In this document: positions 1 through 64,000 of the stretch, piece by piece
Layout: the number at the start of each line of letters is the position of its first letter
Position numbering within the stretch: the stretch's first letter is position 1
Origin: Bradyrhizobium sp.
GTDB lineage: Bacteria; Pseudomonadota; Alphaproteobacteria; Rhizobiales; Xanthobacteraceae
Length of the DNA stretch: 64,000 nucleotides
Assembly: GCF_035273305.1 (NCBI RefSeq)
Contig: NZ_DATEPI010000104.1
Span: 4,979 to 68,978 of the forward strand
Direction: 5' to 3'
Position numbers and translations under genes: made by a program
The notes under the pieces: generated by a model
Databases searched by the model: none
What the model was told of the DNA's origin: nothing
What the model saw: only the letters and a program-made list of their open reading frames with translations

Positions 1-1
1 G

Positions 2-127
2 GTCATGAATTTGGATAATCTGAATGCATCCGACCAGCCCGGCAGTCCTGCTGCGGCCTCCGAATCCGCTTCAGACTATTCGGACAAGAACCGGTCTTCT
101 TCGGTCAAGAGCAGCAACGCGAAATGA
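2..127 (+). CDS. lptC: 3' end of probable LPS export protein LptC (truncated by window edge)
   Basis: Open frame from the edge (VMNLDNLNASDQP...SSNAK) ends in TGA 125-127, overlapping the lptA ATG (ATGA). Identity rests on position in lptC-lptA-lptB. Confidence 0.6.
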   Translation, partial: VMNLDNLNASDQPGSPAAASESASDYSDKNRSSSVKSSNAK

Positions 128-819
128 ATTGCAGACGCAGCACTCTCAGCCGGATCGTAGGCGCTGTGATTGCCGCCGCGTTCACGATCGCCATGGGCGC
201 GTCCGGTGACGCAGGTGCGCAAAGCACGATGACGGGCGTGCCGAATGCCATGCAGGGCTTTTCGCAGAATCGCGATCAACCGATCCAGATCGAAGCAGCG
301 TCGCTTGAAATGCGCGACAAGAAAAAGGAAGCGACATTTTCGGGCAATGTAAAGGTGGTGCAGGGCGACACCACCATGACGTCAAAGAGCCTGGTGGTCT
401 TTTACGATTCAAATTCGCCTTCCGCCCCATCGCCAGCATCAAGCGGCAAAGCGGCGAAATCAGCACCGATGCAGTCCGCAAGCCCGGGACCCGGAGGCAG
501 CTCATCGATTCGCCGGCTGGAAGCGAGGGGCAGCGTCGTGGTGACGCAAAAAGACCAGGTCGTGACCGGAGAGACCGCGGTGTTTGACACCCGGGCCAAC
601 CTGATCACGATGCTTGGCGGGATCGTGCTGACCCAATGCAAGAACGTGCTACGCGGTGACCGGCTATTCGTGGACATGACGACCGGTGTGTCGCGGGTAG
701 AATCCGACAGCGGCAAGGTTCAAGGCCTGTTCATACAGTCCGGGCAGGGTTGCGGGTCAGGTTCGTCGGCCTCTGGATCGCCGTTGCCCGGATTTGGCTC
801 TTCAAATAAATCGAAGTGA
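124..819 (+). CDS. lptA: LptA/OstA-family LPS transport protein
   Basis: Signal-peptide-like N-terminus; OstA beta-jellyroll segments (PIQIEAASLE, ATFSGNVKVVQG, LRGDRLFVDM); upstream of lptB. Confidence 0.9.
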   Translation: MNCRRSTLSRIVGAVIAAAFTIAMGASGDAGAQSTMTGVPNAMQGFSQNRDQPIQIEAASLEMRDKKKEATFSGNVKVVQGDTTMTSKSLVVFYDSNSPSAPSPASSGKAAKSAPMQSASPGPGGSSSIRRLEARGSVVVTQKDQVVTGETAVFDTRANLITMLGGIVLTQCKNVLRGDRLFVDMTTGVSRVESDSGKVQGLFIQSGQGCGSGSSASGSPLPGFGSSNKSK

Positions 820-1132
820 TATCAGCGGCTTGACAAAGTACTGCAGTCCGCAAGGTTGAAGCCTGCGGCATCCACCTGTATTTACGGCACGATCATAAGT
901 GATCGGGAATGCAAATCCGGTTGCGCGTCGGATCGGGCTGTAAATTCTTTAAAACAGCGCGATGTCCTTTCGCCGGCGGCTCCAATCTTTTCCGATCGCG
1001 CGCCGAAGGAGTCGGTGACGGAAATCGAGGGTGTTTCGCTGGGCAAGCGACACCCATTGCTTCATGTTGCGCGAGCGAATCGAATCGCCGGGCGGGTGTG
1101 AGATCACCCCTGAAAGGCAGAGCGAAGCGAGG

Positions 1133-2104
1133 ATGGTGGATTTACTCGGCATGTTCCGTCGCCGGCCGGCCAAACGCAGTCCGCCAGGATTTGCGCGCTC
1201 GCGTGCGGACATCACCTCGGTCCGAGACACGATGGGCGGCGTGCTGACCAGCCCGGTTCGGGACGCGCCTCCAACCGCACGCGAAGCGCCCTTGCCGAAG
1301 CCGCAGCCGCCCCGGGGCGGAGAGAGGCCGAAGCCGCGCAAGGCTAATGGAGCCAGCACCGCCTTTCGATCAGCGCAACGACCGGGCTATCTGGCGGTGC
1401 ATAGTGTTGAAAAAAGTTTCGGAACGCGGCAAGTCGTTCGCGGCGTCAGCATCTATGTCCGTCGCGGCGAGGCGGTCGGTTTGCTTGGGCCGAATGGCGC
1501 GGGCAAGACCACCGTATTTTACATGATCACCGGGCTGATCAAGGCGGATCGCGGCGCGATCGAGCTCGATGGCCACGACGTCACCAGACTGCCGATGTAC
1601 CAGCGTGCCCGGCTCGGAATTGGTTACCTGCCACAGGAAGCTTCGATCTTTCGCGGCCTCACCGTTGAACAAAACATTCGCGCCGTGCTGGAGGTCGTGG
1701 AGCCCTCCAAAAAGAAACGCGAGGCCGAGCTTAACTCGCTGCTGGATGAATTCAATATCGCCCGACTGCGCAAGACACCGTCGATCGCACTCTCCGGTGG
1801 CGAGCGGCGGCGCGTCGAGATCGCGCGTGCGCTTGCGACCCGGCCCAACTATATGCTGCTCGACGAGCCGTTCGCCGGCATCGATCCGATCGCAGTGGGC
1901 GACATTCAGGATCTGGTCCGCCATCTTACCAATCGCGGCATCGGCGTGCTGATCACGGACCATAACGTTCGCGAAACGCTCGGACTGACCGACCGCGCCT
2001 ATATTGTCTACGCCGGTGAAATTCTGACCGAGGGCAGTCCGGAGGAAATTGTTAACGATCCGGATGTACGCCGCCTTTACCTTGGCGAAGAATTCCGGCT
2101 CTAA
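1133..2104 (+). CDS. lptB: LPS export ABC ATPase LptB with N-terminal extension
   Basis: Walker A GPNGAGKT, signature LSGGERRR, Walker B LLDEP, C-terminal YLGEEFRL; precedes rpoN. Start placed at ATG 1133 (track ORF starts 1031). Confidence 0.93.
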
Positions 2105-2175
2105 ATGAGACTGGAAAATCGTCTCCACATTTTTCGCGCCGGTCAAGCCGTGTACATCGGCGCTGGACTGAGTTA

Positions 2176-2191
2176 AGCAAGAATCGGACCA
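2176..2191 (-). promoter_or_regulatory. Antisense sigma54 (-24/-12) site upstream of rpoN
   Basis: Minus strand reads TGGTCC-GATTC-TTGCT (GG-N10-GC), ending 27 bp before the rpoN ATG. Confidence 0.6.
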
Positions 2192-2217
2192 ACTTTCAGG
2201 TATCGGCTCTTGCCTCC

Positions 2218-3858
2218 ATGGCGCTGACGCAGAGATTAGAGTTCCGGCAATCGCAGTCGCTGGTGATGACGCCGCAATTGATGCAGGCGATCAAGCTGCT
2301 GCAACTGTCGAATCTCGACCTGTCGGCATTCGTCGAGGAGGAATTGGAGCGGAATCCGCTGCTGGAACGCGCTGAGGGCCCCGAGCCCGCGGTTGCGGGG
2401 GAGCCGGTGCCCGAGCGCGAATTTTCCGACTCCGACCATTCTTCTGGCGACGATGCCGGCACCGAGGGCTCCCAAGGCGGATTGAACTCGGCTGACGGAT
2501 TCGAAGCGGTCCAGGAAGACTGGCTTGCCCACGACCTCGGCACTCGAGCCGAAATCGAGCAGACCCTCGACACACCGCTCGAGAACGTATTTTCCGAGGA
2601 GCCGGCCGAGGCTGCGGCGCGAACCGCCCAGGATGCGGCTCCGACGGCCTACACCGAATGGGGAGGCGGTGCTTCCAACGACGATAGCTACAATCTCGAA
2701 GCCTTTGTCGCGGACGAAGTTACGCTCGGCAGCCATCTGGCTGAACAACTGGCGGTGGCTTTCAACGATCCGGCGCGGCGCATGGTCGGTCAGTACCTGA
2801 TCGATCTCGTGGATGAGGCGGGCTACGTTCCTGCCGATCTCGGGCAGGCTTCCGAGCGGCTTGGCGCCTCGCAACAGGACGTAGAGGCGGTTCTCACGGT
2901 GCTGCAGAAATTCGATCCGCCTGGCGTGTGCGCGCGAAATTTGAGCGAATGCCTCGCGATCCAACTTCGCGAACTCGACCGATACGATCCGGCGATGCAG
3001 GCGCTGGTCGAAAATCTCGATCTCCTGGCCAAGCGCGACATCGCGGCTTTACGAAAACTGTGCGGGGTCGATGATGACGACATCACCGACATGATCGCTG
3101 AAATTCGCCGTCTTGATCCAAAGCCCGGGTTGAAGTTCGGATCGACGCGAACGCAGACCATGGTGCCGGATGTGTATGTGAGGCCGGGACCCGATGGCGG
3201 ATGGCACGTCGAACTCAACAGCGACACGTTGCCGCGCGTGCTGGTCAACCAGACCTATTACACTGAGTTGTCAAAGACGGTTCGCAAGGACGGCGATAAA
3301 TCCTATTTCAGCGATTGTCTGCAGAATGCAACTTGGCTTGTGCGAGCGCTCGATCAGCGCGCCCGCACCATCTTGAAGGTCGCGACCGAAATCGTGCGTC
3401 AGCAGGATGGCTTCTTCGCGCGCGGTGTCGCGCATTTGCGCCCGCTGAACCTCAAGACTGTGGCCGATGCGATCCAGATGCACGAATCGACGGTGTCCCG
3501 GGTCACTGCCAACAAATACATGGCGACCAATCGCGGCAGTTTCGAATTGAAGTATTTCTTCACTGCTTCGATCGCCTCAGCCCACGGCGGCGAAGCTCAT
3601 TCGGCGGAGGCGGTGCGCCACCAGATCAAACAGCTGATCGACATGGAAGAACCAACGGCGATATTATCGGATGATACCATTGTGGAACGATTGCGTGGAT
3701 CCGGTATTGATATTGCCCGGCGTACCGTCGCCAAGTACCGCGAAGCCATGCGCATCCCCTCCTCCGTGCAGCGACGCCGTGATAAGCAAAGCATGCTTGG
3801 TAATGCACTTTCCGCGCCCGCATCGTCAGACCGGTCCCGCGATACGCAGCCTGCCTGA
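2218..3858 (+). CDS. rpoN: RNA polymerase sigma-54 factor
   Basis: Gln/Leu-rich region I (QSQSLVMTPQLMQAIKLLQL), HTH (HESTVSRV), RpoN box ARRTVAKYRE. Confidence 0.98.
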   Translation: MALTQRLEFRQSQSLVMTPQLMQAIKLLQLSNLDLSAFVEEELERNPLLERAEGPEPAVAGEPVPEREFSDSDHSSGDDAGTEGSQGGLNSADGFEAVQEDWLAHDLGTRAEIEQTLDTPLENVFSEEPAEAAARTAQDAAPTAYTEWGGGASNDDSYNLEAFVADEVTLGSHLAEQLAVAFNDPARRMVGQYLIDLVDEAGYVPADLGQASERLGASQQDVEAVLTVLQKFDPPGVCARNLSECLAIQLRELDRYDPAMQALVENLDLLAKRDIAALRKLCGVDDDDITDMIAEIRRLDPKPGLKFGSTRTQTMVPDVYVRPGPDGGWHVELNSDTLPRVLVNQTYYTELSKTVRKDGDKSYFSDCLQNATWLVRALDQRARTILKVATEIVRQQDGFFARGVAHLRPLNLKTVADAIQMHESTVSRVTANKYMATNRGSFELKYFFTASIASAHGGEAHSAEAVRHQIKQLIDMEEPTAILSDDTIVERLRGSGIDIARRTVAKYREAMRIPSSVQRRRDKQSMLGNALSAPASSDRSRDTQPA

Positions 3859-3916
3859 TTGTTCAGCCGGGTCGGGATAGTGTCGGCTCCCATTCTGGTA
3901 ATCGAGGCAACAGGAA

Positions 3917-4531
3917 ATGAGTCTGCGGATTTCGGGAAAGAGCATCAATCTCGGCGAGGCCCTGCGCGGGCGAGTCAACGAGCGCACCGATGAGGTGTTG
4001 CGCAAGTATTTTGATGGCAACTATTCCGGCCACATCACGCTGAGCAAGGATGGTTTCGGTTTTCGTACCGAATGTGCGCTGCATCTGGATTCGGGCATTA
4101 CGTTGGAGGCCGACTCCAATGCACCCGACGCGTATGCCAGCGCCGATCAGGCGCTGCTGATGATCGAAAAGCGATTGCGGCGCTACAAGAGCAGGCTAAA
4201 GGACCGTTCGGCCCGCAAAGCGCACGCCGCTTCGGAAGCGCTTGCGGAGATCAGCGCGCCGGCGCTGGACGCATCAAGCTATGTCATCGAATCGCCAGCC
4301 GAAAGCGATGAAGAGATGATCGGCTACGCTCCCGTAATCATCGCGGAGACCAGCACGTCGTTGAAGCGGCTGTCCGTCAGCGAGGCTGTGATGGAACTGG
4401 ATCTGACCGGCGCGCCCTGCATCGTGTTCCAGCATGGCTCCACTGGCCGGGTGAACGTCATTTACCGGCGTTCGGACGGCAATATTGGCTGGGTCGACCC
4501 GCCGGGAGGCAAGCAGGAGGATCAGGCGTGA
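3917..4531 (+). CDS. hpf: Long-form ribosome hibernation promoting factor (HPF/RaiA)
   Basis: S30AE N-domain (ISGKSINLGEAL; EKRLRRYK) plus C-terminal domain (VIYRRSDGNIGWVDP); downstream of rpoN. Confidence 0.93.
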   Translation: MSLRISGKSINLGEALRGRVNERTDEVLRKYFDGNYSGHITLSKDGFGFRTECALHLDSGITLEADSNAPDAYASADQALLMIEKRLRRYKSRLKDRSARKAHAASEALAEISAPALDASSYVIESPAESDEEMIGYAPVIIAETSTSLKRLSVSEAVMELDLTGAPCIVFQHGSTGRVNVIYRRSDGNIGWVDPPGGKQEDQA

Positions 4532-4537
4532 CCGGCA

Positions 4538-4566
4538 TTGACGACCCTTGGGCCCCTCCCTATGGT
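4538..4566 (+). promoter_or_regulatory. Putative sigma70 promoter for ptsN
   Basis: TTGACG-N17-TATGGT directly after the hpf stop. Confidence 0.5.
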
Positions 4567-4748
4567 CCGCGCCCCGAACGGCGCCGCCGTCAAAAGCGGT
4601 GCGGCGGGAGTTGGCAGCGGAGCGCGGTTGGAGTAGAAGCCGCGCAACCAAAATCCGGGTGTAACCCGGCCTACCGTCTCATCTTCTTGACGCCGCCCTG
4701 CTAAAGCTTATTTCTCATACTGACGGCTAATTCACCTCGGAACGCCCC

Positions 4749-5210
4749 ATGACGATTACCGATCTGGTCGCACCCGAGGCCATTCTGCCCGCGTTGAAAG
4801 TCAACACCAAGAAGCAGGCGCTCCAGGAACTTGCCGCGCGCGCATCAGCGCTGACCGGCCAGAACGAACGCGCGATTTTCGAGGTGCTGCTGCAGCGCGA
4901 GAAGTTGGGAACCACCGCGGTCGGTTATGGCGTGGCAATACCGCATGGCAAGCTTCCCAAGCTCGAAAAACTGTTCGGCTTTTTTGCGCGACTGGAGCGG
5001 CCGATCGATTTCGAGGCGATGGATGGCCAGCCGGTTGATCTCGTGTTCCTGCTGCTGGCGCCTGAAGGGGCCGGCGCCGATCATCTGAAGGCGTTGGCGA
5101 GAATAGCGCGGCTGTTGCGCGACCAGGACGTCGCCAAAAAACTGCGCGCGTCCCGCGACGCGCCAGCGATCTATTCAGTGCTCGCGCTACCGCCCGCGAG
5201 CGCGGCGTAG
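4749..5210 (+). CDS. ptsN: PTS EIIA(Ntr)
   Basis: LQREKLGTTAVGYGVAIPHGK with phospho-His motif; rpoN cluster context. Confidence 0.95.
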   Translation: MTITDLVAPEAILPALKVNTKKQALQELAARASALTGQNERAIFEVLLQREKLGTTAVGYGVAIPHGKLPKLEKLFGFFARLERPIDFEAMDGQPVDLVFLLLAPEGAGADHLKALARIARLLRDQDVAKKLRASRDAPAIYSVLALPPASAA

Positions 5211-5518
5211 ACGCGGAATGTCTCCGGCAAATCGATCGCTATGCCATCGGGCAGCGTCACCGGCCCGGTGGCGTTATCGATCCTGTGATCAATTTGTAGT
5301 TCGAGCCAGCGGCCGGCGACGGCGCGGGAGCGACTTCAGATCGGAATCAAGCAGGCGCCGATCTCTCGCCCCAAAGAGAAACGCGGGCTCTATTCCGGCC
5401 AAGCCAGAACAACAACCCGCGTTCGATATCGTGAATTCTTGATTTAACGTCGCTGATGCAGCGAGCATGCGCTGCGAATCTCAGGCTTGGTTTTAGCGAC
5501 GCGGCGTACCGGCAGTAT

Positions 5519-5785
5519 TCAGTGAACGCTGACCGCTTGGAGTTCGTTGCTCCATGCGTTTGCGATCGCCGCTTCGCGGCTGTCGGTCAGCATGATCGGA
5601 GTGCCATCGGCGGCGTGGAGTGCGAACAGCTTCAGGCCGGGCGCGATCTTCGGCGCCTGCGGAAACAGGACCGGCACATCCTCGGAGCGGATCTGCTTCA
5701 CGTACGCGATGGAACCCTCGCCCAAGGTCGCCAGCGACTCCGTTGAGACGGCCGCCGGTTCAAAAACAACAGTACCTTCAGTCAT
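5519..5785 (-). CDS. DUF1150-family small protein
   Basis: LGEGSIAYVK...LFALHAADGTPIMLTDSREAA pattern; GAGGAG SD before ATG 5785; follows Hsp20. Confidence 0.75.
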   Translation of the reverse strand: MTEGTVVFEPAAVSTESLATLGEGSIAYVKQIRSEDVPVLFPQAPKIAPGLKLFALHAADGTPIMLTDSREAAIANAWSNELQAVSVH

Positions 5786-5835
5786 GGTCTCGACTCCTCT
5801 GTTGGAATAAGCGGTCGAGTCCGCTACTCGTTCCA

Positions 5836-6261
5836 TTATTCATGTTCATTGATAGCGATTGTCTTAACGACCTTTTCCGGCTCAGGCCGGGCCAAATCGA
5901 TCGACAAAAGCCCGTTTTTCAGGTCCGCGCCCAGCACCTGCATCCCCTCCGCCAGCACGAAAGTGCGCTGGAAATGACGCGCGGCGATGCCGCGGTGGAT
6001 GTATTGCCGAGCCTTGTCCTCCTGCTGACGGCCCCGGATCACGAGCTGGTTTTCCTCAATGGTTATATCGAGTTGGTCGCGGGTAAATCCGGCGACCGCC
6101 AGCGTGATTCGCAGCCGTTCGGGCTGGCCGTTGGCGCGATCACACCTCTCGATATTGTACGGAGGATAGCCGTCGGCGCCTTTGACGACGCGATCGAGCG
6201 CTCGCTCGATTTCGTCGAATCCCAGAAGGAACGGACTGGATAACGAAGGAACACGAGTCAT
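5836..6261 (-). CDS. Small heat-shock protein (Hsp20/IbpA-like)
   Basis: LLGFD, YPPYNIE, ITLAVAGF, YIHRGIAARHFQRTF, ADLKNGLLSIDL motifs of IbpA-type alpha-crystallin proteins. Confidence 0.93.
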   Translation of the reverse strand: MTRVPSLSSPFLLGFDEIERALDRVVKGADGYPPYNIERCDRANGQPERLRITLAVAGFTRDQLDITIEENQLVIRGRQQEDKARQYIHRGIAARHFQRTFVLAEGMQVLGADLKNGLLSIDLARPEPEKVVKTIAINEHE

Positions 6262-6355
6262 TTTTTTACAAAGTCCTCTCGAAGCGACTTTGACAGTCTG
6301 GAGCCCTTTCGGCGCTCCTGCCTACGCGGCCCGGCGGCGGCTTAGCCCTCCGGAC
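6259..6355 (-). promoter_or_regulatory. ROSE-like RNA thermometer in the Hsp20 5' UTR
   Basis: 3' hairpin CAAAGUCGCU-UCG-AGAGGACUUUG (6269-6292) pairs a UCGCU motif with the SD; upstream GGAGCGCC-GAAA-GGGCUCC hairpin. Confidence 0.7.
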
Positions 6356-6362
6356 AAGCCCA

Positions 6363-6391
6363 ATATGGCAATGGCTTAGGCTAGGTTCAAG
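6363..6391 (-). promoter_or_regulatory. RpoH (sigma32)-like promoter of hsp20
   Basis: CTTGAA-N17-CCATAT on the minus strand. Confidence 0.6.
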
Positions 6392-6424
6392 CGCTGCAAC
6401 GCACCGTCCGGAACTCGCCCAAAG

Positions 6425-7504
6425 CTACAGTTTGATCCGGTTTCGACCATCGGCGCTAAATAGGTGCAGCTTGTCGCGAGGTGCGGCGGCGTGGATACGC
6501 TCGCCGATCGAGGGGGCGGTGGCGCCGGGAAGCCGAACGATGACTTCGCCGGGGGCCAGCTCGCCCGGTCTGAGGCTCACGGTCGGAGTGTCGCGTTCCT
6601 GTGAGCGGATGCCGTAGACGTATGTTTCAGCACCGACCCGCTCGATCGCCTCCACTGTCAGCTGCAATCCCAGACCGCCCGTCGGCTTTTCGCTTGTCAG
6701 TAGCAGGTCCTCCGGGCGAATACCGAGGATGCCGTCGTTGCCGGGCGCCTGAAATCCCCCCGCATCGCGTAGCGGCATCAGATTCATCGGCGGCGCGCCG
6801 ATGAACGAGGCGACAAAGGTCGTCATGGGTTTCTGATAAATCTCAAGCGGATTGCCGATCTGCTCGACACGGCCACCATTCATCACCACCAGGATGTCGG
6901 CAAGAGTCATGGCCTCAAGCTGGTCATGCGTGACGTAGATCGAGGTGGTCTGCAGCCGGCGCTGCAATTTGCGGATTTCGACCCGCATCGCAATCCGCAG
7001 CTTGGCGTCAAGATTAGACAAAGGCTCATCGAACAGAAACACTTTCGGCTGCCGGACAATGGCGCGTCCCATCGCGACGCGCTGGCGCTGTCCGCCGGAG
7101 AGCTGCCGCGGCTTGCGCTCCAGCATCGCGCCAAGTTCGAGGATGCGCGCAGCTTCCTGCACACGCGTGTCGATCTCGGGCCGGGGCATGCGCCGGTTGC
7201 GAAGGCCGTACGCCATGTTGTTGTAGACGCTCATATGCGGATAGAGCGCGTAATTCTGGAACACCATCGCGATATCGCGATCGGCCGGCTCGATGCCGTT
7301 GACGATACGGCCACCAATATCAATTTCACCGCCGCTAACGGTCTCGAGCCCTGCGACCATACGCAGCAGTGTGGATTTGCCACAGCCGGAGGGACCCACC
7401 AGGACGCAAAGCTGGCCATCGCCTACCTCGAAGTCGATACCTTTGATCGCTTCGAAGCCGCCGGGATAGGTCTTGCGGACGTTGCGGAGCGTTACGTTGG
7501 CCAT
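6425..7504 (-). CDS. ugpC: sn-glycerol-3-phosphate ABC ATPase
   Basis: [42 protein letters not shown]; last gene of the ugp operon. Confidence 0.92.
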
Positions 7505-7589
7505 GAAATCTCTTTCAAGAGGGCGCTAGCTGCGAGCACGGAGCCGCGGAGAAGTGACGTTTCATTGGCCTTTCCCGTTTCCGCTGCCT

Positions 7590-8438
7590 TCATTTTTCAG
7601 TCTCGACCAGGCCGCGCACGAATAGTTTCTGCATGACGAGAACGATAAACACCGGCGGCAGCATGGCCAATACGGCCGTCGCCATCACGACAGGCCATTC
7701 GGTCAGCGCATCGGTGGTGGTGATCATCTTGCGGATGCCGATCTGGATGGTCTGCATGTCGTCGCGCGTGGTGATCAGAAGAGGCCAGAGATATTGGTTC
7801 CAGCCGAGGATGAACAGGATCACGAACAGGGCGGCCATGTTGGTGCGCGACAGCGGCAACAGGGTATCCCAGAAGAAGCGGAGCGGTCCGGCGCCGTCGA
7901 TACGCGAGGCCTCAAGCAATTCATCAGGAACTGTCATGAAGAATTGCCGGAACAGAAGCGTTGCGGTCGCTGAGGCGATGAGCGGCAGCGCAAGGCCCGC
8001 GTAACTGTCGAGCAAGTGCAGGTCGGCGACAATCTTGTAGGTTGGATAGATACGCACTTCGACAGGCAGCATCAGCGTGATGAAGATGAGCCAGAAAATC
8101 GACATCCGGAACGGAAACCGGAAATAGACGACCGCGTAGGCCGATATGATCGAGATCGCGATCTTGCCGACCGCGATCAGCATCGACATCACAAGCGAGT
8201 TGAGCAGCATCGTACTCACCGGCTCGCGCGTCGAGCCGCTCGTGCCGACAAAGATGGTCCTGTAATAGGTCTCCAAAAAATGACCGCCCGGCAACAGCGA
8301 CATCTGACCGTTGGCAATTACTGCATTGTCCTGTGTGGACGCGATGAAAGCCAGATAAACCGGAAATGCGACGATCGCGATCCCGACCCACAGAATGCCG
8401 TGAGCGACATAACGGCGGATGCCCTCGCGCTCGACCAT
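7590..8438 (-). CDS. ugpE: sn-glycerol-3-phosphate ABC permease
   Basis: EAA motif ELLEASRIDGAGP; TLMLPVEVRIYPTY; UgpE-like C-terminus. Confidence 0.9.
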   Translation of the reverse strand: MVEREGIRRYVAHGILWVGIAIVAFPVYLAFIASTQDNAVIANGQMSLLPGGHFLETYYRTIFVGTSGSTREPVSTMLLNSLVMSMLIAVGKIAISIISAYAVVYFRFPFRMSIFWLIFITLMLPVEVRIYPTYKIVADLHLLDSYAGLALPLIASATATLLFRQFFMTVPDELLEASRIDGAGPLRFFWDTLLPLSRTNMAALFVILFILGWNQYLWPLLITTRDDMQTIQIGIRKMITTTDALTEWPVVMATAVLAMLPPVFIVLVMQKLFVRGLVETEK

Positions 8439-9319
8439 CAGTAGGTCACCTTGCGTTCGACGAACCGGAACTGGACTGCGGTCAACACGATCACGATAGC
8501 CATGAGGATGACGGACTGTGCCGCGGAGCTGCCGAGGTTGCCGCCGAGCAGGCCGTCGCCATAGACCTTGTAGACGAGCGTTTCAGTAGCCTTTGCAGGG
8601 CCGCCGCGGGTCATCGTGTCGATGATGCCGAAGGTATCGAAGAAGGCGTAAACGATGTTTATGACCAGCAGGAAGAAGATCGTCGGCGACAGCAACGGGA
8701 AGATGATGGTCCAGAATCGTCGCATCGGACGCGCTCCGTCGATCGCGGCTGCCTCAATCACGCTCCTGGGGATTGCCTGCAGGCCGGCGAGGAAGAACAG
8801 GAAATTGTAGGAGATCTGTTTCCAGGCCGCGGCCAGGATGATCAGCAGCGCAGCCTGATCGCCGTCGAGCAGCGGGTTCCAGTCGATTCCCATCGCGCGA
8901 AGACCGTGCGCCAGAATGCCCAGCGACGGATTGAGCATGAACACCCACAGCACCCCGACAACGGGAGGAGCCACCGCATAAGGCCAGATCAGGAGCGTTC
9001 GGTAGAATGTGCCGCCGCGAAGTGGCTTGTCGGCCATTACGGCGAGCAGCAGCGCGAGGCTGAGCGAGGCGGCGGCGATCGCGAACGAGAACACGAAGGT
9101 CCTGACGATGGTGCTGAAATATTCCGGTTGGCTCAGCAGATCCCGGTAATTCTCAAACCAGACGAAGGTCGTCGAGAGCCCAAAGGCATCCTGCTGCAGG
9201 AACGACTGCAGCACCGCCTGCGCGGCAGGCCAGTAAAAGAAGACTAAAACGACCGCGAGCTGCGGCGCGACCAGCGCGTAGGGCAGCAGGCGGGACTGGA
9301 AGACGGATTGCTTCTGCAT
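8438..9319 (-). CDS. ugpA: sn-glycerol-3-phosphate ABC permease
   Basis: EAA motif EAAAIDGA; [11 protein letters not shown]; TETLVYKVY. Confidence 0.9.
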
Positions 9320-9335
9320 GAGAGCCGGGCGGGTA

Positions 9336-9358
9336 GCAGGCCGCGGGATGCGGCCTGC
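9336..9358. other. Intercistronic hairpin between ugpB and ugpA
   Basis: GCAGGCCGC-GGGAT-GCGGCCTGC, 9-bp perfect stem without a clear U-tract. Confidence 0.5.
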
Positions 9359-9388
9359 CGTATCGTTATTGACTCAATGTATCGGCCC

Positions 9389-10702
9389 TCAATGTACAGC
9401 GGTTTTTTCGAACTGGCGAAGCATCTGGTTGCCGCGCTCCACCGCTGCGTCCAAGGCCTGCTTGGCGGTCTTCTTGCCGGCAAGCGCCTGCTCGATCTCT
9501 TCCGACCATACGTCACGCAACTGGACCATGTTGCCAAGTCTCAAGCCGCGAGAATTCTCGGTCGGCTCCTTGTTGGTCAACTCTTTCAGCGGCGTCTCCA
9601 GATAGGGCTGCTCCTTGTAGAAGCCTTCCGCCTTGGCCTTTTCATAAGCGGCCTTGGTGATCGGCAGATAGCCCGAAGCCTTGTGGATCTCGACCTGACG
9701 GTCCGTGTCGGAGAGGAAAGCCAGGAATTTGGCCACGCCCTTGTATTCGTCCGCCGATTTGCCGCCCATGACCCAGAGCGACGCGCCGCCGATGATCGAG
9801 TTCTGCGGCGCGCCCTTCACGTCCGGATAATAGGGCATCGGCGCGTTCGTGAAGTTGAATTTGGCCTGGGTTTTGACGTTGCCAAAGAAGGCGGACGAGG
9901 TCAGGAAAAGGGGACATTCACCGGAGGTAAAGCGGCCTTCGCCAGCGTTGGTGCGCCCGGAATAGTCGTAGGTTTTGTCCTTTTGCAGCTCGATCAACGT
10001 CTCGAGATGCTTGACCTGGAGGGGCCGGTTGAACTCGAGCACAGTGTCGAATCCATCGAGGCCGTTGGCCTTGGTCGAGAGCGGGACGTTGTGCCACGCC
10101 GACAACTGCTCGATGTTGACCCAGGTTGCCCACGCATTGGAGAAACCGCAGGTAGCGTAACCCGCAGCCTTCAGTTTCTTGGCATCGTTGAAAACTTCCG
10201 GCCAGGTTTTCGGGATTTCGGTGATGTTGGCTTTCTTCAACGCATCGAGATTGACCCACATCACGGTGGAAGACGAATTGAAGGGGAATGACAGCATCTC
10301 GCCCTTTGAGGTCGAGTAGTAGCCGGTGATGGCCGGCAGGTAGGCCTTGGGGTCGAATTTCTGGCCGGTTTCCTGCATCAGTTTATACACCGGCTTTACT
10401 GCGCCGGTCGCCGCCATCATGGTCGCAGTGCCGACTTCGAACACCTGCATGATCGCCGGAGCATTGCCAGCCCGGAACGCCGCGATACCAGCGTTCATGG
10501 TGTCCGCATAGCCGCCCTTGTACGAAGGAACCACCTTGTAGTCGCTCTGCGAGGCGTTGAAGTCGTTGGCGAGCTTGACGACCACATCGTTGTTGCCGCC
10601 GGTCATGGCGTGCCACCACTGAATTTCGGTCACCGCGTGAGCGGGACTGGCGAGCGCGAGTGTGGCCGCCAACGTGGTGGCAAGGCCGAAGTGTCGAAGC
10701 AT
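9389..10702 (-). CDS. ugpB: sn-glycerol-3-phosphate-binding periplasmic protein
   Basis: Signal peptide then TEIQWWHAM, AGIAAFRAGNAP, NSIIGGASLW, LRLGN; GGAGG SD before ATG 10702 (track ORF starts 10876). Confidence 0.93.
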   Translation of the reverse strand: MLRHFGLATTLAATLALASPAHAVTEIQWWHAMTGGNNDVVVKLANDFNASQSDYKVVPSYKGGYADTMNAGIAAFRAGNAPAIMQVFEVGTATMMAATGAVKPVYKLMQETGQKFDPKAYLPAITGYYSTSKGEMLSFPFNSSSTVMWVNLDALKKANITEIPKTWPEVFNDAKKLKAAGYATCGFSNAWATWVNIEQLSAWHNVPLSTKANGLDGFDTVLEFNRPLQVKHLETLIELQKDKTYDYSGRTNAGEGRFTSGECPLFLTSSAFFGNVKTQAKFNFTNAPMPYYPDVKGAPQNSIIGGASLWVMGGKSADEYKGVAKFLAFLSDTDRQVEIHKASGYLPITKAAYEKAKAEGFYKEQPYLETPLKELTNKEPTENSRGLRLGNMVQLRDVWSEEIEQALAGKKTAKQALDAAVERGNQMLRQFEKTAVH

Positions 10703-10983
10703 GGTATGAATCCTCCCCGTTGGATTTATGTACCTTAGCGCGATAGCAGCGCTGGATGACGCGCAAATGATCATATTAGACAAAGCAACGGAAGCCAGAA
10801 AATAGGCGCAAACGCAGCACCCCGCCGGGTCGATAGTTTGGGAGCATTGCGAGCTCGCGAGCGGATCGAGCCACATTCAAGTGCGGCCCTGTCCACGCGG
10901 CGTCCTCGTAGGTGGAAGTTAGATCGCCTTAAGCCAGCCGCGAGGAATAGCGCGGGGTTCGCGGAGGGACGAGAATCTTCGCC

Positions 10984-12189
10984 TCAGCGTTTCCGTTCAC
11001 CGCCGCAAACTACGCCATCGGCTACCAGGCTGTCGATTTCGGGCTCGGAGTATCCGAATTCCGTCAGGACCTCGACGGCATGCTCGCTGAATTTCGGCGG
11101 AGTGCGGCGCAAGCCAGGTTTGCTGCGCTCAAGCCGGATCGGCGAAGCAACCCCCTTGTACCAATCCTTTGCGATGACATCGCCGCGGTGAACGGCGTGC
11201 GGGCTGGTCAGGGCCTGATCGATGGATTGCACCGGCCCGGCCGGCAATCCCGCGGCCAGCAGGCGATCGCAGAGTGGCCCGGCATCGGACTGGCTGAACA
11301 CGGCGGCGAGTTCGTCACGCAGCGCATCGCGATTGGCAATGCGGTCCTTGTTGCGTGCGAAACGTTTATCGGTGGCGAGTTCAGCCTTGCCGATCTCCTT
11401 GCAGAGCTTGCGGAACGTGCCGTCATTGCCGACGCCGATAAAGATGTTGTCGGTGCGGGTGGGAAAGATTGCGTAGGGCACGAGGTTCGGGTGCTCGTTG
11501 CCGGTGAGCTCCGGAGGTTTGCCGTGCATGAAATAATTCGCGGCATGCGGATGCATGATGGAAAGGCCCGTTTCGTAGAGCGTGGTTTCGAGAAACTGTC
11601 CGAGGCCCGACTTCTGCCGCTCCGCCAATGCCATCAGAATGCCGATAGCTGCGTAAAGGCCGGTTGAAATGTCCACCAGTGGAACGCCGATCCGCATCGG
11701 GCCGCTCTGCTGCGATCCCGTCGCCGCAATCATTCCAGTCATCGCCTGAATAATGGCATCATATCCGGGATTGCCGCCGCGCGGACCGTCGCCGCCAAAG
11801 CCGGAGATCCGACAATGCACCAGCCGGGGAAACTTCGCCCGCAGCACCTCATTGCCGATTCCCCATTTGTCGAGCGTTCCCGGCTTGAAGTTCTCAATCA
11901 GCACGTCGGCGCGTTCCAGCATCTTCATCAGCACGGCGCGACCGGCCTCGGATGCGAGGTCCAGCCCGATCGAACGCTTGTTGCGGTTGATGCCCACGAA
12001 ATACGCGGCGTCTTCGCCGTGGAATGGCGGCCCCCAGTCGCGCACCTCGTCGCCTGCGGGTGGCTCGACCTTGATGACGTCAGCGCCGTGATCGGCCAAA
12101 ATCTGCGTGCAGTAAGGACCGCCTAGAACCCGCGTCAGGTCGATCACGCGCAACCCGGTCATCGCGCCGGAGTTAGTTTCAGTCGTCAT
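10984..12189 (-). CDS. CaiB/BaiF family III CoA-transferase
   Basis: LRVIDLTRVLGGPYCTQILADHGADVIKVEPP, NRNKRSI, catalytic-Asp motif PGYD. Substrate unknown. Confidence 0.9.
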   Translation of the reverse strand: MTTETNSGAMTGLRVIDLTRVLGGPYCTQILADHGADVIKVEPPAGDEVRDWGPPFHGEDAAYFVGINRNKRSIGLDLASEAGRAVLMKMLERADVLIENFKPGTLDKWGIGNEVLRAKFPRLVHCRISGFGGDGPRGGNPGYDAIIQAMTGMIAATGSQQSGPMRIGVPLVDISTGLYAAIGILMALAERQKSGLGQFLETTLYETGLSIMHPHAANYFMHGKPPELTGNEHPNLVPYAIFPTRTDNIFIGVGNDGTFRKLCKEIGKAELATDKRFARNKDRIANRDALRDELAAVFSQSDAGPLCDRLLAAGLPAGPVQSIDQALTSPHAVHRGDVIAKDWYKGVASPIRLERSKPGLRRTPPKFSEHAVEVLTEFGYSEPEIDSLVADGVVCGGERKR

Positions 12190-12353
12190 AGGTGGTTCTT
12201 GCAGGGTTGCCGAGCACGATCACGCCATTAAGCATCACACCCGCTTCCGCGCAAATGCTCGGCCATAGGTTGGACGGTGCAATCTCGTCTGATTTCGTTG
12301 GGATCGACCGGCGCGTGCCTTGCCGCGCCGAAGCCTGCAAAGCTATCGAAGGC

Positions 12354-12429
<76 letters not shown>

Positions 12430-12492
12430 TTGAACCTGCCGCGCGGCTTGGGACGCGGGCGGGCGCACCCTGAACATAGTTCAGGGACGATC

Positions 12493-12918
12493 TCAAGTCT
12501 CCTCGTCGCCGCCGACGTCGCCAATGATGTCGGTGACGTCCTCGTCGCCTTCCTCTTCATCGGCGATGAAGGTGGAATCGTCGTCGTCCTCGTCTTCGAT
12601 GGTCTCGTCGATTTCGATATCGTCTTCCGACTCCGGAACCACGGCCTTAACCTTGCCGGTATTCTCCTCGGCATCGGCTTCCTCGAGCGGCACCAACTCC
12701 TCTGCCTCAACCGGCTCCGGTGTTGCTTCGGCTGCGGAAGCGGCGGCCGCGGCACTGGCGCGCGCTGCGGCATCGGCGCGCGTGCGCGGCGGCGGTACAG
12801 GTGCAATTGGCACCACCTCGCCGGTGTACGGAGAGATCACCGGGTTCTTGTTGAGGTCGTAGAATTTCTTACCCGTTGTCGGGCAAATGCGTTTGGTTCC
12901 GAGATCGGATTTGGCCAC
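12493..12918 (-). CDS. TIGR02300 (FYDLN_acid) family protein
   Basis: MAKSDLGTKRICPTTGKKFYDLN followed by a very acidic tail; GTG start at 12918. Confidence 0.9.
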   Translation of the reverse strand: MAKSDLGTKRICPTTGKKFYDLNKNPVISPYTGEVVPIAPVPPPRTRADAAARASAAAAASAAEATPEPVEAEELVPLEEADAEENTGKVKAVVPESEDDIEIDETIEDEDDDDSTFIADEEEGDEDVTDIIGDVGGDEET

Positions 12919-13061
12919 GTGTGGAATCCTGGGAATTTCTGGAAAACGGTGCTTCACTTGGCTAGTTGCCGCGCCCCTGTCAATAGCGCTTTGCGGGCGA
13001 ACTGCAGCGGCGTGACGCAGCCGCGCCCATGTGGTACCTGCCGCGCGCAGAGGACACAATC

Positions 13062-14399
13062 TTGACCCAATCCGACCAGCCGAGGCCGCTTGAAGCTCGC
13101 GAAAGCGGTGCCTTGATAGGGCAGGTTCGCATCCCCGGGGACAAGTCCATTTCGCATCGCGCGCTTATTCTGGGCGCCTTGGCGGTGGGTCAAACCACGA
13201 TTTCGGGCCTGCTCGAGGGCGAAGACGTGCTGAATACCGCGAAAGCGATGCGGGCGTTGGGCGCAAAGGTCGAGCGGACCGGCGATTTCGCCTGGTCGAT
13301 GCGCGGCGTCGGGGTAGCCGGGTTCGCCGAGCCGCAGGCCCCGCTCGATTTCGGCAATTCAGGCACCGGCTGCAGGCTGGTGATGGGAGCCGTCGCAGGC
13401 TGTCCGATCACTGCCGTTTTCGACGGAGATGCCTCCCTGCGCAGCCGACCGATGCGACGGGTGCTGGACCCGCTGGAACTGATGGGCGCGCGGGTCAGAT
13501 CCAATGGAGACGGCGGGCAATTGCCGCTCACGCTCATTGGTGCGCGCGATCCGCTGCCGATCGTCTACCGCACGCCGGTGGCGTCGGCGCAAATCAAATC
13601 GGCTGTGCTGTTGGCCGGACTGGCCGCGCCGGGCACCACCACCGTGATCGAAACCGAGGCCAGCCGCGACCACACGGAACTGATGCTGAGACATTTCGGC
13701 GCCGAGATCGTTTCGGCGCGGGAAGGCACGCATGGCCGCAAGATCGTCTTGCGGGGCCAGCCTGAGTTGCACGGGATCGACATCGTAGTACCGGCCGATC
13801 CCTCATCGGCCGCATTTTTCATAGTGGCTGCCTTGATTGTCGAGGGCTCCGATCTTGTCCTGTCGGACGTCATGACCAATCCGTTGCGCACTGGGCTGTT
13901 CACGACGCTGCGCGAAATGGGCGCCGCGATCGAGCAAACTGAAAAGCGCGGCGATGCCGGCGAGCCAATGGCACGGTTGCGGGTCCGGGCGTCAAAACTG
14001 CGCGGCGTGGAAGTGCCCGCCGAACGCGCCCCATCGATGATCGATGAATATCTGGTGCTGGCGGTCGCGGCGGCCTTCGCCGAGGGCACCACGATCATGC
14101 GCGGCCTGCATGAATTGCGAGTCAAGGAATCTGACCGACTGGAGGCAACCGCGGATATGCTGCGCGTCAACGGCGTAAAGGCGGAGATCTCCGGTGATGA
14201 CCTCATTGTAGAAGGCAGGGGCCATGTTCCCGGAGGCGGGCTTGTCGCCACCCACATGGATCACCGCATCGCGATGTCGGCACTGGTGATGGGACTCGGC
14301 GCCGACAAGGCGGTCCGGGTCGATGATACCGCTTTCATTGCCACCTCATTTCCGGACTTCATCCCAATGATGCGCTCGCTCGGCGCGGAGTTCTCATGA
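13062..14399 (+). CDS. aroA: EPSP synthase (class II-like)
   Basis: [44 protein letters not shown]; TTG start 13062 after GAGGA. Confidence 0.97.
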
Positions 14400-15034
14400 T
14401 CATCGCCATCGATGGACCGGCGGCTTCCGGCAAGGGCACACTCGGCAAGCGGCTCGCCCATCACTATGGTTATCGCCACCTCGATACCGGGGTGATCTAT
14501 CGCGCGGTCGCCAAGGCGCTACTGGATTCTGGCGCCGATCTCACCGATGAGGCGCGAGCGGTCGCAGCCGCCCTGGAGCTCGACCCCGAAAAGTTCGGCG
14601 ATCCCGTCCTGAAAACCCAGCGGGTGGGCGATGCCGCCTCGGTCGTCTCGGCGATTGCCGAGGTCAGGCGGGTACTGGTTAATTTTCAGCGACAGTTTGC
14701 GGCCGATCCACCCGGCGCAGTCCTTGACGGCCGTGATATCGGCACCGTGATCTGCCCGAATGCGGATGTGAAAATTTTCGTGCTGGCCGATCCCAAAGTG
14801 CGTGCCCGCCGGCGAACACTGGAGGCGAAAGCGCGGGGCGAGGACGCCGACGAAGCCGAGGTTCTGGCCGATATCCTCAAACGCGACGAACGAGACCAAA
14901 ACCGGGCCGCATCGCCTTTAAAACCGGCTGCAGATGCTTACTTGCTCGATAACTCGCAGTTGGATATAGAAGGCGGCGTCCGGGCCGCCATCGAAATTGT
15001 CGAGGCCGTCCGAGCGGGCCGGCAGCCGGTTTGA
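14396..15034 (+). CDS. cmk: Cytidylate kinase
   Basis: [34 protein letters not shown]; ATGA overlap with aroA. Confidence 0.96.
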
Positions 15035-15269
15035 AACCGCTGCCGTCATTGGAGGAAAGCCCGCTCCAGGTCTTGAAATCGATATGCCGAGGCGAATTGC
15101 CTCGTTCAGGCTCCGGACAAAACTCAACGTATCGAACGTGCAGGCATGCTGCCGGTCCGCGATCGCGATTTTTCGTGGTTAGCGGTTGTTAGGGTTTGCG
15201 GACCCTCACACCTCGCGCGCGATACGCCCCTTAACCCGAATGGCCGGCGATACCGCATCTGGAGAACAA

Positions 15270-16970
15270 ATGGCTTCGACTACTTCTTACAATCCTTCCC
15301 GCGACGATTTCGCCGCCATGCTGGATGAATCCTTTGCCGGCGGCAATTTGCAGGAAAGCTCGGTTATCAAGGGCAAGGTGGTTGCGATTGAAAAGGACAT
15401 GGCCGTCATCGACGTCGGCCTGAAAACCGAAGGCCGCGTGGCGCTGCGCGAATTCGCAGGGCCCGGCCGCGAAAGCGAACTCAAGGTTGGTGATGAGGTC
15501 GAGGTGTTTCTCGATCGGATCGAGAACGCGCTTGGCGAGGCGGTGTTGTCGCGCGACAAGGCGCGCCGCGAGGAAAGTTGGGGCAAGCTCGAGAAGGCGT
15601 TCAACAATAACGAGAAGGTGCACGGCGTCATCTTCAACCAGGTCAAGGGTGGCTTTACCGTCGATCTCGATGGTGCGGTCGCCTTCCTGCCGCGCTCGCA
15701 AGTGGATATTCGTCCGATCCGCGACGTCGCTCCGCTGATGAACAATTCGCAGCCGTTCCAGATTCTCAAGATGGATCGCCGTCGCGGTAACATCGTGGTG
15801 TCGCGCCGCACGGTTTTGGAAGAAACACGCGCCGAACAGCGCCAGGAACTGGTGCAGAATCTCGAAGAGGGTCAGGTCATCGACGGCGTTGTCAAGAACA
15901 TCACCGATTACGGTGCGTTCGTTGACCTCGGCGGCATCGACGGCCTGCTGCACGTCACCGATATCGCCTGGCGACGGGTGAACCATCCGACGGAAGTGCT
16001 GACGATCGGCCAGACCGTCAAGGTCAAAATCATCAAGATCAATCACGAGACCCACCGCATCTCGCTCGGCATGAAGCAATTGCTGGACGATCCATGGCAG
16101 GGCATCGAGGCGAAGTATCCGCTCAATGCGCGCTTTACCGGCCGCGTCACCAACATCACCGATTACGGCGCGTTCGTTGAACTGGAGCCGGGGATCGAAG
16201 GGCTGATCCACGTCTCGGAGATGTCGTGGACCAAGAAGAACATGCATCCCGGCAAGATCGTTTCGACTTCTCAGGAAGTCGAAGTACAGGTGCTCGAAGT
16301 CGACTCGGTCAAGCGCCGGATTTCGCTCGGCCTCAAGCAGACCATGCGCAACCCGTGGGAAGTTTTCGTCGAAAAATTCCCGGTGGGATCGACCGTGGAG
16401 GGCGAGGTCAAGAACAAGACCGAGTTCGGTCTGTTCCTCGGGCTCGAGGGCGATGTCGATGGCATGGTCCATCTTTCGGACCTCGACTGGAAGCTGCCGG
16501 GCGAGCAGGTGATCGACAACTTTAAAAAGGGTGACATGGTCAAGGCCGTGGTGCTCGACGTCGATGTCGAAAAGGAGCGCATCTCGCTCGGCGTCAAGCA
16601 GCTTGAGGGCGACCCGTTCGCCGAGCCGGGCGATGTCAAGAAGGGTGCGGTCGTAACTTGCGAAGTGCTGGAGGTGAAGGAAGGCGGCATCGACGTAAAG
16701 ATTGTCGGTACCGACTTCACGACCTTCATCAAGCGTTCCGAGCTGGCGCGCGAGCGCGCCGATCAACGCGCCGAGCGTTTCGCCGTGGGCGAAAAGGTCG
16801 ATGCGCGGGTGATCCAGTTCGACAAGAAGGCCCGCAAGGTGCAGGTCTCGATCAAGGCGCTGGAAGTCGCTGAAGAGAAAGAGGCGATCGCGCAGTACGG
16901 TTCCTCCGATTCGGGAGCGACGCTGGGCGACATTCTTGGCACTGCGCTCAAGCAGCGCACTGACAAGTAA
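15270..16970 (+). CDS. rpsA: 30S ribosomal protein S1
   Basis: Repeated S1 domains (VKNITDYGAFVDLGGIDGLLH etc.); GGAGA SD before ATG 15270. Confidence 0.98.
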   Translation: MASTTSYNPSRDDFAAMLDESFAGGNLQESSVIKGKVVAIEKDMAVIDVGLKTEGRVALREFAGPGRESELKVGDEVEVFLDRIENALGEAVLSRDKARREESWGKLEKAFNNNEKVHGVIFNQVKGGFTVDLDGAVAFLPRSQVDIRPIRDVAPLMNNSQPFQILKMDRRRGNIVVSRRTVLEETRAEQRQELVQNLEEGQVIDGVVKNITDYGAFVDLGGIDGLLHVTDIAWRRVNHPTEVLTIGQTVKVKIIKINHETHRISLGMKQLLDDPWQGIEAKYPLNARFTGRVTNITDYGAFVELEPGIEGLIHVSEMSWTKKNMHPGKIVSTSQEVEVQVLEVDSVKRRISLGLKQTMRNPWEVFVEKFPVGSTVEGEVKNKTEFGLFLGLEGDVDGMVHLSDLDWKLPGEQVIDNFKKGDMVKAVVLDVDVEKERISLGVKQLEGDPFAEPGDVKKGAVVTCEVLEVKEGGIDVKIVGTDFTTFIKRSELARERADQRAERFAVGEKVDARVIQFDKKARKVQVSIKALEVAEEKEAIAQYGSSDSGATLGDILGTALKQRTDK

Positions 16971-16998
16971 GCCTTGGTTTCTTTGTCTCGATCAATTG

Positions 16999-17026
16999 GG
17001 CCCCGGTTGCGACCGGGGCCTTTTTT
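16999..17026 (+). terminator. Intrinsic terminator after rpsA
   Basis: GGCCCCGGT-TGCG-ACCGGGGCC followed by TTTTTT. Confidence 0.85.
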
Positions 17027-17161
17027 GCTGGCCCCGCCGCTGCATCTGCCTCTTGTTTTCTCCACATTGCGCCGCAATTGATGTAAGTGGGAGATCGCCT
17101 CTTGGCGGTGTGCAGAGAACACGATGCGATCTCCGGGAGCCGCTCGCGGGAGAATTTTTCT

Positions 17162-18142
17162 ATGTCGCTTGAATCAGATGTGATCGTGGATCGCCGCAGG
17201 ATTCGCCGCAAGCTGACGTTTTGGCGCGTGATCGCCGCTTTGCTTGCGATTGCCGCGGTGGTTACAGCCGGCGTGCTTGCCATGCCTGGCGCACCTAACA
17301 CGTTCAGTACGTCCGGCTCGATCGCCCGCGTTCATATCGATGGCCTGATCCGCAGCGATGCCGAGCGCGTCGAGGCCCTGGAACGGCTTGAAAATTCTCG
17401 CTCCGCGGCGGTCGTCGTTCATATCAATTCGCCGGGCGGCACAACCGCCGGCTCCGAGCAGCTTTATGACGCGCTGGTGCGACTGAAAACCAAGAAGCCG
17501 CTAGTGGTGGTCGTCGAAGGGTTGGCGGCATCGGGCGGCTATATCACGGCGATCGCGGCGGATCATATCGTCGCCCAACAGACATCGCTGGTCGGCTCGA
17601 TCGGCGTGCTGTTTCAATTTCCGAACTTTACCGATCTTTTGAAAACCGTGGGCGTGAAGGTCGAGGAAGTAAAATCGTCTCCGCTGAAAGCCGCACCCAA
17701 TGGTTATGAGCCCACCACGCCGGAGGCACGCGCTGCGCTGGATTCGCTGGTGAAAGATTCCTATGCGTGGTTTCGCAGCCTGGTGAAGACGCGGCGCGGC
17801 ATGGATGACGCGCTGCTCGATAAAGTCGCGGACGGGCGGGTCTTTACGGGCCATCAGGCGCTCGATCTCAAGCTGATCGATCAGCTTGGCGATGAGAAGA
17901 CCGCGGTAGCATGGCTGGTGGCAGAAAAGGGCGTCAAGGGCGGTCTGCCGGTCCGCGACTATAAGCTCTCGCCGCGGTTCGGCGACCTGACCTTCCTGCG
18001 AACGGCGGCTTCGATCACACTCGATGCGCTAGGTTTGGCTTCGGTGGCGCGCCAAATTGAACAGGCCGGCCTGGCGCAAGCCGTCGATCGTTTAAGCCTC
18101 GATGGCATGCTGGCATTGTGGCAGCCGCCCGGCAGCAAATGA
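17162..18142 (+). CDS. sppA: Signal peptide peptidase SppA (S49, short form)
   Basis: N-terminal TM, INSPGG, AASGGY (catalytic Ser), GSIGV, GRVFTG; ATG 17162. Confidence 0.93.
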   Translation: MSLESDVIVDRRRIRRKLTFWRVIAALLAIAAVVTAGVLAMPGAPNTFSTSGSIARVHIDGLIRSDAERVEALERLENSRSAAVVVHINSPGGTTAGSEQLYDALVRLKTKKPLVVVVEGLAASGGYITAIAADHIVAQQTSLVGSIGVLFQFPNFTDLLKTVGVKVEEVKSSPLKAAPNGYEPTTPEARAALDSLVKDSYAWFRSLVKTRRGMDDALLDKVADGRVFTGHQALDLKLIDQLGDEKTAVAWLVAEKGVKGGLPVRDYKLSPRFGDLTFLRTAASITLDALGLASVARQIEQAGLAQAVDRLSLDGMLALWQPPGSK

Positions 18143-18312
18143 ACCGCCTGGCTGCGGTCTTTCGATCCTCATTGTGCGTGGCGGGGAAGTCACAATCCCC
18201 AATCCACCGCTTTGTCACGTATTTTCGGGCCGCCCAAAATTGATTTAGCGTCTTGACAGTTCAAGGCATTTTCACGGAAATGCACCTCCGTACGTTCCGG
18301 GTCGCAGTCTCG

Positions 18313-18618
18313 ATGATCAAATCCGAACTTGTTCAGCGTATCGCCGAGCACAACCCGCATCTTTACCAGCGGGATGTCGAGAATATCGTGAACGCTATTC
18401 TCGATGAAATCGTCGCAGCCCTGGCGCGCGGCGACCGGGTGGAGTTACGAGGTTTCGGTGCATTCTCGGTCAAGCATCGTCCGGCGCGCGCTGGCCGCAA
18501 TCCGCGCACCGGCGCGCATGTCCCGGTCGACCAGAAGAGCGTTCCGTTTTTCAAGACGGGCAAGGAAATGCGCGAGCGGCTGAACCGCGACGACGGAGCT
18601 CCCGAGTCCGGCGGCTGA
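18313..18618 (+). CDS. ihfB: Integration host factor beta
   Basis: [38 protein letters not shown]. Confidence 0.96.
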
Positions 18619-18700
18619 AGCCTTTTTGACCGCGCGCCGTCTGCGGTCGTACCGTATTCTGCAGAGCATGCCACCGGTCTCCAGCAACGCGAGAGGGATC

Positions 18701-19093
18701 ATGCGCAAGTTTGTTACCGCTGTGGTCCTGATTCCCCTGGGCCTGATCTTTCTTGTCTTCGCGGTTGCCAATCGTCATTTGGTGACGGTCTCGTTCGATC
18801 CGTTCAATTCGGCCGATCCGTCCATTGCGGTCACACTCCCCCTGTTCGTCGTGATCATCGCCGTGGCGATCGCAGGGGTGGTGACGGGCAGCACAGCGAC
18901 CTGGTTCCGGCAGCGTCATTGGCGCCGCGCTGCACGCCAGCACGAGTCGGATGCGCGCCGTACGCGAGAGCAACTAGCCGAATTGCGCGCTACCGCTGCG
19001 GCCGCTAGGTACGATCAGCAGCGTTTATCCGGGCCGATGCCGCAGCGATCCTACGGGTCCGCTGGGCGAGACAAGCAGGGCGCGACGTTGTAG
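18701..19093 (+). CDS. LapA-domain (DUF1049) membrane protein
   Basis: Two hydrophobic helices flanking FAVANRHLVTVSFDPF; typical position after ihfB. Confidence 0.75.
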   Translation: MRKFVTAVVLIPLGLIFLVFAVANRHLVTVSFDPFNSADPSIAVTLPLFVVIIAVAIAGVVTGSTATWFRQRHWRRAARQHESDARRTREQLAELRATAAAARYDQQRLSGPMPQRSYGSAGRDKQGATL

Positions 19094-19155
19094 AACGCGC
19101 CGCAGGCGCCTCGGCCGTTCCGGCCTGTCGCAATCGCCTTAACCGTGCGTTGACC

Positions 19156-19815
19156 ATGTCCTTGATCGTGAAAATTTGTGGCCTATCCACGCGCGAAACG
19201 CTTGCTGCGGCGCTGGATGCCGGCGCCGACATGGTTGGCTTCGTGTTCTTTCCGCCGTCGCCACGGCACCTGAGCCTTCTGGCGGCGCGCGACCTCGGTA
19301 ACCAGGTACAAGGCCGCGCAGCAAAGGTAGCGCTTACGGTCGATGCCGACGATGCGCTGCTCGGCAACATCGTCGAGGCGCTGCGGCCTGACATTCTACA
19401 ACTCCACGGCAGGGAACCGGTGACGCGGGTGCGCGACATCAAGCAAAAATTTGGATTGCAGGTGATGAAAGTGATCGCGGTCGAAACCGCGGCCGATCTC
19501 GGCGCATTGCCGGGTTACGGTGACGTTGCCGACCGTATCTTGTTTGATGCCCGCGCGCCTGCCGAGGCCACCCGGCCCGGCGGCCTCGGCGCGGCGTTCG
19601 ACTGGCGCTTGCTCGAACAACTCGAGCTCCAACGGCCGTTCATGGTCTCAGGCGGTCTCGATGCCCGGAATATCGCGGACGCCATTCGCATCACACGCGC
19701 CGGCGGCGTAGATGTTTCGTCAGGCGTGGAGCGCTCGCCGGGCATCAAGGATCCCGAGATGATCCGCGCCTTTATTCGCGCGGCCCGTGCAACAAAAGAG
19801 CTACTGGTTCGATGA
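19156..19815 (+). CDS. trpF: Phosphoribosylanthranilate isomerase
   Basis: [34 protein letters not shown]. Confidence 0.96.
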
Positions 19816-21029
19816 ATTCAGCACTGCCCAATTCCTTCCGCAGCGGTCCCGACGAGCGCGGTCATTTCGGCGGCTTCGGCGGCCGTTTTGTCGCCGAAAC
19901 GCTGATGCCGCTGATCCTCGATCTGGAAAAAGCTTACGCCGAGGCCAAGGAAGATCCGAAATTCCAGGCCGAAATGGACGGCTATCTCAAGCATTATGTC
20001 GGCCGACCTTCGCCTTTGTATTTCGCCGAGCGCCTGACCGAGCATCTGGGCGGCGCCAAAATCTATTTCAAGCGCGAGGAGCTGAACCACACCGGCTCGC
20101 ACAAGGTCAATAACGTGCTCGGCCAGATCATGGTGGCGCGGCGCATGGGCAAAAAGCGCATTATCGCCGAGACCGGCGCCGGCCAGCATGGCGTCGCAAC
20201 GGCTACACTCTGCGCGCGCTTCGGACTTGATTGCTTCGTGTACATGGGGGCGGTCGATGTGGAGCGGCAGCAGCCGAACGTCATCCGCATGGAAATGCTG
20301 GGCGCCAAAGTGATCCCCGTACAGTCGGGTACGCGCACCCTCAAGGACGCCATGAACGAAGCGCTGCGCGATTGGGTCACCAATGTGCACAACACGTTTT
20401 ACTGCATCGGCACGGTGGCTGGCCCGCATCCCTATCCGATGATGGTGCGTGACTTTCAGTCGGTGATCGGGACCGAGACGCGCGCGCAGATGCAGGAAGA
20501 AGAAGGCCGCCTTCCGGATTCGTTGATCGCCTGCATCGGCGGCGGGTCCAATGCGATGGGATTGTTTCATCCCTTCCTTGATGATCCCGGGATTGAAATC
20601 TTTGGTGTTGAGGCAGCCGGACACGGGCTGACACAGCTGCACGCCGCCTCCATTGCGGGGGGTCGGCCCGGCGTGCTCCACGGCAATCGGACCTATCTTC
20701 TGATGGATGACGACGGCCAGATTCAGGACGCGCATTCGATCTCGGCAGGGCTGGATTATCCGGGCATTGGTCCGGAGCATTCGTGGCTGCATGAAACCGG
20801 CCGGGTGACATATCTGTCGGCAACGGATGACGAGGCGTTGGCCGCGTTTCAGTTGCTGTCGCGGTTGGAAGGTATCATTCCGGCTCTGGAGCCGGCGCAC
20901 GCCATCGCCAAGGTCATGGAGTTGGCGCCGAAACGGCCGAAAGATCATTTGATGGTCGTCAATCTGTCCGGCCGCGGTGACAAGGACATTCCGCAGGTGG
21001 CGGACATCTTGCGGGGGAAGAAAGCGTGA
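19812..21029 (+). CDS. trpB: Tryptophan synthase beta
   Basis: HTGSHKVNN (PLP Lys), [33 protein letters not shown]. Confidence 0.98.
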
Positions 21030-21083
21030 TATCGAACCGTCGCCGGATATTTCACATCTCACCGCCGGGAACAGGTCGGCTGC

Positions 21084-21113
21084 GGAGCGGCCGTCCATGG
21101 AGCGGCCGTCCAT
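21084..21113 (+). repeat. Perfect 15-bp tandem duplication (GGAGCGGCCGTCCAT x2)
   Basis: Units 21084-21098 and 21099-21113, just before the trpA ATG. Confidence 0.9.
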
Positions 21114-21114
21114 C

Positions 21115-21951
21115 ATGAGCACGCGCATCGATGCCCGCTTTGCTGAATTGAAGAAGCAGGGCCGCTCGGCCTTCATCACCTTCCTGATGGCCGGGGATCC
21201 CGATCCCTCGACCTCGCTCGAAATTATCAAGGCACTGCCAAAGGCCGGCGCTGATATTATCGAGATCGGGATGCCTTTTACCGATCCGATGGCGGACGGT
21301 CCGGCGATCCAGGCGGCGGGGCTGCGCGCGCTCAAGGCCGGCATGAGCCTGAAAAAGACCCTCGCGATGGTGCGCGAGTTTCGAAATCAGGACGCTACTA
21401 CGCCCATCGTCCTGATGGGCTATTACAATCCGATTTACATCCATGGCGTCGACAAGTTTCTTCTCGACGCGAATTCGGCAGGGGTGGATGGACTGATCAT
21501 TGTCGATCTTCCGCCAGAGGAAGACAACGAACTGTGCCTGCCCGCGATGAAGGCGGGACTGAATTTCATCCGGCTGGCGACGCCGACCACAGACGACAAG
21601 CGGCTGACTGCGGTGCTCGCCAACACATCAGGGTTTGTGTACTACGTCTCGATCACCGGGATCACCGGCAGCGCCAGCGCTGACACGGCCGAAGTCGGCG
21701 AGGCCGTGGCGCGCATCAAGCGGCATACAAACTTGCCGGTTTGTGTCGGCTTCGGCATCAGGACGCCAGCGGCAGCCCGCGCCATCGCGCAAAGTGCGGA
21801 TGGTGCGGTGGTTGGCACCGCGCTGGTCGACGCCTTGCGAGGGAGCCTCGATTCGGAGGGTCGTGCGACGGCCAAAACCGTCGATGCGGTCGCTGATCTT
21901 GTCTCATCATTGGCGCAAGGAGTCCGAGGCGCCAAACAGGCCGCGGAATAA
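21115..21951 (+). CDS. trpA: Tryptophan synthase alpha
   Basis: [48 protein letters not shown]. Confidence 0.97.
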
Positions 21952-21986
21952 GCCACGATTGCGATGGAAATACCGGTGCTCGGCGG

Positions 21987-22015
21987 CTTGTTGGCCAGTT
22001 CGCGAGCCGCCATAT
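21987..22015 (+). promoter_or_regulatory. Possible internal promoter for accD-folC
   Basis: CTTGTT-N17-CCATAT, resembling alphaproteobacterial RpoD/RpoH consensus. Confidence 0.3.
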
Positions 22016-22075
22016 GCTGAGAGCGCGATGCGCTTTAATCTGCAGTAAGCGAATCGATTGCATTCGGAGCGAAAC

Positions 22076-23020
22076 ATGAATTGGCTCACCAACGTCGTCC
22101 GGCCGAAAATCCGCAACATCCTGCGGCGCGAAACGCCCGAGAACCTTTGGATCAAGTGTCCGGATTCCGGGCAACTCGTGTTCTACAAGGATGTCGAGGC
22201 CAACCAGTTCGTGATCCCCGGCTCCAACTACCACATGCGGATGGGCGCGGTGGCGCGACTGAAATCAATCTTTGACAACGAAACCTGGTTCGACGTCGCA
22301 TTGCCGGAGGTCACCGCCGACCCGCTGAAATTCCGAGATGAACGCCGCTATGCGGACCGCATAAAGGATGCGCGGGCCAGGACAGGACTGAATGACGCGA
22401 TCAAAGTCGGCTACGGCAAGCTAGAAGGCGCCGCTGTCGTGATCGCGGTGCAGGATTTCGATTTCATGGGCGGCTCTCTGGGCATGGCAGCTGGCGAAGC
22501 CATCGTTCGTGGGCTCGAACTCGCGGTCGAGAAGAAGTCTCCGTTCATTGTGTTCGCGGCGTCTGGAGGCGCGCGGATGCAGGAGGGCATCCTGTCGCTG
22601 ATGCAAATGCCGCGCACGACCGCCGGCGTGCAGATGCTGCGTGAAGCGCAACAACCCTACATCGTGGTGCTGACCAACCCGACCACGGGCGGCGTCACCG
22701 CGTCGTATGCCATGCTCGGAGATGTGCAGATCGCCGAACCCGGCGCGCTGATAGGTTTTGCCGGCGCGCGCGTGATCGAACAGACCATTCGCGAAAAATT
22801 GCCGGAGGGATTTCAGCGAGCGGAATATCTCAGAGATCATGGAATGGTCGATATGGTGGTGCATCGCCATGAGCTGCGACCAACGCTGGCCCGCCTCTGC
22901 CGCTTGTTGACCCGATCGCCGCCGCTGCAAACTGCCGCGAAACCTCCGTCGCAAGCAAAACCGCCTGTGGTCGAGAGCCTATCAAGTGCCGATGTGGCGC
23001 AGGCAGCGCCCCAGGCGTGA
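22076..23020 (+). CDS. accD: Acetyl-CoA carboxylase carboxyltransferase beta
   Basis: [45 protein letters not shown]. Confidence 0.97.
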
Positions 23021-24360
23021 GTTCGCCTGCGGCAACACCGTCCGGTTCGCTCGAAGCCTTGCTTGCGCGCCTCTCTGCCCTCCACCCCGAGCGCATCGAA
23101 CTCGGCCTGGAGAGGATGCAACGGCTGCTGGCGCGGCTGGATCATCCAGAGCGCGCTCTGGCGCCGGTGATTCACGTCGCCGGCACCAACGGCAAGGGCT
23201 CCACCATCGCTTATCTGCGGGCGATCATGGAAGCGGCGGACCTACGCGTGCACGCCTACACATCGCCTTCGCTGGTCCGGATCAACGAGCGCTATCGATT
23301 GGGCCGCCGTGGTCGCGGCAGCCTGGTTAGCGATGATGAACTGTACGCAATGCTCGAACGCTGCGAGCGGGCCAATGCGCGTGAGCCGATTACCATTTTT
23401 GAAATTGAAACCGCCGCGGCGCTTTGCTTGTTCGCGCAGCATCCGGCCGATGTAGTGCTGCTGGAAGTTGGGCTCGGCGGGAGGCTTGATGCTACCAATG
23501 TCATCGAGAAGCCGCTGGCGAGCGTTATCGCGCCTATCAGCATGGATCATACTGAATTTCTCGGCGAAACGGTGAGCACGATCGCGCATGAAAAGGCCGG
23601 GATCATCAAGCGCAATGTGCCGGCGATTTGCGCGGAGCAGCCGCCTGAGGCGATGGCTGTGATTGAACAGCAGGCCAGCCGGATGAAGGCGCCGCTCCAT
23701 GCCGCGGGGCAGGAGTGGCATGTCAATATCGAGCGGGGGAGGTTGGTGTACCAGGACGACCGAGGATTGATGGATCTGGCGGGGCCCAGATTGTTCGGAC
23801 GCCATCAGTTCGAAAATGCCGGGCTCGCGATTGCGACACTGCGCGCGCAAGATTCGTTCAGAATTGAAACAACGGCAATCGAGGCTGGCATCGTCAATGC
23901 CGAATGGCCGGCGCGGATGCAGCGTCTGGCCTCGGGGGAGCTGTTGAGCCGGGCGCCGCATGGTTGCGAGATCTGGCTGGACGGCGGACATAACACTGCG
24001 GGAGGTCGGGTCGCGGCAGCGGCTTTGGGCGATCTTGAAGAGCGGGTATCACGTCCACTCGTTCTCATTGTTGGCATGATGGGCAATAAGGATGCCGGCG
24101 CGTTTCTCGCAAATTTCGCCGGGCTTACCCGTCACATCATCGCGGTGCAGATCCCTAACCACGACGGCTCGATGCCGGCAAACCGGCTTGCGGACGCGGC
24201 GCGGCAGCTTGGCATGCGGGTAGAAACCGCGGCCAGCGTCGAAGCAGCTTTGTCCTCGGTTGCGAGATTGGCCTACGAGGTGCCGCCGCGCATTCTGATC
24301 ACGGGCTCGCTGTATCTTGCCGGCCACGTGCTAGCCGCCAACGGCACGCCGCCGGGATAG
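23017..24360 (+). CDS. folC: Folylpolyglutamate synthase/dihydrofolate synthase
   Basis: [41 protein letters not shown]. Confidence 0.96.
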
Positions 24361-24366
24361 CTGAGT

Positions 24367-25431
24367 TCATGCCAACATCTTCATCGGATCGGCGGTTTTC
24401 TGCTTAAGCTGATCGAACGTGCACTGGTTGGGACTCTTGTCGGGCCGCCAGCGCAGGATGGAGGTGCCGTGGCGGAATCGATCGCCGCTGAAGTGGTCAT
24501 AGGCGACCTCGACTACCAGCTTCGGCTTTAGCGGGCACCATTGCGCGGAACGCTCGGTCGACCAGCGGCTCGGGCCACCGGGCGCGTTGCCAGTGAATCC
24601 AGGTTTGGCGATCAAAGCTTCGAGTCGTGCCGTTAGCGCAGGTTTTTCCTGCTGCTTGATTGCCGAGCTGAAACCGACATGGTGAAGCAATCCACGATCG
24701 TCGTAGAGACCGAGCAGCAGCGAACCGACAACCTTACTGCCGTTCAGCTTGTTGGTCGCGTAGCGGAAGCCGCCAACCACACAATCGGCGCTGCGGAAAT
24801 TCTTGATCTTCTGCATGCCATCGCGATTGCCGGATTGATAACAAAGATCGAGCCTTTTTGCGATCACGCCGTCGCAACCGCCGCCGGCTCGCGCGAGCCA
24901 TTTTTCAGCGGTCGCATAACTTGTCGACGCTGCCGACAATCGAAACGTACGGTTCGACTTGAATTGTACTTTTGCAAACTGCTCGAGCAACGGCCGCCGC
25001 TCTCGAAGCGGTTTTGCCGAAAGCTCCCCATGCTCCGAGGTCGCCAGCAGATCGAACGCGAGATACAGCGCCGGCGTTTCCCTGGAAAGTTTTCTCACGC
25101 GGCTCGCGGCGGGATGAATCCGCTGCAGCAGATCATCGAAAGAGAACGCTTTGCCATGCGGGACCACAATCTCGCCGTCGAGCAGGAACACGCTGGCTTT
25201 CAATTCTAGCGCCGCCTCGACCAGTTCGGGAAAATAGCGGGTGAGGTCTTCGCCGGATTTCGAGCGCAGATCGACGTGCCCGCCGTCTCGGTAAAGCAAA
25301 CAGCGGAAGCCATCCCACTTCGGTTCGTATTGCCATTCGCCGCCGCGCGGAATGGCATCAACCGAGCGGGCTTCCATTGCCGCCAGCGGCGGTGATTGCG
25401 AGGGAAGGCTGTTTCTGCGGAGCGGCGGCAT
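24367..25431 (-). CDS. ATP-dependent DNA ligase (LigC-like)
   Basis: Motif I EPKWDGFR, LDGEIV, AFDLL, DGVIAK, OB-fold with VVEVAYDH and RWRPDK; no LigD polymerase/nuclease domains. Start could be ATG 25377. Confidence 0.88.
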   Translation of the reverse strand: MPPLRRNSLPSQSPPLAAMEARSVDAIPRGGEWQYEPKWDGFRCLLYRDGGHVDLRSKSGEDLTRYFPELVEAALELKASVFLLDGEIVVPHGKAFSFDDLLQRIHPAASRVRKLSRETPALYLAFDLLATSEHGELSAKPLRERRPLLEQFAKVQFKSNRTFRLSAASTSYATAEKWLARAGGGCDGVIAKRLDLCYQSGNRDGMQKIKNFRSADCVVGGFRYATNKLNGSKVVGSLLLGLYDDRGLLHHVGFSSAIKQQEKPALTARLEALIAKPGFTGNAPGGPSRWSTERSAQWCPLKPKLVVEVAYDHFSGDRFRHGTSILRWRPDKSPNQCTFDQLKQKTADPMKMLA

Positions 25432-25448
25432 GGAAGCTCAACGCAAAC

Positions 25449-25467
25449 GGCCGGCGAATCGCCGGCC
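25449..25467 (-). terminator. Hairpin after trxA (weak terminator candidate)
   Basis: GGCCGGCG-ATT-CGCCGGCC followed by GTTTGCGTT on the minus strand. Confidence 0.45.
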
Positions 25468-25500
25468 TCCTTGGGAAAATAATTCCTCGAAAGTCGCCGA

Positions 25501-25821
25501 TCAGACCGCGGCAGATATCCATTGCTGCAGCTTTTGCTTCGGCGCGGCACCGACCTGGCGCGAGGCCATCTCACCACCCTTGAAGATCATCAGTGTCGGG
25601 ATCGACATCACGCCGTATTTCGAGGCCGTCTTCGGGCTCTCGTCGACGTTCAATTTGACGATCTTGACCTTGTCGCCCATTGCGCCGGAAATCTCGTCAA
25701 GCGCAGGCGCGATCATCCGGCACGGGCCGCACCATTCGGCCCAAAAATCGACCACGACAGGGCCGGTCGCCTTGAGCACCTCGGCTTCGAAATCGGCGTC
25801 AGAAACCTTGCCTACGGCCAT
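25501..25821 (-). CDS. trxA: Thioredoxin
   Basis: WAEWCGPC active site; 106 aa. Confidence 0.98.
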
Positions 25822-25883
25822 CGATGTACCTCTTCAGTTCGGAAGAAAACGGCGAGGGAATCGCCGTCCGCATTATGCAGATC

Positions 25884-25912
25884 AACCTATGAACGAGGCA
25901 TTGCCCGGTCAA
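25884..25912 (-). promoter_or_regulatory. Putative sigma70 promoter for trxA
   Basis: TTGACC-N17-TAGGTT on the minus strand. Confidence 0.5.
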
Positions 25913-25920
25913 GGCTCCGG

Positions 25921-28900
25921 TCACGCCGAGATGATGGATGCGAGCTGCGCGTCCAGCGCCGAAGCGGAAATCTCCATCAATTCCGGCGTTTCGGTCCACA
26001 GCAGGGCGGCGCGGATCGGCAAATGGGGATAAAGCTTGCCCAGCACGGCCCGATAGAGCGCGAGCTGGCGCACATAGGCCTGGGGCGCCCCGCCGGGGAC
26101 GCTGGGGGGACCGTAATTGGTTTTGTAATCGATAATCAGCACCTCGGTCGGCGCGATCACCAGCCTGTCGATTTGGCCCGAAACCACGGCGGGCCGCTGC
26201 CCCGGTCGCTCCAGTCTGCCAGCGATCGACACCTCGGGACGGCTGCCAGGACCAAATACCGGCGCGAAGCGACTGTCTTCGATCAGAGCCACAACCCCCG
26301 AAGCCAAGGCTTGCTGTTCGCCGACCGCCCAGTCGCCGGCGTTGCGGGCGAGGTAATTAAGCGCGGCCTGCTGCCGACGATCGCTGGGCAGGTCGGGAAG
26401 AGATTGCAGCAGCCGATGCACGAGCGTGCCCCGCCGCAACGCTTGTCCGCGCATTTGGATCGCTTCGCCACTCCGAACCCGACGAGTTTCATCTTCGGCA
26501 CCATCTGAAGGGCGCAGCAGCTTGTCAGAGCGGGCTTCCGGGGGCGCATCTATCCGCAGCCACGGTGGCAGCTCGACGTCGGCCTTGGGCTGTGGGGTGG
26601 CAGCAACGCCCTTTGCAGAATCAAGTTCGTCGGCCCGCGTGTAGCGTTTGATCGGTCCATCGGGTCTCTCGATCGTCTGCTCCTGCAATCCGGAATTGAC
26701 GAGACCCGCCCGAACAAGATCGTACCATGAGTATTTGCGGACACTATTTGCGTTACCGGGCATGCAGCCACCGACGATCAGGCGATCGGCGGCGCGCGTC
26801 ATCGCGACGTAAAGTAGGCGGCGATATTCGTCCTCGATCTCAGCCAGCATGGCCGCGCGCCCGGTCGCGACCACGGCCGGATCGTCGGTCTTCTTGCCGG
26901 CCCATACCATCACGCCCCCCGCCAGGCGAATGAGTTTTGGGCGCTGCGTATCCGATGGCGAGGAGGTGGTGTCCACCAGGAAGACCACGGCTGCTTCCAG
27001 GCCCTTGGCGCCATGCACCGTCATGACGCGGACTTCATCGCGCGAGATTTCCATGTCGCGTTTGACTTCGGTATCGGCCGCACGCAACCACGCCATAAAA
27101 CCCTGCAGCGTTGCGGGCGCCTTACGTTCATAGTTCAGCGCCAGCTCAAGGAACTCGTCGAGCGCGTCATTGGCTTCATGACCCAGCCGCCGCAGGATGC
27201 GCGCACGGCCGCCATCGCCGCCGAGCAGCCACGCAAAGAATGTAAACGGCGTCTCGGTATCGAAGCGGCGCTCACATTCCGACAAACGAGCTAGCGCATC
27301 CCGCAATCTGCCATCGGTCGAGGCGTGCATGCTCAGCGATTGCCGTAGCGAGCCCTGGCGTTGCCATGCCAGCGTAAAAAGATCATCGTCGTTAAGGCCA
27401 AACAGCGGACTTTTCAGAGCCACGGCCAGCGCGAGATCGTCGCGCGGCAACAGCAGCGCGTCGGCAAGGTTCATCAGGTCGATGATCGCGATATGCTCGG
27501 TCAGCTTCAGCCGGTCGGCGCCGGCTACGGGAATATTGGCGTGCTTCAAAGCCTGGATCACGGCATCGAAAGCGTTGCCGCGTCGTCGCACCAGCACCAG
27601 CATATCGCCATACCGCAACGGTCGCCGCTTTCCCGCGCTGCCGGTCAGCGTGCCGCTGTCGACCAATTGCTTGATCTCCGACTGAATCCGCCTGGCAAGC
27701 TTTACCTCGGGACTTGTTTGCGACAAGCCGTCAAATGGCGCCCGCCAGCCTTCGATGTCCTGTTTGATTTCCGGCTGCTGCAAGTCCCAAAGATCAATCA
27801 GGCTCGGTCCGGCATCAGCGAGAGAATTGTGAAGCGGGTATCCGCTCTCGATCGAATGAATGCTGCGATAGATCTCTTGTTCGCGAAAGACGTGGTCCAC
27901 CGCCTGCAGGATCGCGGGTCCCGAGCGGAATGAGTAGGTGAAAGAGATCGGATCGAACTTCAGTCCGGCATCTAAAAATCGCTTTTGCAGCAGCCGACGG
28001 CGCGCATCGAATTCGCGAGGTGCTGCGCCTTGAAAGGAAAAGATCGACTGCTTTTCGTCCCCGACCGCAAAGATCGTGCGCAAGACATCATCCCGGGCCC
28101 CTTTGCCCGACGTGAAATCGGAAATGATATGGGCGACGATGTCCCATTGTTTGGGACTGGTGTCCTGCGCTTCATCGATGAGCACGTGATCTACGCCGCG
28201 ATCGAGCTTGTAATGCACCCAGCCCGAGGAAATACGGGCAAGCATCTCCAGGGTCTTATCTATCAAGTCGTCGTAATCGAGTAGGCCGCGTTCCTGCTTT
28301 TCGCGTCGGTAATTGGCGGCGGCTGCCGTTGCGATCTGCAACAGCGCCTGCGTGCGGTCGCGGATCAGCACCGCCCGTCGTCGCTCGATCAGGTCGGCGA
28401 TCCGAACGCTTTCCGCATCGAACGCACGTGCAAGCGCCGGATTGTTTTCGCAGAATTTCTTGGTCAGTACGGTCTTGCGGGGCGTGCGCTCATCGGTGAG
28501 AAATACGTCCAGATATTTCTCGGCCTGTTCGCTGCCGGTAAATATCAGCGCTTCTCGCAGCCGCGCTGCGTGATCGATCTCGGATTTGACACCGGTGTCG
28601 AGAACGAGCGCGATTTCTTTCCAGCGCGATCGTGGCAGATTGGGCCCATCGACGATTGCGCGCTCGATATTCTCGACACTATCGGTGGGGCTGATGCCGA
28701 GCGCGGCCGTTACCTCAGCGACCGCGGCCTCGAGACTGCCGGCTCGGTCGGTCCAGGTCACGAATCGGTCGCGGCTCAGGCACGCCTCGCGTAGCACATC
28801 CTTGAAGGTAACGTCTGCCGCGCTGGCCATCGCGGTATTGAGCGCGCGGCCGGCGGCGCTATCCGCGTCTCCCGCTGCCTCCAGCAGCACGTCCAGATTG

Positions 28901-29388
28901 GCCCTCTCCATCATCTCGTTCTGGTCGCGTTCGTCCATGACGGCGAACCGCGCGGGTACGTTGGCCTCAAACGGAAACTGCTGGAGCAGGCGCGTACAAA
29001 GCGCATGGATGGTTTGTACTTTGAGGCCGCCCGGTGTTTCGAGCGCGCAGGCGAACAGCTTTCGAGCAGCCATCCTCAAGCGCGGGTCGGGCCGCGCGAT
29101 GCCGGCGTCAACGATCGCGGCATCGAGCATTGCATCGTCGAGCGTAACCCAGTGCCCAAGCGTCGAGAACACCCGCTCGGCCATGTTGGCGGCGGCGGCC
29201 TTGGTAAAGGTGATGCACAAAATCTTCTCGGGGGCGACGCCGTCGAGCAAGAGGCGGATCACCCGCTGCACCAGCACGTGCGTCTTGCCCGACCCGGCGT
29301 TTGCCGAAACGAATGCGGAAGATGCCGGGTCCGAGGCGCGCGCCTGGGTGGCGCGGACGGCCGGTGGAATTGGCCGCGCCATTACCAT
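25921..29388 (-). CDS. addA: Double-strand break repair helicase/nuclease AddA
   Basis: SANAGSGKT, ITFTKAAA, LIDEAQD, AVGDEKQS, MTVHGAKGLE, YVAMTRA, C-terminal nuclease (GQIDRL, IDYKT); start ATG 29388. Confidence 0.96.
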   Translation of the reverse strand: MVMARPIPPAVRATQARASDPASSAFVSANAGSGKTHVLVQRVIRLLLDGVAPEKILCITFTKAAAANMAERVFSTLGHWVTLDDAMLDAAIVDAGIARPDPRLRMAARKLFACALETPGGLKVQTIHALCTRLLQQFPFEANVPARFAVMDERDQNEMMERANLDVLLEAAGDADSAAGRALNTAMASAADVTFKDVLREACLSRDRFVTWTDRAGSLEAAVAEVTAALGISPTDSVENIERAIVDGPNLPRSRWKEIALVLDTGVKSEIDHAARLREALIFTGSEQAEKYLDVFLTDERTPRKTVLTKKFCENNPALARAFDAESVRIADLIERRRAVLIRDRTQALLQIATAAAANYRREKQERGLLDYDDLIDKTLEMLARISSGWVHYKLDRGVDHVLIDEAQDTSPKQWDIVAHIISDFTSGKGARDDVLRTIFAVGDEKQSIFSFQGAAPREFDARRRLLQKRFLDAGLKFDPISFTYSFRSGPAILQAVDHVFREQEIYRSIHSIESGYPLHNSLADAGPSLIDLWDLQQPEIKQDIEGWRAPFDGLSQTSPEVKLARRIQSEIKQLVDSGTLTGSAGKRRPLRYGDMLVLVRRRGNAFDAVIQALKHANIPVAGADRLKLTEHIAIIDLMNLADALLLPRDDLALAVALKSPLFGLNDDDLFTLAWQRQGSLRQSLSMHASTDGRLRDALARLSECERRFDTETPFTFFAWLLGGDGGRARILRRLGHEANDALDEFLELALNYERKAPATLQGFMAWLRAADTEVKRDMEISRDEVRVMTVHGAKGLEAAVVFLVDTTSSPSDTQRPKLIRLAGGVMVWAGKKTDDPAVVATGRAAMLAEIEDEYRRLLYVAMTRAADRLIVGGCMPGNANSVRKYSWYDLVRAGLVNSGLQEQTIERPDGPIKRYTRADELDSAKGVAATPQPKADVELPPWLRIDAPPEARSDKLLRPSDGAEDETRRVRSGEAIQMRGQALRRGTLVHRLLQSLPDLPSDRRQQAALNYLARNAGDWAVGEQQALASGVVALIEDSRFAPVFGPGSRPEVSIAGRLERPGQRPAVVSGQIDRLVIAPTEVLIIDYKTNYGPPSVPGGAPQAYVRQLALYRAVLGKLYPHLPIRAALLWTETPELMEISASALDAQLASIISA

Positions 29389-32300
29389 TCTTCCAGTCCG
29401 AGTCCGCCGGCCGCCGACCACTCCTTGATGCGAGCGAGGTCGTCGTAAGGACCATAGCGCTTCGCCCACATTGAAAGATTCAGCGAGGTGTAAGGCCGGC
29501 TCTCATCATCGAAGGCGCGGATCAGAGTTTCCAGTTTCTGGCGCGCTTCGTGGGCAGCTTGATCGGGCGGTTGCGCGGCATCTCCCGTTTTGAGCTTCAG
29601 CTCGAGAGGCTTCTGTTCTCCCGGAGGATTGTTGCCGGAAAGCCTGACATAGCCGAGTTCGCTGACCGAGCTGCCTGCCGGAATACGTTCAAAGCCGCCC
29701 TCCCTGAGAATGGCCGCCTCCAACGTGAGCTGTGGTGACAAACCCATTCGCACCTGTTTACCGGTCGGCGGTTGACCGGTTTTGTAGTCGAGGATGGCAA
29801 AGCTGCGGTCCCGTCGTCCTTCGATCCGGTCAGCGCGCGCCGAAAGCACAAATGAGCGCTCGGCATCGAGTGGGATTTTGATTTCGCCGCGGATTTCCGC
29901 ATCGATACGATCGAGGTTGCTGCGCCGCCCAGTTTCCCAATCCGCGAACCATTTGGCGATGCGCTGAAAGCGTGGCCACCATAGCGCCCTCGCCTCGGGC
30001 CGTTCCATCAGCGGCGCAAAATATTTTTCGCCGATCACGCGCAAGGCCCGCGCCGGATCTTCTGGAAGCGCGGCTGAGAATGTCTTCGTGAATTCGCCCA
30101 GCGCCTCGTGGATGGCAGAGCCTCGATCGGCCGCGGACAATGGCATGTCGACGGGGTCGAGCGGATTCAGGCGCAAAATGTGCCTGGCATAGATCGTATA
30201 TGGATCGCGCAGCCAGTCCTCGATCGCGGTCACCGACAGTTTTAGCGGCCTTGCTGAGCGCGGGGGTCTAGGCTCGGGCTGCGGGATCGGTTCGACCTTT
30301 TCGGGCCGATCCAGTTCAGTTGCGAAGCGGGCATATTTTGCCCCAGCTGATTTGGCGGCGGTCCAGCGCTTCTCGCCGGCCACCGCCTCGAGCCGGTGCA
30401 AAAATCTTGAAGCTACTGCCGGCGCGCCGCCTACTTTGGTAGCGTGACTGAGGATGACGTCATCCGCACCGAGCAATTGCGCAAAATCATGCGCGGACAA
30501 TCCGATTCTTCGCTCCGGCAGGTCGAGGCCGAGTTCATGTCGCATCGGCCGGCTCAGCCATGGATCGACGCGCGGTGCCGGCGGCCACACGCCTTCGACC
30601 AATCCGCCAATAATAATTCGGTCGGATTGCGTGAGCCGCGCCTCCAGGGGTCCATAGATCTTCAACTGAACGTCGGCGGCCTCCGGCCGCCGCACCATTC
30701 GATCGGCAAACGCGGTCTGAAACACGTCGGGGTAGTCGCCTAGGGCAACCAGCAATCCGCTCTGGGATTCTCCGCCGAGAATGTCGTCGAAGGCGGTGGC
30801 GAGCGCGCTGCCGTCCTGGCCATCGAAAGCGAGTGCCACGCCATGCTCATCGCGTGTGAGATCCAGCAGAGCACTGCGATGTCGTTCGGCAAGTTCGACC
30901 AGATCGTGCGGTTTGGAGTGGACGACAAGACTCTCGAGCGGCGAGAGAGCCGCCTGCAGGCGCTCGATCAGTATCTGCGCTCCGTCGAGTTCGCGATCAG
31001 CAAGCCTGGTCCGGGGTTCGGAACCATGTAGCGATGAAGTCTCGCCACGCCGATGCTTTGCAAGCTCACGGCGGAAGCGCGAGAAGTCGTTCGCAAGCCC
31101 ACTAGTTCCAGTTTGTGGGCGCGTCCCGCGAAGCAAAGCCAGTTCAAGCGTCTCCATGTCATGATGGAATGCGCCCGGCGAGCCGCCTAACCGGCAAAGT
31201 GGATGTTTCAACAGCGCCAGCAGCGTGGGCGGCTCAAGTCGGTTGGCCGCTGCCTCTGCGATGAGCCGCGCGAAGATGCCAGCAGACGTTTCCATCAGCG
31301 CGTCGCCACCGGAATTGTCGAAAGCGAGATTCCAGCGCCCCAGCGCCGCGATCACTCGACGCGCCAGCGCGCGATCCGGTGTCACCAGTGCAGCCGACTT
31401 GCCGAGATGCCGGGCCTCCCGCATCGCTATCGCGATCGAAAGCGCCTCCATCTCGGGATTTTCGGCTTCGATCACAGCGAGATTTGCCATCCCGCGCGAA
31501 ATCTTTTCCGCTATCTCTGGTTCGGCCAGCCGCTGATGCCATCGCGCGGTCACACTCGAAGGCCGCATCGTTTCGGATACCAGCACTTCGCGTCCTTGCG
31601 GCGCGCTTTGGCCCAACGTCTGGACATCGTCACGCTTGATACCAAATCGACGCAGCAGCGCGTGCATCGCGAACTGCGGATGGTTCGAAACCGGAGCAGA
31701 TGTGAATTCTCCTCGCGCGTTTTTAACCCCGCCCAGGACTTGCCACGCCTCCTCTTCAATAGCCGTATCGAGCCCCGGGAGGACCACCACGCCTTGGGGA
31801 AGCGCGCTGACGGCGTGCAGGAATTTCGCTGTGGCCGGCATCGACCCGGTCGATCCCGCCGCGATCACCGGACCATCATGATTAGCACTGAGACGTTTGG
31901 CTTCCGCTGAAATCAAGAGATCGCGCCTGAGCGCGGGCTCGATTTTTCCGATTTCCTGGAGATGCGCGGGCCACGCCTGCCGCGCAATCCGCAGGAATTC
32001 GAGCGAGTGCTGCCAGTACTGATCGAGCTGATCCGGAACGAGTCCGTCGAGTGCCTCCCAGCCGACGCCACGGGTGACCATGTCGTCCATCAGGCGGGCC
32101 AGATCGCCGGCCAATGCAAGTGTGGAGGCTGGTCCGCCGACCACCAGCGGCGCCAACACCGGCCCATTTGCCCATGCGGCAACCAGCTTGGCGAGCGTGA
32201 GTTTGCGTTCGAGTTCGCCTAGTCTCGGTGGAATATCCAATGGCGCCGCGCCACCGAATTGCTCGGACTCTTCGGCAAATGCAAGCTCGTCCTCCTCGAT

Positions 32301-32531
32301 ATCGCCGAGCGCAACGATGCGCGGTAGCAGCACGGCATCTGCGCGCATCTCGTCCAGAAATATTTCGCGAGCCAAGCGTCCTGCGCGACGGGTCGGCAAG
32401 TACAGGGTCACCTGCGGCAGTCTCTGGGGGTTGCTGCGCGCCTCGAAACCATCCACCAGGCGGCCGTCGACCAACGCGGCGATTACGGTACGCAGAAAGG
32501 GCACAGAAACTGGAACGCTGAAAACGCGCAT
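29382..32531 (-). CDS. addB: Double-strand break repair protein AddB
   Basis: YLPTRRA, LSVTAIEDWLRDPY, RADRIE...ILDYKTG; overlaps the addA start. Confidence 0.95.
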   Translation of the reverse strand: MRVFSVPVSVPFLRTVIAALVDGRLVDGFEARSNPQRLPQVTLYLPTRRAGRLAREIFLDEMRADAVLLPRIVALGDIEEDELAFAEESEQFGGAAPLDIPPRLGELERKLTLAKLVAAWANGPVLAPLVVGGPASTLALAGDLARLMDDMVTRGVGWEALDGLVPDQLDQYWQHSLEFLRIARQAWPAHLQEIGKIEPALRRDLLISAEAKRLSANHDGPVIAAGSTGSMPATAKFLHAVSALPQGVVVLPGLDTAIEEEAWQVLGGVKNARGEFTSAPVSNHPQFAMHALLRRFGIKRDDVQTLGQSAPQGREVLVSETMRPSSVTARWHQRLAEPEIAEKISRGMANLAVIEAENPEMEALSIAIAMREARHLGKSAALVTPDRALARRVIAALGRWNLAFDNSGGDALMETSAGIFARLIAEAAANRLEPPTLLALLKHPLCRLGGSPGAFHHDMETLELALLRGTRPQTGTSGLANDFSRFRRELAKHRRGETSSLHGSEPRTRLADRELDGAQILIERLQAALSPLESLVVHSKPHDLVELAERHRSALLDLTRDEHGVALAFDGQDGSALATAFDDILGGESQSGLLVALGDYPDVFQTAFADRMVRRPEAADVQLKIYGPLEARLTQSDRIIIGGLVEGVWPPAPRVDPWLSRPMRHELGLDLPERRIGLSAHDFAQLLGADDVILSHATKVGGAPAVASRFLHRLEAVAGEKRWTAAKSAGAKYARFATELDRPEKVEPIPQPEPRPPRSARPLKLSVTAIEDWLRDPYTIYARHILRLNPLDPVDMPLSAADRGSAIHEALGEFTKTFSAALPEDPARALRVIGEKYFAPLMERPEARALWWPRFQRIAKWFADWETGRRSNLDRIDAEIRGEIKIPLDAERSFVLSARADRIEGRRDRSFAILDYKTGQPPTGKQVRMGLSPQLTLEAAILREGGFERIPAGSSVSELGYVRLSGNNPPGEQKPLELKLKTGDAAQPPDQAAHEARQKLETLIRAFDDESRPYTSLNLSMWAKRYGPYDDLARIKEWSAAGGLGLEEW

Positions 32532-32608
32532 GGGCTGCCTGATTCGGGATCAGGCGACATCATGGCACGGCCGCATAGCCGTTGCTAATTGAACTGAAGC
32601 GACTCGCG

Positions 32609-33331
32609 CTACGCGACGCTTGCGAGAAATGCCTCTTCCGCCGCATCCACCGCGTCAGGAGTTCCCACATGCATCCACATGCCGTCCAGCCGGAGCCCGA
32701 ATAGCCGCTCCTGCTCGTTGGCCCGGTCGAATATCCTGGTAAGCGAAAATTCGCCGGGTGGCGCGCCGGCGAATACGGCCGGCGACATGATCGCGGCGCC
32801 GGCATAGACGAATGGAACCACTTGGTGTTCCCTGCGCTTGCGCAAGGCGCCATCGGCGAGCATGCCGTAGTCGCCGCGTCCGCTGTAGCCGACGCTGGTT
32901 GTCGTTGGCGCCATCAGCAACAGTATGTCCATGCGCGTCGGTTCGAACGATTCCGCCAGACGCGCCAGGTTCGGTCGTACGCCGTCGATCCAAAGCGTGT
33001 CCGCGTTGACGTGAAAAAACGGTGCGGTCCCGAGCAAAGGCAACGCCCTCACGACACCGCCGCCAGTGCCGAGTACCTCGTCGCGCTCATCGGAGATGAT
33101 AACGCGGGGCCGCTTGCGCTTGGCGACATGGTTGATGATCTGATCTGGCAGATAATGCACGTTGACCACGGCTTCGTCGGCCCCGGCATCAGCGAGCTTG
33201 TCCAGAACATGATCCAGCAGCGGACGGCCGGCCACACGAACCAATGGCTTCGGCGTCCCGTCGGTCAGGGGGCGCATGCGCACGCCGAGTCCGGCTGCGA
33301 GTATCATGGCTTTGGTGGGTCTGACGGACAT
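32609..33331 (-). CDS. murU: Nucleotidyltransferase (MurU-like)
   Basis: AMILAAGLGVRMRPLTDGTPKPLV, LGTGGG, WMHVGTP; close to an amgK-like gene. Confidence 0.8.
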   Translation of the reverse strand: MSVRPTKAMILAAGLGVRMRPLTDGTPKPLVRVAGRPLLDHVLDKLADAGADEAVVNVHYLPDQIINHVAKRKRPRVIISDERDEVLGTGGGVVRALPLLGTAPFFHVNADTLWIDGVRPNLARLAESFEPTRMDILLLMAPTTTSVGYSGRGDYGMLADGALRKRREHQVVPFVYAGAAIMSPAVFAGAPPGEFSLTRIFDRANEQERLFGLRLDGMWMHVGTPDAVDAAEEAFLASVA

Positions 33332-33458
33332 GTCGGGGTTATCTAAAGGGGATCTATCGGTTGCATTTAAGAATCATAACACGTCAATTCGCTTCGCGCA
33401 TGGCCAGTCTCGGTGCAATAACCGGACGAGATGACGGTTATACGACCGCTGTGGCGGA

Positions 33459-33779
33459 TTAAACTTCCGCGCCCAACGGTGCGCGTTTTCCGCCCTTCTT
33501 TTTCTTGTCGCCCGTTTTCAGGAAATTGACCCCGATCTGGTCGCCATTGACCCACGCCAGTTCACAGCGGCGATATGCAAGACCGGTGGATGAAAGCAAG
33601 AGGAAGAATTCCTTTAGATGCAAACCTTCGACGGAGCCTTCTACGCTGAGCTTGGCGCCGGTTTCCGAAATGTCTTCCATCATGCACTCGCGTCGCCAAG
33701 TGCCATCAATACCCATCATTTGGGCGGGAACACCGCGCTCAAATGTGACGCGCTCGCCCTTGCGCCTTTCTGCCGCCAT
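33459..33779 (-). CDS. Single-domain PilZ protein
   Basis: RxxxR (RKGER) and DxSxxG (DISETG) c-di-GMP motifs; RRCELAWVNGDQIGVNF. Confidence 0.85.
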   Translation of the reverse strand: MAAERRKGERVTFERGVPAQMMGIDGTWRRECMMEDISETGAKLSVEGSVEGLHLKEFFLLLSSTGLAYRRCELAWVNGDQIGVNFLKTGDKKKKGGKRAPLGAEV

Positions 33780-33866
33780 TGATCCGCTCCAGCCCACACA
33801 TCCGCGCCCCGCGCAGATGTCAGGGTACAGCCCACCATAAAAGCGCGGGCGCTAATAACTGGTAAA

Positions 33867-35390
33867 CTAAGCCTGCGGAGGAGGCACGTTGGTCGCGTAC
33901 CAATCCCTGACGCGCTCCAGCGAAGGATGTGCCAGCGAACGAATGAGATAGGTCCAGATTCGGGGCTGATGGCGCAAATATTGCGGCTTGCCGTCGCGCC
34001 GGTTCAGCCTCGCAAATGTGCCGAGCAGCCGAGTATTCCGTTGCGCCGACATGAGCGCATAGAGCTCGGCGAACCCGGCAGCGTCGAACGTATTGTCGAA
34101 GGCGCGCCGCGCCTTGATGTACCGCGTCAACAACAAAAGCTCGAGCTGCTCCGGCACATCGATCCGCGCGTCCTGCAACAGCGATACCAGATCGTAGGAG
34201 GTCGGACCGAGCACGGCGTCCTGGAAGTCGATGATTCCCACCCGCGCGATGCCCTCCCGTTCGCCGAGCCAGATCAGGTTGGGGGAATGAAAATCTCGCA
34301 GCACCCAGGTTCCGGGAGCGGAGCTGGCCTCCCTCAACAGATCGCGCCATATGGCGGTGAATTCCGCACGCTTGTCGCTATTGAGTGCGACGCCACGATC
34401 CGGCAGGTACCATTCGGGCATCAAGCCGAGCTCCACCAGCATTGCACCAGTGTCGAATGCCGGGATGGTGTAGGTGAGCTGCGAGCCCAAAAAGAGAGTT
34501 TCAGGCAGCGTTTCACGATGCAGTGCCGCCAGGGCGTCGGTCGCGGCTTCATACCGTCGGACGATCGGCCGAGGTGGGTTGCCTTCGATAATACCTTCGC
34601 TGCCGAAGTCTTCAGTGATCAGGAATCCAGCATCGAGATCGGCGTGATGTATGGCCGGCGCGGAGAAGCCGCGCTCGCGCAGGCCTCCGGCCATGGCGAC
34701 GAACGGCTTGACGTCCTCTGCCAGGTGCACGGCGGCGCTATATGACTTTCCATCATAGATCGGGGGACCGTCCGGTCGCCGCGGCGAGTTCATCAGTATG
34801 GCAGCGCCATCATCGCGCAACAGGCGGGCGTAGGAACGCGTCGAGGCATCGCCGGTCATGCGCTGGCGTTTCGCAGCTGTATAACCCGAAGCGTCGAGAA
34901 AGCTCAGGAGCGCTTGCAATCTGGCGACCTGCGCGGCGGCCTTGCCGTATCCAGTAATCTCAGCCGCGCGTGCTGTTGATCCCAAGGCCGGACGGTGAGC
35001 GAGCGCGATATCAATGCGGTCCGAGGGCAACGCCGACGGGGCGCGCTCCGGCCATTCGATTAGCGCGACAGCACCTTCTGGCAAGGGCGATAGGCCAATC
35101 TCTTCCAGTTCGATCGGATCGTTGACGCGGTAAAGATCCGCATGGAGCAGCGGATACGGCGGCAATTCATAAACCTGCACCAAAGTGAAGGTCGGGCTTG
35201 GGACCTCCAACGCATCGTCACCGGCTAGATAGCGGATCATGGCCCGCGCCGCTGCGGTTTTGCCGGCGCCGAGGTCGCCGGAAAGCGTGATCAGGTCGCC
35301 AGGACCAAGCAAAAGGGCCAGATTGGCCATCAGATTTGCGGTCGCGGTTTCGTTGGATAGCGCCACCGACAATGTCGTCGGCTCGGTCAT
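33867..35390 (-). CDS. tsaE: TsaE ATPase fused to an AmgK-like phosphotransferase
   Basis: N-terminal GDLGAGKT, VPSPTFTL, HADLYR, IEW; C-terminal GDASTRSYARL, RDFHSPNL, IIDFQDA. Confidence 0.9.
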   Translation of the reverse strand: MTEPTTLSVALSNETATANLMANLALLLGPGDLITLSGDLGAGKTAAARAMIRYLAGDDALEVPSPTFTLVQVYELPPYPLLHADLYRVNDPIELEEIGLSPLPEGAVALIEWPERAPSALPSDRIDIALAHRPALGSTARAAEITGYGKAAAQVARLQALLSFLDASGYTAAKRQRMTGDASTRSYARLLRDDGAAILMNSPRRPDGPPIYDGKSYSAAVHLAEDVKPFVAMAGGLRERGFSAPAIHHADLDAGFLITEDFGSEGIIEGNPPRPIVRRYEAATDALAALHRETLPETLFLGSQLTYTIPAFDTGAMLVELGLMPEWYLPDRGVALNSDKRAEFTAIWRDLLREASSAPGTWVLRDFHSPNLIWLGEREGIARVGIIDFQDAVLGPTSYDLVSLLQDARIDVPEQLELLLLTRYIKARRAFDNTFDAAGFAELYALMSAQRNTRLLGTFARLNRRDGKPQYLRHQPRIWTYLIRSLAHPSLERVRDWYATNVPPPQA

Positions 35391-37906
35391 TCCGCGGCGT
35401 TGCGATGCGCGGACTGCTCGATCGGAAAATCGCAGGTCACAGTCGTGCCCTTGCCGACGATGGAATCGACTCGCACCTTGCCTCCGTGCAGTTCGACAAA
35501 GGAACGAACCAGCGACAGCCCGAGCCCGGCGCCGCGATGGCGGGAACCGTGCGAGTGACTTTCGAACCAGTCGAACACTTTATCTTTAACATCGGGCGGA
35601 ATCCCCGGGCCGGAATCGGTCACCGTGAACGTAACGCTATGCTCGGTGCGTCGGGCGCTCAAGCCCACCGTAGCATCGTGGGGCGAGAAACCGACGGCGT
35701 TGGCGAGCAGATTATATAGCACTTGCACGACACGGCGCTCGTCTCCGATGAAGCTGCCGATATTGTCGTCGATATCGACCTTGAGTTTGATGCGATCGGT
35801 CGCCAAACGGTCCTGGATGCCTTCGGCGGCGGCCTCGATCGTTTTGCGTATGTCGACAATTCCCAAATTGAGCGACATCGCGCCGGCATCGATGGTTGCG
35901 AGATCGAGGATGTTGTTGATGATCGCAAGCAGCGCGTTAGTGGACGTCGTGATGTAGGCCAGATATTCGGCCTGTTTTGCGGTCAGCGGGCCGGTAACGG
36001 GGTCACTCAGGAAATGCGCAAATCCGATGATGGTAGTCAGGGGCGAGCGCAGCTCATACGAAACGTGATGGACGAAATCGACCTTCATCTGATCGGCGGT
36101 CTCAAGCGCCTCGTTGCGCTCGCGCAACGCGCGCTCGACATTTTCGGCGTCGCTGATGTCCTGGAACGTCAGCATCGTGGCGCCGTCGGGCAGCGGCATG
36201 GTCATGCAATCGAGCACGCTACCGTCACGCCGCTCCAGCTTGAGCGGCACCTGCACGCGATTTTCAATCGCGGTAATCGCTTCGCGGATCGTGCGCCACG
36301 TGTTCGCTTCATCGAACAGCGGCCGACACCAGGCTTCAACGGCTTCGATATGAGGCTGCTCGCGGAGGGCGTCGGGTGACAGCTTCCACATTTTCGCAAA
36401 AGCCGGATTGAATAATTGCGCTCGGCCGTTGCTGCCGAACACCGCAACCGCCTCGGCGAGATTGTCGAGGGTTTCACGCTGCACCCGGATCAGGCCGTCG
36501 AACCGGCGGGCGAGGTCGAGGCTTTCGGTAACGTCATCGAACAGGTAGGTGACGCCGCCTTCCGGGTTGGGGGTGGTGACGACGCTGACAGCGCGGCCAT
36601 CCGGGAGGTACCAGGTATCCTTGGTGGGTTCGACCGCGCGGTAAGCCTCATGCAGCTTGGCTTTCCAGGCGCGGAAATCCGGCTGCTCCGGGAGTTTGCG
36701 TGCCGCGCGTAGCCGATCCAGCACGCTGGAATCATCGGGATTGGCGTCGAGAAACGTCCGGTCGAGATCCCACAGGCGGCGATAGGAATCGTTGTAGAAC
36801 GCGAGGCGCCGAAGTCCATCGAATACGGCGACACCGGACGACAATTGATCGAGCGTGCGGCGATGAGCCTCCGCCATCCGTACCAGCGCTGCGCCGAGCG
36901 CGGTGGCTTCGCTGGCGTCGATGGCGATACCGGCGCTTCCGCTGTCGAGCTTGAGCGCATGCACGTCATAAACGCGGCGCTCACCGCCAACTACGATCGG
37001 CAGCCGCCCGGCGAATTCCGACTGGTGACTGAGCGCGCGGCTCATGATTTCGCGCTGGTCGGTTTCGAGCAATTCGAGGTCGCGATCAATCGCGTCCGCG
37101 GTACTTACGGCTTCGGTGGCTTTCGCATAGGCGGCGTTGGCATAGCGCAGCCTGCCTTGGGCGCCCTTGGCCCAAATCGGCCAAGGCAGGGCGGCGGCGA
37201 AATCGCGCAACAGCTCGGTTTCCTCCAGCAGTGCCTTATATCGCAGATTCGATTCCGCCAGCTCGCGGCGGACACCACCCAGTTCGCGAATCCGAACAAT
37301 GGCTTGCCCGCCGATCGCCCGACCCATGGCCTCGATCGCGCGTCCATTTGACGTGCTGAGATTAAGCAGGAAGCCTTCGCCGGCCTCGCGCAGTGCGTCG
37401 AGCGCGTGGTCCATTTGCAGGGCCGGTTCGGGCGGCAACCAGGTTCCGAACGCAAGGATGCGCTGCGGTGGATGTTGCGCGGACTGCTGCGGCATCAGTA
37501 GAGACGTGTCGCCGCTGATTTCGGGACGATCGTCGCCGGCCGCCCACGATATCAGGATCTGCGGCTCCGCGAACAACAGCGCCCGGAAGCGGTCGGCCTG
37601 CGCCTGCAGTTCGCCGACTTCCGCTCTGAGCCGAGCCTCGTTTTTGGCGGCGCGGAGGCGGGTTCGCATTAACAGGATCGCCGCCAGCACCGAAAACCCA
37701 AGCAGCGCGAGCGCGGTGGTAAGCACCGCGAATTCCTGCCGATTGAGATCGAGATAGCCCGAGAGGGCTTCTATAACAGACGATTCATCAGCCTTGGCGG
37801 ATTTAACCGAGACGAATGCCGCGGCCACAAGTGCGACCACGCCGTGGCGTGCCAATGTTGTGCACGACAGCAGGGTCCGACGCATCGTAACGATCACGCC
37901 TGACAT
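35387..37906 (-). CDS. divL: DivL-like PAS-domain pseudo-histidine kinase
   Basis: Multiple PAS-like segments; H-box VSYELRSPL (Tyr at the His position); HATPase motifs NLLANA, DSGPGI, GAGLGL. Confidence 0.85.
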   Translation of the reverse strand: MSGVIVTMRRTLLSCTTLARHGVVALVAAAFVSVKSAKADESSVIEALSGYLDLNRQEFAVLTTALALLGFSVLAAILLMRTRLRAAKNEARLRAEVGELQAQADRFRALLFAEPQILISWAAGDDRPEISGDTSLLMPQQSAQHPPQRILAFGTWLPPEPALQMDHALDALREAGEGFLLNLSTSNGRAIEAMGRAIGGQAIVRIRELGGVRRELAESNLRYKALLEETELLRDFAAALPWPIWAKGAQGRLRYANAAYAKATEAVSTADAIDRDLELLETDQREIMSRALSHQSEFAGRLPIVVGGERRVYDVHALKLDSGSAGIAIDASEATALGAALVRMAEAHRRTLDQLSSGVAVFDGLRRLAFYNDSYRRLWDLDRTFLDANPDDSSVLDRLRAARKLPEQPDFRAWKAKLHEAYRAVEPTKDTWYLPDGRAVSVVTTPNPEGGVTYLFDDVTESLDLARRFDGLIRVQRETLDNLAEAVAVFGSNGRAQLFNPAFAKMWKLSPDALREQPHIEAVEAWCRPLFDEANTWRTIREAITAIENRVQVPLKLERRDGSVLDCMTMPLPDGATMLTFQDISDAENVERALRERNEALETADQMKVDFVHHVSYELRSPLTTIIGFAHFLSDPVTGPLTAKQAEYLAYITTSTNALLAIINNILDLATIDAGAMSLNLGIVDIRKTIEAAAEGIQDRLATDRIKLKVDIDDNIGSFIGDERRVVQVLYNLLANAVGFSPHDATVGLSARRTEHSVTFTVTDSGPGIPPDVKDKVFDWFESHSHGSRHRGAGLGLSLVRSFVELHGGKVRVDSIVGKGTTVTCDFPIEQSAHRNAAE

Positions 37907-38077
37907 ATTTGCCCCAAACCACACGAATTTGCGCCCGGTGACCCCCCACCGTGCGCGAATCGATTGACAATATCCTCTTCCGGACTCGAGGGGTAAGAGT
38001 CCAGATCGTGAACGCGAATCCGCTCGCCCAAAAATGGGTATTAACCTGTGCGTGCTTGTTGAGTAGCTGTTGAGAAA

Positions 38078-38536
38078 TCAGCGTCCGGTCGAACCAAATC
38101 CGCCGCCGCCGCGTTCGGTCGAGGACAGCGACGTCGTCGCAACCAGTTCCGCCCTCACCACGGCCGCGATTACCATTTGCGCGATCCGCTCGCCCCGCCG
38201 AATCGCAAACGGCGCGTCGCCGTGGTTGATTAGGAGAACGGTTATCTCGCCGCGATAATCCGCATCGATCGTGCCGGGGGCATTCAGCACGGTGATGCCG
38301 TGCTTTGACGCGAGTCCCGATCGTGGACGAACCTGCGCCTCGGTGCCTCCGGGCAAGGCCACCGAGATGCCCGTCGGCACCAATACGCGCTGGCCCGGCG
38401 ACAGAGTTATCGGAGAGTCCTCCGGGACGGCAGCGAGCAGGTCGAGTCCGGCGGCGTGGGCGGTCTGATAGGCTGGCAGCATCAGGCCCTGGCCGTGCGG
38501 CAGCCGCCGCACCTCGACTTTGATGGCTGAACTCAC
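38078..38536 (-). CDS. dut: dUTP diphosphatase
   Basis: [37 protein letters not shown]; GTG start overlaps the coaBC stop. Confidence 0.97.
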
Positions 38537-39969
38537 GATTTTCCTCCGACGGTCTCGGCGATGCGCGCGACCAGCGCCGTGGCAACTTCCTGTTTGGTCA
38601 TCACCGGCCAGGAGTCGACTTTGATTTCCCCATCCACGCGGCTCAGCAGATGGACCGTATTGCGGTCGCCGCCCATAACACCCGTATCTGGTGAGACATC
38701 GTTGGCGACGATCCAGTCGCAGCCCTTGCGGGCCAGCTTTGCTTTGGCATTCTCGATCAGCATTTCGGTTTCGGCGGCGAAGCCGATCACGAGCTTTGGG
38801 CGGCCGTCCTTCAATTTTGAAATCGTTGCGAGGATGTCTGGATTTTCGATCAGTTGCAGTGGGGGCATGCCGGCGGAAGTCTTTTTTAGTTTCTGCTCGC
38901 CCTGCTCCGCAACGCGCCAGTCAGCGACAGCCGCCGCGAAGATCGCGATATCCGCGGGAAGAGCGGCTTCCACTCGCCGCAGCATGTCGCGCGCGGATTC
39001 CACATGCTGGACTTTAACGCCAGGGGGATCATCGATATCGACCGGACCGGAAATCAGCGCGACCTCGGCTCCGGCAGTAGCTGCCGCAGCGGCGATCGCA
39101 AACCCCTGTTTCCCGGAAGAGCGATTGGCGATGTAGCGTACCGGATCGATCGGCTCGTGGGTGGGCCCTGCGGTAATGAGAACGCGCTTTCCCGCCAGCG
39201 GTTGCGGCTGCGCCCGATGCAGCAGGCGCTCTGCTGCGGATGCTATCTCGATCGGTTCTGCCATCCGCCCGAGGCCCGCCTCCCCCGCTTCTGCCATTTC
39301 GCCAGTGTTGGGTCCGACCAATGCGACACCGTCCCGTTCGAGCTGGACGACGTTGCGGCGGGTAGCGGCGTTGTTCCACATCAGAGGGTTCGTCGCCGGC
39401 GCGAGCAGGATCGGACGATTGGTGGCGAGCAGAATGGCACTTGCGAGATCGTCGGCAAGACCATTTGCCATCTTCGCCATCAGATCCGCGGTGGCCGGCG
39501 CCACGACAATCAGATCGCACTCGCGCGCCAGCCGGATATGGCCCGCGTCGAACTCGCTTTGCGGGTCGAACAAATCTGTGTAGCAGCGCTCGTTCGAGAG
39601 CGCGCTTGCGGCAAGCGGAGTTACAAATTGCTGCGCCGCTTTGGTCAGCACGCACCGGACGCGGATTCGCCGCTCTTTCATCCTGCGGATCAGGTCAAGG
39701 GCCTTATAGGCGGCAATGCCGCCGCCGATGATCAGTGTAACCCGAGCCTTGTCGAACACGTCAGGGCGGCTTGGGCCGCGCATAGATGCCTGGACAGGGC
39801 GTGGAATGGCTTGCGGCTGCGTGGCTTCGAATTCGTAGGGCACACCTTCTATGGTTTGCCGCAGGATTACCCGGACCTCCTCCTCGACAGAACGGCCATT
39901 CTTGGCCGAACGAAGCCGCAGATAGGTCTTGATGGTCTCGTCGAGCTTGCGGATCGTTATGCTGGCCAT
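38533..39969 (-). CDS. coaBC: Bifunctional CoaBC (Dfp) with N-terminal FitA/Arc-like RHH domain
   Basis: CoaC: [26 protein letters not shown]. CoaB: [48 protein letters not shown]. Residues 1-42 are RHH-like. Confidence 0.95.
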
Positions 39970-39985
39970 CGGCAGGGTCCAAATG

Positions 39986-40024
39986 TGATATCAATGATAC
40001 CACATTTTGCAATCATTGCAATCA
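39986..40024. promoter_or_regulatory. Four-box operator-like array overlapping a predicted coaBC promoter
   Basis: TGATATCA(39986)-A-TGATACCA(39995)-CATTT-TGCAATCA(40008)-T-TGCAATCA(40017). Minus strand gives TTGCAA(40021-40016)-N16-TATCAT(39999-39994) with extended -10 TG. Confidence 0.7.
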
Positions 40025-41596
40025 AAGCTGGCGCACCGCAAACAGGATAGCGATGAAGGTCGCGGCGATCACCCAAAGCGCCAGCGTACGCCACCGGCTC
40101 TTCCGGCCCTCGGTTCGTCCCATGGCCGCAATCGTTTCGGGCGCCAGTCTGAGACCCTCGCGGCTCATGGTCTCCATCTGCTCGATCACGGCAACCGAAC
40201 GCGCCGCAATGGTCGGCAGGCCGCTCATGACGCGGCCGAGTTCGCCGGCGCCGGACAGCGCGCCTTGAATGCGGCCGACCGGCCCGAGGTTGCGCTCGAT
40301 CCATTCGCGAACCACGGGATCGGCGATTTTCCAGATATCAAGTTTCGGGTCGAAGCTGCGGGCAACTCCCTCGACCACGACCATGGTCTTTTGCAACAGG
40401 ATCAATTCAGGCCGGGTGCGCATGTCGAACAGGCCCGTGACCTCGAGCAACAGCGTCAGCAACTTCGCCATTGAGATATCTTCGGCAGTGCGGTTGTGTA
40501 TCGGCTCGCCGATCGCGCGGATCGCCTGAGCAAAATTCTCGACCGAATGATGCCCCGGCACATAGCCGGCCTCGAAATGCACCTCCGCGACGCGCCGATA
40601 GTCCCGGGTGATGAACCCGAGAAGAATCTCTGCGAGGAAGCGCCGCTCCTTGCCGCCGAGTCGGCCCATAATGCCAAAATCCACCGCGACCAGGCGGCCG
40701 GCTTCATCAAGAAACAGATTGCCCGGATGCATATCGGCATGAAAAAAGCCGTCGCGCAAAGCATGGCGCAAGAAGCTCTGGATCACCTTGCGCCCGAGGT
40801 CCGGCAGATCCACGTTCGATTGTGCCAGGCGCGCATGGTCGCTGAGCGCGATGCCGTCGATCCACTCCATGGTCAGCACGTTGTGGGTAGTGCGATCCCA
40901 ATCGACGGCGGGCACGCGAAAGTCCGGGTCGTCGCGCGTATTCTCCGCCATTTCCGAAAGCGCCGCGGCTTCCAGCCGCAGATCCATCTCCATCGCAACC
41001 GAGCGCGACATGGTGTTGATGACTTCGACCAACCGAAGCCGGCGCGCCTCCGCCGAATAAGTTTCGGCGTTGTGCGCGACAAAGAAAAAGTCGCCGAGGT
41101 CGCGACGAAAGCGTGCGGCAACGTTGGGCCGAAGCACCTTGACCGCCACCGGTTTGCGCACGCCATCCTGCTCGGTTTCAGCGCGATGTACTTGCGCGAT
41201 CGAGGCCGCGGCCACGGCAGGACCAAGGCTTGCAAATGACAGGGCCAGCGGTCGCTCCAGCGACTGCGCGATGACGGCCTCGGCCTCGCTTTGCGAGAAC
41301 GGCGGCAGCCGGTCCTGCAAGCTTTCCAGATCGCGCGCCATCGCCACGCCGACCACATCGGGGCGCGTGGCTAGAAATTGGCCGAGCTTCAGATAGGCTG
41401 GCCCTAGCCGCGTCAATGCGCGCGACAGCCGCGGGCCGGATTTCGCGCCGGGACGCTCGATAATACGCGCCAGTCGCAGTGCCAATTGCCCGGGCGGAGG
41501 CACCAGTGACGGATCGACAACGCCGAACACGCCCTCGCGCGCGAATACGAAGCCGGCGCGGGCCAGCCGCGCGATGTGGGTCAACGCCGAGATCAC
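40022..41596 (-). CDS. ubiB: Ubiquinone biosynthesis kinase-like protein
   Basis: [47 protein letters not shown]. Confidence 0.96.
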
Positions 41597-42357
41597 AAAC
41601 GCCAGCCCGAATGCAAAGCCACAATGCCGCCGCTGAGCCTTTGCCAGCTGACACGGGAAAGGCCCGCTGACCGAATGATCTCGGCGAAGGCGTTCGGCTT
41701 GGGAAACTTGCGGATGGATTCCACAAGATAGCGATAGGATTCGGCATCTCCGGTGACCGCGCGGCCGAGCGGCGGGATCACCTTGAACGAAAACAGATCG
41801 TAGATCCGTTCGAGCCCGGGCACGTCGACAGTGGAGAACTCAAGGCAGAGAAATCTGCCGCCGGGTCTGAGAACCCGAAACGCTTCTCTCAGGGCGAGAT
41901 CGATGCGCGGGACGTTGCGAATCCCGAACGCGATCGTGTAGGCGTCAAAACTTCGATCGGGAAAAGGAAGGGCCTCCGCATTGCCTTCGACGAACGAGAC
42001 CCGCTCGGCCGCGTGCCGTGCAGCGGCGCGCTCACGGCCGACATTCAGCATATCGCAATTGATATCGCATACGGTTGCGCGAAACCCAGCTCCAGCATCC
42101 TTCGCGGCGCGGAATGCAATGTCACCGGTACCACCGGCGGCATCGAGAAGTGCAAATGACTGGTCCCCACGTGGCGGATTCAGCGCGGTAATCATTGCCT
42201 GTTTCCAGAGGCGATGCATGCCTGCCGACATCAGATCGTTCATCAGGTCGTAACGCTGCGCCACGCTGTGGAATACGTCGTTCACCAGCGTCTGCTTGTC
42301 GCCTGACGGGACGTCCCTGAAGCCGAAATGCGTGGTGTTGGCAGGCTGATCTATCAC
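41593..42357 (-). CDS. ubiE: Ubiquinone/menaquinone C-methyltransferase
   Basis: [47 protein letters not shown]; probable GTG start 42357 after GAGGG. Confidence 0.96.
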
Positions 42358-42446
42358 TTTACGCCCTCGAACTGGCAGCTTCCGGACCATAGCGCGCCCG
42401 CCGCAATGTCGCTATCACGTCAGCACCACAAGGTGAACGCCCATCC

Positions 42447-43352
42447 ATGCCTGAATTACCCGAAGTCGAAACCGTCCGCCGCGGGCTGCAGCCAGTGATG
42501 GAGGGTTACCGGATTGTAAAAATGGAAGTCAGGCGCAAGGACCTGCGCTTTCCATTTCAGCGGGATTTTGCATCGCGGCTTACCCGGCAGACCGTGACCG
42601 GGCTCGGCCGGCGCGCGAAGTATCTCCTGGCGGACCTTTCCTCCGGCGACGTACTCCTGATGCATTTGGGCATGTCGGGCTCGTTTCGCGTCATGAAGGA
42701 TGAGGAGGAAAAAACTCCAGGCCAATTTCACCACGTTCGAAACGCGGATCGCGCGCACGATCATGTGGTGTTCCACATGTCATCAGGTGCTTCTGTCGTG
42801 TTCAACGATCCGCGCCGGTTCGGCTACATGAAGATCATCGCGCGTCGGGCACTCGATCAGGAGCCGCTGCTCAGCGAGCTCGGCCCCGAGCCGCTCGGAA
42901 ATGAATTTGACGCGACTATGCTGGCGCGCTCATGCGCCAACAAAAAGACCAGCTTGAAAGCGGCGCTTCTCGATCAGCGCGTGGTCGCGGGTCTCGGCAA
43001 CATCTACGTCTGCGAAGCACTGTATCGCGCGCATCTGTCGCCGCGTAGGCTGGCCGCCACGCTCGCGACGAAGGCCAGACAACGGAACGGTATTCCGGGC
43101 GGCGAACCCACCGATCACGCCAAGCGTTTGGTTGCGGCGATTCACGCGGTGCTGAATCAGGCGATCAAAGCCGGGGGCTCGTCATTGCGCGATCATCGCC
43201 AGACCTCGGGCGAACTCGGGTATTTCCAGCACTCATTTCAGGTCTATGACCGCGAAGGTGAGAAATGCCAGACCGCTGGCTGCGACGGCATCGTGAAACG
43301 ATTCGCCCAGAACGGACGCTCGACGTTCTGGTGTCCGAAGTGTCAGAAGTAG
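42447..43352 (+). CDS. mutM: Formamidopyrimidine-DNA glycosylase
   Basis: N-terminal [22 protein letters not shown]-terminal zinc finger (C...C; WCPKCQ). Confidence 0.98.
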
Positions 43353-43371
43353 GCTGAACAAAGGAGGGCCG

Positions 43372-45051
43372 ATGCCCCGGAATTGGCGAGACCGCGCTGC
43401 TGCCGTTTTCGAGTGCCAGAAGAGCCCGGCATCGGGCAGCCGCGGCATGGTAGTCAGTAATCATCCGCTCGCCTCGGCCGCGGGCGCGGAGATGCTGGCG
43501 GCTGGCGGCAACGCCATTGATGCCGCCATCGCCACACTGTTCACGCTGACCGTGGTCGAGCCGATGATGGTCGGCATCATCGGCGGCGGCATGGCGCATA
43601 TCCGCCTCAGCGATGGCAGCCATCGCTTTATCGACGGACAGAGTACAGTTCCGCTTGCGGTCCAGCCTGATACGTATCGTCCCAAGCCGGGTTCGGCGCC
43701 TGAGGTGTTCGACACAGTCAATGACGAAAATCTCAGTGGGCCGAAAGCAGTCGCTGTGCCCGGATCGCTGAAGGCCTGGTGCGAGACGCTGAGCAGATAC
43801 GGAACGATGTCGCTGGCCGATGTCATGCAGCCGGCGATCAAGCATGCGTCGCGCGGCTTTGCGGCCACGCCGTACCTTCACGAATGCATCGTCGACTCGG
43901 CCAGCGAAATGTCAAAAGACAAGCCGATCTCTGCGGTCTATCTACCGAACGGATCGCCGCTCAAGCCCGGCGAGCGCGTGCTGCAATCGGAATATGCGGA
44001 GACGCTGACGTACATATCGCGTCAAGGCGAGGCGGCGCTGTATCGGGGAGCTCTGGGCGATGTTTTGGTCGATTACATGAAGGCGCATGGCGGTTTCATC
44101 AGCCGTGAAGATCTCAGGGCATACAAGACAGTTGAGCGATTGCCGATCCGGGGCGATTACCGCGGCTGGGAGATACTCGGCCCGCCTCCGCCCGCCGCCT
44201 CCGGCGTTCACATCGTCCAGATGCTGAATATTCTCGAAGGCTACGACATTGCCGCGAAAGGTTTCGGCAGCGCCGAGACCATCCATTTGCTGGCCGAAGT
44301 TCTGAAGATTGCCTTTGCAGATCGAGCGGTCGCGAGCGGTGATCCTGAGTTCGTCGCGGTTCCGGTCGAGCGGCTCACCTCAAAGGATTATGCCAGAGAG
44401 CGCCGCGATGCGATCGTTGCTAACAAGGCCAATCGCTGGGGCGCGGGCGTCTCGCAACTTGAAAGCGCTCACACCACGCACATGACGGCCGCTGATGCGA
44501 TGGGCAATGTGGTCGCGACCACACAGACCATCAACAACCTGTTTGGCGCGAAGTTCATGATACCCGGCCTTGGCGTTGTGCCGAACAACTACATTAACCT
44601 GTACGACCCACGGCCTGGTCATGCGCTGTCGCTCGCTCCCGGGAAGCGCGTCACTACTTCGATGTCGCCGATGATGGCGCTGCGCGGCGGCAAGCTGGTT
44701 TATGCGCTGGGCCTACCCGGCGGAAAGCGTATCTTTCCAAGCGCGCTGCAGGCACTGATCAATCTGATCGATCACGGCATGAGCCTGCAGGAAGCGGTCG
44801 AGGCGCCACGGGTCTGGACCGAGGGCAATGCGCTCGAGGTTGAACCGGCCGTTCCGGATCGCATTCGCGACGAACTGCGGTCAATGGGTCACGAGGTGCA
44901 AGCCGTAGCGACGGTTGCCGGCGGCATGAATGGGATTCAATTTCACGGCGATGGCATGCTGACCGGCGCGGGCTGCTGGCGCGCTGATGGCACGCCCATA
45001 GGCTTGGCCGGAGGGCTGGCCAGATCAGGCGTTCGCTTTGCGTTGGCATGA
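43372..45051 (+). CDS. ggt: Gamma-glutamyltransferase-family Ntn hydrolase
   Basis: GGNAIDAAIA, AVPG, GPPPPASG, autocleavage site HTTH, LPGG; no evident signal peptide. Confidence 0.88.
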   Translation: MPRNWRDRAAAVFECQKSPASGSRGMVVSNHPLASAAGAEMLAAGGNAIDAAIATLFTLTVVEPMMVGIIGGGMAHIRLSDGSHRFIDGQSTVPLAVQPDTYRPKPGSAPEVFDTVNDENLSGPKAVAVPGSLKAWCETLSRYGTMSLADVMQPAIKHASRGFAATPYLHECIVDSASEMSKDKPISAVYLPNGSPLKPGERVLQSEYAETLTYISRQGEAALYRGALGDVLVDYMKAHGGFISREDLRAYKTVERLPIRGDYRGWEILGPPPPAASGVHIVQMLNILEGYDIAAKGFGSAETIHLLAEVLKIAFADRAVASGDPEFVAVPVERLTSKDYARERRDAIVANKANRWGAGVSQLESAHTTHMTAADAMGNVVATTQTINNLFGAKFMIPGLGVVPNNYINLYDPRPGHALSLAPGKRVTTSMSPMMALRGGKLVYALGLPGGKRIFPSALQALINLIDHGMSLQEAVEAPRVWTEGNALEVEPAVPDRIRDELRSMGHEVQAVATVAGGMNGIQFHGDGMLTGAGCWRADGTPIGLAGGLARSGVRFALA

Positions 45052-45210
45052 GGCGAGGGCCTAAACTGGGGTCGGCATCGATTGTGAAGGCGCAGGGAGC
45101 GTTGAAGTTCGGCCAACGAAGCACATCTGCGTGTGGCGCTCCGGTTGAAGAAACAGCACCATTATCGCACGATGCTATAGTCGTCAGCGCGGGAGAGGAT
45201 CGACCCGATC

Positions 45211-46011
45211 ATGTTAAGTGCCGACGAGCTCGAACGATACGCCCGGCATATTGTGCTGCGCGAAGTCGGCGGCCCCGGTCAGGCCGCGTTGAAGGACGCT
45301 TCCGTGCTGGTAATCGGCGCGGGCGGCCTCGGCGCGCCGGCGCTGATGTATCTTGCCGCAGCCGGTGTCGGTGCACTTGGCGTCGTTGATGACGATGTCG
45401 TGTCGCTATCCAATCTTCAAAGACAAATCATTCACACGACGCCGGACATCGGCCGCCGCAAAGTGGACACTGCGGCGGAGCGAATTCACGCGCTGAACCC
45501 TCATGTGCAGTTTGCGGCGCACGCGACGCGGCTCAGCGCCGGCAATGCGATGACGCTGATCGGCGGTTATGATCTTGTGCTCGACGGATCAGATAATTTC
45601 GAAACGCGCTATCTGGTATCCGATGCGTGCTTCCTCGCTGCGAAGCCGCTGATCACCGCAGCGCTTGGGATGTTCGATGGTTCGCTGACCACGATCCGCG
45701 CTCACGAAAAAAACGCCGAGGGCCAGTTCAACCCAACCTATCGGTGCCTTTTCCCCGAACCTCCGCCAGCTGGCACGATTCCGACTTGTGCCGAAGCGGG
45801 AGTTATGGGCGCTCTCGCCGGCGTCCTGGGCTCAATGATGGCGCTGGAAGCGATCCGCGAAATCGTCGGCTTTGGTGAGGGACTGGTCGGGCGATTATTG
45901 ATGGTGGATGCGCGTGCGATGCGGTTCGAGACCCTGCGATACGCGCGCGATCCGCTCAACCCATTGAACGGCGATGCCCTGATCATTACTGACCTCAGCG
46001 GACACGCTTAA
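45211..46011 (+). CDS. moeB: HesA/MoeB/ThiF-family adenylyltransferase
   Basis: ERYARHIVL, GAGGLG, DDDVVSLSNLQRQ, DGSDNFETRY, TCAEAGV. Confidence 0.88.
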   Translation: MLSADELERYARHIVLREVGGPGQAALKDASVLVIGAGGLGAPALMYLAAAGVGALGVVDDDVVSLSNLQRQIIHTTPDIGRRKVDTAAERIHALNPHVQFAAHATRLSAGNAMTLIGGYDLVLDGSDNFETRYLVSDACFLAAKPLITAALGMFDGSLTTIRAHEKNAEGQFNPTYRCLFPEPPPAGTIPTCAEAGVMGALAGVLGSMMALEAIREIVGFGEGLVGRLLMVDARAMRFETLRYARDPLNPLNGDALIITDLSGHA

Positions 46012-46025
46012 AGCCCGCTAAAATC

Positions 46026-47027
46026 CTAAAGCATGCTCGGCAGCACGCGATCCGGCGGCTTGTGATTGTCGAGGAAGGTTCGGATGTTGATGATCACCTT
46101 CTCGCCCATCTCGACACGGCCTTCGATGGTCGCCGAACCCATATGGGGCAGCAAAGTCACCTTGCCGGCCTTTGCGAGCCGCACCAGTTTCGGATTGACC
46201 GCAGGTTCGTGCTCGTAAACGTCGAGACCGGCGCCGGCGATCTCACCGGTTTCGATCAGCTTGGTCAGCGTTTCCTCGTCGATGACTTCGCCGCGCGCGG
46301 TGTTCACGATGTAGGCGTCCTTGCGGATCAGCTTCAAACGCCGTGCGGACACCAGATGGAAAGTTGCCGGGGTGTGCGGACAGTTCACCGAGATGATGTC
46401 CATCCGCGCCAGCATCTGATCGAGGCTCTCCCAGTAGGTCGCGCCTAGTTCATCGGCGATGCGGGGCGCCACCGGGCGTCGGTTGTGGTAATGAATTTGC
46501 AAGCCAAAGGCTCGCGCCCGGCGCGCGACCGCTTGGCCGATACGGCCCATGCCGATGATGCCGAGTCGTTTTCCGCCTATGCGATGACCGAGCATCCAGG
46601 TTGGCGACCAGCCCGGCCAGTTCTTGCCTTCGGTCAGGATCGAAGCGCCTTCGATCAGCCGGCGGGGCACCGCCAATATCAACGCCATCGTCATGTCGGC
46701 GGTATCTTCGGTCAGAACTTTCGGCGTGTTGGTCACGGTGATACCGCGCGCGTGCGCCGCCGCGACATCGATGTTGTCGACGCCGTTGCCGAAATTGGCA
46801 ATCAGCCGCAGCTTGCACTCGGGCTGTTTGAGCAGCTCCTCGGTGATTTCGTCAGTGACAGTTGGGACCAAGACATCGGCGGAGCGAACCGCGTGTGTAA
46901 TCTGCTCCGTGGTCAATGGCGTGTCATCGAGATTGAGGCGCGCATCGAACAGTTCGCGCATCCGGGTCTCGATCGAGTCCGGCAGCTTGCGCGTGACGAC
47001 AACGAGAGGCTTTTTCTTAACCGACAT
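46026..47027 (-). CDS. D-glycerate/glyoxylate reductase (D-2-hydroxyacid dehydrogenase)
   Basis: GNGVDNID, TNTP.VLTEDTAD, GIIGMGRIG, NTARGEV, GLDVYEHEP, LPHMGSAT. Confidence 0.9.
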   Translation of the reverse strand: MSVKKKPLVVVTRKLPDSIETRMRELFDARLNLDDTPLTTEQITHAVRSADVLVPTVTDEITEELLKQPECKLRLIANFGNGVDNIDVAAAHARGITVTNTPKVLTEDTADMTMALILAVPRRLIEGASILTEGKNWPGWSPTWMLGHRIGGKRLGIIGMGRIGQAVARRARAFGLQIHYHNRRPVAPRIADELGATYWESLDQMLARMDIISVNCPHTPATFHLVSARRLKLIRKDAYIVNTARGEVIDEETLTKLIETGEIAGAGLDVYEHEPAVNPKLVRLAKAGKVTLLPHMGSATIEGRVEMGEKVIINIRTFLDNHKPPDRVLPSML

Positions 47028-47328
47028 ACCTTGCTCTCGTAAGGTCGTTCAGACCTCATTAACCCGGTTGTTCGACACTGCCGCTACCGCGCCGCGCCGG
47101 CGTTTCCTGGGTTCCCCGCTCGTTCCCTTCGAATTTCAAAAGGGAGCATCGGGCTTGGTTGTTTCCCTGTTCTGCCCTCTCTAGCAGAAGGCCGCGCCAA
47201 GACAAGAACCCCGGCAAAGAGCTACGGCGCCACAAGCCGAGAGGCATTCCAGGCGTGGTATGGGGGTTTGGGCGTTGGCGAGGATTTCAGCTCGAGGGAG
47301 TTGAGCTGTTCTCGCGGGAGACGAGTGG

Positions 47329-47856
47329 ATGGCGTTGCGGCGTTTTTGTTTTCTGGTGGGGCTTGCGGGTAGCATACTGGGCGCGTCGGTCAGCTCAGGA
47401 TTTTCGGCAAAGGATTCGGCCGCCACATCGAGCGGCTTGCCGGTGCCGCGCTATGTCAGTCTCAAATCCGATCATGTGAATGTCAGGGCCGGACCAACCA
47501 AGGACAATGACGTTGCCTGGGTTTACACGCGCTCTGGCCTCCCCGTCGAGATCACGGCGGAATTCGAGAACTGGCGCCGAGTGCGGGATTCGGAGGGTTC
47601 GGAGGGCTGGGTCTATCACTCACTGCTTTCGGGACGTCGCACGGCGGTGATCACGATGAAGAGCAAGGGCGACCTCGCGGCGCTGTATGAGCGCGCCGAT
47701 CCCGGTAGCGCCGTCGCGGCCCGCCTGCAGGCTGGCGTCGTCGCCCAAGTCAAGCGCTGCTCCGCAGGTTGGTGCCACATCACCGGTAACGGTTTCGATG
47801 GATGGATTGAGCAACAGCGGTTGTGGGGTGTGTACGCCGATGAAAAGGTGGATTGA
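47329..47856 (+). CDS. Secreted tandem SH3-domain protein
   Basis: Signal peptide; PRYVSLK...VNVRAGP...WRRVRDSEGSEGWV; second repeat GWCHI...GWIEQQRLWG. Confidence 0.8.
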   Translation: MALRRFCFLVGLAGSILGASVSSGFSAKDSAATSSGLPVPRYVSLKSDHVNVRAGPTKDNDVAWVYTRSGLPVEITAEFENWRRVRDSEGSEGWVYHSLLSGRRTAVITMKSKGDLAALYERADPGSAVAARLQAGVVAQVKRCSAGWCHITGNGFDGWIEQQRLWGVYADEKVD

Positions 47857-47984
47857 CCTTCCAGCCGGCGGCCGATAACCAGCTTTTTGGACCGCAACCA
47901 CTGCGCAGCAACCCGCGATCCTAGCCGCGCTGCCAAAACAGGCGCGGCCGTCCAATTATCATGTCGCTGGTTGCGGTGAGGGGT

Positions 47985-48470
47985 CTAGCGCTTCTTGCGC
48001 AGCCGCACGACCATGTCGACGCGGGCGATTTCATAGCCCTCGGGCACTTCCGGCATCTTTTGCAGCACCAGATGCGGGTCGGGAATGTCGACGAGCTCGT
48101 GTTTGTGCTCGAGATAGAAGTGATGGTGCGCCGAGACGTTGGTATCGAAATAGGTCTTGGTGCCATCGACGCTGACCTGGCGAAGCAAGCCTGCATCGGT
48201 CAGTTGGTTGAGCGTGTTGTAGACCGTGGCGAGCGAGACCGGAACCTTGGCCAGCGTCGCCTCCTCGTAGAGCATCTCCGCCGTAAGGTGGCGCGCGCCC
48301 TTGCCGAACAGGAGCCAGCCCAATGCCATGCGCTGGCGGGTCGGACGTAGGCCGGCCGCCTGCAACATTTCGTTCACATCGTGCCAAGGACAGCCGGTCA
48401 ACGCCGGTTGCCGTCCGGCGTCGCGGGGAGCGGCAGCGTCATCGTTCAAAATCGAGGCGTCGAAACTCAT
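47985..48470 (-). CDS. irr: Iron response regulator (Fur family)
   Basis: Heme regulatory motif GCPWHD, LRPTRQR, SLATVYNTL, HHH cluster; start 48470 or 48485. Confidence 0.93.
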   Translation of the reverse strand: MSFDASILNDDAAAPRDAGRQPALTGCPWHDVNEMLQAAGLRPTRQRMALGWLLFGKGARHLTAEMLYEEATLAKVPVSLATVYNTLNQLTDAGLLRQVSVDGTKTYFDTNVSAHHHFYLEHKHELVDIPDPHLVLQKMPEVPEGYEIARVDMVVRLRKKR

Positions 48471-48516
48471 TTCTACGTCGGGCACCGCGGTCCCTCATTG
48501 TGCACTATCATAGTGG

Positions 48517-48555
48517 AATATAAGGAGGAAAGCCGTCAGATGCAAGTTTTTCGCA
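48517..48555 (-). promoter_or_regulatory. irr promoter with overlapping Mur/Fur-like box
   Basis: TTGCAT-N17-TATATT (48545-48517) and palindrome TGCGA-AAAAC-TTGCA (48555-48541) over the -35. Confidence 0.55.
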
Positions 48556-48828
48556 ACTAGAGCGGCTGCAGGAAGAAATGATGCGCGGCGCCCCGGGCCG
48601 CCTCTGATAGGCTGCGTTTTGCTCGCTGATGCTTTGCCGGCTGAGGGACCCTGTGATAGAGAGCGCGCGGACTTGGCTTTGCAGCTTCAGCAAAGCGAGA
48701 GGCGGTAGCCGCAGGGCATCCTGACTGCGGTAAGCGCGCCGGCTGTGCACAATCGGCGCACTTGCCATGCGAAACGGGTCCATTTCGCTCAAGAACGCTC
48801 CATCGGGAAATGAGAGAGGCCAAGCGAT

Positions 48829-49359
48829 ATGCTGGATCGGCGCGGCGGCTATGAATACGAGGATCTGCTGGCTTGCGGGCGCGGGGAAATGTTTGGCCCG
48901 GGCAACGCGCAATTGCCGTTGCCTCCGATGCTGATGTTCGACCGCATCAGCGAAATCAGCGAGACCGGTGGCGAATACGGCAAGGGCGTGGTTCGGGCCG
49001 AACTCGATGTGAAGCCGGACCTGTGGTTTTTCGGCTGTCATTTCAAGAACGATCCGGTGATGCCGGGTTGTCTCGGACTCGACGCGCTCTGGCAAATGAT
49101 CGGCTTCTATCTCGGCTGGACGGGTGGCGAAGGGCGCGGGCGGGCGCTTGGACTTGGCGAGTTGAAGCTCGCCGGCCAGGTGATGCCGAACGTCCGCAAG
49201 ATTGTATACAACGTCGACATCAAACGGGTCATGCGCCTAAAGCTCTGGCTAGGTATCGCCGACGGCTGGCTTTCGGCCGATGGCGAGATTATCTATCGCG
49301 CCAAGGATTTGAGAGTGGGACTCCTGAAACAGGGTGCCGCATTGCAATCGGAAACATAG
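48829..49359 (+). CDS. fabA: 3-hydroxyacyl-ACP dehydratase/isomerase
   Basis: [31 protein letters not shown]. Confidence 0.96.
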
Positions 49360-49437
49360 CCTCACGCCTCCGCCGCGAGGCGGCTTTGGGATGAATATGG
49401 CCATCACACAAACAGCGAACGAGAGGACGAGGCGATC

Positions 49438-50661
49438 ATGAGGCGGGTTGTGATCACGGGGATGGGCATCGTCTCATCGATCGGTAACAACACCCAGGAA
49501 GTGCTTGCGAGCCTTCATGAGGCAAAGTCCGGAATAAGGCGCGCCGAAAAATACGCCGAGTTGGGCTTCCGCTCACAGGTGCAGGGTGCTCCGACCGTCG
49601 ATCCCGCCGCCGTCATAGACCGACGCGCGATGCGCTTCCTGGGCGAAGGCGCCGCATGGAATCACATTGCCATGGAACAGGCGATCCAGGACTCCGGTCT
49701 GGAGCCGAGCGACGTTTCCAATATCCGCACCGGGATCATCATGGGTTCAGGCGGCCCTTCGGCACGCACGATTGTGGAAGCGGCCGATACCACGCGTGCC
49801 AAGGGGCCGAAGCGGGTCGGCCCGTTCGCGGTGCCGAAGGCGATGTCCTCGACTGCGTCCGCCACGCTCGCTACCTGGTTCAAGATCAAGGGCGTGAACT
49901 ACTCGATATCTTCGGCCTGTGCCACTTCCAATCATTGCATCGGCAACGCTTACGAGACCATTCAGATCGGCAAGCAGGACGTCATTTTCGCGGGTGGCTG
50001 CGAGGAACTCGACTGGTCGCTCTCGGTGCTGTTCGACGCGATGGGCGCGATGTCCTCGAAATACAACGACACGCCCGCGACTGCTTCGCGTCCTTACGAC
50101 ATCAGCCGCGATGGCTTTGTCATTGCTGGCGGCGCGGGTGTGGTGGTGTTGGAAGAACTCGAGCATGCCAAGGCGCGCGGTGCGCGCATCTACGGCGAAA
50201 TCGTCGGATATGGAGCTACCTCCGACGGTTACGACATGGTTGCGCCATCGGGCGAGGGCGCCGAGCGCTGCATGAAGATGGCGCTGGCGACGGTCGATTC
50301 CAAAATTGACTACATCAATCCGCATGCGACCTCTACGCCGGCGGGTGATCCGCCCGAGATCGAAGCGATCCGAAAAGTATTCGGCACCGGCGACAAGTGC
50401 CCGCCGATATCGGCTACCAAGGCGCTCACCGGCCATTCGCTCGGTGCGACCGGTGTACAGGAAGCCATTTATTCGCTGCTGATGATGCAAAATGGCTTTA
50501 TCTGTGAGAGCGCCCACATCACCGAGCTCGATCCTGCATTCGCGGACATGCCCATCGTGCGGAAACGCATCGACAACGCGAAACTCGGAACTGTGCTTTC
50601 GAATTCCTTCGGCTTCGGCGGCACCAATGCCACGCTGGTGTTCAAGCGCATGGATGCCTGA
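49438..50661 (+). CDS. fabB: Beta-ketoacyl-ACP synthase I
   Basis: SSACATSNH (Cys), [26 protein letters not shown]. Confidence 0.95.
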
Positions 50662-50757
50662 CATCGCCGATTCATAATCCAGGAAGCAACCAATACGCCG
50701 TTAGCTCATCCGCTTGCGTGAGCCACGGCACGGGAAGTGAGTGGGGCAGGGGGAGCG

Positions 50758-51564
50758 ATGCAGGATTTGATGAAGGGCAAGCGCGGTTTGATCATGGGCA
50801 TCGCTAATGATCATTCGATTGCTTGGGGCATTGCCAAAGTCCTTGCAGCCCACCGAGCCGAACTGGCCTTTACTTATCAGGGCGAGGCGGTCGGAAAGCG
50901 CGTCAAACCGCTGGCGGAACAGCTTGGGGTTCGCACGGTGCTGCCCTGTGACGTCGAAGACATCGCCAGCGTCGATTCAGCATTCGCGACCTTGCGAGAA
51001 AAATGGACGCACCTGGATTTTCTCGTCCATGCGATTGGTTTCACCGACAAGAACGAGCTTCGTGGCCGCTATGCCGACACCACGCGCGAGAACTTTTCAC
51101 GCACAATGGTGATCTCGTGCTTCTCGTTCACTGAACTGGCCAAGCGCGCAACGGAGATGATGCCGGAAACGGGCGGCTCCATTATCACGCTGACGTTCGG
51201 AGGTTCGACTCGGGTGATGCCCAACTACAACGTCATGGGCGTTGTGAAGGCGGCGCTGGAAGCCTCCGTACGCTATCTCGCCTTCGATTTTGGCAGACAG
51301 AAAATCCGGGTCAACGCGATTTCAGCGGGACCGGTCCGTACGCTCGCTGGTGCCGTGATCGGTGACTCCCGCGCGATGTTTGCGTTTCAGCAGAAGCACT
51401 CGCCGCTCGGGCGCGGTGTTTCGCTCGATGAACTCGGGGGGGCAGCGCTATACCTGTTATCTGATCTGTCGACCGGCGTGACCGGGGAAATCCATTATGT
51501 GGATTCCGGCTACAACATCATTTCGATGCCGCGACCGGAAGATCTCAAGAATGTCGCAGAATAA
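50758..51564 (+). CDS. fabI: Enoyl-ACP reductase
   Basis: GLIMGIANDHSIAWGIA, YNVMGVVK, VNAISAGP.RT; ATG 50758. Confidence 0.95.
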   Translation: MQDLMKGKRGLIMGIANDHSIAWGIAKVLAAHRAELAFTYQGEAVGKRVKPLAEQLGVRTVLPCDVEDIASVDSAFATLREKWTHLDFLVHAIGFTDKNELRGRYADTTRENFSRTMVISCFSFTELAKRATEMMPETGGSIITLTFGGSTRVMPNYNVMGVVKAALEASVRYLAFDFGRQKIRVNAISAGPVRTLAGAVIGDSRAMFAFQQKHSPLGRGVSLDELGGAALYLLSDLSTGVTGEIHYVDSGYNIISMPRPEDLKNVAE

Positions 51565-51565
51565 G

Positions 51566-52162
51566 TTATCCTGCCGCAATCGCGCTCGCCCGTTGGAATG
51601 CCGGTCGCGCCGCGCAGCGATCAATGTAGCGCTCGAATGATGGGCGCGACGGCGCCATCTTGAACAGCCGCACCGCGAAATTCAGTCCCGATCCAATCGC
51701 GACATCGGCGGCCGAAAAAGTTTCCCCGAGAATCCACGGACCTTTCTGCAGAGCGGCGTCAAGCACGTCAAACACCCGCTGCGCGTCACCCCAGCCAGCC
51801 GCCACCGGATTCATTTCGATCTTGGTCGTGAGCTGCACCATGGCAGGCTCGACGCAGCTAGGTGCGAAAAACAGCCAATAAAGATATTTGGCGCGCAGAG
51901 GATCGCCCAGCGGCGGGGCCAGCCTGGATTGCGGATAGCGCTCCGCCACGTAAGCACAGATCGCCGCCGCTTCCGCAAGCGTCGCTTCACCGTCCCGAAG
52001 AGCCGGCACCTTGCCCATCGGATTGATGACGAGATATTCGGGCGTCTTCTGGGCGCCCTTGAAGACATCGATTAGCACGCGTTCGTAGGGTTCGCCGGTT
52101 TCTTCCATCAGCCATAGCGAGGAGAATGAACGCGTGCGCGGCGACCAATAGAGCTTCATCAT
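51566..52162 (-). CDS. Glutathione S-transferase family protein
   Basis: INPMGKVPAL, LAEAAAIC.Y, FSAADV. Confidence 0.88.
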   Translation of the reverse strand: MMKLYWSPRTRSFSSLWLMEETGEPYERVLIDVFKGAQKTPEYLVINPMGKVPALRDGEATLAEAAAICAYVAERYPQSRLAPPLGDPLRAKYLYWLFFAPSCVEPAMVQLTTKIEMNPVAAGWGDAQRVFDVLDAALQKGPWILGETFSAADVAIGSGLNFAVRLFKMAPSRPSFERYIDRCAARPAFQRASAIAAG

Positions 52163-52184
52163 CGCGAGTTTGCCTCCTAGAGAT

Positions 52185-52649
52185 TCAACTGAGTGCGCTG
52201 GACGATTTCCAACGATAGTACTTCATCGTAAATCCGGTCATCGGCTCGACGGCTTCCTTTTCGAACGCAAACCCTTCACGCTCGTACCAGCGCCATGCCT
52301 TCTCATTCTCGCGCACGCAACGCAACGAGATTTCGTCGGGCAATTGCTGACGAGTGAACGCGAGCAGTCTGCGGCCGATACTTCGGCCCTGATATTCCGG
52401 CGCAACGAACAGCTGGTCGAGATGATGCTCCGCCAGATGCAACGCCAACATCGCCGCGATATTACCGGCATCATCGGCGACGAACAAATTCCAGCCCTTC
52501 TCCATTTCCTTTGAAATCCGCGCCCGCAGGTTGGCAAGCAGGAAGTTGCTCGGCTGTTCAAGTCCGGTCGAGACCCAGCTATTCATCCAGACCCGCGCGA
52601 TCTCGGGATATTCATCGGTCCGGGCATGGCGAATAGTTGGCGGCGGCAT
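52185..52649 (-). CDS. GNAT-family N-acetyltransferase
   Basis: Motif A LFVAPEYQGRSIG and motif B NEKAWRWYEREGF. Confidence 0.85.
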   Translation of the reverse strand: MPPPTIRHARTDEYPEIARVWMNSWVSTGLEQPSNFLLANLRARISKEMEKGWNLFVADDAGNIAAMLALHLAEHHLDQLFVAPEYQGRSIGRRLLAFTRQQLPDEISLRCVRENEKAWRWYEREGFAFEKEAVEPMTGFTMKYYRWKSSSALS

Positions 52650-52906
52650 AAGGCGATCCTTGCTCGAGCAGCATCCCGAGCGAGGCTACTATGCTTTCTA
52701 TACAAGGATCGAGCCTGCAAGCGAAACGCGCCGCTAGAGCTACAACCGACCTCTTCAACGCGATACGCCGCGCAGACCGAACGTACTATTGTCGCCCGCG
52801 CATGTCGAGAATCTGTTCCGCCGCCGTTGTCATCGACGAGGGCTTGGTGGCATGATCCAGGCTTCGCTCCAGCGGTTCGCGGAGAGCTTCATCGGGGGAA
52901 TTGCAG

Positions 52907-53602
52907 ATGTCACGAGAGTTGAGCGCAGAATTTATCGGCACGTTTACGCTCGTAACCGCCGTGTGCGGCGCCGCCTTGTTCTCGGCGCCAAGCGCCGGAC
53001 TAATTGCCGTGGCATTTGCCGTAGGGCTCTCAGTCGTAGCTATGGCCTACGCGGTGGGCTCTATATCGGGGGGTCATTTCAATCCGGCGGTGACATGCGG
53101 ACTGGTGGCGGCGGGCCGCTTCGAGGCCGGCAAGGCAATTCCCTACATCATCGCGCAGGTGATCGGCGGGTTGGCCGCGGCGGCAATTTTCTACATCATT
53201 CTGCAGGGTGCGCCAGCGACAGGCAAATGGAACACCTTTCTCGCAGTGTCCAATACCTATGGCGGCTCGGGCTTTTCGATGCTGAGCGCGGGCTTGATCG
53301 AGGTCGTTATCACCGCGCTATTCATACTGGTGATCGTCAGCGTTACGTCGCCGCGCGCGCCGGCCGGATTCGCTCCGCTCGCGATCGGCCTCGCATTGGT
53401 GCTGTTTCACCTGGTCGCCATTCCCGTCTCCAACGCGTCGCTGAACCCGGCGCGCTCGACGGCAACCGCGGTATTCGGCGGAACGGCGGCTTTGGCCTCG
53501 CTGTGGCTGTTCTGGGTTGCGCCCATTGTCGGCGGCATTATCGGCGGCGTCGTTGGGAAATGGCTGCATGCCGAATATCTCAGGGGTCCCGTGAACCCGT
53601 AG
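52907..53602 (+). CDS. aqpZ: MIP-family channel (AqpZ-like, altered filter)
   Basis: AEFIGTF, ISGGHFNPAV, SLNPARS; six hydrophobic helices. Confidence 0.85.
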   Translation: MSRELSAEFIGTFTLVTAVCGAALFSAPSAGLIAVAFAVGLSVVAMAYAVGSISGGHFNPAVTCGLVAAGRFEAGKAIPYIIAQVIGGLAAAAIFYIILQGAPATGKWNTFLAVSNTYGGSGFSMLSAGLIEVVITALFILVIVSVTSPRAPAGFAPLAIGLALVLFHLVAIPVSNASLNPARSTATAVFGGTAALASLWLFWVAPIVGGIIGGVVGKWLHAEYLRGPVNP

Positions 53603-53658
53603 AACATCGGTCCATGCGTCGCTTGCTCAGCACGCTAACGCAGATGCGGTGCGCAAAT

Positions 53659-53686
53659 AAAAAGGGCGGCTGAAAAGCCGCCCTTT
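53659..53686 (-). terminator. Intrinsic terminator after pnp (possibly bidirectional)
   Basis: AAAGGGCGGCT-GAAA-AGCCGCCCTTT, with a T-run on the minus strand. Confidence 0.85.
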
Positions 53687-53714
53687 GTCGTTTTATCGAA
53701 ATGCTTGCGAAAAC

Positions 53715-55868
53715 TTATTCGCCGGCCGCTTCACGCGGCGCAGCCTCGGTTCTCTGCTTGGCCTCGAGATCTTCGCCGGTCGTCTGATCGACAGCTTTCA
53801 TTGACAAGCGGGTCTTGCCGCGATCGTCGAAGCCGAGCAGTTTGACCTTCACCTTGTCACCTTCCTTGACCACATCGGAGGTCTTCTGCACGCGGTTGGC
53901 CGCGAGCTGGCTGATGTGGACGAGACCGTCCTTGGCGCCGAAGAAATTCACGAAGGCGCCAAATTCCATCACCTTCACCACAGTGCCATCGTAGATCTGT
54001 CCGATCTCCGGGTCCGAGGCGATCGATTTGATCCACTTGATGGCGGCCTTGATCGATTCGCCGTCGGCGGAGGCGACCTTGACGGTGCCATCGTCGTCGA
54101 TATTGACCTTGGCACCGGTTTTCTCGACGATTTCACGGATCACCTTGCCGCCGGTGCCGATCACTTCTCGTATCTTGTCGGTCGGGATTTTGAACGTTTC
54201 GATCCGCGGAGCATATTCGCCGAGCTCGGCGCGCGCGGCGGTGAGCGCCTTGGACATTTCGCTCAGAATATGGATGCGTCCGTCCTTGGCCTGGCCAAGC
54301 GCAACCTTCATGATCTCTTCGGTGATCCCGGCGATCTTGATATCCATTTGCAGCGAGGTGATGCCCTGGTCGGTGCCCGCAACCTTGAAATCCATATCGC
54401 CCAGGTGATCCTCGTCACCTAGAATGTCCGACAACACCGCGAATCGGCTGCCTTCGAGGATGAGGCCCATTGCGATTCCCGCGGTCGGACGCTTCAACGG
54501 AACGCCCGCATCCATCAGCGCCAGAGAGGCGCCGCAAACCGAAGCCATCGATGAGGATCCATTCGACTCCGTGATCTCCGAGACGACCCGCACGGTATAG
54601 GGAAACTCGTGGTGCGGCGGCAGCACCGGATGAATCGCGCGCCAGGCCAGCTTGCCGTGGCCGATTTCACGCCGCTTGGTGCCACCCATCCGGCCGGTTT
54701 CGCCGACGGAGTAGGGAGGGAAGTTATAGTGCAGCAGGAAGGTTTCCTTGTACGTTCCCGACAGCGCGTCGATGTACTGCTCGTCCTCGCCGGTGCCGAG
54801 TGTGGTCACGACCATCGCCTGGGTTTCGCCGCGGGTAAACAGCGCCGAGCCATGCGCGCGCGGCAACACGCCGACTTCGGCGACGATGTTGCGGACGGTC
54901 TTGGAATCGCGGCCGTCGATGCGCTTGCCGGTATCTAGAATGTTCCAGCGAACGATCTTAGCTTCGAGCTCCTTGAATACCGCGGCGACGCGCAGCTTGT
55001 CGTATTTCGCCTCCTGCCCTTCCGCGAAGTAATACGCCATCACCTTTTCCTTGGCCTTGCCGACCGCCGCGTAGCGGTCTTGCTTGACGGGAATGGCGTA
55101 GGCTGCGCGCAGATCGGCCTCGATCAGCCCGAGCATTTCCTTTTCCAGCGCGCTCTCGTCGACGATCTTGACTTCGCGTGGCTCCTTGGCGGCTTTTTCA
55201 GCAAGCTGGATGATCGCATTGATCACCGGCTGGAAGTGGCGGTGACCGAACATCACGGCGCCAAGCATGATCTCTTCGTTGAGTTCCTTGGCTTCCGATT
55301 CCACCATCAACACGGCATCGGCGGTGCCGGCGACGACCAGGTCGAGCTGGGTTTCGACCATTTCGTCCAGCGTCGGATTGAGGACATACTCGTCGTTGAC
55401 GAAGCCGACGCGGGCGGCGCCGATTGGACCTTTGAAGGGAGCGCCCGACAGCGTCAGCGCCGCAGAGGCGGCCACCAGCGCCAGAATATCGGGATCGTTC
55501 TCCATGTCATGCGACAGCGTCGTGACGATGACCTGGGTCTCGTTGCGCCAGCCTTCGACGAACAGCGGGCGGATCGGACGGTCGATCAAACGCGATACCA
55601 GCGTCTCCTTTTCGGTGGGGCGGCCTTCGCGTTTGAAATATCCGCCGGGAATTCGGCCTGCGGCATAGGTCTTTTCCTGATAGTCCACGGTCAGTGGCAG
55701 GAAATCGACGCCTTCGCGGGGCGTCTTCGCGGCGACGACGGTCGCGAGCACAACGGTCTCGCCGTAGGTCGCCACGACCGCGCCGTCGGCCTGGCGGGCG
55801 ATCTTTCCGGTTTCAAGCCTGAGGGGGCGCCCACCCCAGTCGATCTCGACTGAATGAATATTGAACAT
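53715..55868 (-). CDS. pnp: Polyribonucleotide nucleotidyltransferase
   Basis: [49 protein letters not shown] and S1 domains. Confidence 0.98.
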
Positions 55869-55920
55869 TTCGATCTTCTTTCATGGTTTCACGAAAGGCC
55901 TGAAACGCCAGCTCATAAAA

Positions 55921-55984
55921 CCATGCGCAAGATTGCTGGACGCTGGTCGCAATGCGAGGTCAGCGTCCGGCGATCCTGCCATGG
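55921..55984 (-). other. Long imperfect hairpin in the pnp 5' leader
   Basis: Arms CCATGCGCAAGATTGCTGGACGCTGGTCGC / GCGAGGTCAGCGTCCGGCGATCCTGCCATGG around a 3-nt loop. Confidence 0.65.
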
Positions 55985-56238
55985 TCTTGACGTGCTGGAT
56001 GGCTTCATCCTTCCGGTTTGGTGCGGGGTTGAGGCTCTTGAGCCCTTGGCCCTGCGCAACGGGCACCTTGCCCGTCATCGTCCAGTCGCCGGAGTGCTGC
56101 TGGACGAACGTGTATCTGGCGTCAACTCTTCCACGAAAACGTTTCGAAGTTCACGCCCCGAAGCGGGCCCTCGATGGCTCGCATCGGTGTGCGAATGGCT
56201 TGCCGAATACAGTCGATCCGTTTCTTGAAGCCACACGC

Positions 56239-56263
56239 AAAAACGCGCGTCGATCGCGCGCGT
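56239..56263 (-). terminator. Terminator after rpsO
   Basis: ACGCGCG-N7-CGCGCGT followed by TTTT on the minus strand. Confidence 0.6.
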
Positions 56264-56270
56264 ATTCAGC

Positions 56271-56540
56271 TCAACGACGAATGTTGTGCTTTTCGAGCAG
56301 CGCTTTGTAGCGCGCCTCGTCCTTTTTCTTGATGTAATCCAGAAGTGAACGGCGCGTGGATACGAGCTTCAACAGCCCGCGGCGCGAATGGTTGTCCTTT
56401 ACGTGGGTCTTGAAGTGCCCGGTGAGATTATTGATGCGTTCCGAGAGGATAGCGACCTGAACCTCAGGCGAGCCGGTGTCGCCGGCCTTGGTGGCGTTCG
56501 TCTTGATGACTTCCGATTTGCGTTCGGCAGTAATCGACAT
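56271..56540 (-). CDS. rpsO: 30S ribosomal protein S15
   Basis: [31 protein letters not shown]. Confidence 0.98.
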
Positions 56541-56542
56541 CG

Positions 56543-57661
56543 TCAAACACTTTCCTGGTTGCGAGCCGGACTGGCAGTCAGTCCGGTCAGGTTGAACACG
56601 CGCTTGGGGATGAGTTCGCCATTGCCAATTTCGGCGAGGGCCAGAAGTCGGCCTGCCACCGTGACATAGACTGTGCCGCTACAATTGGGCGCATCCCGTC
56701 CGCGCAACAAAACGGCCTGGCCCCGGTGGAGCCTTGCCGCATCAGCCCGTGTGACGGCCAGTGCCGGGATGTCGTCCAGCGCGGTCTCAACGGGCAAAAG
56801 CGCGTCGGCGAGGCTGCCCTCGCCAGACGCGGCTCTATCGCACAAAGCCTGCAGCTGTTCCAGCAGAATCATGTCCGATTCGGTGAACGGACCGACCAGC
56901 GTCCGCCGCAGCGAGCAGATATGGCCGTAACAGCCCAGCAATCGCCCAATATCGCGGGCCAGCGCCCGGACGTAGGTTCCCTTGCCGCACTCCGCCTCGA
57001 ACACGGAATGCGTGCTATCTGGCTGTTCCACAAGCACTAAATGGTGGATCTCGACCGGGCGGGGCTTCAATTCGACGGTTTCGCCGTCCCGCGCCAGATC
57101 ATAGGCGCGCTCGCCCTGGACTTTGATCGCGGAATATTGCGGCGGGATCTGCTCGATCAAGCCCGTGAACCGCGGCAGCAACTCCTCGATCGCCTCGACG
57201 GACGGGCGGGCTTCGCTGCTCCTGACGACGCGGCCCTCGGTATCGTCGGTATCACGTTCCTCGCCCCAGCATACCGTGAAGCGATAGCGCTTGCGGCCGT
57301 CCATCACGAAAGGCACCGTCTTGGTGGCCTCGCCGAGCGCAATCGGCAGCCCGCCGGAGGCCAGCGGATCGAGCGTTCCGGCGTGGCCCGCGCGCTTGGC
57401 CTGGAACAGCCGCTTCACTACCGCCACCGCGTGGGTCGAGGTCATGCCGATCGGTTTGTCGAGAATGACCCAACCATGCACATCGCGCTTGTCGCGCCGA
57501 GGCTCGCCAGCCTGACGCGGCTGCTTGCCGTTGCGACGGTCCTGATCGCGTTCATCACTATTCGGTGCTGCTCCAAGCGGCTCCCGAGAATTATTTTTTT
57601 CGCCGTCGTGCGGATCGGCATTCTGCGGCTCGAATTCGCTGCCGGCGCTGGTCACGATCAT
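56543..57661 (-). CDS. truB: tRNA pseudouridine(55) synthase
   Basis: [39 protein letters not shown]; start uncertain. Confidence 0.95.
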
Positions 57662-57665
57662 CAGC

Positions 57666-58085
57666 TCACTCTTCCGAATCTTGCGAATCTGGCGCGAGGT
57701 CTCTTTGCACCGCAGATGTTCGCAGTAATTTCTCTATTCGTTCCGCTTCATCGAATCGATCGTCCGCGCGGAAGCGGATATCAGGCGCAAATTTTAAGTT
57801 AACGCGCCGCGCAATTTCCCCGCGCAGGAATTTCTTGTTTCGCTCCAACGCCGCAATCACGATTTCGGTGTCGCGGCCACCGAGCGGCATCACGTAGATG
57901 GTCGCAAGCTTGAGATCGGTCGACATCCGCACTTCTGGCACGGTGATGATATGGCCTTCGAGGTCTGCGTCATGAACGTTGCCTTGCGAAAGTATCTCAG
58001 CGAGGGCGTGGCGAATGGTTTCACCAACCCGTAGCTGGCGCTGCGAGCCGCCGGGCGCGGAGTCCTTTTTATGGTGACGGGGCAT
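57666..58085 (-). CDS. rbfA: Ribosome-binding factor A
   Basis: [38 protein letters not shown]; ATG 58085. Confidence 0.95.
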
Positions 58086-58254
58086 GAATCTGTTTCTCAA
58101 TGACTTCATGGGATCGAGCCGCGCGCAAAGAGCTACGCTTCTCGCCATGAACGTTAGGCTAACCTTAGGCTTCAGTGTGTGGCCTGATCCAGGAAGCGGC
58201 TGCTTGGCCGCGTCTCGAATTATCAGGCCGCCGTAGCGCTTGTGAGACTTGGAC

Positions 58255-60858
58255 TCACAGCGAGCGCTGGATGGTCTCCACGCGATAGCATTCGATGACG
58301 TCGCCGACGCGCATGTCGCCATAGTTCTCGAATGCCATGCCGCATTCCTGCCCGGACTGCACTTCCTTTACTTCATCCTTGAAGCGCTTGAGCGTCGACA
58401 GCTTGCCTTCGTGCACAACGACATTGTCGCGAATCAGCCGAACGTTGGCGCCGCGTTCCACGGTGCCATCGGTGACGCGACAGCCCGCGACCTTGCCGAC
58501 TTTGGAGATGTTGAACACCTCCAGGATCTGCGCGTTGCCGAGCATGGTCTCGCGCAGCGTCGGCGCGAGCAACCCGGACATCGCTTTTTTCACGTCATCC
58601 ACGAGATCGTAGATGATGTTGTAGTAACGGATTTCGATGCCGTTGCGCTTTGCCGCAGCGGCCGCTTCCTTGTGGGCGCGTACGTTGAAGCCGATGATCG
58701 CGGCATTGAAGCCTTCCGCCAGCGTCACGTCGGATTCCGAAATGCCACCGACGCCGGCATGCAGGATGCGCGCGGCGACTTCCTCGGTACCGAGTTTCTC
58801 CAGCGAACCGAGGATCGCTTCGAGCGATCCCTGCACGTCTGCTTTGACGATCAGCGGGAAGTCCTTGCGACCCGAGGTCTTGAGCTGCGACATCATCTGC
58901 TCGAGCGAACCGCGCATGCCGGAGATGCTGGCGGCGGCATTCTCGCGCTTCTGGTGGGCGCGATAACTCGTCACCTGGCGGGCTCGGGCCTCGTTTTCCA
59001 CCACCGCGAGGCGGTCGCCCGCTTCCGGCGGTCCATTGAAGCCAAGTACTTCGACGGGCACCGAAGGACCGGCTTCCTCGATGGCTTCGCCCTGATCGGA
59101 GATCAGCGCGCGAACGCGGCCCATCTCGGCGCCAGCCACGACGATGTCGCCGACCCGCAGCGTGCCGCGCTGCACCAGCACGGTGGCGACCGGACCGCGA
59201 CCGCGATCGAGCTTGGCTTCGATGACGGTGCCTTCCGCCGGACGCTCCGCATTGGTTTTGAGATCGAGCAATTCGGCTTGCAGTGCGATCATCTCGAGCA
59301 GCTTGTCGAGATTGGTTTTGTTCTTGGCCGAAACTTCGACATCGACGACGTCGCCGCCGAGCGATTCGACCTGAACCTCGTGCTGCAGCAGTTCAGTTCG
59401 AACCCGCTCCGGCTTCGCGTCGGGCTTATCGATCTTGTTGATGGCTACGATCATCGGAACTTTCGCAGCCTTGGCGTGATTGATCGCCTCGACCGTCTGC
59501 GGCATCACACCGTCGTCGGCTGCGACCACCAGGATGACGATGTCGGTCACCTTGGCGCCGCGGGCGCGCATGGCGGTGAACGCGGCGTGACCCGGCGTAT
59601 CGATGAACGTGATCTTCTTGCCGCTTTCCGGCGAACTCACCTGGTAAGCGCCGATATGCTGGGTTATGCCGCCGGCTTCGCCGGACACCACGTTGGCATG
59701 GCGAAGCGCGTCGAGCAGCGAGGTCTTGCCGTGGTCGACGTGGCCCATCACGGTCACGACCGGCGAACGCGGCTCGGTGTCCGTGGAATCATCGACGGTG
59801 TCGAACAAACCTTCCTCAACGTCCGCGGCGGCTACGCGCTTCACCGTATGGCCGAGTTCCTCAGCGATCAGTTGCGCGGTATCGGCGTCGATCACGTCGG
59901 TGATCTTGTGCATCGCGCCCTGTTTCATCAACAGCCGGATCACATCGACCGCGCGCTCGGACATGCGGTTGGCGAGTTCCTGGATGTTGATAGCCTCCGG
60001 GATGACCACTTCGCGAACCAGCTTTTCCTTTGGCTCGTTCGACGCATGTCCTTTCAGGCGCTGAGTGCGGCGACGGAAAGAAGCAATCGAGCGCTCGCGA
60101 ACATCATCGGCGTTGAGCGCGGTGACGAGCGTCAGTCGCCCGCGCTGCTTCTGCGGCGATGGTTTCGCGGTGGTCTTGGGGGCTGCGGCGGGACGCACGG
60201 CGCCGCCAGGACCGCGACGGACCTGGCGCGGACCTTCGTCCTCGTCGGAAATATCGGCCGCAATTCCGGGGGCGCGGGCCGCCGGCAAAGCGGGGCGGCC
60301 AGCGGTCTTGGCTTCGGTCTCGCCGAAACGCTTTTTAGCTTCGAGTTCCGCCTTGCGTCGGGCTTCTTCGTCCTGACGATGGCGCTCTTCCTCGGCCCTG
60401 CGGCGAGCTTCGGCGGCTTCGCGCTCGGCCTGCTCGATACCTTCCTTGCTGTTACGGCGCCGGGCTTCCTCTTCCGCCAGTCGCCTCTCTTCCATGTCAC
60501 GGACTTTTGCGTCAGCAAGCGCACTGGCGCGCGCGCTACGCTCGTCTTCCGTCAGGGTGCGCAGGACCACGCCGGAAGCGGCGCGCGGCGCAGCCGCCGG
60601 CGCTCCAGTGCGCGCGACCGGGGCGCTCGCCGGTGCGGCGGGAGCGGGCTTGGCAAGGGCCGGTTCGGGGGCGCGCGGTTCCGTCGTCGCGGGGCCTTCG
60701 CCGCCAACGCGACGCTTGCCACGCTTTTCGACCACGACCTGCTTGCTGCGGCCATGGCTGAAGCTTTGCTTCACGGTGCCCGTTTCGACCCGCGGCTTGA
60801 GCGTCAAGGTCTTGTTCGGAACACTCAGTTTCCTGTCGCCAGGCGTTTTATCAACCAT
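58255..60858 (-). CDS. infB: Translation initiation factor IF-2
   Basis: [41 protein letters not shown]. Confidence 0.98.
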
Positions 60859-60908
60859 TCAGCAGTCCTAATCTCGTTCGTCGTGCGCATCCGCACATTC
60901 AGTATCGG

Positions 60909-61601
60909 CTAATTCTTAACCGCATTGCCGGTCGTCTTGTCGTCGTCCGCCATCCGGTATTGGACCAGGCTCTGGCTGCGCGACAGGAATGTCTTACTCG
61001 CCGGGCCCGCGAGCAGCGCAGCATGTACCACATTTGACCGGCCTAGTGCCAAATCCAATTCTTCGGAGGTCAAGGCCGTGAGCACCGGAAACTGCTTGGA
61101 TTCATCGTTAACTCCGGCATTCTGCCTGACGATGGCATCCAATTTCCGGATTCCATCGGCGGCCCCGTCCGAAGCATGGATCAGCGCCTGGATCGAGGCT
61201 TGGGTTTGCCGTGACCTGAGGGCTTCCTCGACCCTGCCAAAGCCGCATATCACCTGGCCAGCCTTGGCGGCCATGGCAAGCGCCTCGATCGCGCTGCGCG
61301 CCAGCAGCGCTTCCGTATCGGTTGCGAGACTGGGAGAAACGCGGACTTCGCGCTTGAAGCCCTTGCTAAATTGGTGACGCCGGACAGCTTCCGCAACCGC
61401 GCGGCGCGAAGCGGAAATCCACATGCCCCGACCCGGCAACTTTCGTTTCAAGTCCGGAATCACCTCGCCCGCAGGCGAGACGACAAAGCGGATCAGCTCA
61501 TCAATCGACCGCACCTGCCGCGCGACTGCGCACATCCGCACCGTCGCGGACCTGTCGGTCCGCGGTCCGTTGTCGAGATCGGGGCAGGCGAGAGCTGGCA
61601 T
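60909..61601 (-). CDS. YlxR/DUF448 RNA-binding protein with L7Ae-like C-terminal domain
   Basis: RMCAVAR...LIRFV..P...PGRGMWI; position between nusA and infB. Confidence 0.8.
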   Translation of the reverse strand: MPALACPDLDNGPRTDRSATVRMCAVARQVRSIDELIRFVVSPAGEVIPDLKRKLPGRGMWISASRRAVAEAVRRHQFSKGFKREVRVSPSLATDTEALLARSAIEALAMAAKAGQVICGFGRVEEALRSRQTQASIQALIHASDGAADGIRKLDAIVRQNAGVNDESKQFPVLTALTSEELDLALGRSNVVHAALLAGPASKTFLSRSQSLVQYRMADDDKTTGNAVKN

Positions 61602-61618
61602 GCGGGGGACATAGCTCC

Positions 61619-63223
61619 TTAAACCGGCTGTTCTTCGGAGACCGCAGCCTCCTTGGCAAGGTCGGCCTCGGTGATCCAGCCGGCGGCGACGCGCGCCTGC
61701 ATGATCATGTTCTCCGCATCATCGCGCGAGATTTCGTTGGTATCGAGAATGCCCGGATGCTTGACCGGCTCGCCACCTTCCTTGCGCTCGGTCCACCCGA
61801 CGAGGTCGTCGGTCGCGCAACCGGCCAAATCCTCCACCGTCTTGATGTCATTCTCGCCGAACTTGACCAGCATCTTCGAGGTCACCCCTGGTACGGTCTT
61901 CAATGCGTCTTCCACTCCAAGTTCCTTGCGTTTGCTTTCGAGCTCACCTTCGAGCTGTTCCAGGTACTCGCGCGCGCGATTTTGCAATTCGTTGGCGGTT
62001 TCGTCGTCAAAGCCTTCAATCGCGGCCAGTTCCTTGACATCGACCAGCGCCAGCTCCTCCACCGAAGTGAAACCTTCAGATGCCAGCAATTGGCCAACGA
62101 CTTCATCGACGTTCAATGCTTCCATGAACACGCGAGTCGAGTTCTCGAAATCGGCCTGCCGCCGTTCGGATTCTTCCTGCTCGGTGAGAATGTCGATATC
62201 CCACCCGGTCAGTTGGGACGCGAGGCGCACGTTCTGGCCGCGCCGGCCGATTGCCAGCGACAATTGATTGTTGGTGTCGGGCACGACAACTTCGATCCGC
62301 TCACGATCTTCATCGATCACAACCTTAGCGACCTCGGCGGGCGCCAGCGCGTTGACGACGAAGGTCGCAATATCCGGCGACCAAGGAATGATGTCGATCT
62401 TTTCGCCTTGCAGTTCATTGACCACCGCCTGCACGCGCGAGCCGCGCATGCCGACGCAGGCGCCGACCGGATCGACGGACGAATCCCGGGAAATCACGCC
62501 AATTTTCGCGCGCGAGCCGGGGTCACGGGCGACGGCCTTGATCTCGACGATGCCGTCATAAATTTCAGGCACTTCCTGCGCGAACAATTTTGCCATGAAC
62601 TGCGGATGGGTGCGCGAGAGAAAGATCTGCGGGCCACGGGTTTCCCGCCGCACGTCAAAAATGTAGGCGCGGACGCGGTCGCCGTTGCGGAACACCTCGC
62701 GCGGCAGCATCTCATCTCGGCGGATAATGGCCTCGCCACGGCCGAGGTCGACGATGACGCTGCCATATTCGACGCGCTTGACGATGCCGTTGACGATGTC
62801 GCCGATGCGATCCTTGAATTCCTGGTACTGCCGGTCGCGCTCGGCCTCGCGCACCTTCTGCACGATAACCTGCTTGGCGGATTGCGCGGCGATGCGGCCG
62901 TACTCGAGCGGCGGCAGCGTATCGGCGATGGTGTCGCCGATCTGAGCTCCGGGATTGGCCCGGCGAGCGTCTTCGAGCGAAATCTGGTTTGATGAATTTT
63001 CGACCTGATCGACCACCAGCATGTGACGCGAGAGGCGCAGTTCGCCCTTCTTGGCGTCGATCTCGGCGTGAACGTCGGTCTCACTGCCGTAGCGGGCGCG
63101 AGCCGCCTTGGCGATGGCGTCCTCCATCGCAGCAATAACGATGCCGCGGTCGATCGATTTTTCGCGCGCGACTGCGTCTGCGATCTGCAGCAGTTCGAGT
63201 TTATTGGCGCTGACAGCTGCCAT
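61619..63223 (-). CDS. nusA: Transcription termination factor NusA
   Basis: S1 and KH domains (ARDPGSRAK, DPVGACVG, AIGRRGQNVRLA) and acidic repeats. Confidence 0.98.
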   Translation of the reverse strand: MAAVSANKLELLQIADAVAREKSIDRGIVIAAMEDAIAKAARARYGSETDVHAEIDAKKGELRLSRHMLVVDQVENSSNQISLEDARRANPGAQIGDTIADTLPPLEYGRIAAQSAKQVIVQKVREAERDRQYQEFKDRIGDIVNGIVKRVEYGSVIVDLGRGEAIIRRDEMLPREVFRNGDRVRAYIFDVRRETRGPQIFLSRTHPQFMAKLFAQEVPEIYDGIVEIKAVARDPGSRAKIGVISRDSSVDPVGACVGMRGSRVQAVVNELQGEKIDIIPWSPDIATFVVNALAPAEVAKVVIDEDRERIEVVVPDTNNQLSLAIGRRGQNVRLASQLTGWDIDILTEQEESERRQADFENSTRVFMEALNVDEVVGQLLASEGFTSVEELALVDVKELAAIEGFDDETANELQNRAREYLEQLEGELESKRKELGVEDALKTVPGVTSKMLVKFGENDIKTVEDLAGCATDDLVGWTERKEGGEPVKHPGILDTNEISRDDAENMIMQARVAAGWITEADLAKEAAVSEEQPV

Positions 63224-63227
63224 GGCT

Positions 63228-63989
63228 TTAGTCTCCTCTGGTGGGATCGGTTTTGCCTTCTCGCAATTTGTCTGCGGCGAGGCGGTGTTGCTTGGTATTC
63301 TTCGGGGCGATCTTGCTCGACTTCAATTTCGGTTTGTTGCTCCTGGAAGCATCGCTTCGCGCTGCATGGGCCGGCGGTGGCGGCTCAAGTCCCAGGCTTT
63401 GGCGCAGCTGGCGTTCCGCGGCCTTTCCGCGCCGCATCGATTCCGCGATCAAGTCGTCAGTCAGCACCAGCCTGGCATCGGCGATATCTTCCATTACCAG
63501 CAGGATGTCATTGTCTTCGCCTGGGCGGGTGTCATCGCGGTGTAGCCGCACGGAGTCGCCTTCGACACCGGCCAGCGTACCACGAAACCGCTTGCGACCG
63601 TCATGCGTAACGGCCATCTCGATTTTGACCAGGTAGCCCGCATAGCGCTCGAAATCCGAGCGGCGCACCAGCGGACGATCGATCCCCGGCGAGGAAATCT
63701 CTAGCCGATATGCGCGATCGATCGGATCGGCGACATCAAGCACGGGCGATAGTGCCTTCGAAATGGCCTCGCAATCCTCGATCTGCATGGATCCGTCCGG
63801 CCGTTCCGCCATGATCTGAACCGTGCAGCCGGACTCTCCCGAAATTTTGATCCGCACCAACCGATAGCCCATTCCTTGCAGCACCGGACCCGCGACTGCC
63901 GATACCCGGGCCGCAACTCCGGGCTCGACCACAAGACGAGGCTCGGTAAGCAGATCAGTGTCCACTGAATCAGTCGTCCGATCGGTCAT
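63228..63989 (-). CDS. rimP: Ribosome maturation factor RimP
   Basis: [27 protein letters not shown]; first gene before nusA. Confidence 0.94.
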
Positions 63990-64000
63990 ATCCAGCGTCA

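Follow-up and report, generated by a model that had tools for sequence, protein, structure and literature searches.

The window, a stretch of 64,000 nucleotides of Bradyrhizobium DNA, carries ubiB, coaBC and dut one after another on the minus strand. The coaBC gene encodes a protein in which a ribbon-helix-helix (RHH) domain stands in front of the enzyme. The genes and the domains of CoaBC are as follows.

40022..41596, minus strand: ubiB (ABC1 kinase-like; PF03109, E 9.5e-75), the upstream neighbour of coaBC
38533-39969, minus strand: coaBC, a 478-aa ORF with a FitA-like RHH, a disordered linker, CoaC and CoaB
39844..39969, minus strand: FitA-like RHH domain of CoaBC, residues 1-42 (Pfam PF22513)
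39745..39843, minus strand: Pro/Ala-rich flexible linker, residues 43-75 (pLDDT below 50 for residues 46-72)
39238..39744, minus strand: CoaC (flavoprotein, phosphopantothenoylcysteine decarboxylase), residues 76-244 (PF02441, E 1.3e-29)
38644..39198, minus strand: CoaB (phosphopantothenate-cysteine ligase), residues 258-442 (PF04127, DFP, E 5.3e-71)
38078..38536, minus strand: dut (dUTPase; PF00692, E 8e-32), translationally coupled to coaBC by a GTGA overlap

CoaC is followed by CoaB in one chain, which is the layout of the bifunctional CoaBC (Dfp). An ordinary CoaBC is about 400-420 aa long and has no DNA-binding head. The gene has one match in the Bradyrhizobium genome, and this sole copy therefore presumably encodes the working enzyme.

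The overlap of dut with the coaBC stop codon, claimed in the initial annotation, was verified letter by letter. The GTG start of dut (38536-38534) shares GTGA with the TGA of coaBC (38535-38533), and GGAGG lies 7 nt upstream of the GTG. The gene order is identical to that of dfp(coaBC)-dut in E. coli, a pair that is tightly coupled there and in other bacteria. No terminator-like site was found between ubiB and coaBC, so that read-through transcription from ubiB may bypass or complicate the control of coaBC. In the supplements of a dRNA-seq paper on B. japonicum (PMC4842269), coaBC, dut and ubiB were absent as gene names.

The RHH head of CoaBC

Residues 2-39 of CoaBC matched PF22513 (FitA-like_RHH) with an E-value of 7.3e-15 and 55.1 bits, against a cut-off of 27, and the domain scored 59.1 bits for the same family in a six-frame search of the genome, where it was the sole match. 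The best matches in a PDB sequence search with the RHH were FitA structures (2H1O and 2BSQ). With a score well above the cut-off and an open frame, the view that CoaBC begins with an in-frame FitA/Arc-like RHH holds. The AF2 model showed a confident enzyme body and a disordered linker after the RHH. In the monomer model, the helices of the RHH comprised residues 11-24 and 28-40 (pLDDT about 81), and residues 1-9 were not built as a strand. The missing N-terminal strand is what would be expected of an obligate dimer, though it is no proof of one.

The stretch from the RHH to CoaC contains no stop codon and no conserved internal start. An internal start that would give an RHH-less CoaBC was considered at Met63 and rejected, since this residue is Thr or Ser in relatives and has no Shine-Dalgarno sequence. 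The possibility that a separate small RHH gene had been mis-joined by the ORF finder was also rejected, because the frame is open and the length of the linker varies by whole codons in 103 loci. The linker is indeed variable in length and poorly conserved in sequence, yet more than 100 genomes preserve the reading frame through it.

Among 58 fused proteins, the mean pairwise identity was 70% in the RHH, 25% in the linker and 77-78% in the catalytic domains. T5, R7, K14, S27, E29 and R33 were invariant across these 58 proteins, which come from two families. Such protein comparisons show that purifying selection acts on the RHH. The C-terminal, toxin-binding region of the antitoxin is absent; residue 42 is followed by the Pro/Ala linker and then by CoaC. 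When free FitA proteins of relatives were compared with the fused CoaBC by tblastn, the similarity was essentially confined to the RHH head, with two of them matching residues 1-36 or 1-42 and the third matching residues 1-60.

Boxes over the predicted coaBC promoter

Four 8-bp boxes and a predicted promoter lie immediately upstream of coaBC.

40017..40024, minus strand: box 1, TGATTGCA, overlapping the ubiB TGA stop (40024-40022) and the -35-like hexamer
40008..40015, minus strand: box 2, TGATTGCA, starting 9 bp after box 1
39995..40002, minus strand: box 3, TGGTATCA, overlapping the -10-like TATCAT, 22 bp after box 1
39986..39993, minus strand: box 4, TGATATCA, a perfect 8-bp palindrome 22 bp after box 2, covering the expected transcription start
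39994..40021, minus strand: predicted sigma-70-type promoter, TTGCAA (40021-40016), 16 nt and a TG-extended TATCAT (39999-39994)

A letter-by-letter check on the minus strand gave start-to-start spacings of 9, 13 and 9 bp, and the boxes thus form two pairs offset by 22 bp. Boxes 1 and 2 are direct repeats here, and relatives commonly have an inverted pair. The predicted -35/-10 overlaps boxes 1 and 3; one promoter-like site was found, against a mean of 0.1 in shuffled sequences. The four boxes over a predicted promoter upstream of coaBC, described in the initial annotation, were therefore found again in sequence and position. Since the boxes overlap the predicted -35/-10, repression would be expected, as is normal for sites so placed. 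A strict E. coli-type -35/-10 was present in the box region of just 31 of 121 fused loci (4.7 in shuffles), so that the overlap with a promoter is a prediction. The scan across relatives weakly supports a sigma-70 promoter within the boxes.

Nowhere else in the genome of 4,519,249 bp do three or more degenerate half-sites cluster within 50 nt as they do in the box array. The initial annotation noted no PIN/VapC toxin gene nearby, and this absence extends to the whole assembly (93.8% complete), in which neither PF01850 nor tblastn with the cognate FitB-type PIN proteins of relatives gave a match.

Co-occurrence of the boxes with the RHH, a survey proposed in the initial annotation, was examined among relatives. 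The boxes accompany both fused and free-standing RHH domains and are lacking where there is no RHH. Clusters of boxes preceded coaBC in 89 of 112 RHH-bearing loci and in none of 45 RHH-less loci, the latter including congeners of box-bearing genomes, although such counts are inflated by the relatedness of the genomes. The 17-mer TGATTGCANTGCAATCA (up to 2 mismatches, within 150 nt upstream) was found at 63 of 71 loci with the RHH and at none of 28 without it. Across 130 RHH-bearing loci, the prevailing half-site has the sequence of box 1 (215 occurrences), and the prevailing spacing is 9 bp from start to start (117 cases). In more than 100 genomes from two families the boxes can still be recognized. 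Well-supported branches gave 6 phylogenetically independent contrasts, in about 4 of which the boxes changed with the RHH and in none of which they changed the opposite way; with so few contrasts the sign test is not significant, though the direction is right.

The 17-bp palindrome, with at most one mismatch, occurred in 26 of 61 genomes of the family (0 for a reversed-pattern control). It is single-copy in each of these 26 except for G072, an RHH-less relative with five copies elsewhere in its genome. The palindrome adjoins coaBC or fitA wherever gene coordinates were obtained. In at least two RHH-less genomes, G061 and G095, the single palindrome sits on another contig.

Toxin-antitoxin relatives of the locus

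In genomes G091, G157, G210 and G038, a Hoeflea MAG and Pseudaminobacter, the order is ubiB, the same boxes, fitA, a PIN gene and coaBC, and several of these loci continue into dut. The free fitA products are 81-93 aa long (PF22513) and the PIN proteins 133-145 aa (PF01850), and the PIN stop codon abuts or overlaps the coaBC start. Genome G083 has retained fitA together with a decayed PIN relic of about 34 aa.

In the CoaBC tree, the fused, toxin-antitoxin and plain states interleave, which indicates that the fusion arose repeatedly through toxin loss, and fused and toxin-antitoxin loci are sisters within genera. Well-supported branches force at least 7 state changes. The fused and the toxin-antitoxin loci of Hoeflea, for example, are sisters with a support of 99. 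Their DNA aligns over the operator and the RHH and again over coaBC, and about 600 nt are missing in the fused locus. The fusion is kept throughout a clade of 76 rows that holds Bradyrhizobium, Rhodopseudomonas and Afipia; the one row with the RHH out of frame, G085, is placed immediately outside this clade. The RHH has disappeared altogether from some relatives and is out of frame in two MAGs. In the initial annotation it was suggested that coaBC had acquired, at its 5' end, a fitAB-like antitoxin together with its operator. Comparative support for this suggestion comes from the intact pairs that follow the same boxes in relatives.

FitAB of Neisseria gonorrhoeae (2H1O, 2BSQ) is a VapBC-type system whose DNA-binding head belongs to the same family, PF22513, and is the best PDB sequence match. 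Its operator is reportedly TGCTATCA-N14-TGATAGCA, which agrees with the coaBC boxes in half-site type and in the 22-bp offset. Both have an N-terminal RHH and 8-bp boxes on their own promoter, binding being predicted here. The coaBC boxes, in contrast, are mostly adjacent at 9 bp and not only 22 bp apart; the Bradyrhizobium assembly has no toxin gene, and where the antitoxin would have its toxin-binding tail, the linker and an enzyme of 400 aa follow. FitAB binds its operator through RHH dimers bridged by toxin dimers, and autorepression needs several dimers together (PMC3378870, PMC3920265). Judged as a type II toxin-antitoxin system, coaBC has a repeated or palindromic operator on its own, predicted, promoter, and has neither a PIN protein nor a toxin-binding region. 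The RHH-CoaBC locus is no longer a toxin-antitoxin system.

Possible autorepression by CoaBC

We consider it likely that coaBC-dut stands behind a former FitAB-type operator-promoter, and that the exapted antitoxin head makes CoaBC an autorepressor of coaBC-dut. A module of RHH antitoxin and PIN toxin would once have separated ubiB from coaBC. Deletion would then have removed the toxin gene together with the tail by which the antitoxin binds the toxin, and a flexible linker of about 35 aa would have come to join the remaining RHH head in frame to the CoaBC N-terminus. RHH heads from neighbouring subunits may dimerize, with one dimer for each 8-bp TGAT(T/A)(G/T)CA box. The oligomeric enzyme body could link several RHH dimers, since the solved mycobacterial enzyme is a dodecamer built around a CoaC core (PMC7794376), and CoaBC would thus stand in for the FitB toxin dimer, which forms the bridge in FitAB. 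The four boxes over the -35, the -10 and the start site would be occupied cooperatively, and a rising level of CoaBC would shut down transcription of coaBC-dut. CoaBC probably represses its own gene in this way; we infer DNA binding, the sign of the regulation and the role of oligomerization. An essential CoA enzyme, and with it the co-transcribed dUTPase, would thereby be under negative autoregulation.

There are other possible interpretations of these observations. The RHH may bind the boxes with an output other than simple self-repression, such as activation, a roadblock to ubiE-ubiB read-through or tethering of the enzyme. The lack of a terminator between ubiB and coaBC and the overlap of box 1 with the ubiB stop would fit such an output, and the scarcity of strict -35/-10 pairs among fused loci means that the true promoter could be elsewhere. 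This interpretation nevertheless seems unlikely, because the ancestral FitAB-type module is an autorepressor (PMC3378870, PMC3920265), the boxes here span both predicted promoter hexamers and the expected start, and a site that is unique in the genome fits local self-control. That a decayed toxin-antitoxin module left the RHH and the boxes behind as a neutral scar, the RHH being tolerated as an appendage of CoaBC, is very unlikely. Conservation of the RHH is on a par with that of the catalytic domains, whereas the linker next to it drifts freely; the entire 76-row clade keeps the fusion, the boxes persist in two families and in more than 100 genomes, and the fusion arose several times, as the forced changes on well-supported branches indicate. 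Toxin-antitoxin modules do often decay, and relatives live without the RHH or with it out of frame; the out-of-frame cases, however, are MAGs, in which the frameshift may be an assembly error.

Still less probable is an anti-addiction device, in which the fused RHH would act in trans and silence an incoming plasmid or phage fitAB by occupying its operator. Free-standing FitA-like antitoxins are numerous, and the five palindrome copies in the RHH-less G072 might be read in the same sense. The toxin-binding tail is gone, however, so that no toxin can be neutralized, and the only site in the Bradyrhizobium genome is the promoter of the enzyme itself. Least probable of all, in our opinion, is that the boxes are bound by another factor, or are mere promoter elements, and owe their association with the RHH to shared ancestry. 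Relatedness does inflate the co-occurrence, which comes down to the 6 independent contrasts. The same boxes, however, precede free-standing fitA at the same locus and are absent from all 45 RHH-less loci, congeners of box-bearing genomes included. Their half-site type and 22-bp offset are said to be those of the Neisseria FitAB operator, and the genome encodes no other FitA-like protein.

Autorepression by RHH-CoaBC would have its closest functional precedent in trifunctional PutA of enterobacteria, a flavoenzyme with an N-terminal RHH. PutA binds operators in the promoter of its own genes and thereby represses them (PMC5293562). The PutA-type layout, a DNA-binding head on an enzyme and an operator at its own promoter, is found in the sequence of the coaBC locus. 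The likeness is a functional analogy and not homology: the enzyme and the pathway are different, the switch of PutA is flavin reduction and membrane binding, and the RHH of CoaBC is recognizably of recent antitoxin origin with extant intermediates. By this analogy, RHH-CoaBC may be regarded as a variant, new here, of the PutA-like kind of enzyme-repressor.

BirA and NadR, cofactor biosynthesis or salvage enzymes with a DNA-binding domain that controls genes of their own pathway, depend for DNA binding on a reaction intermediate or cofactor; their heads are HTH domains, whereas that of CoaBC is an RHH. Mycobacterial CoaBC binds CTP, phosphopantothenate and CoA thioesters (PMC7794376), and a metabolite switch is therefore conceivable. 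More speculatively, and with considerable doubt, RHH-CoaBC could be a metabolite-sensing trigger enzyme that sets coaBC-dut by CoA status, the enzyme having repeatedly replaced the toxin as co-repressor. CTP, 4'-phosphopantothenate or CoA thioesters on CoaB/CoaC would then alter the pairing of the RHH heads or their reach to DNA, and toxin loss with fusion of the antitoxin to an enzyme would be a general route from operon-embedded toxin-antitoxin modules to metabolic regulators.

A full-text literature search for the RHH-CoaBC arrangement found no relevant published description, in agreement with the initial annotation, which knew of none. To our knowledge, no transcription factor is known for coaBC, nor any dedicated transcriptional regulator of CoA biosynthesis in these bacteria. 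RHH-CoaBC would be such a regulator built into the enzyme, in bacteria that are much studied. The locus also offers an unusually complete natural series of the domestication of a selfish toxin-antitoxin module: first the intact module within the operon, then a decayed toxin, and finally an antitoxin head joined to the essential enzyme encoded downstream. All these stages retain the operator, and several lineages have gone through the same transition.

A search of representative proteins with the RHH alone gave 1179 clusters at E up to 0.001, mostly short free-standing antitoxins; this number shows the size of the family, and clustering hides fusions. An order-wide search that used a probe of 110 aa and an E-value limit of 1e-15 retained just 3 of the 149 genera sampled; this is no figure of prevalence, since the threshold is too strict for diverged fusions. 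The RHH-CoaBC fusion was found in Bradyrhizobium japonicum and its relatives, Rhodopseudomonas, Afipia and Mesorhizobium. It is present in at least 958 protein clusters (90% identity), of which the named ones are annotated only as CoaBC.

The RHH head of CoaBC

The assembly contains a single coaBC homologue, which lies in the following minus-strand locus.

Genes of the coaBC locus
40022-41596, minus strand, ubiB
38533-39969, minus strand, coaBC (478-aa product)
38078-38536, minus strand, dut
35387-37924, minus strand, PAS-PAS-HisKA-HATPase histidine kinase

Domains of CoaBC (Pfam)
Residues 2-39, FitA-like RHH, PF22513 (E 7.3e-15; 55.1 bits vs a cut-off of 27)
Residues 76-244, CoaC flavoprotein domain
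Residues 258-442, CoaB/DFP domain

As the initial annotation had claimed, CoaBC starts with an in-frame FitA-like RHH, and dut overlaps the coaBC stop codon: the dut GTG and the coaBC TGA form GTGA, with GGAGG in front. The histidine kinase gene, called divL in the initial annotation, shares this strand and begins 153 nt past dut. The top PDB sequence matches of CoaBC residues 1-75 were 2H1O and 2BSQ, both FitA; these matches were marginal (phmmer E ~0.03), yet the alignment spanned the whole RHH. In an AlphaFold2 monomer model of CoaBC, built on 58 fused homologues, the RHH contained helices at residues 11-24 and 28-40, the pLDDT was below 50 at residues 46-72, and the CoaBC body was confident. 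The model did not form the N-terminal strand of the RHH, which is the expected outcome for a dimer-only fold.

Among 58 fused proteins, the mean pairwise identity was 70% for the RHH, 78% for CoaC, 77% for CoaB and 25% for the linker, and residues T5, R7, K14, S27, E29 and R33 of the RHH were invariant. An in-frame linker of changing length was found in 103 loci. Judged from the protein sequences, the RHH is under selection. An internal start downstream of the RHH was also considered. Met63 of the window protein is not conserved across the fused homologues; there is therefore no conserved internal start, and this candidate was ruled out.

The boxes and their association with the RHH

On the minus strand, the 52-bp spacer between ubiB and coaBC reads TGATTGCA a TGATTGCA aaatg TGGTATCA t TGATATCA catttggaccctgccg ATG.

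Boxes of the ubiB-coaBC spacer
40024-40017, minus strand, box 1, TGATTGCA, overlapping the ubiB stop codon
40015-40008, minus strand, box 2, TGATTGCA
40002-39995, minus strand, box 3, TGGTATCA
39993-39986, minus strand, box 4, TGATATCA

The two box pairs are offset by 22 bp. A consensus scan detected a single promoter-like site in the spacer (TTGCAA, 16 nt, TG-TATCAT; 0.1 in shuffles) and no terminator between ubiB and coaBC. The hexamers of this predicted promoter sit within boxes 1 and 3, in agreement with the earlier claim that four 8-bp boxes cover a predicted -35/-10. A strict promoter scan was positive in just 31 of 121 fused loci. The coaBC array is the sole case in the 4.52-Mb assembly of at least three degenerate half-sites within 50 nt.

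The suggested co-occurrence of boxes and RHH was observed across relatives. Box clusters of a strict pattern were found at 89 of 112 RHH-bearing loci (RHH fused, or free-standing as fitA) vs none of 45 loci lacking the RHH (Fisher p 1.6e-22, uncorrected for relatedness). The 23 RHH-bearing misses, as inspected, showed variant palindromes, for example TGCTAGCA or TGAAAGCA; in one miss the boxes had been pushed to -200 by an inserted repeat. A 17-mer with up to 2 mismatches occurred within 150 nt upstream of 63/71 RHH-bearing loci vs 0/28 RHH-less loci, and repeats of the type TGATTGCA-n-TGCAATCA stood upstream of every RHH-bearing gene read and were not seen in the RHH-less regions read. As a weak test, six independent contrasts were available on well-supported branches; the boxes followed the RHH in about four of them and never did the opposite.

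Across 130 RHH-bearing loci, TGATTGCA was the most common half-site (215 counts), with TGATAGCA (47) and TGATATCA (24) also present. Boxes most often started 9 bp apart (117 cases), distances of 13-14 or 22-23 bp being frequent too, and the median distance from the end of the last box to the ATG was 29 nt. The Neisseria FitAB operator has the form TGCTATCA-N14-TGATAGCA. The palindrome (up to 1 mismatch) was found in 26 of 61 genomes of the family, the reversed control giving 0. Where present it occurred exactly once per genome, save in one relative (G072), and wherever coaBC coordinates were given the single copy lay 30-140 nt ahead of coaBC, or in front of fitA. At least two genomes without the RHH, G061 and G095, had it on a different contig from coaBC. 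These data support the boxes as the probable cognate operator of the RHH.

Some loci deviate from this arrangement. In L133, from a Xanthobacteraceae MAG, an insert of ~140 nt (-30 to -170) parts the fused gene from its boxes (-202 to -171); the insert contains ggccgggcttgacccggccatcc, interpreted here as a GC-rich repeat element, and similar motifs occur upstream of coaBC at two other loci (L068 and L072). G072, whose CoaBC has no RHH, carries five copies of TGATTGCATCGCAATCA dispersed on five contigs; these copies could belong to a repeat family or serve several free-standing fitAB modules as operators. The RHH-less coaBC of genome G113 (L105/L210, contig C111) retains TGATTGCA-n10-CGCAATCA ~60 nt upstream. 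The frame leading into this gene can be aligned with the fused-protein linker from residue 58 onwards and is interrupted by one stop, a pattern suggesting that a fused ancestor secondarily lost its RHH.

Probable origin from a toxin-antitoxin module

The absence of a PIN/VapC toxin gene near coaBC, noted initially, held throughout the assembly: no PIN domain and nothing similar to the FitB-type toxins of relatives was found in it, and PF22513 matched the CoaBC head only. Several relatives with an RHH-less CoaBC carry, after the ubiB stop, the same boxes followed by a free fitA, a PIN toxin gene and coaBC; the PIN stop lies next to the coaBC start or overlaps with it. The free FitA-like antitoxins have 81-93 aa (PF22513 E 1e-18 to 1e-19) and heads close to the fused one (for example MASLTIRNLDERVKTQLRMRAAKHGRSMEEEARRLL vs a 36-residue stretch of the fused RHH); the toxins have 133-145 aa (PF01850). 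Carriers are three genomes of the same family (G091, G157, G210), one of another family (G038), a Hoeflea MAG and Pseudaminobacter, the last with a different PIN subtype.

A quick FastTree phylogeny of one protein (157 CoaBC cores) contained a uniformly fused 76-row clade with Bradyrhizobium, Rhodopseudomonas and Afipia. Outside it, fused, toxin-antitoxin and plain states interleave, and the well-supported branches by themselves require the fused state to have changed at least seven times. Two Hoeflea loci, one fused and one with the toxin-antitoxin pair, are sisters (support 99); their DNA aligns over operator and RHH, and the alignment resumes where the CoaC domain begins, the fused form being without ~600 nt (antitoxin tail and toxin) of the other. 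The module order in relatives and these sister states support the proposal that coaBC captured a fitAB-like antitoxin with its operator. A FitAB-type module would have lodged ahead of coaBC-dut, providing their promoter, and toxin deletion, repeatedly, would have left the RHH fused to CoaBC. This origin, module capture followed by repeated toxin loss, is supported by the sequence comparisons.

In G083, a congener of G210, fitA is kept and is followed by a ~34-aa PIN relic in which N- and C-terminus are joined (L102/L195, contig C154). The relic, apparently a toxin caught decaying, consists of the first 16 PIN residues (94% identical to the intact G210 PIN) and the PIN C-terminus (..GVEIIDPW). 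This fitA also has degenerate boxes in front of it and encodes a diverged RHH strand (MAILTIHELDD). In two MAG loci, L104/L192 (G085) and L146, the RHH ORF enters coaBC one frame off, possibly an assembly frameshift rather than biology. G085 falls just outside the fused clade (support 99 for the 77-row set).

Proposed autorepression and spread of the fusion

In FitAB, one RHH dimer binds each operator half-site, and binding is strongly cooperative because toxin dimers bridge antitoxin dimers (PMC3378870, PMC3920265). CoaBC is a dodecamer with a CoaC core and dimerising CoaB domains outside, and its ligands include CoA thioesters, CTP and phosphopantothenate (PMC7794376). Twelve N-termini, each with a flexible tether of 30-45 residues, could allow the heads to pair and fill adjacent boxes; the avidity once given by the toxin would then come from the enzyme body. 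Since the boxes cover the predicted -35 and -10 and the expected start site, their occupancy should repress. Both coaBC and the translationally coupled dut would then be under negative autoregulation. CoaBC is likely to repress its own synthesis, and it might also sense metabolites. PutA is a precedent for an RHH-enzyme autorepressor (PMC5293562), and the general idea of antitoxins turning into host transcription factors has been published (PMC8987985).

The RHH-CoaBC fusion is widespread. It was found in all Bradyrhizobium genomes with a match and in many genera of the GTDB family, being missing from others, and was absent from 16 other families of the order (one representative each). With scoring confined to residues 1-45, a search among proteins of CoaBC length matched at least 958 clusters at 90% identity; among the matches listed, every cluster had PF22513 and nearly all had one or both CoaBC domains. 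Clusters with a name were called only 'bifunctional phosphopantothenoylcysteine decarboxylase/phosphopantothenate--cysteine ligase'. Full-text searches gave no description of an RHH linked to coaBC or phosphopantothenoylcysteine and nothing relevant for coaBC with antitoxin, and a large toxin-antitoxin survey (PMC2701414) mentions neither Dfp, CoaBC nor pantothenate. The fusion is apparently undescribed so far, as had been supposed. Named records include B. japonicum, B. cajani, Rhodopseudomonas and Afipia and, in a second lineage, Mesorhizobium huakuii, M. neociceri, Phyllobacterium, Hoeflea, Zhengella, Nitratireductor and Lentilitoribacter. At one locus of a relative (L037, G206:C1), the coaBC frame is open across the entire 1500-nt upstream flank (1205 aa) with a UbiB-like translation, which may reflect a ubiB frameshift or a ubiB-coaBC read-through frame.

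Follow-up and report, generated by a model that had tools for sequence, protein, structure and literature searches.

CoaBC of Bradyrhizobium and related genera carries a FitA-type antitoxin domain and is most likely an enzyme-repressor fusion

Introduction

Why should an enzyme of coenzyme A biosynthesis begin with a domain of the DNA-binding type? The question is raised by the coaBC gene on a stretch of 64,000 nucleotides of DNA from Bradyrhizobium sp. (referred to as the window in the following), whose product carries an N-terminal extension ahead of its catalytic domains. An initial annotation of this DNA had described the extension as a ribbon-helix-helix (RHH) domain of the FitA/Arc type. 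Precomputed Pfam annotation reveals this architecture, but the names supplied by the source say plain CoaBC, and no description of a CoaBC or phosphopantothenoylcysteine enzyme in connection with a ribbon-helix-helix or an antitoxin was found in the full-text literature. Apart from feedback on the enzymes, little is known about how CoA biosynthesis is controlled at the level of transcription. The data presented here indicate that RHH-CoaBC is most likely a fusion of enzyme and repressor, derived from an antitoxin head that has been domesticated.

Results

Domain architecture of RHH-CoaBC

The open reading frame at 38533..39969 on the minus strand encodes a single protein of 478 amino acids in a frame free of stops and frameshifts, and represents the sole coaBC of its genome (one match in G000). 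The following parts are distinguished:

39844..39969, minus strand: RHH domain, codons 1-42 of coaBC (PF22513; best PDB match FitA; helices predicted by AF2; dN/dS 0.22)
39748..39843, minus strand: linker rich in Pro, Gln and Ala, predicted to be flexible, codons 43-74 (pLDDT about 30; dN/dS 0.61)
39220..39747, minus strand: CoaC, phosphopantothenoylcysteine decarboxylase, a flavoprotein, codons about 75-250 (PF02441; TIGR00521; dN/dS 0.14)
38533..39219, minus strand: CoaB, phosphopantothenate-cysteine ligase, codons about 251-478 plus stop (PF04127; dN/dS 0.15)

The residues assigned to an RHH domain in the initial annotation are exactly those of codons 1-42 (39969..39844), and the profile search suggested there bears out the assignment to a FitA-like RHH. 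Residues 2-39 match positions 1-38/39 of the Pfam profile PF22513 (FitA-like_RHH) with 55.1 bits (E 7e-15), or with 58.8 bits if the N-terminus alone is used as query, compared to a curated gathering cut-off of 27 bits. The top PDB sequence match for the first 72 residues is FitA (2h1o/2bsq), aligned over residues 2-38 with an E value of 0.02. Of the proposed order of a strand, helix A, a G-R-S turn and helix B, the turn and the two helices are recovered: the putative strand region (about residues 3-8), with S3, T5 and R7, shows an alternation of polar and hydrophobic residues in its sequence (S3-L/I4-T5-I6-R7), the turn is formed by G25-R26-S27, and a full-length AF2 model (mean pLDDT 66, calculated from a shallow alignment) predicts helices at residues 11-24 and 28-40 as well as a Rossmann strand starting from residue 75. 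As expected, the RHH strand is modelled as coil or helix in the monomeric AF2 models, because the partner chain is absent; it is turned into a helix in the model of the RHH monomer alone, which has a pLDDT of 87. A Foldseek search of the RHH model against the PDB gave no significant match, and CopG superposes on the model at 0.3-1.2 Å over 32-33 residues.

The linker of about 30 residues leads into the CoaC fold in an uninterrupted frame, as had been described before, and its segment 46-73 is modelled at a pLDDT of about 30 in the full-length prediction. For the enzyme part, Pfam assigns residues 76-244 to PF02441 (Flavoprotein/CoaC, 103 bits) and residues 258-442 to PF04127 (DFP/CoaB, 239 bits), and the NCBIfam equivalog TIGR00521 (coaBC_dfp) covers both domains over residues 75-470 with 393.8 bits, compared to a cut-off of 219.7. 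The CoaC domain of the window contains the motif PATNPLMW (39390-39413, minus strand, in the region of residues 186-193), which reads PAMNPLMW in at least 90% of 34 close orthologues; this exchange of Met for Thr falls into PxMNxxMW, which we take to be a signature of the flavoprotein family.

Distribution of the fusion

All 23 genomes of the same genus that gave a match contain the fusion (23/23), the match spanning residues 1 to 134 in one open frame. In a family-wide sample, it is present in 85 of the 148 genomes with a match, corresponding to about 31 of 52 genera and to sequence identities down to 49%, and the named loci include those of Bradyrhizobium, Tardiphaga, Rhodopseudomonas, Nitrobacter, and Afipia. 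The CoaBC matches from 16 other families of the order begin only at about residue 65-75, none of them showing the fusion, and no fusion was found among 400 other genomes of the class (295 genera). A miscalled start codon or an assembly artefact is excluded, because the fusion is conserved across species. The phylogenetic distribution, which had been named in the initial annotation as a further check, supports the assignment by the occurrence in about 31 genera and by the purifying selection described below. In a tree of the CoaBC sequences, the fused state is clustered, with the window placed in a clade of 17 members that are all fused (support 100/98). Loci with an intact toxin-antitoxin (TA) module and empty loci are interspersed elsewhere in this tree, in which the well-supported branches force at least three changes of state and the deep nodes are unresolved.

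Start codon and probable expression as a single polypeptide

The possibility of a translation start at an internal methionine of the linker (Met63) had been raised with the initial annotation, but appears unlikely and was rejected, as Met63 is not conserved among the orthologues and most of them lack a start codon before the CoaC fold. Of 81 fused genes, 47 lack any ATG, GTG, or TTG within the 16 codons that precede the CoaC strand, and just three possess such a codon together with a Shine-Dalgarno sequence. Because the native coaBC start codon has been lost in most fused species and coaBC is a single gene, the enzyme can only be produced there as a fusion. The Shine-Dalgarno sequence ahead of the ATG in the window is weak (GGA at -13), and strong ones were observed in only 37 of the 81 orthologues. 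A GTG is located seven codons ahead of the CoaC strand in the window.

Transcript and protein data are available for the fused orthologue of B. japonicum USDA 110, bll0759, a protein of 483 amino acids starting with MASLTIRKLDEHVK... (PMC4842269). All 12 peptides detected from bll0759 are located after residue 102 (PMC4842269). None of them falls within residues 1-102, which include the RHH, a result that we count against our preferred interpretation. The peptides released from the RHH by trypsin are, however, too short for N-terminal proteomics. The dRNA-seq table lists no internal sense transcription start site (TSS) for bll0759 (PMC4842269).

These data bear on an alternative in which the RHH is separated from the enzyme, either by proteolytic cutting of the linker or by internal initiation or a stop codon, resulting in a free RHH repressor next to an ordinary CoaBC that never comes into contact with the DNA. 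A split of this kind would agree with the poor conservation and the low-confidence prediction of the linker, with the GTG in front of the CoaC strand of the window, with the missing peptides from residues 1-102 in strain USDA 110, and with the single genome carrying an in-frame TAG in the linker (L302/G169). However, the in-frame fusion has been kept in about 85 genomes, and a stop codon, which would be cost-free if two products were made, is found in only one of them. The 47 of 81 genes devoid of an internal start, the mere three with a Shine-Dalgarno sequence and the lack of a listed internal sense TSS in USDA 110 also argue against a split product, and tight binding by an antitoxin RHH on its own usually depends on a partner. 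Separate RHH and CoaBC proteins are therefore considered unlikely.

The TAG in locus L302 (G169:C12), which belongs to the fused type, follows ...RSAVRGGG in the linker and is not succeeded by an obvious restart codon before the CoaC strand; the gene could be genuinely split or a pseudogene, or the TAG could stem from an error in sequencing.

Origin from a toxin-antitoxin module

A view on the corresponding locus in relatives without the fusion reveals where the RHH domain comes from. At four loci (L081, L083, L084, and L325), all of them unfused, the gene order is ubiB, a stand-alone FitA-like antitoxin, a PIN toxin and coaBC; one of these (L081) belongs to Methylopila turkensis, a member of another family. 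The stand-alone antitoxins at the locus consist of 81-93 amino acids from the RHH start and match PF22513 with 63-70 bits, and the PIN toxins consist of 139-145 amino acids and belong to PF01850, their stop codons overlapping or abutting the coaBC start in the four TA-state loci. The RHH domains of these four loci are 50-69% identical to that of the window, and the same box arrays that are described below for the coaBC promoter occur in their three-box form upstream of the antitoxin in intact TA modules. The stand-alone antitoxins carry a C-terminal tail of 40-50 amino acids (e.g., ...AIVDPIGGFEIELPERTEG...); this toxin-binding tail is absent in the fusion, where an unconserved Pro/Ala-rich linker takes its place. 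No cognate toxin gene follows the RHH in the window, where CoaBC is joined to it in frame. In the genome of the window, a tblastn search with three PIN toxins of the locus type retrieved no PIN homologue at E values up to 1e-3, and no second FitA-like RHH was found.

The comparison of these loci shows that a fitA-PIN module of the FitAB/VapBC-like type with its own promoter and boxes once sat between ubiB and coaBC, to which it was translationally coupled, and that the toxin and the toxin-binding tail of the antitoxin were lost in a large part of the family, the RHH being joined via a linker to the start of CoaBC. One further locus (L326, G075:C154) has retained the full 93-amino acid antitoxin, while its PIN gene has been cut to an in-frame remnant of 34 codons (VIVLDTNVVSELMNPASTGAGVEIIDPWTVSSAP) by an internal deletion; it is a snapshot of toxin loss at the coaBC locus. 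The boxes upstream of this locus look degenerate. The PIN family is a mobile one, and TA modules are rarely located at coaBC: a search with a PIN alignment identified 80 widely scattered PIN genes, and coaBC was found downstream only in Methylopila turkensis.

Candidate operators in the coaBC promoter

The genes ubiE, ubiB, coaBC, and dut follow each other in this order on the minus strand, and the coaBC-dut order is also found in relatives and in USDA 110 (bll0759-bll0758). The features around coaBC are:

40022..41596, minus strand: ubiB, upstream neighbour of coaBC (from the ORF list)
40008..40024, minus strand: candidate operator site 1, TGATTGCA-A-TGATTGCA, two 8-bp boxes, top PWM match of the whole genome
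39986..40002, minus strand: candidate operator site 2, TGGTATCA-T-TGATATCA, beginning 22 bp after site 1
38078..38536, minus strand: dut (dUTPase), GTG start overlapping the coaBC stop by 4 nt (from the ORF list)

Because of its overlap with the coaBC stop, dut is regarded as the second gene of a putatively regulated operon. The spacer between ubiB and coaBC has a length of 52 bp and holds both 17-bp candidate operator sites, which are composed of 8-bp boxes with the consensus TGATWGCA. Site 1 contains a -35-like TTGCAA (40021..40016), and site 2 a -10-like TATCAT (39999..39994) with an upstream TG, and the resulting sigma-70-like arrangement TTGCAA-16-TATCAT overlaps both candidate sites.

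Two 17-bp sites spaced by 22-23 bp were recognized in 75 of 81 fused loci and in 67 of 80 in a second set. The information content amounts to about 2 bits at most box positions vs about 0-0.7 bits at most flanking positions, the values within the sites being somewhat inflated because the sites were picked by pattern. Of the fused loci examined from other genera, all but one have boxes as well (39/40), often as three contiguous ones in the form TGATTGCA-T-TGATTGCA-A-TGCAATCA with a -10-like GCTATA behind them, and R. pseudopalustris (L412) even exhibits four 17-bp sites. Of 18 relatives lacking the RHH, 16 showed no such site upstream of coaBC. When the whole genome was scanned with the PWM, the coaBC site ranked first and no other intergenic operator pair emerged; a wider regulon was rejected on the grounds that the genome has no second pair. 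No recognizable boxes were found within 110-150 nt upstream of three fused loci, L398 and L400 (Rhodopseudomonas palustris JSC-3b and R. faecalis) and L305, whose operator may be located further upstream or may have diverged. The operator pair is shifted to -113 and -135 at two loci (L016 and L050, from Bradyrhizobium australafricanum and B. macuxiense) by a hairpin-forming insert of about 60-80 bp between operator and ATG (GAGCATGATC...CCGGAAAA...TTTTCCGGATCATGCT), which looks like a small repeat element.

The start of transcription in USDA 110 was compared with the position of the boxes. The TSS of the bll0759 gene was mapped by dRNA-seq to position 813828 (-) and classified as primary, with scores of 0.68 and 0.74 vs a cut-off of 0.4 (PMC4842269), and an antisense TSS at 813802 (+), about 26 nt from the gene TSS, is classed as lying inside bll0759 (PMC4842269, Table S3). 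As the antisense TSS lies within the gene, the 5'-untranslated region before the RHH start codon comprises at most 26 nt. Site 2 is located at about -37 to -21 in close relatives of USDA 110, which means that the start mapped in USDA 110 lies within site 2 or directly behind it, as would be expected if the TAGCAT present there is the -10 element. The palindromic operator region may fire in both directions.

Operator box 1 begins with the stop codon of ubiB (TGA, 40022-40024). No terminator-like site was found between ubiB and coaBC; transcription of ubiE-ubiB may continue into coaBC, and a repressor bound to the DNA could also form a roadblock.

Constraint on the RHH domain

By the Nei-Gojobori method, 76 complete orthologues gave dN/dS ratios of 0.22 (RHH), 0.61 (linker), 0.14 (CoaC), and 0.15 (CoaB), and the linker varies in length and sequence among the orthologues. 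Among 34 species whose synonymous sites are well diverged (pS 0.46), 19 of the 42 RHH residues are invariant, including M1, A2, T5, R7, K8, D10, L17-R20, G25, S27-E29, E31, R33, I35, and L36; for S3 and R26, the conservation amounts to 90% or more of the species. As judged from these substitution patterns, the RHH is under purifying selection.

An alternative is that the RHH is kept for a role outside transcription, as nucleoid tether, oligomerisation contact or antitoxin-type degradation tag controlling the turnover of CoaBC, with the boxes representing just the inherited promoter of the TA module. A degradation tag would fit the typical instability of type II antitoxins, which are substrates of proteases, and conservation of the promoter could account for some of the box conservation, since the -35 and -10 elements lie within the boxes. 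Against such a role, the conserved stretches are complete 8-bp boxes, arrayed in threes or fours at a fixed phasing of 9 bp or 22-23 bp, which is far more than two hexamers, the boxes are absent at 16 of 18 loci without RHH, and the invariance of T5, R7 and the G-x-S turn, together with S3 in at least 90% of the species, fits the reading of DNA; we consider it improbable that the RHH serves a non-transcriptional purpose. Still less probable is that the RHH is a neutral relic of the decayed TA module, carried along because an essential gene now has no other start codon or promoter: the N-terminal extension is not easily removable because the native coaBC start has been lost, and the linker shows relaxed constraint, but the RHH has a dN/dS near those of the enzyme domains and 19 invariant residues at a pS of 0.46, whereas a relic would need a start codon only and neither a preserved fold nor DNA-contact residues.

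Discussion

The RHH-CoaBC architecture proposed in the initial annotation is supported by our analysis, and the origin from a fitAB-type TA module and the conserved operator go beyond what had been described there. DNA-binding-type and catalytic domains are present in one polypeptide, with candidate sites in the promoter of its own gene. The conserved arrays of 8-bp boxes that co-occur with the RHH suggest that RHH-CoaBC binds DNA, and because the putative DNA target of the module has been kept in the coaBC promoter, the enzyme most likely represses its own gene. We consider it probable that RHH-CoaBC is an essential enzyme of the CoA pathway with a domesticated RHH head of a FitA-type antitoxin, which negatively autoregulates the coaBC-dut operon.

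A possible mechanism would start from RHH domains of neighbouring protomers pairing as dimers, with one TGATWGCA box recognized per dimer. The CoaBC oligomer would bridge the RHH dimers and provide avidity, replacing the PIN toxin of the TA complex in this function, and occupation of the four boxes would block RNA polymerase, so that coaBC-dut would be negatively autoregulated by the amount of CoaBC protein. CoaBC forms a dodecamer in mycobacteria (PMC7794376). CoaC is the core of this dodecamer (PMC7794376), which we count against the proposed explanation. The same applies to the weak Shine-Dalgarno sequence, to the strand missing from the monomeric models together with the Foldseek result, and to the few fused loci without recognizable boxes.

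In a more tentative extension, the CoaBC oligomer would not only replace the toxin as scaffold, but its DNA binding would also be tuned by bound CoA or acyl-CoA, CTP, 4'-phosphopantothenate or the state of assembly. CoA thioesters are known to bind to CoaB in mycobacteria (PMC7794376), which serves as a lead only for ligand-tuned repression, and we regard such tuning as possible, albeit rather doubtful. If it applied, RHH-CoaBC would constitute a direct sensor-effector for CoA homeostasis derived from a captured toxin-antitoxin regulatory circuit, and a worked example of an essential gene depending on the promoter and repressor of a selfish element.

The proposed autoregulation represents a concrete circuit for Bradyrhizobium, Rhodopseudomonas, Nitrobacter, Tardiphaga, and Afipia, genera which include widely studied model organisms. 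The series from an intact TA module via a gutted toxin to a fusion at one chromosomal site shows how a TA module can be domesticated, and how a downstream essential gene comes to rely on the module for its promoter, repressor head and start codon. If an enzyme oligomer can indeed replace the toxin as co-repressor scaffold, the problem that an antitoxin alone binds DNA weakly would have found a new solution.

Comparison with known systems

The closest relative of the RHH is FitA of the FitAB system of Neisseria gonorrhoeae (2h1o, 2bsq), which belongs to the same RHH family, PF22513 of the RHH/MetJ-Arc superfamily, and represents the best PDB sequence match. FitA homologues of relatives are encoded as stand-alone antitoxins followed by a PIN toxin, whereas the RHH is fused here, with no toxin gene adjacent or elsewhere in the genome and with the tail replaced by a linker and a 400-amino acid enzyme. 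The boxes of RHH-CoaBC are either adjacent, with a period of 9 bp, or arranged as two 17-bp pairs, in contrast to the Neisseria FitA operator, which we take to be TGCTATCA-N12-TGATAGCA, presumably with two half-sites 12 bp apart. Most Bradyrhizobium loci carry exactly the half-site assumed here for Neisseria, TGCTATCA, as the right half of their site 2. FitA dimers are known to bind the operator DNA and to be bridged and tethered by the toxin (PMC3920265).

Canonical CoaBC/Dfp proteins as in E. coli and Mycobacterium (PDB 6TGV) share the full CoaC and CoaB parts and the coaBC-dut synteny with RHH-CoaBC, for which a dodecamer is expected. They start only a few residues before the Rossmann strand and possess no DNA-binding domain, in agreement with the statement of the initial annotation that CoaBC of the E. 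coli type lacks the RHH. Cofactor-pathway enzymes with a DNA-binding domain that controls genes of their own pathway are represented by the biotin ligase/repressor BirA and by NadR. These contain winged-helix or HTH domains and respond to a known small-molecule co-repressor, whereas RHH-CoaBC employs an RHH of antitoxin origin.

The layout of RHH-CoaBC is shared with PutA from E. coli and Salmonella, in which an N-terminal RHH of about 45 amino acids is attached to an oligomeric flavoenzyme with sites in its own promoter. The N-terminal RHH makes this flavoenzyme an autogenous repressor of the put genes, and grafting this RHH onto an RHH-less PutA suffices for DNA binding with a Kd of 58 nM (PMC5293562). 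The two systems differ in the RHH family, the enzyme and the pathway, PutA being catabolic and CoaBC biosynthetic and essential. Moreover, PutA leaves the DNA for the membrane upon reduction of its flavin, whereas no such switch is indicated in RHH-CoaBC, and an antitoxin origin of the DNA-binding head is specific to RHH-CoaBC, unlike PutA.

What the first reader, a model, noticed from the sequence alone, without database searches (positions are those of the whole stretch)
39986..40024. AT-rich four-box array with 9/22-bp periodicity between ubiB and coaBC
Boxes TGATATCA, TGATACCA, TGCAATCA and TGCAATCA form two pairs with 1-nt spacers, and the pairs are offset by 22 bp (about two helical turns). 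The region also has the palindromes AAATGTG...CACATTT (39981-40007) and TTGCAATCATTGCAA (40007-40021). TGCAATCA differs by one base from the Neisseria FitA half-site TGCTATCA (recalled). The array overlaps TTGCAA-N16-TATCAT, and the last box includes the ubiB stop codon. This density is out of character in GC-rich DNA.
Basis: partly seen in the sequence, partly recalled or inferred. Interest (0 to 1): 0.75.

Follow-up and report, generated by a model that had tools for sequence, protein, structure and literature searches.

The report
Self-repressing CoaBC with antitoxin-derived operator
The four AT-rich boxes are most likely the DNA target of a toxin-antitoxin-type DNA-binding domain fused to the front of the essential coenzyme-A enzyme CoaBC; they sit on that gene's own promoter, so the enzyme probably switches off its own gene, an arrangement I found in no searched paper.

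Summary
Window 39986-40024 holds four 8-bp boxes in two 17-bp units that are 22 bp apart. It is the most AT-rich 44 bp of the window.

The genes lie on the minus strand. The boxes fill the 52-bp gap between ubiB and coaBC-dut and overlap a sigma-70-type promoter (TTGCAA-16-TGgTATCAT). In Bradyrhizobium USDA 110 a published dRNA-seq start site maps to the last base of the homologous box B.

CoaBC here begins with a FitA-like ribbon-helix-helix (RHH) domain, followed by a roughly 30-residue disordered linker.

- 103 of 104 distinct RHH-coaBC upstream regions carry TGATWGCA-n-TGCWATCA. None of 20 unfused coaBC genes of the same family does.
- In 15 Bradyrhizobium genomes the motif occurs only at coaBC.
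- Free-standing RHH antitoxin + PIN toxin pairs in distant phyla, with RHH domains 61-68% identical, carry the same palindrome about 55 bp before their start codon.

So the operator travels with the RHH domain, not with coaBC. The best reading is an antitoxin DNA-binding domain, captured together with its operator, that makes CoaBC repress its own promoter (confidence 0.8). Binding itself has not been tested. No wider regulon was found.

I class it as a new variant of a known kind (enzyme-repressor fusions such as PutA and BirA). Interest 0.7.

The parts
40008..40024 (-). Operator unit A: two 8-bp boxes, TGATTGCA a TGATTGCA on the coding strand. Its first three bases are the ubiB stop codon TGA (40024-40022). 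It also holds the -35 hexamer.
   Evidence: It scores 22.3 bits with a matrix built from orthologues only, the 2nd-best hit in the 4.5-Mb genome. The homologous unit is conserved in relatives.
39986..40002 (-). Operator unit B: TGGTATCA t TGATATCA, an inverted repeat that covers the -10 hexamer and the predicted start site.
   Evidence: It scores 19.0 bits, the 3rd-best hit in the genome and 22 bp from unit A; this is the only such pair in the genome. Relatives show a palindrome-preserving double change, TGATAGC..GCTATCA <-> TGATATC..GATATCA.
39981..40007 (.). Extended 27-bp imperfect palindrome around unit B (12 of 13 per arm). The extension is lineage-specific.
   Evidence: Similar extended arms are seen in L011, L005 and L009 only.
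40016..40021 (-). -35 hexamer TTGCAA.
   Evidence: Promoter scan. The homologous TTGCA is called as -35 for the mapped USDA 110 start site.
39994..40002 (-). Extended -10 element: TG g TATCAT.
   Evidence: Promoter scan. The homologous TAGCAT is called as -10 in USDA 110.
39986..39986 (-). Predicted transcription start of coaBC-dut, inferred by homology and not measured in this organism. The leader would be about 17 nt.
   Evidence: The USDA 110 start site Bja_TSS_1533 (813828/813829, minus strand) falls on the last A of box B or the next base, so the window equivalent is 39986 or 39985.
39853..39969 (-). Codons 1-39 of coaBC: the FitA-like ribbon-helix-helix DNA-binding domain.
   Evidence: PF22513 at 55.1 bits (cut-off 27), E 7e-15. 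FitA structures 2H1O/2BSQ are the best solved relatives. dN/dS is about 0.2 and S3, T5, R7 are invariant. The AF2 model has helices at 11-24 and 28-40.
39748..39852 (-). Codons 40-74: variable, Pro/Gln-rich flexible linker.
   Evidence: AF2 pLDDT is about 31-33 for residues 46-73. The region is poorly conserved in alignment A1.
38533..39747 (-). Codons 75-478 plus the stop codon: the CoaC (flavoprotein) and CoaB (DFP) catalytic parts. This is the only coaBC in the genome.
   Evidence: TIGR00521 at 393.8 bits (cut-off 219.7); PF02441 and PF04127. One match in G000.
38078..38536 (-). dut (dUTPase). Its GTG start overlaps the coaBC stop by 4 nt (GTGA), so it is probably in the same operon.
   Evidence: PF00692, E 8e-32. 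The overlap was read.
40022..41596 (-). ubiB, the upstream gene. Its stop codon lies inside operator unit A.
   Evidence: TIGR01982 at 520 bits.

Best explanation
The four boxes are the operator of a self-regulated coaBC-dut promoter.

CoaBC in this Bradyrhizobium carries an N-terminal FitA-type ribbon-helix-helix (RHH) domain on a flexible linker of about 30 residues. RHH domains pair into dimers and insert a two-stranded beta-sheet into the major groove.

I infer that one dimer binds each 8-bp TGATWGCA box. The boxes sit 9 bp apart within a unit, and the units are 22-23 bp apart, so they lie on one face of the helix. Unit A covers the -35 element and unit B covers the -10 element and the start site, so occupancy should exclude RNA polymerase and give negative autoregulation.

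Domain and operator were captured together from a FitAB/VapBC-type toxin-antitoxin cassette. The oligomeric enzyme body now stands where the toxin stood, tethering several RHH dimers.

Shown here: the domain, its selection, the motif, its strict co-occurrence with the domain, its uniqueness in the genome, and the promoter and start site in an orthologue.

Inferred: DNA binding, the sign of regulation, stoichiometry, and any response to a ligand.
For: 1. Domain. PF22513 FitA-like RHH, E 7e-15. FitA is the best solved relative. AF2 gives an extended N-terminus plus two helices, then a disordered linker. dN/dS is about 0.2 and the strand residues S3, T5, R7 are invariant.

2. Conservation. 103 of 104 distinct fused upstream regions have a site of at least 18 bits and 95 have two or more. 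Neighbour spacings are 22 bp (46 cases), 23 bp (35) and 9 bp (13).

3. Co-occurrence. 20 of 20 further fused genes score 19-29.6 bits, while 0 of 20 unfused genes of the same family exceed 9.1 bits. The same holds in a second family. On the tree of the catalytic part, the fusion state changes at least 4 times.

4. The motif follows the RHH, not coaBC.
- 17 of 21 free-standing RHH antitoxin + PIN toxin pairs, nearly all from other phyla or classes, carry TGATTGCAnTGCAATCA about 55 bp upstream.
- In G267 the palindrome sits before a split-off RHH gene rather than before the unfused coaBC.

5. Single target. In G000 the two boxes are the 2nd and 3rd best hits and the only close pair. In 15 Bradyrhizobium genomes of up to 9.9 Mb every hit with up to 1 mismatch lies just upstream of coaBC, and the reversed control gives 0.

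6. Promoter. TTGCAA-16-TGgTATCAT. The USDA 110 dRNA-seq start site maps to the end of box B, with -35 and -10 inside units A and B (PMC4842269 supplements).

7. Palindrome-preserving double substitutions in unit B.
Against: - There is no binding, footprint or expression measurement for any member.
- The start site is taken from an orthologue.
- USDA 110 proteomics found 12 CoaBC peptides, none from the first ~100 residues, so translation of the RHH is inferred from selection, not seen.
- The window's own boxes are weaker than the consensus (19.0 and 22.3 bits against up to 29.6), and its unit A is a direct repeat.
- One fused gene (L051) has no site within 150 bp.
- Much of the co-occurrence is shared ancestry. 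Only a handful of independent gain or loss events support it.
Confidence: 0.8

Rival explanations
1. The RHH-CoaBC protein binds the boxes but activates rather than represses, or acts in both ways depending on occupancy.
For: Sequence alone does not give the sign of regulation. Two units per promoter could allow graded or dual effects.
Against: The units overlap the -35, the -10 and the mapped start site, which is the classic repressor position. The ancestral antitoxins are autorepressors (established knowledge of type II toxin-antitoxin systems; review PMC3920265).
Confidence: 0.07
2. Relic: the boxes survive only because they double as -35/-10 promoter elements inherited from a toxin-antitoxin cassette. 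The RHH is a passive N-terminal tag that no longer binds DNA.
For: TTGCAA and TAKCAT lie inside the left halves of units A and B. No binding data exist.
Against: The right halves of the palindromes, which are not promoter hexamers, are conserved too and change in a palindrome-preserving way. The RHH is under purifying selection with invariant strand residues. Domain and motif are lost together.
Confidence: 0.07
3. A different trans-acting protein binds the boxes, for example a free-standing FitA-like antitoxin encoded elsewhere. The fused RHH does something else.
For: Free-standing antitoxins with the same operator exist in nature.
Against: No second operator of this kind exists in G000 or in 15 Bradyrhizobium genomes, so there is no such cassette with its own operator there. 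The motif tracks the fused domain gene by gene.
Confidence: 0.04
4. The palindromes act as nucleic-acid hairpins: a ubiB terminator or a leader RNA structure.
For: Inverted repeats with compensatory changes would also fit a hairpin.
Against: The terminator scan finds nothing and there is no T-run. The stems would be AT-rich, 7-8 bp, with 1-3-nt loops. Direct-repeat and three-box arrangements at a 9-bp period cannot pair. The mapped start site lies at the 3' end of unit B, so the coaBC mRNA lacks the boxes.
Confidence: 0.02

Closest known systems
FitA of the FitAB toxin-antitoxin system (RHH antitoxin + PIN toxin), Neisseria gonorrhoeae; PDB 2H1O, 2BSQ
   Same: Same Pfam family (PF22513), and FitA is the best solved relative. 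N-terminal strand A-S-x-x-I-R-x-L. Palindromic operator in its own promoter. Several RHH dimers are held together by a partner protein (review PMC3920265). Closer free-standing relatives (61-68% identical) carry the identical TGATTGCAnTGCAATCA operator.
   Different: There is no PIN toxin gene and no toxin-binding tail. The RHH is joined in frame to an essential enzyme. The operator is doubled or tripled, whereas the free-standing pairs mostly have one unit. The FitA half-site TGCTATCA is recalled from memory and could not be checked.
PutA (proline utilisation A) of enterobacteria
   Same: An N-terminal RHH domain is fused to a metabolic enzyme, and the protein represses its own (put) promoter. 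This is established knowledge and was not tested here.
   Different: The enzyme and pathway differ. PutA's RHH is not FitA-like. PutA is released from DNA by proline-dependent membrane binding, and no such signal is known here. PutA controls a divergent putA-putP region.
BirA and NadR (enzyme-repressors of cofactor pathways)
   Same: A cofactor-biosynthesis enzyme carries a DNA-binding domain and controls genes of its own pathway.
   Different: They use winged-helix or HTH domains, their corepressor is the enzyme's own product or intermediate, and their targets are other operons. Here the domain is an RHH, no ligand is known, and the only target is the enzyme's own promoter.
RHH repressors with tandem short boxes: MetJ (8-bp metboxes), omega (7-bp heptads in direct or inverted order), Arc, CopG
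   Same: One RHH dimer per short box. Boxes are tandem at a period of about 8-11 bp, in direct or inverted orientation, with cooperative binding (established knowledge).
   Different: Those are small free-standing proteins. Here cooperativity would come from the enzyme oligomer (inferred).

Membership tests
FitA-like ribbon-helix-helix domain (Pfam PF22513) | Sequence match above Pfam's gathering score | tested here: met
   55.1 bits against a cut-off of 27, E 7e-15, residues 2-39.
FitA-like ribbon-helix-helix domain (Pfam PF22513) | Strand-helix-helix secondary structure | tested here: inconclusive
   The AF2 monomer gives helices 11-24 and 28-40 at pLDDT about 80. The N-terminal strand is extended but unpaired, as expected for a single chain of an obligate dimer.
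FitA-like ribbon-helix-helix domain (Pfam PF22513) | Dimerisation and sequence-specific DNA binding | not testable with these tools
   Needs EMSA or footprinting. The indirect support is strict co-occurrence with the palindrome.
Type II toxin-antitoxin antitoxin (FitA/VapB of a FitAB/VapBC pair) | Cognate PIN toxin gene immediately downstream | tested here: not met
   The RHH continues in frame into CoaC/CoaB. Real pairs with PIN toxins were seen only in other genomes.
Type II toxin-antitoxin antitoxin (FitA/VapB of a FitAB/VapBC pair) | C-terminal toxin-binding tail (e.g. ...FKPFGGVELELPPR...) | tested here: not met
   The tail is present in the free-standing relatives. Here it is replaced by a Pro/Gln-rich linker.
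Type II toxin-antitoxin antitoxin (FitA/VapB of a FitAB/VapBC pair) | Palindromic operator in its own promoter | tested here: met
   Units A and B lie over the -35, -10 and start site. They have the same sequence as the operators of free-standing pairs.
Enzyme-repressor fusions ('trigger enzymes': PutA, BirA, NadR) | DNA-binding domain covalently joined to an active metabolic enzyme | tested here: met
   One ORF of 478 aa. Its catalytic part is a full CoaBC equivalog and the only copy in the genome.
Enzyme-repressor fusions ('trigger enzymes': PutA, BirA, NadR) | Demonstrated repression of a target promoter | not testable with these tools
   Only the position of the sites supports it.
Enzyme-repressor fusions ('trigger enzymes': PutA, BirA, NadR) | DNA binding modulated by the enzyme's substrate or product | not testable with these tools
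   No evidence either way.
CoaBC (TIGR00521) | Equivalog model above cut-off, with both CoaC and CoaB domains | tested here: met
   393.8 bits against 219.7; PF02441 and PF04127.
Sigma-70-type promoter | -35 and -10 hexamers with 16-18-nt spacing and a mapped start site | tested here: inconclusive
   The hexamers are present, 9 of 12 plus TG. The start site is mapped only in the USDA 110 orthologue. No reads were available for this genome.

The most novel reading that the evidence does not exclude
A mobile FitAB/VapBC-type toxin-antitoxin cassette was domesticated at least twice independently, in the Bradyrhizobium family and in a second family of the order. Each time, loss of the toxin fused the antitoxin's DNA-binding domain and operator onto the essential enzyme CoaBC.

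The CoaBC oligomer has taken over the toxin's role as the scaffold or corepressor that sets operator affinity. Enzyme assembly state or ligand occupancy (CTP, 4'-phosphopantothenate, cysteine, CoA thioesters) would then tune coaBC-dut transcription. That would be a transcriptional control point for coenzyme-A synthesis, which is otherwise known to be controlled mainly by feedback on pantothenate kinase.
Probability: 0.3. Interest if true: 0.85.

Novelty: new variant of a known kind. Interest (0 to 1): 0.7.

Why it matters
Control of coenzyme-A synthesis in bacteria is understood mainly as feedback inhibition of pantothenate kinase. I know of no transcriptional regulator of coaBC, and the library searches found none for this fusion.

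This would be a widespread, self-contained autoregulatory device on an essential enzyme. About 960 clusters of fused proteins (clustered at 90% identity) are recorded, and every one in the top 120 that carries a name is called plain CoaBC. The hosts include agriculturally important nitrogen-fixing Bradyrhizobium and relatives such as Nitrobacter, Afipia, Tardiphaga and Pseudolabrys.

It is also an unusually clean case of a toxin-antitoxin module being domesticated, because both the DNA-binding domain and its cognate operator can still be recognised in free-living cassettes of distant phyla.

Practically, it makes a sharp prediction: one protein, one 40-bp target, a single site per genome. That is easy to test, and it offers a compact autoregulated promoter/operator part.

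Tried and rejected
- The recalled FitA half-site: the library search and a look-up of PubMed id 16982615 gave nothing usable. It stays a recollection.
- A wider regulon:
  - A matrix scan of the whole 4.5-Mb genome gave only within-ORF, unpaired hits elsewhere. The best, at C99:3708, lies inside what reads like an acyl-CoA dehydrogenase ORF (my reading of the flanking translation, not checked).
  - A pattern scan of 15 Bradyrhizobium genomes hit only coaBC. Rejected.
- Hairpin or terminator reading: rejected on the terminator scan, the direct-repeat arrangements and the start-site position. I did not run a folding calculation.
- An ancestral toxin-antitoxin cassette at this very spot: the pairs between ubiB and coaBC in genus g15 occur in 2 of 6 species only. 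They are therefore local insertions, not the ancestor of the Bradyrhizobium fusion.
- A conserved internal start codon that would give an RHH-less CoaBC: none is conserved in alignment A1.
- The AF2 monomer cannot show the dimeric beta-sheet, and no fold search was run.

Full report
**What is in the sequence**

Both flanking genes run on the minus strand.
- ubiB (41596..40022) ends with a TGA at 40024-40022.
- A 478-codon ORF starts at 39969.

On the coding strand the 52-bp gap reads TGA-TTGCA a TGATTGCA aaatg TGGTATCA t TGATATCA catttggaccctgccg ATG.

They form two 17-bp units, A at 40008-40024 and B at 39986-40002, with centres 22 bp apart.
- The paired-box pattern occurs nowhere else in the 64 kb, against a shuffle expectation of 0.04.
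- The 44-bp stretch 39981-40024 has GC 29.5% in a 61% window, and no 44-bp stretch is lower.
- A consensus scan finds TTGCAA-16-TATCAT with an upstream TG at 40021..39994 and no terminator.

**The gene behind the boxes**

The ORF is a complete CoaBC: TIGR00521 at 393.8 bits, with flavoprotein and DFP domains from residue 75 onward. Residues 2-39 are a significant FitA-like ribbon-helix-helix (RHH) domain (PF22513, E 7e-15).
- FitA (2H1O/2BSQ) is the best solved relative.
- AF2, run on a 42-sequence alignment, gives two helices (11-24, 28-40) after an extended N-terminus, a disordered linker at 46-73 (pLDDT about 32), and then the CoaC Rossmann fold.
- It is the only coaBC in the genome.
- dut follows with a 4-nt GTGA overlap.
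- Across 51 orthologues the RHH codons have dN/dS of about 0.2, and A2, T5 and R7 are invariant (S3 in 48 of 51, K8 in 49). The domain is therefore translated and under constraint.

**Distribution of the fusion**

- The fusion is present in 22 same-genus genomes with a full-length match. Record titles show that the genus is Bradyrhizobium.
- It is present in roughly 65 of 119 genomes of the family.
- It is absent from all 16 other families first sampled.
- It is present again in part of one further family of the order (f28).
- About 960 protein clusters (at 90% identity) share this architecture. In the top 120 listed, every name given is plain CoaBC.

**Conservation of the boxes and co-occurrence with the domain**

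Orthologous spacers show TGATTGCAnTGCAATCA right after the ubiB stop, and TGATAGCAtcGCTATCA 22-23 bp further on.

I built a position matrix from 62 orthologous sites, leaving the window out.
- In G000 the window's two units are the 2nd and 3rd best hits in 4.5 Mb and the only close pair.
- Twenty further fused genes, not used for the matrix, all score 19-29.6 bits. Twenty unfused coaBC genes of the same family peak at 9.1 bits.
- The fused members of family f28 carry the motif at 19.0-29.3 bits (29.3 in three of the four), and its unfused members do not.
- Over all loci, 103 of 104 distinct fused upstream regions have a strong site and 95 have two or more. Neighbour spacings are 22 bp (46 cases), 23 bp (35) and 9 bp (13).
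- More distant genera use three boxes at a 9-bp period (TGATTGCA t TGATTGCA a TGCAATCA). The window's direct-repeat unit A is therefore a normal variant.
- Unit B shows palindrome-preserving double changes, TGATAGC..GCTATCA <-> TGATATC..GATATCA.
- On a tree of the catalytic part, the fusion state changes at least 4 times on well-supported branches. One case is a fused/unfused sister pair within one genus.

**The operator belongs to the RHH, not to coaBC**

A scan of genome contigs with the RHH alignment returned fused genes, and also 21 free-standing antitoxins of about 80 aa. These come from Acidobacteriota, Gemmatimonadota, Gammaproteobacteria, Nitrospinaceae, Spirochaetia and others.
- They are 61-68% identical to the window's RHH.
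- For 16 of the 21 a PIN-like toxin ORF was picked up by pattern just after the antitoxin. One of these pairs was confirmed as FitA-like RHH + PIN by Pfam.
- Seventeen of the 21 have TGATTGCAnTGCAATCA at 18-29.6 bits, mostly 52-61 bp before the start codon and mostly as a single unit.

In G267 (family f28) the layout is: ubiB stop - TGACAGCAaTGCTGTCA - RHH gene - RHH antitoxin - PIN toxin - unfused coaBC. The palindrome stays with the RHH gene.

Two species of another family have an RHH + PIN pair wedged between ubiB and coaBC, and four sister species do not.

The f28 RHH is 67% identical to the free-standing antitoxins but only 49% identical to the Bradyrhizobium-family RHH, which is itself 65% identical to the antitoxins. 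This suggests more than one capture from one mobile toxin-antitoxin family. On 40 residues, however, it is only a suggestion.

**Promoter evidence from an orthologue**

The source is the B. japonicum USDA 110 dRNA-seq study (PMC4842269).
- coaBC is bll0759 (483 aa, starting MASLTIRKLD).
- Bja_TSS_1533 at 813828 (minus strand) is its gene start site. Scores are 0.68 in nodules and 0.74 free-living, both above the authors' 0.4 cut-off.
- The authors' RpoD-like promoter call puts the -35 in TTGCA of unit A and the -10 in TAGCAT of unit B. The start falls at the last A of unit B.
- Proteomics in that study found 12 CoaBC peptides, none from the N-terminal ~100 residues.

**Regulon**

With up to 1 mismatch, TGATWGCANTGCWATCA occurs in 15 Bradyrhizobium genomes (up to 9.9 Mb) only immediately upstream of coaBC. 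The reversed control gives zero. This is a one-gene, or one-operon, autoregulatory site.

**Mechanism**

Shown: the domain, the operator, their linkage, the promoter overlap, and the single target.

Inferred:
- RHH dimers formed between CoaBC subunits bind one box each.
- The enzyme oligomer tethers them, as FitB does for FitA.
- Occupancy of -35, -10 and +1 blocks RNA polymerase, which holds CoaBC (and Dut) at a set level.
- Whether pathway ligands modulate this is open.

**Literature and earlier notes**

No held paper combines CoaBC or phosphopantothenoylcysteine with ribbon-helix-helix, or CoaBC with antitoxin, Bradyrhizobium or Rhodopseudomonas.

Earlier notes of this scan on this genome (e1-5273426, e1-5273427), and a follow-up on another genome (e1-4179055), reach the same reading. 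I re-derived it here, and those notes are not independent evidence.

**Limits**

- There are no binding or expression data.
- The recalled FitA half-site could not be verified.
- One fused gene lacks a nearby site (L051).

Noticed in passing
L131 (G267) 1529-2520; L023 (G038) 2697-3400; L106 (G213): Complete FitA-like RHH antitoxin + PIN toxin pairs sit exactly between ubiB and an unfused coaBC in two unrelated lineages. In G038 the toxin's stop overlaps the coaBC start by 4 nt. G267 has two tandem RHH genes before the toxin. This spot seems prone to toxin-antitoxin insertion or replacement.
   Followed up: partly
L009 (G024), between operator unit B and the coaBC ATG: An insertion of about 60 bp with a ~20-bp inverted repeat (gagcatgatc..ccggaaaag / cttttccggatcatgct) lengthens the leader. 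It looks like a small REP/MITE-like element.
   Followed up: no
L051 (G146), upstream of fused coaBC: The only fused gene without an operator within 150 bp. The upstream DNA looks like inserted repeat sequence. The operator may lie further upstream or may have been lost.
   Followed up: no
Window ~39925-39965 (+); USDA 110 position 813802 (+): The USDA 110 study lists an antisense start site (score 0.70, free-living) inside the RHH-coding 5' end of bll0759, with a TTTGAC...GATGGTT promoter. The window has a similar TCTTGAT-N-GATCGTTA on the + strand. This could be a divergent antisense transcript running across the operator.
   Followed up: no
The same ...MAE.GE.G.GRM... motif is invariant in fused orthologues (A1) and also present in an unfused orthologue (G038). 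It is therefore a lineage trait unrelated to the fusion.
   Followed up: partly
Window 40022-40024 and orthologous positions: In most of the Bradyrhizobium spacers inspected, the ubiB stop codon TGA is the first three bases of operator unit A (about 15 of 22; in some the stop lies further upstream). There the end of ubiB and the coaBC operator constrain each other.
   Followed up: partly
G371 (L103, L114), 1.5-Mb AT-rich genome of family f28: A strongly reduced genome keeps the RHH-CoaBC fusion (MTNITLRNV...) and a degenerate three-box array (TGCAATTA a TGAAATTA t TGCTATCA).
   Followed up: no
G012:C1:663151-664576; G033; G063; G073: coaBC appears split across two or more frames in these genomes. 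The cause could be a frameshift or an assembly error, and I did not examine it.
   Followed up: no
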